Shown here: one piece after another, positions 1-4,074 of the stretch
Position numbering within the stretch: position 1 is the first letter of the stretch
Layout of the letters: each line of letters starts with the position of its first letter
IMG/VR virus record: IMGVR_UViG_3300014356_000009
Reading direction: 5' to 3' (one strand)
Origin: a virus
Taxonomy: Duplodnaviria; Heunggongvirae; Uroviricota; Caudoviricetes
Length of the DNA stretch: 4,074 nt
Notes under the pieces: generated by a model
What the model was told of the DNA's origin: nothing
Databases searched by the model: none
Seen by the model: the letters and a program-made list of their open reading frames with translations, nothing else
Program-made: the position numbers and the translations under genes

Positions 1-15
1 CAGTGATGTAGATGG

Positions 16-1392
16 TCATACGTCAGCCCCTTGTGCATATCGTCTGCCACGCGCAGCAGGCGCATTTGATGCTGTGCAAATCTGTCTGGCTTCATCCTGG
101 TCACATGCAACAAAGTGTCCGTTACAGAACCGCTGGTAAACCGTACCAAGCGAGCCAAAACGGTTTTTTGTCACAATGATTTCAGCAAATGGCGCGGCGC
201 TACTGTTCTCGTCATATACCGCTTCCCGATAGAGCATGATGATTGAGTCTGCGTCCTGTTCAATGCTTCCTGAATCACGCAAATCTGCGTTTGTCGGGCG
301 TTTGTTTGGTCGCTTCTCAACATCGCGCGAAAGCTGACTCAGGGAGATAACAGGCGTTTTCAGGTCTTTCGCCATCGCCTTCAGGCTTCCTGAGATATGA
401 GCAATTGCGAGGTCGTTGCGGTCTGCTTTCGGCTTCTCAATCAGGCCAAGATAATCCACCATGATGAGTGACAGGTTTGGATTTTCCTGTTTGTGCCGTT
501 CTGCGATTGAGCGTATTTCTTCGACCGATAACCGCGAGGCATCGACTACCCATACATCCAAATCTGCAAGCTGACTCATGCCGTTAGCAACACGCGCCCA
601 GCCTTCGTCATCCATCGATGCAGGATTTCGCAGTACGCTAACCGACATCCTCCCGGCGTTGGCAATGCTTCGCTCTGCAATCTGCAATGCGCTCATTTCC
701 ATTGAGAAAATCAATACTCCGCGCCGAACGTCAGAACCAGGAATAACGCGGCTTGCAACGCCTTCGGCAATCTTCAGCGCCAGTTCGGTTTTCCCCATAC
801 CAGGACGAGCAGCGATTATCACAAGGTCTTCCGCGTTCATCCCTCCGGTGATGGCGTCAAGTTCTTCGATTCCGGTCTTCATGGTATCTGACTCTTCTCC
901 GTTCCTCAGACGCCTGTCAAGCGTGTCAGTGTAGTCGGTGATGATTTCCCCTAACCGTACAGGTTTAACCTCGTCACGGGGCTTTCTGATGGCTGAAAGA
1001 CGCTTTACAAGCTCGTCCATCGCCTGACTCGATGTATCGATGGTTCCGCTCTGAATTGGTTCACGCATTTCATCCATGATTTCCAGCACCAGACGGCGGT
1101 GATAGTTATCCGCGACCATTCCGGCATATCCCTTCAGGTTTGCGGCGCTCGGGCAGTTTTTGCTGGTCATCAGGATTGACGTGAAATGCTCCTCTCCGCA
1201 CGCCTCGGCAACCATCAGCGCGTCGATTAGGTTTCTGTTTCTCGCCTGCTTGCGGATAACCTCGAAGGCTTTCCGGTAGAGCGGAATTGAAAACGCCTCC
1301 GGCTCCAACGTTGCCAGAACGTCGCTGGCAGTTGGCGTTAATCCACCAATCAGCAGGCCACCGATAACGCTCGCTTCGATATCCTGTCTCAT
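16..1392 (-). CDS. Replicative DNA helicase, DnaB family (phage-encoded, P22 gene 12-type)
   Basis: Complete 458-aa ORF. N-terminus [17 protein letters not shown] resembles the conserved DnaB N-terminal motif. Walker A P-loop is present ([13 protein letters not shown]). Start ATG (1390-1392) overlaps the stop of the upstream O-like gene as ATGA, with a GGGGGA Shine-Dalgarno 5 nt upstream. Stop TGA at 16-18. Confidence 0.9.
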
Positions 1393-2336
1393 GAAATCCC
1401 CCTGTCTGCAAACTTCCCTTCCCGAACTCCCGTTAACGAGTCTTCCCTCAGCAGGTAATCAAAATCTGCCGTCCAGCCCGTGTCGTTGTCTCCGAAGTAA
1501 AACGGCTTGGCCTGATGCACAAACGCCCTGACATACGCTCTGAAACCGTCCACGTTTGGCGTTTTCAGTTGCGGGATGATTTTCTTCAGGCGGCGTTTGC
1601 GTTTCTCGTTGACCGCAACAGCGTGTGGCAGTCTGTCACCGACTTCGATGTTGTAGGCGTTCAGGAAGGATTCGTAGTCGATTCGTTCTGCCTTTCGACG
1701 TTCAGGTTTAACCTGCCCATCGCCTCCCCCATTGGGGGGTAGGGGGGTATTATTTATATTCTTGTTAATACCTTCTTGTTCATGATGTGCGGTTGTTTGT
1801 GCGGCTTCATGTGCGCTTTCATGTGCGGCATGTGCGCTGAAAGCCGCGCCATTACTGGCTTCCTCATGTGCGGCATCATGTGCGGTTGTTTGTGCGGCAT
1901 CATGTGCGGGTGAATTGTCCATTTTTTGAGCATATTCATGGTAACTTGTGATGGTGATCACGCGACCTTTTTGCTTCTCTCCATCAATGGAGATCATCCC
2001 CTCTTTCACAAAAACCTGAAGCATCCGCTCAACCTGATCACGGCTTGCCGGCTTGCCATGCCTGTCGCATAACTGAAGACCTAAATCAGCTGCTGTCACA
2101 ACCAGTTGACCGGGTTGCAGATGCCATTCATGACCTTTGAAATTCGCTTTGTATGGCTTTCTGGCGGCATTCAGGAGAAGGTTTTCCCACAGGGTGCGAA
2201 GATAAACATCTTTCGCCCATGACTGTTTCAGAATGCTCCGGTACAACGGAATGTAACCAGTTTTCTGGTTCTCCATCCTGTTGCTCCTGCGCTCGTGTGC
2301 GGCGCTGAAATCGTAGATTTTTGCTGTATTGCTCAT
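1389..2336 (-). CDS. O: Replication initiation protein, lambda O-like (origin-binding replisome organiser)
   Basis: 315-aa ORF whose N-terminus [10 protein letters not shown] matches the lambda O start (MTNTAKI...) as I recall it. It has an N-terminal domain, a His/Ala-rich repetitive linker encoded by the iteron-like repeats, and a C-terminal domain. It sits immediately upstream of, and is translationally coupled to, the helicase gene. An AGGCAGG Shine-Dalgarno lies upstream of the ATG at 2334-2336. Confidence 0.8.
1724..1783. other. AT-rich tract and G/C inverted repeat flanking the iterons (candidate DNA-unwinding element of the origin)
   Basis: Positions 1748-1780 are about 82% A+T (tattatttatattcttgttaataccttcttgtt). 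Adjacent is CCCCC-ATT-GGGGGG (1726-1739) followed by TAGGGGGG. The order iterons, then AT-rich tract, then palindrome in the direction of O transcription mirrors lambda ori. Confidence 0.5.
1784..1912. repeat. Iteron-like direct repeats with 12-bp periodicity (putative phage origin of replication, inside the O-like gene)
   Basis: Nine copies of (C/T)(A/T)TGTGCG(G/C) start at 1784, 1796, 1808, 1820, 1829, 1865, 1877, 1889 and 1901 (+ strand). They form two clusters separated by a ~24-bp spacer (1841-1864). The 26-mer at 1780-1805 recurs at 1874-1899 with one mismatch. Confidence 0.7.
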
Positions 2337-2338
2337 AA

Positions 2339-2611
2339 CTACCTGCCTTGACGAAAGACCTTAAGAACATCGTTAAACTGACTTACGGATATGTCTTCTT
2401 TGAGCAGCTTTTCCAGAAATGCGTTTGGAATGAACGTATATCCCTCCTCTTTTGGTAGAGACGGGAGCAACGCCCTCGCCTCAGCCTTCAGAAGCTCAGT
2501 TCTGGCAACTTTCACAAAAGAGATTTGAGTTCTTTCATCAATGGAACGAAGGAAGCGCAAACGCTTAGCTTCTTTGTGTGTATCAGGTGGATTAAAGCCT
2601 TTGTTTCGCAT
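2339..2611 (-). CDS. Hypothetical small protein (about 91 aa), function unknown
   Basis: Open frame with ATG at 2609-2611 preceded by GAGG 8 nt upstream. Its stop TAG (2339-2341) lies 2 nt before the O-like start codon, suggesting translational coupling. The frame stays open for about 98 codons through a region with no other assigned gene. No family recognised by eye. Confidence 0.5.
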   Translation of the reverse strand: MRNKGFNPPDTHKEAKRLRFLRSIDERTQISFVKVARTELLKAEARALLPSLPKEEGYTFIPNAFLEKLLKEDISVSQFNDVLKVFRQGR

Positions 2612-2616
2612 ATAAT
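2611..2616 (+). promoter_or_regulatory. Candidate -10 hexamer (TATAAT) of a pO-like promoter for an antisense RNA
   Basis: Perfect TATAAT on the + strand at 2611-2616, about 45 nt upstream of an intrinsic terminator. The -35 region is poor (TGGATT at 2588-2593). Confidence 0.4.
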
Positions 2617-2622
2617 TACCTC

Positions 2623-2691
2623 GTTGGATGTTGTTAAAATTCCATTTGTATTTGATCAGAACGCTCGGTCTTGCACACCGGGCGTTTTTTC
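2623..2691 (+). ncRNA. OOP-like antisense RNA overlapping the 3' end of cII
   Basis: Predicted ~70-nt transcript from the TATAAT at 2611-2616 to the terminator at 2662-2690, antisense to the last ~19 codons of cII. This matches the arrangement of lambda OOP RNA (77 nt, antisense to the cII 3' end). Confidence 0.45.
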
Positions 2692-2933
2692 TTTGTGATT
2701 TCATCAAGCGCATACTTAAAAGCCCTGCTAATCGGACTGATGTCTGATGCCATTCCGAAAGCACACAAGACCGAAGCAATAAATCTCCAGTCCGTTCTGC
2801 TTATCTTCGATTCATGACAGCCAATCATCTTTGCCAGACCGCGCTGGGTAAGCGTTGACAGGTTGATGAGTAAATCTGTTTCTGCGCGATCAACGTCGCG
2901 CTGTGATAGTTTGCTGTAACTTGTTTGTTCCAT
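2634..2933 (-). CDS. cII: Transcriptional activator CII (lysogeny establishment)
   Basis: 99-aa ORF. C-terminus KKKRPVCKTERSDQIQMEF is nearly identical to the lambda CII C-terminus (KKRPAATERSEQIQMEF, from memory). A central HTH-like segment is present (ESKISRTDW versus lambda KSQISRW). It lies directly downstream of cro and the nutR-like site. Confidence 0.9.
   Translation of the reverse strand: MEQTSYSKLSQRDVDRAETDLLINLSTLTQRGLAKMIGCHESKISRTDWRFIASVLCAFGMASDISPISRAFKYALDEITKKKRPVCKTERSDQIQMEF
2662..2693 (+). terminator. Intrinsic terminator (hairpin plus T-run) on the + strand, inside the cII coding region
   Basis: Stem CGCTCGG (2662-2668) pairs with CCGGGCG (2678-2684): 7 bp including one G-U pair, with a 9-nt loop. 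It is followed by TTTTTTCTTTG (2685-2695). Confidence 0.65.
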
Positions 2934-2943
2934 TTCTTACTAT
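2911..2943 (+). promoter_or_regulatory. Possible PRE-like CII-dependent promoter (CII site TTGC-N6-TTGT, -10 TACTAT)
   Basis: TTGC (2911-2914), N6, TTGT (2921-2924) on the + strand, complementary to cII codons 4-8. This is the same placement as the lambda CII site TTGC-N6-TTGC in the first codons of cII. A -10-like TACTAT lies at 2938-2943. It is oriented toward cI. Confidence 0.35.
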
Positions 2944-2967
2944 TTCCATAGGTAAATAATCACTAAT

Positions 2968-2985
2968 ACTCATCTTTCGATGAGT
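2968..2985 (-). terminator. Hairpin with GAAA tetraloop between nutR and cII (possible tR1-like structure)
   Basis: On the - strand ACTCATC-GAAA-GATGAGT forms a 7-bp stem, followed by a U-rich but interrupted tract (UAUUAGUGAUUAUUU). It is not a strong canonical intrinsic terminator. Confidence 0.25.
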
Positions 2986-2997
2986 GCTTAATTAGTT

Positions 2998-3032
2998 ACC
3001 GCGTTGTCGGCGGTGCAGATTGATAAAGAGCG
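2998..3032 (-). promoter_or_regulatory. nutR-like N-utilisation site: boxA (CGCTCTTTA) plus boxB hairpin
   Basis: On the - strand, boxA CGCTCTTTA (3032 down to 3024) begins 7 nt after the cro stop. A 9-nt spacer follows, then hairpin ACCGC-CGACAAC-GCGGT (3014 down to 2998). The loop contains GACAA, which I recall as the P22-type boxB loop. Confidence 0.6.
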
Positions 3033-3039
3033 GTGTTAC

Positions 3040-3267
3040 TTATGCAGCCAGAAGGTTCTTTTTGCTTATTTCAAGCATTTCGCTTGCTTGATATTTGCCA
3101 CCAGAAATCTCTTCGATTTTTGATGCGTATTTAGTTTTCCCAAAAAACTCAGTCTTAGGGAGGAAGCCGTTTTTGAGCCACTTATAGACAGCCCTTTCGC
3201 TAACTCCACAAGCCTTCGCAACTTCAGGGATGCCGACACCTTTAATCGGCTCATCAAGATTTTGCAT
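3040..3267 (-). CDS. cro: Cro-like repressor (small HTH DNA-binding protein)
   Basis: 75-aa ORF divergent from cI. It is the first gene of the operon containing the nutR-like site and cII. HTH-like segment IPEVAKACGVSERAVYKWLKNG. SD AAGGA upstream of the ATG (3265-3267). Assignment is by position and HTH, not by similarity to lambda Cro. Confidence 0.8.
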   Translation of the reverse strand: MQNLDEPIKGVGIPEVAKACGVSERAVYKWLKNGFLPKTEFFGKTKYASKIEEISGGKYQASEMLEISKKNLLAA

Positions 3268-3345
3268 AGGAATATCCTTTTTCGTACTTTCAGTACGTAT
3301 TATGGTTGAACTGAAAGTTTTTGCAAGTGCTTTAGTATCGTACTC
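3268..3345. promoter_or_regulatory. Operator region (OR-like) with divergent PR-like and PRM-like promoters
   Basis: 78-bp cI-cro intergenic region. Three inverted repeats are centred near 3290 (CGTACT-TTC-AGTACG, 3283-3297), 3314 (AACT-GAA-AGTT, 3309-3319) and 3339 (AGTA-TCG-TACT, 3334-3344), spaced 24-25 bp. Leftward PR-like: -35 TTGCAA (3321-3326), -10 CATAAT (3299-3304, - strand), 16-bp spacer. Rightward PRM-like: -10 TAGTAT (3333-3338) with a weak -35. Confidence 0.6.
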
Positions 3346-4053
3346 ATGGTTCAGAATGAAAAAGTGCGCAAAGAATTCGCCCAGCGGCTAGCGCAAGCCT
3401 GTAAAGAAGCTGGTCTTGATGAACATGGTAGGGGGATGGCCATAGCCCGTGCCCTTTCTCTTTCGTCCAAAGGCGTTAGCAAATGGTTTAATGCTGAGTC
3501 TTTACCGCGTCAGGAAAAAATGAATGCGCTTGCGAAATTTCTAAACGTTGATGTTGTTTGGCTTCAGCACGGCACTTCGTTAAATGGAGCGAATGATGAA
3601 GATACTCTTTCATTTGTTGGCAAATTAAAAAAAGGGTTAGTGCGCGTGGTTGGTGAGGCAATTCTTGGTGTTGATGGTGCCATCGAGATGACCGAAGAGC
3701 GCGATGGGTGGCTCAAAATTTATAGCGATGATCCAGATGCCTTTGGTCTTCGTGTGAAAGGAGACAGCATGTGGCCTAGAATAAAATCAGGAGAATATGT
3801 ACTCATTGAGCCTAACACCAAAGTATTCCCGGGTGATGAGGTGTTTGTCAGAACCGTTGAAGGACACAACATGATCAAAGTTCTTGGCTATGACAGAGAT
3901 GGAGAATACCAATTTACAAGCATCAACCAGGACCACAGGCCAATAACGTTACCTTATCATCAAGTAGCAAAGGTGGAGTATGTGGCTGGTATTCTGAAGC
4001 AATCTCGCCATCTGGATGACATCGAGGCAAGGGAGTGGCTGAAAAGTTCGTGA
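3346..4053 (+). CDS. cI: CI-type phage repressor with C-terminal S24 (LexA-like) autopeptidase domain
   Basis: 235-aa ORF divergent from cro. N-terminal HTH-type region. The C-terminal domain has the S24 Ser/Lys dyad context (GDSMWP, Ser141; NMIKVLG, Lys178). No Shine-Dalgarno precedes the ATG, consistent with a leaderless transcript. Confidence 0.9.
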   Translation: MVQNEKVRKEFAQRLAQACKEAGLDEHGRGMAIARALSLSSKGVSKWFNAESLPRQEKMNALAKFLNVDVVWLQHGTSLNGANDEDTLSFVGKLKKGLVRVVGEAILGVDGAIEMTEERDGWLKIYSDDPDAFGLRVKGDSMWPRIKSGEYVLIEPNTKVFPGDEVFVRTVEGHNMIKVLGYDRDGEYQFTSINQDHRPITLPYHQVAKVEYVAGILKQSRHLDDIEAREWLKSS

Positions 4054-4074
4054 CTTCATCGTCACATAGCTGAT

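Follow-up and report, generated by a model that had tools for sequence, protein, structure and literature searches.

A probable replication origin of in-frame 12-nt direct repeats inside the O-like initiator gene of a P22-type lambdoid replication module

The window, by which we mean the whole 4,074-nt stretch of DNA that was analyzed, contains a P22 gene 18-like initiator gene and a gene for a DnaB-type helicase (Table 1), and the gene order around the initiator is cI-cro-cII-O-helicase. The initiator matches Pfam Phage_rep_O (PF04492) over residues 20-132 (E = 6.5e-15; 55.9 bits, against a cut-off of 28.7) and PHROG 345, "replication initiation O-like" (E = 3e-98), and is 98% identical to gene O of CUS-3. 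The helicase gene matches Pfam DnaB_C (E = 1e-78), the DnaB N-domain (E = 4e-13), and PHROG 19. Positions 1389-1763 share 95-96% DNA identity with HK97, ST104, and mEp213, whose N-domains are unrelated to that of the window; the corresponding P22 match to the C-terminal region is 67%. C-domains of the P22 gp18/HK97 gp54 type are always followed by a DnaB-type helicase gene, and the gp18/gp54-like C-domain and overlapping DnaB-family helicase gene found here are those of a P22 gene 18/gene 12-type module.

Table 1. Coordinates of genes, domains, and sequence features in the window
Feature	Position	Strand	Comment
Phage DnaB-type replicative helicase gene (P22 gene 12 type)	16..1392	-	Overlaps initiator stop codon
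O-like (P22 gene 18-like) initiator gene	1389..2336	-	315 aa; contains the putative origin
Initiator C-terminal domain (P22 gp18 / HK97 gp54 type), presumed helicase-interaction	1389..1722	-	
Short inverted repeat CCTCCCCC-ATT-GGGGGGTAGG	1723..1743	.	Core 1726-1738; encodes PLPPNGGG
Conserved junction and AT-rich tract, presumed DNA-unwinding element	1748..1787	-	Coding strand CATCATGAACAAGAAGGTA
Putative iteron block 2	1781..1828	-	Four 12-nt units adjoining AT tract
Block 2 cores	1822-1827, 1810-1815, 1798-1803, 1786-1791	-	
Inter-block spacer	1829..1861	-	33 nt; conserved motif and off-register ninth copy
Putative iteron block 1	1862..1909	-	Four head-to-tail 12-nt units, coding strand CCGCACA-NNNNN
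Block 1 cores	1903-1908, 1891-1896, 1879-1884, 1867-1872	-	
Initiator N-terminal winged-helix domain, presumed iteron-binding	1917..2276	-	aa 21-140; predicted structure
Codon for Asp100 (residue 80 from internal MENQK)	2037..2039	-	Predicted recognition-helix N-terminus

An AlphaFold model of the initiator, built on an alignment of database hits, predicts an N-domain at residues ~9-119 (pLDDT 85-90) with the topology H-strands-H-H-wing. Its best Foldseek matches are winged-helix DNA binders of the MarR, RbkR, TubR, and CodY types, at modest similarity (E about 1e-2); a sequence-profile search of the PDB with the N-domain returned no significant relative, the weak match being an alignment to the Fur recognition helix (E = 0.045). 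Positions 1723-1909 sit between this modelled winged-helix domain and the HK97/P22-type C-domain, within the ORF 1389-2336(-), and the model gives the linker that the repeats encode a pLDDT below 50, a prediction of disorder.

The first-pass annotation had described nine copies of a core motif in strict 12-bp phase. Nine TGTGCG cores do exist on the plus strand (starting at 1786, 1798, 1810, 1822, 1831, 1867, 1879, 1891, and 1903), but strict phase holds for only eight of them: these are same-strand units of the TGTGCGG type within 1781-1909, which form two blocks of four and recur exactly every 12 nt inside each block. TRF recovered period-12 arrays at 1798-1829 and 1864-1909, and when the window was randomised 2000 times with a first-order Markov model, 130-bp spans contained at most 3 cores, as compared with 9 observed. 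The two blocks are out of mutual 12-nt phase, with 45 nt (3 x 12 + 9) from the last unit of block 1 to the first unit of block 2. The ninth copy (1829-1837) lies inside the spacer, out of register at 9 nt from the neighboring core. It is polymorphic, carried by a minority of close loci (23 of 120) and missing in CUS-3 and most close relatives. An isolated tenth core at 2296 is no more than chance predicts (about 2.7 cores per window). Per-base conservation also marks a spacer motif, coding strand CCAGTAATGGCGCGGC, at 1843-1858. All of the cores are in frame with the ORF 1389-2336(-), and its translation through them reproduces the repetitive His/Ala-rich linker peptide given at first pass. An inverted-repeat search of 1650-2000 found none; the units are 12-nt direct repeats without dyad symmetry, and in this differ from lambda-type ITNs (~18-19 bp, internal dyad, 20-24 bp spacing).

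Several other features suggested by the array were rejected. A terminator-like match at 1799-1816 is simply two neighboring repeat units. A Cys-rich plus-strand ORF (1776-1913, 45 aa) and an out-of-frame minus-strand ORF (1754-1939, 61 aa) are unsupported by-products of the repeat; the initiator's in-frame reading through the repeats is kept in all relatives. An Rfam scan of the window returned no match, and a promoter scan found no promoter-like site inside the element. A plasmid Rep/iteron or DnaA-dependent origin was likewise discarded: there is no Rep-family match, the units are 12 nt rather than 17-22 bp, and the DnaA box TTWTNCACA is absent throughout the window.

A comparison of repeat number across related prophages, proposed in the first-pass annotation, was carried out on 192 distinct relatives drawn from about 280 loci. 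These have 3+3 or 4+4 units with a 12-nt period, followed by a conserved CATCATGAACAAGAAGGTA and the start of the AT tract, and the 45-nt inter-block distance is constant in nearly all of them. Two relatives (L193 and L243) have one block only, so that two blocks may not be essential or those prophages may be defective. Strong units alternate with weak ones in the Yersinia phage and several others (CGCACAT/CGCACTT), with H units set against Q or L units. In L009 and L011, for example, both blocks of one genome list their unit variants in the same order. Concerted evolution, through slippage or conversion, can make tandem copies alike in the absence of selection.

What counts as one binding unit bears on how many iterons are present. 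The initiator may recognize an adjacent pair of 12-mers (~24 bp, one dimer) or an entire block, in which case there would really be four or two iterons, as in lambda. Lambda O binds 18-bp sites as a dimer at a spacing of 20-24 bp, and both the alternation of strong and weak units and the shared variant order in L009 and L011 are consistent with paired recognition; however, three-unit blocks are about as frequent as four-unit blocks (63 versus 68 distinct sequences), which is a misfit to strict pairing, and the 12-nt units lack dyad symmetry. We consider a paired or block-sized unit possible but doubtful.

The lambda-like layout read at first pass inside the O-like gene is supported by these data: the repeats are followed along O transcription by the AT-rich tract and then by a short inverted repeat, a possible part of the origin. 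The AT tract lies directly downstream of the repeats; its AT content had been put at 82%, and the tract is real but measures 80% at 1749-1783, the most AT-rich 35-mer in the window. Duplex stability is also lowest here: the 30-mer at 1748-1777 has a dG of -29.5 kcal/mol, whereas 30-mers across the window average -40.7 +/- 3.2 kcal/mol. The junction CATCATGAACAAGAAGGTA is almost invariant at all three codon positions across the relatives.

These features bear on whether the array is bound by the initiator mainly for regulation or titration (autoregulation, copy control, or handcuffing of the blocks), with unwinding starting elsewhere. Two equal blocks with a conserved spacer do recall split sites that form loops or rings, such as TubR centromeres (PMC6009700), and plasmid-borne lambda iterons can inhibit lambda replication in trans (PMC3349717). 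However, the array abuts the window's least stable DNA and a nearly invariant junction, the 4-kb replication region contains no second repeat array and no comparable AT tract, and in lambda the iterons closest to the AT tract suffice for unwinding (PMC7466680). A mainly regulatory role is, in our judgment, improbable.

The inverted repeat CCCCC-ATT-GGGGG(G) described at first pass was found at 1726-1738/9, adjoined by G-runs at 1734-1749. Its arms are only 5-7 bp, and its interpretation as a strong hairpin was rejected, with single-strand folding no better than shuffles (z -0.6 to -0.9). It is conserved in 61 of 63 relatives with a DnaB-partnered C-module, and in HK97 and P22 as well, and is missing from all 118 of the 118 lambda-P-partnered relatives, some of which have a version of lambda's own 28-bp palindrome at the same position. 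Judged by this sequence distribution, the inverted repeat belongs to the C-terminal/helicase-partner module and not to the iteron module. A function within the origin, for example as its right boundary, is possible if weakly supported, and a coding requirement for PPNGG could also explain the repeat.

The array itself follows the N-domain. It is always inherited with this domain across three C-terminal classes, whose partners are either lambda P (PF06992; E = 6e-54 and 1.5e-64) or DnaB. The switch in homology between HK97-type and Klebsiella/Yersinia-type matches falls at 1753-1763, inside the AT tract, and marks the mosaic breakpoint. Klebsiella phage 2 LV-2017 and similar relatives combine a window-type N-domain, array, and AT start with a lambda-type O C-terminus (51% identity, E = 6e-48), and also carry the right ori arm of lambda, TTCGTCnGAGAATTCTGGCGAATCC. 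For this comparison, ITN1-4 were taken from the lambda sequence itself; the joining of the array to a lambda O C-terminus and right ori arm indicates that in these chimeras the array replaces ITN1-4.

Within the N-domain, one residue covaries with the core. Residue 80 is D in 110 distinct sequences with CGCACA and H in 80 with CG(C/A)GCA, so that core base 4 (A or G) follows residue 80 in all 190 of the 190 distinct sequences that have D or H. This column ranks first (normalised MI 1.0), ahead of columns 98 and 62. The model places residue 80 at the beginning of the recognition helix (79-91), residue 98 in the wing, and residue 62 at the beginning of HTH helix 2. Residue 62 had appeared as a second perfectly covarying column among the first 17 sequences, but fails in the larger set. 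Fitch parsimony on an N-domain tree (NJ, about 108 residues) recovered 6 concordant changes of residue 80 and core base; because the sequences are related and the repeats may have been homogenised, the covariation rests on roughly four to six events. A testable hypothesis is that Asp100 reads the A of CGCACA, and that His reads the G of CGCGCA. In one relative (L288), the core is CGATRAACCAT and the recognition segment KSPQAV, on the same 12-nt plan; it has no His repeats, and the 12-nt periodicity, two blocks, spacer, and CCAGTAATGGCGCGGC motif are all kept.

Codon-level comparison indicates constraint on the DNA. Third-codon-position identity is 0.70 in the repeat/AT region as compared with 0.49 in the folded domain (Mann-Whitney p = 1.2e-6), and 0.84 versus 0.48 in columns with invariant amino acids (p = 3e-5), whereas for amino-acid identity the order is reversed, with 0.60 in the repeat region and 0.74 in the folded domain. 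The wobble C preceding each core is fixed while the encoded residue varies (P/A/T/S/G). Substitutions within the core are often non-synonymous (H/Q, A/E) but retain the DNA pattern, and CAT has changed to CAA far more often than to its synonym CAC (T 94, A 16, and C 3 at position +6).

It is against these data that the repeats must be weighed as a mere low-complexity, disordered linker generated by replication slippage, with no DNA function and an origin elsewhere. Predicted disorder of the linker, a period divisible by three that keeps the frame strictly, and copy changes by entire units (3+3 versus 4+4) would all be expected of such a linker. It does not readily accommodate wobble conservation above that of the folded domain at a lower amino-acid conservation, frequent non-synonymous core changes under a preserved DNA pattern, persistence of periodicity, blocks, and spacer in L288 without His, covariation of a core base with a DNA-recognition residue, or occupation of the lambda iteron position by the array in chimeric relatives, and we judge it very improbable. 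Selection of the Ala/His-rich linker as a metal-binding or interaction segment, with the DNA repetition as a by-product, draws on a His every four residues and on HHEQEG being invariant in nearly all relatives, but is extremely improbable given the common H/Q and A/E exchanges, the excess of CAT to CAA over CAT to CAC, the lack of His repeats in L288, and the invariance of the HHEQEG codons at synonymous sites too.

On these data, the replication origin of a lambdoid replication module of the P22 type very probably lies at 1723-1909, in the part of the module's own initiator gene that encodes the linker. In the mechanism we propose, the N-terminal winged-helix domain would bind the 12-nt head-to-tail units (4+4 here, 3+3 in many relatives), with the start of the recognition helix reading the CCGCACA core. 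A nucleoprotein complex analogous to the lambda O-some would form in this way and destabilise the neighboring AT-rich tract at 1748-1783, and the initiator C-domain would recruit the phage's own DnaB-type helicase (16-1392), much as lambda O acts with P-DnaB. Physical binding, unwinding, helicase recruitment, and origin firing are steps that we infer. The DNA of this stretch is also translated, into the Ala/His-rich linker of predicted disorder between the two protein domains, so that its sequence is under a double constraint.

The lambda binding mode is not simply transferable to 12-nt units that lack a lambda-type dyad. One speculative and rather unlikely arrangement, different from the lambda O-some, is that winged-helix protomers polymerise along each block, one per 12 bp, and under-twist the DNA to ~12 bp per turn; the blocks would pair across the spacer, which a host factor may bind, and unwinding would be delivered to the junction of CATCATGAACAAGAAGGTA and the AT tract. 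If this polymer arrangement were true, the D/H-A/G correspondence would be a one-residue, one-base code setting origin specificity, and could lead to replication incompatibility between co-resident prophages.

The window is ~98% identical to many Stx2a-converting phages, which carry the element, and prophages with it occur in 272-293 of 5,426 complete E. coli genomes (about 5%), where the locus is labelled merely "replication protein." As toxin output of Stx prophages depends on replication after induction, locating the candidate origin and its specificity determinant should aid experiments on that replication. The element also gives a clean example, provided by nature, of one DNA sequence under two constraints, as protein linker and as putative protein-binding array, and assignment of lambdoid origins by homology to lambda iterons misses this class. 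Searchable literature yielded no description of the 12-base repeat type of the putative origin, no experiments on it, and nothing on CUS-3 iterons; matches to the core sequences were to unrelated papers only.

Lambdoid origins lie in the middle of gene O and are made of iterons and an AT tract (PMC7466680, PMC3349717). The lambda ori likewise sits mid-gene, between the DNA-binding N-domain and partner-binding C-domain of a Phage_rep_O initiator whose N-terminal 162 aa bind ori (PMC2629481), and its repeats and AT-rich tract come in the same order as in the window, with an inverted repeat next, to which the short CCCCC-ATT-GGGGG repeat is a possible counterpart (PMC3349717, PMC7466680). However, lambda has four 18-bp dyad units, spaced by 20, 24, and 23 bp and out of codon register, whereas the eight units of the window are 12-nt direct repeats in codon register, lack a dyad, and form two blocks of equal size with a conserved 33-nt spacer between them. 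The two N-domains have no significant pairwise similarity (BLASTP E = 0.09), and the partner is a phage DnaB-type helicase in the window and P in lambda.

P22 gene 18/12 and HK97 gp54/gp55 share with the window the DnaB-type helicase partner, the AT tract, and PLPPNGGG with CCCCC-N3/4-GGGGG, and P22 gp18 is clearly homologous to the C-terminal half of the window initiator. Their N-domains and repeats are unrelated to those of the window; they have about four longer repeats, encoding TFTRSVK-LTFTKSVK and TLAKTANK-TLAKSAN. Gene 18 of P22 and of phage L each contain their own repeats, described for the P22 type as "four ~20 bp repeats" (PMC8022706). Short-unit iterons within O/gene 18-type genes are already published for phage L, in which gene 18 has six imprecise 11-bp repeats that were proposed as an origin from sequence alone (PMC8022706). 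Phage L also has a short direct-repeat array within the O/gene 18-type initiator gene of a P22-like phage; by its published description, the unit is TGTCCAACGGA, the period is 11 as compared with 12 here, and no two-block organisation is reported (PMC8022706). The Eru2 type of Stx2a phages pairs an O-like Phage_rep_O protein, Eru2A, with the 458-aa DnaB-domain protein Eru2B (Llarena et al. 2021; PMC8044961). Eru2A has 273 aa (an HK97-type size) and a different N-terminal module from the 315-aa window initiator, and that paper leaves origin and repeats undescribed (PMC8044961).

TubR-tubC type III plasmid centromeres are comparable by analogy only, in that a small winged-helix protein binds split blocks of direct repeats (PMC6009700); they serve segregation and promoter repression from an intergenic site and have no sequence homology to the window. 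TubR structures are among the Foldseek matches to the window N-domain. The units of pBtoxis tubC are 12 bp. The window element is very probably an additional case of the already known lambdoid class in which the ori lies within O.

Conservation among relatives, constraint at the DNA level, covariation with the initiator and positional equivalence to the lambda origin together indicate that the first-pass annotation, which read a lambda-like origin layout within the O-like gene, was essentially right; we consider it very probable that the element is an origin bound by its own initiator. The + strand carries nine TGTGCG cores between 1786 and 1908 and the opposite strand carries none; 2,000 first-order randomisations of the window yielded at most three per 130-bp span. 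On the coding strand the core reads xxC-GCA-CAw. Eight cores fall into two blocks of four with a strict 12-nt period (period-12 arrays were also detected by TRF), and 45 nt separate the last unit of block 1 from the first unit of block 2. Nine copies had originally been placed in 12-bp phase; the ninth is off register, lying inside the inter-block spacer 9 nt from the neighboring core. The AT tract following the repeats is 80% AT rather than 82%, higher than any other 35-mer of the window; the window's least stable 30-mer (−29.5 vs. −40.7 ± 3.2 kcal/mol) is listed with it in the table, as is the reported CCCCC-ATT-GGGGG inverted repeat. Beyond the ninth copy and small numerical details, the original description is correct. 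No DnaA box was found anywhere in the window. A tenth, isolated core (coding GCC-GCA-CAC, "AAH") lies upstream of an internal MENQK, in the extended N-terminal part of the O-like ORF, and is probably not meaningful because about 2.7 TGTGCG are expected per window by chance; an autoregulatory site is conceivable.

Coordinates of genes and sequence features in the window, a lambdoid immunity and replication region in reverse orientation
Feature	Position	Strand	Match or remark
cI	3346-4053	+	Peptidase_S24 + HTH
cro	3040-3267	-	
cII	2634-2933	-	Phage_CII, E 1e-33
Terminator-like hairpin and T-run AGAACGCTCGGTCTTGCACACCGGGCGTTTTTT	2658-2695	+	antisense to cII 3' end
Small conserved ORF, 91 aa, between cII and initiator gene	2339-2614	-	PHROG 2519 (unknown function), E 2e-57
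O-like initiator	1389-2336	-	Phage_rep_O, E 6.5e-15
DnaB-type helicase gene	16-1392	-	DnaB_C, E 1e-78; overlaps initiator gene
Isolated tenth core CGTGTGCGG	2294-2302	+	
First ~15 codons past MENQK	2232-2276		
Codon of residue 80 (Asp100)	2037-2039		
Block 1	1862-1909		four 12-nt units
Spacer motif CCAGTAATGGCGCGGC	1843-1858	coding	
Ninth core	1829-1837		
Block 2	1781-1828		four 12-nt units
Junction element CATCATGAACAAGAAGGTA	1768-1787	coding	between last unit and AT tract
AT tract	1749-1783		
Lowest-stability 30-mer	1748-1777		
Inverted repeat	1726-1738		

Loci with a matching initiator N-terminal domain (N-domain) were collected from one genome scan, four viral-contig scans and annotated phages. 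The ~280 loci amounted to 194 distinct sequences; 192 could be anchored and were analyzed. They reach down to 45% N-domain identity and were drawn from Escherichia, Salmonella, Klebsiella, Yersinia, Brenneria, Sodalis, Buttiauxella, Cedecea, and others. Nearly all share a common layout, in which block 1 has three or four 12-nt units, block 2 follows at a fixed distance of 45 nt with as many units, and CATCATGAACAAGAAGGTA runs into an A/T-rich stretch. Comparing repeat number, as proposed in the first-pass annotation, gave recurrent arrangements: in a first tabulation of 168 sequences, 63 were 3+3 and 68 were 4+4, 12 more carried an extra copy, and the rest were mostly the same patterns with one degenerate unit. 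All 63 distinct close relatives (≥97% N-domain identity) keep the 4+4 array. The ninth copy is a minority state (23/120 loci), most loci having FSVH in place of FSAH. Two relatives, L193 and L243 (PAHxAALKPAHHEQEG; viral contigs IMGVR_UViG_2724679369_000003 and 2706794596_000006), have a single block; either an origin can function with one block or replication is defective in these prophages. CATCATGAACAAGAAGGTA is the most conserved stretch of the element, with synonymous sites invariant across relatives, and a related string, AACAAGAAGGTAGTTAAC, is present in duplicate in the most diverged relative, L288. The spacer motif is conserved at all codon positions and is retained nearly unchanged (CCCAGCAATGGCGCGGCTTTGAAG) in L288 despite 45% N-domain identity and different repeat cores. 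As it does not covary with initiator specificity, it might serve a constant (host?) factor or be a structural element.

In this region it is the DNA, more than the peptide, that is constrained. When 17 diverged sequences were aligned by codon, pairwise third-position identity averaged 0.70 in the repeat/AT region vs. 0.49 in the folded domain (Mann–Whitney p 1.2e-6), while amino acid identity was reversed (0.60 vs. 0.74); at amino acid-invariant columns, third-position identity was 0.84 vs. 0.48 (p 3e-5). Each core is preceded by a codon whose wobble C is fixed, though the residue encoded varies (P, A, T, S, G). Across 113 units, position +6 carries T 94 times, A 16 times and C 3 times; the non-synonymous change from H to Q therefore outnumbers the silent change from CAT to CAC. 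A-to-E exchanges (GCG to GAG) are common in one dialect of the core. L288 lacks the His repeats, yet has two blocks of 12-nt units with the core CGATRAACCAT. The encoded linker is predicted to be disordered (pLDDT <50, residues 120–170 of the modeled fragment). The proposal that the same DNA doubles as linker code is supported. Patterns of this kind are expected where a DNA array bound by a protein is embedded in a linker that tolerates change, and they run opposite to ordinary coding constraint. Elsewhere in the gene, the first ~15 codons past MENQK show third-position identity of 0.74–0.80 among relatives, vs. ~0.45 over the remaining domain. Many relatives begin the gene at MENQK, 20 codons downstream of the window ORF's start. 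An internal or alternative start is suggested, or some other overlapping signal.

The repeats also covary with the protein. Cores come in two dialects, CGCACA, which is that of the window, and CG(C/A)GCA. Each genome keeps to one dialect throughout its six to eight units, apart from three arrays in which one unit belongs to the other. Among sequences with D or H at residue 80, counted from MENQK, the first dialect goes with D in 110/110 and the second with H in 80/80; the two remaining sequences of the 192 are one R with CGCACA and L288, which has Q there and another core. With the two covarying columns left out, a neighbor-joining tree of 92 distinct N-domains gave, by Fitch parsimony, six changes for each character, always concordant; this is subject to the caveats of relatedness among the sequences, a short tree, and possible homogenization of tandem repeats by conversion. 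Among 118 N-domain columns, normalized mutual information ranked residue 80 first (1.0), followed by 98 (0.985) and 62 (0.969). An AlphaFold model from 22 database homologs has a confident winged-helix fold (pLDDT 85–90 over residues ~9–119) with a helix-turn-helix of helices 62–68 and 79–91 and a wing of strands 95–100 and 104–109; these limits place residue 62 at the start of HTH helix 2, residue 80 at the start of the recognition helix, and residue 98 in the wing. No solved sequence homolog of the N-domain was found, and Foldseek matches, though modest (E ~1e-2), were all winged-helix DNA binders (MarR family, RbkR with DNA, TubR, CodY). Such covariation is the nearest computational stand-in for a binding experiment, and it yields a specific prediction.

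The N-domain and array behave as a module. The initiator C-terminal half (1389–1763) is 95–96% identical to HK97, ST104, mEp213, and others, phages that share neither the N-domain nor the repeats of the window; 1753–2328 (AT-tract start, repeats, and N-domain) matches Klebsiella and Yersinia phages at 75–79%, and these have different C-terminal halves and partner genes. In the larger set, the module is linked to three full-length C-terminal classes: one with a lambda P-family partner (118 distinct sequences; PF06992, E 6e-54), the window type with a DnaB-type helicase (63), and a third with a P-family partner (9; E 1.5e-64). Two further sequences are truncated, apparently frameshifted versions of the window type. 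Each C-terminal class includes both dialects.

The inverted repeat follows the C-terminal module. CCCCC-N3/4-GGGGG lies past the AT tract in 61/63 DnaB-partnered relatives, and in HK97 and P22 despite ~67% DNA identity there, and is absent in 118/118 lambda P-partnered relatives. At the equivalent place lambda has a 28-bp palindrome, GTCAGAGAATTCTGGCGAATCCTCTGAC, versions of which occur in some relatives of the lambda P-partnered class. To the right of the AT tract, then, an inverted repeat recurs and is inherited with the C-terminal/partner module, which fits the layout originally proposed. The arms in the window are only 5–7 bp, hairpin stability is no better than that of shuffled sequence, and conservation could be explained by the encoded PPNGG peptide; for these reasons we regard the palindrome only as a possible part of the origin. 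In the two frameshifted sequences the shift falls just past the AT tract, within the C/G runs at the palindrome, and the proteins end early; these homopolymer runs may be frameshift-prone or a sequencing-error hotspot.

Dozens of Stx2a-converting phages and the CUS-3 O/P region are ~98% identical to the window. A 231-bp probe spanning the element matched 293/5,426 complete E. coli genomes (272 with ≥80% of the probe length covered), where the locus is labeled only "replication protein". Database N-domain homologs (P0001–P0068) are mostly labeled "replication protein, partial" and mostly stop at 150–208 aa, in or just past the repeat/AT region, probably because short-read assemblies break at a mosaic or repeated segment. 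The 91-aa ORF has no Pfam family, nor does the CUS-3 annotation show a counterpart at the same place. The terminator-like hairpin at the cII 3′ end closely resembles the lambda oop terminator (sequence from a primer in PMC3349717, AAGAACGCTCGGTTGCCGC...) and probably ends an oop-like antisense RNA, although an Rfam scan of the window returned no match.

That an origin can lie inside its initiator gene is textbook knowledge: lambdoid origins lie inside O and comprise iterons and an AT tract, with repeats that differ by O/gene 18 type (four of ~20 bp in lambda and in P22; six imprecise 11-bp repeats in phage L; PMC8022706, PMC7466680). Work on Stx phages describes O-like plus DnaB helicase units (Eru2, Eru3) without mention of an origin or repeats (PMC8044961). 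No published description of the 12-nt repeat type was found in the searchable literature, outside which much older work lies. Three findings usefully add to this: a conserved arrangement of 12-nt units in two blocks, a junction element that is invariant, and covariation of one residue with one base. All three bear on an element that is common in Stx2a phages, and experiments would be easy.

A link to lambda is seen in Klebsiella phage 2 LV-2017, of the lambda P-partnered class, whose initiator C-terminus is 51% identical to lambda O (E 6e-48) and which carries lambda's own right ori arm, TTCGTCnGAGAATTCTGGCGAATCC, directly past the AT tract. The 12-nt array in such phages therefore holds the exact position of ITN1–4 in the experimentally defined ori-lambda (PMC3349717, PMC7466680). 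This position agrees with the established division of labor in lambda O, whose N-terminal 162 residues bind the origin (PMC2629481). The difference in period from the longer lambda iterons, recognized at first pass, extends to their form: lambda iterons span 18 bp, have internal dyad symmetry and follow one another at 20, 24, and 23 bp in differing reading-frame phases, whereas the window units are 12-nt direct repeats without dyad symmetry, strictly in frame, in two equal blocks flanking a conserved 33-nt spacer. This arrangement suggests that protomers bind head-to-tail, not as one dimer per palindromic site; a 24-bp binding unit is possible, since strong and weak units alternate in some genomes.

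Follow-up and report, generated by a model that had tools for sequence, protein, structure and literature searches.

A conserved small protein gene between the oop element and the replication initiator gene of lambdoid phages, with a core resembling the N-terminal region of lambda O

Organization of the early-right operon and of ORF90

The window, a 4,074-nucleotide stretch of DNA from a Caudoviricetes virus record (IMGVR_UViG_3300014356_000009), contains a lambdoid early-right operon on the minus strand. It consists of a cro-like gene (3040..3267), cII (2634..2933), a small open reading frame that we call ORF90 (2339..2611), an O-like replication initiator gene (1389..2336), and a gene for a DnaB-like helicase (16..1392). 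The S24 repressor gene (3346..4053) is located on the opposite, plus strand. The product of cII, the upstream neighbor of ORF90, matches PF05269 with an E-value of 1e-33, and the O-like initiator encoded downstream matches PF04492 (E 6.5e-15) and belongs to phrog_345. Repeats at positions 1779-1921 inside the O-like gene form a putative iteron array.

The coding sequence of ORF90 is 91 codons long including the TAG stop and specifies 90 amino acids, identical to the translation in the first-pass annotation of this DNA. The translation start region (2609..2622, minus strand) contains the ATG at 2609-2611, separated by a 7-nt spacer from a GAGG Shine-Dalgarno sequence at 2619-2622. At the junction with the O-like gene (2334..2341, minus strand), the stop codon at 2339-2341 is followed by TT and by the ATG of the O-like gene at 2334-2336. 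The coordinates, start codon, Shine-Dalgarno sequence, and distance of 2 nt to the O-like gene given in the first-pass annotation are thus all present in the sequence. The same is true of its observation that the frame stays open in the 5' direction to a TTG at 2779, covering 146 nt of cII. The conclusion drawn there, that the start of the gene is uncertain, did not hold. The phrog_2519 profile matches the 90-residue version end to end, and its alignment with the 146-residue version begins only at residue 57. The frame does not extend far beyond the ATG in six diverged relatives: it is closed after 3-15 upstream codons, and the sole usable alternative start among them is positioned three codons upstream (L005). 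Therefore, the 146-codon version of ORF90 was rejected. Family members begin with MRNK or a similar sequence at the equivalent ATG. The true start of ORF90 is the ATG at 2609-2611.

The junction between ORF90 and the O gene has one of a few geometries in every member of the family: a gap of 2 nt, an ATGA overlap, or an overlap of 8 or 14 nt. This family-wide conservation supports the earlier proposal that ORF90 and the O-like gene are arranged for co-translation. A programmed frameshift fusing ORF90 to O was considered and rejected, because the frame of O relative to that of ORF90 is not constant: O is in the +2 frame at the 2-nt gaps and ATGA junctions and in the +1 frame at the 8- and 14-nt overlaps. 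Searches for a promoter-like site on the coding strand of ORF90 and for a terminator after the gene found neither, and the GC content of ORF90 (0.44) is similar to those of cII and cro. An origin of ORF90 as a moron or autonomous cassette was rejected, since the gene has no promoter or terminator of its own and its GC content is neighbor-like.

An oop-like element is antisense to the start of ORF90

The start of ORF90 overlaps an antisense element (2611..2695) on the plus strand. The element comprises a pO-like -10 sequence TATAAT at 2611-2616, which shares nucleotides with the ORF90 start codon, and an oop-like RNA extending from about 2623 to 2695, with a terminator hairpin at 2658-2688. The 5' end of this RNA, GUUGGAUG, corresponds to GUUGAUAG in lambda oop. 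The RNA is predicted to fold into two hairpins (z = -3.0), and the terminator consists of a 12-bp stem followed by a run of T. The oop RNA is annotated in phages HK629 and 21, and the oop promoter is annotated in P22. The window sequence CGAGGT-AATTATATG aligns with CAGGAGT-CATTATG of lambda, which is the start of the lambda O gene. The alignments identify an oop homologue antisense to the start of ORF90, and they show the ORF90 start to be homologous to the start site of gene O in lambda. The context of the ORF90 start is kept even in deeply diverged family members, because the -10 sequence of oop shares nucleotides with the start codon. The described target of oop is cII, not a leader reading frame (PMC3349717).

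ORF90 is a conserved protein gene under purifying selection

ORF90 is a member of phrog_2519, a PHROG family catalogued as being of unknown function (E 1.9e-57; residues 1-90 aligned to positions 1-90 of the 90-position profile). The statement of the first-pass annotation that the protein matches no family therefore stands for Pfam and NCBIfam, which yielded no family assignment, but not for PHROG. Long forms of 86-93 residues occur in E. coli, Salmonella, Scandinavium, and Pseudescherichia. Short forms of 59-62 residues occur in Providencia, Proteus, and Xenorhabdus, and a 72-residue form in Klebsiella. The short forms lack residues 1-31 of ORF90 and also match phrog_2519, with E-values of 4e-17 and 1e-15 over profile positions 33-87.

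Relatives retain the length and core of ORF90 down to about 45% identity. Many pairs of sequences are saturated at synonymous sites; for those with a measurable dS, pairwise dN/dS values are 0.06-0.2, which indicates that the amino-acid sequence of ORF90 is under strong purifying selection. None of the 28 distinct nucleotide versions from the examined loci has a disrupted reading frame, which is intact also in diverged genera; frameshifted or deleted copies occur in some prophages. Based on the full-length family match, the retention of length down to about 45% identity, and the low dN/dS, we consider ORF90 to be a genuine conserved protein gene, more than a chance open frame.

ORF90 is carried by 279 of 5,426 complete E. 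coli genomes (about 5%), where it is annotated as 'hypothetical protein'. It is also present in 57 phage records, which include CUS-3, JEP4, Kapi1, HF4s, Gally, and TL-2011a as well as 48 Stx2a phages. CUS-3, Kapi1, and JEP4 are P22-like, and the Stx2a prophages that contain ORF90 include those of O121 and O103. Among 1.84 billion representatives, an exhaustive profile search found no more than 15 hits, and every confident hit is a small protein. Neither this search nor one with the core only found a full-length initiator carrying the ORF90 sequence.

The ORF90 core resembles the first part of the lambda O DNA-binding domain

The structure of ORF90 predicted by AF2 from an alignment of 32 sequences has a pLDDT of 84.8 and a pTM of 0.62. 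It superseded a poor model (pLDDT 57.6) calculated from only 12 close sequences. The predicted elements are an α-helix of residues 10-51, a short hairpin of residues 54-59, and helices of residues 63-71 and 76-86. The long helix (2459..2584, minus strand) is basic, variable in sequence, and shortened in the short forms. According to the model, this 42-residue helix is unlikely to be stable on its own. Residues 55-88 (EEGYTFIPNAFLEKLLKEDISVSQFNDVLKVFRQ; 2348..2449, minus strand) form a strand-helix-helix core, the best-conserved section of the protein, in which the IPN motif, F79, L83, and F86 are invariant across genera. Fold searches with the ORF90 model returned no informative neighbor.

The core resembles residues 26-59 of lambda-type O proteins. 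A blastp comparison with lambda O gave an E-value of 5e-4 for these residues, and 16 of the 19 family members independently matched PF04492 at profile positions of about 6-39 (best E 5e-5). A profile of the core scored above all 6,500 shuffled decoys for three of five lambda-type O proteins, at residues 26-59, and reached p = 0.0006 for the other two. Pairwise z-scores of the core against lambda-type O were 3.4-5.7. The O type encoded in the window itself gave no profile match to the core and z-scores below 0.3. One family protein (P0009) matched TIGR01610 with an E-value of 0.011 and 16.2 bits against a cut-off of 45.5 bits; the ORF90 of the window had no TIGR01610 match. The sequence comparisons thus identify the ORF90 core as an incomplete and diverged copy of the beginning of the DNA-binding domain of lambda-type O. 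The match of ORF90 to PF04492 scores 14.6 bits, below the cut-off of 28.7 bits, and covers only positions 6-39 of 95. Since the match is limited to the first third of the domain and lies below the Pfam cut-off, ORF90 is classified as a partial paralogue of lambda-type O and not as an initiator. A more extensive duplication, in which the whole short form would be a copy of O residues 1-60 on account of a shared 'NVI' motif, was not supported, because the significant alignment spans only the 24-34-residue core.

ORF90 is the third family in the slot between oop and O

The first-pass annotation regarded ORF90 as an extra reading frame inserted between cII and O. The gene is genuine, but its presence at this position is not unusual: lambdoid phages share the layout cII-oop-'orf'-O-P, and lambda is the exception, being naturally without the orf48 located between oop and gene 18 in P22 (Hayes et al., PMC3349717). 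In the alignment of 23 phages described in the legend of Fig. S1 of that study, position 1 is the ATG of lambda O, of the P22 orf48 homologues, or of the HK97 gp53 homologues. In P22, the start of the 48-residue orf48 is located within the annotated oop promoter and its end shares 8 nt with gene 18; HK022_53 has the same arrangement, with an 8-nt overlap with the initiator gene. The gp53-type reading frame of HK629 (HK629_048) overlaps the HK629 O gene. Phage phi24B contains an unannotated 47-codon reading frame that begins at the equivalent start and ends in an ATGA overlap with phi24B O. ORF90 has both positional traits, starting at the oop/pO-proximal site and ending next to the O-like gene.

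The reading frames in the slot belong to PHROG families 1913 (orf48 and the phi24B reading frame), 1331 (gp53), and 2519 (long and short forms of ORF90). Because the slots of P22, HK022, HK629, and phi24B are filled by members of other PHROGs, a reading frame between oop and O is common, and ORF90 represents the third occupant family as delimited by sequence. ORF90 did not match phrog_1913 at E < 0.01. A profile of the N-terminal part of ORF90 gave a marginal score of 10.9 bits with P22 orf48, above 1,000 of 1,000 decoys, and similarly marginal scores with HK022_53 (p = 0.001) and the phi24B reading frame (p = 0.007). The weak resemblance to P22 orf48 involves ORF90 residues 12-24, at an equal distance from the start codon. 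This N-terminal likeness is suggestive only. No homology was detected between ORF90 and the HK97 gp53 family (z < 1.1, HMM score -1.1). The slot may also be filled by large unrelated genes, and in some phages it contains a ParB-like gene or a KilAC antirepressor gene. Occupancy by unrelated small reading frames (phrog_1913, phrog_1331) and by large genes is also what would be expected of an accessory-gene hotspot.

ORF90 stays linked to O while the surrounding genes vary

At about 100-110 loci, the ORF90 family member is always located directly 5' of a Phage_rep_O gene. The upstream gene varies among these loci and may be a cII with 31-97% identity, cro, or another small reading frame. The N-terminal domain of O is of either the window's type or the lambda type, there are several types of O C-terminal domain, and the helicase is one of several DnaB types or a primase-helicase-like (Toprim/AAA_25) protein. 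This mosaicism of the examined loci corresponds to the highly mosaic nature of lambdoid replication modules (PMC2629481). We rejected the possibility that ORF90 travels with cII, since cII varies or is absent. A specificity of ORF90 for the N-domain type of the window's O was also rejected: members of the ORF90 family lie beside intact lambda-type O genes in Providencia, Proteus, and Xenorhabdus, and the window's type exists without ORF90.

Three phages have the window's type of O N-domain and no ORF90: Klebsiella 2b LV-2017, Yersinia 210.17, and Enterobacter ENT1. The Klebsiella and Yersinia phages encode P/DnaC-type partners and have large, unrelated upstream genes, which end in an ATGA overlap with O. 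The ORF90 motif was looked for in the C-termini encoded by these upstream genes and was not found. ENT1 encodes a helicase and a gp53-type leader. As phages with this type of O work without ORF90, the gene is dispensable for it. Every ORF90-family module that we inspected encodes its own helicase; the sample was small and not corrected for phylogeny, and the association is therefore reported as an observation only.

Possible functions of ORF90

Based on the position, conservation, and core of ORF90, a role in replication can be proposed. We tentatively favor, at a little below an even chance, that ORF90 is an accessory or regulatory component that acts on or alongside the initiator. ORF90 would be translated from the ATG at 2609-2611 on the pR transcript. 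Because ORF90 ends 2 nt before the start of O, ribosomes that finish it most likely re-initiate on O, and such re-initiation would yield the two proteins at a constant ratio from the pR transcript. The O-like surface of ORF90 may pair with O, or it may compete for a factor that recognizes the N-terminal region of O. Either pairing or competition could tune the activity or stability of the initiator. We infer the physical interaction and the effect on replication from the features described above. A type-specific pairing of ORF90 with O is not evident, because the core resembles the lambda-type O and not the adjacent one. In a more specific version, which we consider possible but on balance unlikely, ORF90 is a truncated initiator paralogue that acts in trans, by forming mixed oligomers with O via the strand-helix-helix surface common to both or as a decoy for a factor that recognizes the N-terminal region of O, and so sets the level of active initiator. 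The decoyed factor might be, for example, a protease adaptor or a host sensor.

The first-pass annotation speculated that ORF90 serves anti-defence or host takeover, and this found no support in our analysis. Instead, ORF90 remains attached to the initiator gene in different immunity regions and with different types of O and helicase, and its core partly duplicates the N-terminus of a lambda-type O. As an explanation for the gene, an accessory function directed at a host factor or a defence system is rather improbable. The slot that ORF90 occupies is variable, containing members of phrog_1913 or phrog_1331, a ParB-like gene, or a KilAC antirepressor gene in different phages; ORF90 is dispensable for its O type; and its product is small, basic, expressed early in the phage, and without a known fold. 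A mimic of the initiator N-terminus could conceivably act as a decoy for a host sensor of phage replication proteins. However, ORF90 has no promoter or terminator of its own and does not differ in composition from its neighbors, it is coupled to O even where cII is absent, and its core is derived from an initiator. The literature searched gave no link between ORF90 and anti-defence. A search with PADLOC, which covers defence systems and not anti-defence proteins, returned no meaningful match (only JetB, E 0.021, 13 bits), and for that reason of coverage it says little about an anti-defence function.

It is less probable still that ORF90 is mainly a translational leader, in which the delivery of ribosomes to the O start is what counts and the peptide is secondary. 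The start context of ORF90 is homologous to that of lambda O itself, and three unrelated families of reading frames share this start site and end at or overlap the O start (including those of PMC3349717), an ending also found in the large upstream genes of the Klebsiella and Yersinia phages. Nevertheless, the strong purifying selection on the amino-acid sequence, the invariance of core residues across genera, and the confident folded model all speak for more than a pure spacer, which would not conserve a sequence, core residues, or a fold. The leader and protein roles are not mutually exclusive and may be combined. Hardly credible, finally, is that ORF90 is a relic without function, the 5' stump that remained of a lambda-type O gene after another replication module had entered by recombination. 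Such a stump would start at the ancestral O start site, as ORF90 does, and the fact that the resemblance of the core to the O DNA-binding domain is limited to the first 34 residues of that domain would fit a truncation in modules as mosaic as these. Nevertheless, we rejected the relic, because it is contradicted by the dN/dS of 0.06-0.2 with saturated synonymous sites and by the intact reading frames in all the nucleotide versions and in diverged genera. The family members beside intact lambda-type O genes in Providencia, Proteus, and Xenorhabdus and the exhaustive search, free of any full-length initiator with the ORF90 sequence, also speak against it.

The early-right operons in which ORF90 is located include those of P22-like coliphages and of Stx2a prophages (O121, O103), which are of medical relevance. 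The level of Stx phage replication influences toxin output, and an unrecognized modulator of the initiator would therefore be worth knowing. Three unrelated families of small proteins share the slot between oop and O and the coupling to the initiator, and no credible function has been assigned to any of them. Among the three, ORF90 is the most tractable, because its core is visibly derived from an initiator N-terminus, which leads to a concrete hypothesis. If a role at the initiator is confirmed, the 'orf' slot would be a place at which lambdoid phages with a helicase gene of their own control replication. If ORF90 is only a coupling leader, the result is an ordinary one. ORF90 had been catalogued before, both under the name hypothetical protein and in a PHROG family, and the literature describes the slot. 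Publications on reading frames between cII and O, and on oop and coupling, yielded nothing specific to ORF90. We did not find descriptions of a family with long and short forms across Enterobacterales, of the invariant coupling of ORF90 to O regardless of the other modules, or of the proposed derivation of its core from the N-terminus of lambda-type O.

Comparison with known systems

The closest counterparts of ORF90 in position are P22 orf48, HK022 gp53, and the phi24B reading frame. Like ORF90, they start in the oop promoter region just after cII, and their ends abut or overlap the initiator gene, which is followed by a gene for a phage-encoded helicase. The PHROG 1913 members differ from ORF90 in their length of 47-48 residues, in lacking the O-like strand-helix-helix core, and in forming a separate PHROG. 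The PHROG 1331 members HK97 gp53, HK629_048, and the ENT1 homologue occupy the same slot and overlap the O start. They resemble ORF90 also in being found with different O types, including that of the window in ENT1. In comparison with the N-terminal domain of lambda O, ORF90 contains about a third of the domain and has a long N-terminal helix of its own. It ends right after the second core helix and thus lacks the recognition helix and wing of O, the iteron-containing linker, and the C-terminal domain that recruits the helicase.

In plasmids, the coupling of replication genes to leader peptides under the control of antisense RNA is known from tap of R1 and repY of ColIb-P9. These leader peptides are about 24-29 residues long, and it is the act of their translation that counts. 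ORF90 has in common with the plasmid leaders that it is a short reading frame coupled 5' of an initiator gene, with an antisense RNA near its start, and it differs from them in that its protein sequence is under strong selection.

Leader ORFs and the replication modules that follow them

The position between cII and the gene for the replication initiator is occupied by different small ORFs in different lambdoid phages. We compared the modules of loci L001–L113 with those of L105, L106 and L114, which lack ORF90, the 90-residue ORF that fills this slot in the window. Every ORF90-family module in the comparison encodes its own replicative helicase, which belongs to one of several DnaB types or is primase-helicase-like. 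The same O N-domain without ORF90 is combined with P/DnaC-type partners in Klebsiella and Yersinia relatives, and in ENT1 with a gp53-type leader and a helicase instead. Leader ORFs may tend to occur in modules that encode a helicase.

Many related prophages have a DnaB-like helicase whose P-loop contains a 339-residue in-frame insertion (L024, 4720–7113; among others also L033, L042 and L065). The insertion (ARPGMGK|AMALSEG...VTHN|TELALK, with its borders marked by bars) contains LAGLIDADG-like motifs and looks like an intein with alanine at position 1. The helicase of the window lacks the insertion, and the equivalent site is located between positions 790 and 789 of the minus strand, at codons K201/T202.

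A 2,692-bp record named "Staphylococcus phage SA 1298 Kay" (OR850084.1; matches H86 and H182) contains an ORF90 homolog with 74% identity and the matching O-like gene with 61% identity. The score and identity of the ORF90 match are the same as those in a Salmonella phage record, and therefore OR850084.1 has probably been mislabelled or stems from contamination.

Occupants of the slot in phi24B and P22

Phage phi24B (HM208303.1) contains an unannotated ORF of 47 codons, beginning with MRKTQENKRVNHRKDVLRDQF, at positions 1848–1991 between cII and O. It has the conserved start site found for ORF90, and its 3′ end forms an ATGA overlap with O. The ORF matches phrog_1913 with an E-value of 5e-22, the family that also includes orf48 of P22 (NC_002371.2, positions 750–896). 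Both orf48 and PHROG 1913 are labelled "tail protein". However, all examined members of the family are located in the early-right operon, between cII/oop and the replication initiator, and the label therefore looks like an annotation error.

Comparison with phage lambda

Gene callers differ in the start of the O-like gene (compared in L001, L002, L005 and L006), which is placed at M1 in some loci and at M21 (MENQK) in others. The two codons lie 2 and 62 nt past ORF90, respectively. The first 21 codons (2274–2336, minus strand) favour M1 as the start, because the N-terminus closely matches that of lambda O (MTNTAKILNF) and the DNA is also alike. Further into the gene, repeats that share the core TGTGCGG recur every 12 nt (1779–1921; units CATCATGTGCGG / TTGTTTGTGCGG), and this array codes for the protein's repetitive linker (AHxAAH...). 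The repeats are presumably origin iterons.

An oop-like antisense RNA is predicted on the plus strand at 2611–2695, a region for which an Rfam search returned no match. Its perfect TATAAT (2611–2616) shares positions with the ORF90 start codon, and its 12-bp terminator hairpin (2658–2688) lies within the 3′ end of cII. From the predicted 5′ end at about 2623, the RNA reads GUUGGAUG; the lambda counterpart is GUUGAUAG. Relative to lambda oop, the 5′ hairpin is shorter, with about 12 nt deleted.

Follow-up and report, generated by a model that had tools for sequence, protein, structure and literature searches.

An OOP-like antisense RNA element predicted opposite the 3' end of cII in a lambdoid phage sequence

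Does the phage DNA of IMG/VR record IMGVR_UViG_3300014356_000009 (Caudoviricetes) encode, opposite the 3' end of its cII gene, a counterpart of the OOP RNA of phage lambda? In lambda, OOP is a self-terminating antisense RNA of 77 nt that is transcribed from pO to tO, and its expression abolishes CII activity (PMC3349717, PMC5869508). For the stretch analyzed here (4,074 nt of that record, one strand; hereafter the window), an initial annotation made from the sequence alone had claimed the same architecture.

Gene context and anatomy of the element

The window contains six long ORFs, whose order is the classic lambdoid early-right (immunity and replication) arrangement, reversed in the window:

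16-1392, - strand: DnaB-like helicase
1389-2336, - strand: O-like replication initiator
2339-2611, - strand: small ORF of 90 aa, function unknown (phrog_2519), with its ATG at 2611-2609 and the Shine-Dalgarno (SD) sequence GAGG at 2622-2619
2634-2933, - strand: cII (99 aa), the presumed antisense target (Pfam PF05269 Phage_CII, E = 1.2e-33; PHROG 191; RefSeq annotation of E89)
3040-3267, - strand: cro
3346-4053, + strand: cI-type repressor (Peptidase_S24 plus HTH)

The closest public sequences are Stx2a-converting phages (98.2%) and a prophage of E. coli E89, which matches the window in one piece, also at 98.2%. The RefSeq annotation of the E89 prophage lists the same six genes as the window and zero RNA features.

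Several other features of the region were noted. The gap between cI and cro has TTGCAA-16 bp-CATAAT at 3299-3326 of the - strand; no other good promoter-like site lies near cro, and this one, which has a short hairpin (3283-3297) just downstream, is likely to be pR. The longest form of the O-like ORF starts at 2336 and nearly abuts the small ORF, whereas the RefSeq start for the 98% identical E89 copy is the ATG at 2276 (MENQKTGY...), which leaves a 62-nt gap. Within the O-like gene, about ten repeats with a 12-nt period (CATGTGCGG / TTGTGCGG type) at 1779-1921 encode a His/Ala-rich stretch and are adjoined at 1730-1775 by a G-run and an A+T-rich stretch (ggggggtaggggggtattatttatattcttgttaata). 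Together, the repeats and the A+T-rich region look like a replication origin with iterons inside the initiator gene, as in lambda. In O121-type Stx2a prophages (L110 1-2394, E. coli 2014C-3599; LC616031-type phages), which otherwise match the window at 98%, the helicase gene contains ~1 kb of extra sequence. Because of this insertion, which could be an intein or a homing element, RefSeq lists the O121-type helicase as three pseudogene fragments; the helicase of the window is intact.

The element itself is on the + strand and consists of the following parts:

2588-2593, + strand: candidate -35 hexamer TGGATT (3/6 matches to TTGACA, 17-bp spacer; weak)
2611-2616, + strand: pO-like -10 hexamer TATAAT, a consensus match without a TGn extension, read from the sequence
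2623-2690, + strand: predicted OOP-like RNA of ~68 nt, with an inferred 5' end and a 3' end within the T-run
2658-2690, + strand: intrinsic terminator equivalent to tO (terminator scan, fold, covariance model and covariation)
2634-2690, both strands: overlap of the RNA with cII, the presumed antisense duplex (57 nt; last 18 cII codons plus stop)

The -10 hexamer is present at the position first reported for it, and the clear intrinsic terminator with a T-run that had been described together with it was confirmed. Its core stem is formed by CGCTCGGT (2662-2669) and ACCGGGCG (2677-2684), which enclose a 7-nt loop (2670-2676), can be extended via A-U and G-U pairs to 2658-2688 and are followed by TTTTTT at 2685-2690. 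In a consensus scan, this hairpin, with 12 pairs of which 6 are G-C, was the top terminator-like site of the window. The same scan found zero terminator-like sites on the - strand at the hairpin, and no T-run follows the hairpin on that strand. Thus, a bidirectional terminator was rejected, and the terminator is unidirectional. Computational folding, which the initial annotation had suggested as a check, returned the terminator hairpin: the RNA from 2623 to 2693 folds at -20.8 kcal/mol, compared to a mean of -12.3 for shuffled sequences (z = -3.0; 1 of 200 shuffles was as stable), and z ranged from -3.0 to -3.4 across computations on the predicted RNA. Two + strand ORFs that cross the element (2525-2698 and 2628-2747) run through the terminator, have no support and were dismissed.

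The predicted 5' end, G2623, is 7 nt past the -10 hexamer and was set by alignment with the lambda 5' end GUUGAUAG. The resulting RNA of 68 nt is close to the ~70 nt proposed earlier, and its overlap with cII, proposed as ~19 codons, comes to 18 codons plus the stop; complementarity over these 57 nt is perfect because the two are arranged in cis on opposite strands. It had also been proposed that the -10 hexamer overlaps both the start codon and the SD region of the small ORF. Only base 2611 is common to the hexamer and the ATG (2611-2609). The hexamer fills the spacer between SD sequence and ATG, and an overlap with the SD sequence was not borne out, as GAGG (2619-2622) lies between the -10 hexamer and the predicted +1.

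A promoter scan of the window did not list the pO-like site, because its best -35 matches only 3/6 positions of the consensus. The bases of the candidate -35 also encode part of the small ORF on the opposite strand. After the -35 positions of all upstream variants had been compared, we dropped the hexamer as evidence, since a 3/6 match at one of three spacings is too probable by chance. Given the poor -35 and the lack of an extended -10, the strength of the pO-like promoter is uncertain.

Homology to lambda oop and conservation among relatives

In an alignment with lambda (38570-38739, reverse strand), near identity extends over the cII stop codon, the terminator and the T-run, so that the 3' 52 nt are almost the same, while the 5' 20-25 nt of the predicted RNA gave no convincing alignment. 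We also built a covariance model from the 3' halves of eight other oop copies, excluding both the window and Phi24B. Its sole significant match in the window is at 2640-2691 of the + strand (49.1 bits, E = 3e-8). Searching Rfam 15 with the window at E up to 1 yielded zero matches. As a search with lambda's own oop region yielded no relevant match either, Rfam contains no OOP family and its miss on the window is uninformative. Thus, the claim of an OOP-like architecture is supported, and the element is homologous to lambda oop beyond a mere likeness of layout.

It should be noted that CII of the window is 36% identical to lambda CII overall, yet its last ~17 residues are nearly the same, and that relatives with 70-80% identical CII bodies have quite different tails. 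It is with oop, and not with the protein body, that the CII tail travels.

Conservation was assessed in 80 cII loci from viral contigs, which represent the close relatives, and in a wider set of 21 loci from genomes of different species, for which a cII alignment served as query. The modules of lambda, HK629, VT2-Sakai, Phi24B, g341c and BTP1 were added. The 23 distinct modules obtained include these six and 16 of the 21 genome loci, the latter representing Escherichia, Tatumella, Pantoea, Pectobacterium, Mixta, Edwardsiella and others. In all 23, which are the modules definable by script, the gene after cII starts at a [C/T]ATAAT; at 3 further loci, only weaker hexamers were found by eye. The distance from the end of the -10 hexamer to the end of the T-run is 58-77 nt and the overlap with cII 38-60 nt in 23/23 modules. 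A hairpin abuts the T-run in every module, with at least 6 perfect pairs in 22 and with 11 pairs and a single mismatch in one.

The stems themselves differ, with 14 different 6-bp stem bases among the 23 modules. With pairs counted from the T-run, 98.8% of the cells were paired, compared to 66% in column shuffles (0/2000 as high) and to 40-52% in a control in which the partner was slid by 1-2 nt; the hairpins were located by a pairing search in each sequence, a bias toward pairing that the shuffle controls offset in part, and the sequences are related. When the 42 nt before the T-run were shuffled with dinucleotides preserved, a perfect abutting hairpin of at least 6 bp resulted in 5.8% of cases vs. 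the 22/23 observed. In a model-based alignment of the closer relatives, 99.2% of the cells were paired and two pairs had changed in a compensatory manner (C-G to U-A and G-C to C-G); the covariation score of this alignment was reached by 0/500 shuffles. A first model-based alignment (A5), which contained opposite-strand matches on the palindromic hairpin, was left out of the counts. RNAalifold found no structure on a plain MAFFT alignment of 20 modules because stem lengths and loops differ and put the columns out of register, and the T-run-anchored pair table and the covariance-model alignment were used in its place.

Could the hairpin and T-run simply follow from the C-terminal codons of cII (KKRP...ERS), and the TATAAT be an accident of the A+T-rich spacer of a ribosome-binding site, with no functional RNA at all? 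The stem arms are indeed R-P and E-R-S codons, the T-run is the reverse of Lys codons, the -10 hexamer lies in an SD-ATG spacer that would be A+T-rich anyway, and the -35 is weak. Among the relatives, however, the CII C-terminal peptide varies freely (e.g., KKRPVCKTERS, KKSPAATEDF, KKSASGKGADS and EKRPAVGSSLDA), yet a hairpin with a T-run is always kept, with 14 stems, which is the opposite of what constraint on the protein only would produce. Since the stem changes alter the C-terminal peptide, the structure is kept at the protein's expense and not because of the protein. In addition, [C/T]ATAAT is retained before unrelated genes, and transcripts were detected at the homologous sites of lambda, P22 and BTP1 (PMC3349717, PMC13397905, PMC7067206). 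We therefore consider an origin as a by-product of coding sequence highly improbable.

A terminator of this kind might also serve as an insulator that blocks stray + strand transcription from the replication region into cII, cro and the operators, independently of the TATAAT. Such a role would suit a strong, unidirectional + strand terminator. There is, however, no + strand gene or other promoter-like site upstream in the window, and the fixed 58-77 nt from -10 hexamer to T-run in 23 modules argues for a single promoter-terminator unit, which makes the insulator hardly credible. In sum, what we observed at this locus is the anatomy of an oop element, its homology to lambda oop, a conserved promoter position and conserved terminator pairing.

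At the promoter, a lambda-type 5' part (TGT-CATAAT-[G/T]ACTCCTGT...) is found in 39 of the 80 close relatives and the type of the window (GCA-TATAAT-TACCTCG...) in 36. Each type precedes several unrelated upstream sequences, with at least six unrelated contexts among the close relatives. Similarity upstream ends a few bases past the ATG of the next gene, which shows that the -35 region is not conserved. In a lambda/P22 hybrid, pO was composed of the lambda -10 and the P22 -35 (Hayes et al., PMC3349717). In lambda-type copies, CATAAT is preceded by TGT or TGC, and it is plausible that CATAAT with TGn and consensus TATAAT without it are each a way to spare the -35. A LexA-like motif is found at the same offset in 13 of the 23 modules and is absent from the window, Phi24B and other short forms.

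We also observed TGG(A/T)(A/T)(A/T) exactly 17 bp before the -10 hexamer in several upstream contexts (the window and loci L029, L042 and L052), with the variants TGGATT, TGGTAA, TGGAAT and TGGTAT, often preceded by CC or AG. Its recurrence may be due to chance, to distant homology of the small ORFs or to a weakly conserved -35.

Some copies are recombinant within oop. Loci such as L051 and L054 combine a window-type 5' end with the lambda-type CCATCTGGATTTGTTC segment, L042 combines a lambda-type 5' end with the window-type CCATTTGTATTTGATC, and in L059 the -10 hexamer and upstream sequence were lost by rearrangement. Breakpoints of homology between the window and other phages fall at ~2604, 2633-2638 and 2676-2678, i.e., at the -10 hexamer, the cII stop and the terminator loop. 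The oop segment behaves as a joint at which the immunity and replication modules are recombined.

Proposed action on cII and on the replication genes

Taken together, the sequence comparisons suggest that the element is very probably a transcribed, self-terminating OOP RNA that regulates cII as a cis-antisense RNA. Host RNA polymerase with sigma-70 would start at the pO-like promoter, with +1 at about G2623, and transcription of the + strand would run against the pR-driven cro-cII-replication message as far as the intrinsic terminator within the last part of cII. The product, an RNA of ~68 nt, would be the full complement of the 3'-terminal 57 nt of cII plus the 11 nt after them. By analogy with lambda, pairing of this RNA with the cII message would form a duplex that is cleaved by RNase III, and the cleavage would lower cII expression and favor lysis over lysogeny. 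In addition, pR transcription into the replication genes may be reduced by the convergent promoter. We infer that RNA is made from this copy, and likewise its exact ends and the RNase III mechanism, from the lambda counterpart.

According to the accounts of Krinke and Wulff (1987, 1990) given in later papers (PMC2327240, PMC5869508, PMC12197685), lambda OOP promotes RNase III-dependent cleavage of the cII message. Following SOS induction, lambda OOP has little or no role in the elimination of CII (PMC2327240), so that the physiological weight of the RNA may be modest.

The main job might instead belong to the promoter: a convergent pO-like promoter would hinder pR transcription bound for the small ORF, the O-like gene and the origin and so tune the initiation of replication, while the short RNA, soon halted by the terminator, would be a by-product. 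In lambda, an active pO reduces transcription from pR, and replication of phage and plasmids suffers when pO is lost (PMC3985674). The promoter of the window coincides with the start of translation of the gene that directly follows cII and lies ahead of an O-like gene with iteron-like repeats, and the best-conserved feature of the modules is the location of the -10 hexamer where the next gene begins. A primary role of the promoter leaves unexplained, however, why the terminator is always 38-60 nt inside cII and why the RNA always overlaps cII. Moreover, when nucleotides 2-46 of lambda oop were replaced and the promoter and terminator were kept, cII inactivation was abolished (PMC3349717). We consider it unlikely that the promoter is the main function; the two roles are compatible and do not exclude each other.

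The antisense RNA would not represent a new kind of biology. OOP is among the oldest known antisense regulators, and the element belongs to a family already known from a well-studied phage group, as a shorter form of lambda OOP in a Shiga-toxin-type lambdoid prophage. The conservation of the promoter-RNA-terminator module in prophages of many Enterobacterales genera is of modest value, as are the compensatory stem changes paid for by the CII C-terminal tail, which make a clean case of RNA constraint overriding protein sequence.

The short form and its counterparts in Stx phages, P22 and lambda

The whole element is present in Phi24B (vB_EcoP_24B), which is 97.9% identical to the window over 2604-2698 and has the same -10 hexamer, 5' segment, hairpin and T-run; its sequence upstream of the -10 hexamer differs, and hence so do the -35 region and the next gene. 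O121 Stx2a phages are 97.6% identical over 2575-2698, and the O121/O157 Stx2a prophages, too, have the -10 hexamer, hairpin, T-run and 5' segment of the window. Among 5,426 complete E. coli genomes, 382 (~7%), the type strain included, carry the 5' half of the short type (2604-2662); the only annotated features under these matches are the CII gene and a hypothetical protein. The element is also unannotated in the Phi24B and O121/O157 Stx2a records. Thus, it has neither a RefSeq/GenBank annotation nor an Rfam model despite its occurrence in ~7% of the E. coli genomes (5' half) and in Stx2a phages (whole element). The records of HK629 and HK633, in contrast, annotate a lambda-type copy, described as 'similar to coliphage lambda oop RNA' and, for HK629, with a 2bp mismatch. 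According to previous papers, Stx phages have oop-like sequences in their cII-O regions (PMC5488031), and OOP is given for 'lambda and Stx phages' (PMC12197685); our literature search for direct detection or mapping of oop in Phi24B or other Stx phages returned only reviews.

Hayes et al. used a 33-bp block of promoter and 5'-end sequence (ACTGGATCaATCcACAGGAGTaATTATGaCAAA) to locate oop in lambdoid phages (PMC3349717). This block is not conserved in the window, where CAACATCCAACGAGGTAATTATATGCGAAA is found in the corresponding place and only GAGGTAATTAT..ATG is common to both. Surveys that rely on the block would therefore miss the type of the window. The block is a marker of the lambda-type subgroup and not of the OOP family, as 10 of the 23 modules are without the LexA-like CTGT-N8-[AC]CAG that it contains.

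A LexA-binding sequence was reported within lambda oop-pO (Lewis et al., 1994, as cited in PMC5869508). At the oop 5' end, lambda has CTGTTGATAGATCCAG, which is one mismatch from the LexA consensus CTGT-N8-ACAG and, judging from its fit to that consensus, is presumably the published site. This LexA-box-like motif (CTGT-N8-CCAG) is missing from the window, and a search near 2588-2693 for CTGT-N8-ACAG with up to 1 mismatch found no occurrence. A tentative reading, to which we would give a low probability, is that the window carries a distinct short OOP subclass, which is common in Stx2a and other E. coli prophages and is characterized by a consensus -10, by the lack of the LexA-box-like operator and of the 5' stem-loop, and by a largely unstructured 5' third; its OOP would be constitutive and not driven by DNA damage if LexA restrains lambda-type pO only. 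If so, the short subclass would reduce CII levels and tip these Shiga-toxin phages toward lysis and toxin release independently of SOS. The split of the family into members with and without the LexA-box-like motif could thus matter for the coupling of Stx-phage lysis to DNA damage.

P22 and BTP1 have the same module, with CATAAT where the next gene begins, followed by a short 5' segment, the stop of a cII-family gene, a hairpin and a U-run. Their stem, GGCCUCGAAGAAU.../...GUUCUUCGGGGC, is entirely different from that of the window; they overlap the gene by just 38 nt and carry the LexA-box-like CTGTTGATTGATCCAG. For P22, a 63-nt oop RNA was recovered by small-RNA sequencing (PMC13397905), and the OOP annotation of BTP1 is based on transcriptome data from a Salmonella lysogen (PMC7067206); the supplementary files of the latter paper contain zero occurrences of OOP coordinates.

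The closest comparison is with lambda itself. In both phages, the RNA (predicted in the case of the window) converges on the 3' end of cII, to which it is antisense, and ends at an intrinsic terminator within the cII coding sequence, with a common stem (CGCTCGG/CCGGGCG) and a U-run. In lambda, the -10 hexamer of pO, CATAAT, occupies the equivalent place over the ATG of O, the gene after cII, so that the gene sharing the promoter DNA is O in lambda and the 90-aa ORF in the window. Lambda CATAAT is accompanied by TGT, whereas the window has consensus TATAAT without TGn. The predicted RNA of the window (~68 nt) is 8-9 nt shorter than that of lambda (76-77 nt), while its overlap with cII is 57 nt, compared to 52 nt (PMC5869508) or, with the stop, 55 nt (PMC3349717) in lambda; the terminator loop of the window is 3 nt longer, which corresponds to one extra cII codon. 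Lambda OOP combines a strong 5' stem-loop of ~10 bp with the terminator (-28.5 kcal/mol), whereas the predicted RNA of the window combines a marginal 5' hairpin of 4+2 bp with the terminator (-20.3 kcal/mol), and its 5' half is mostly unpaired.
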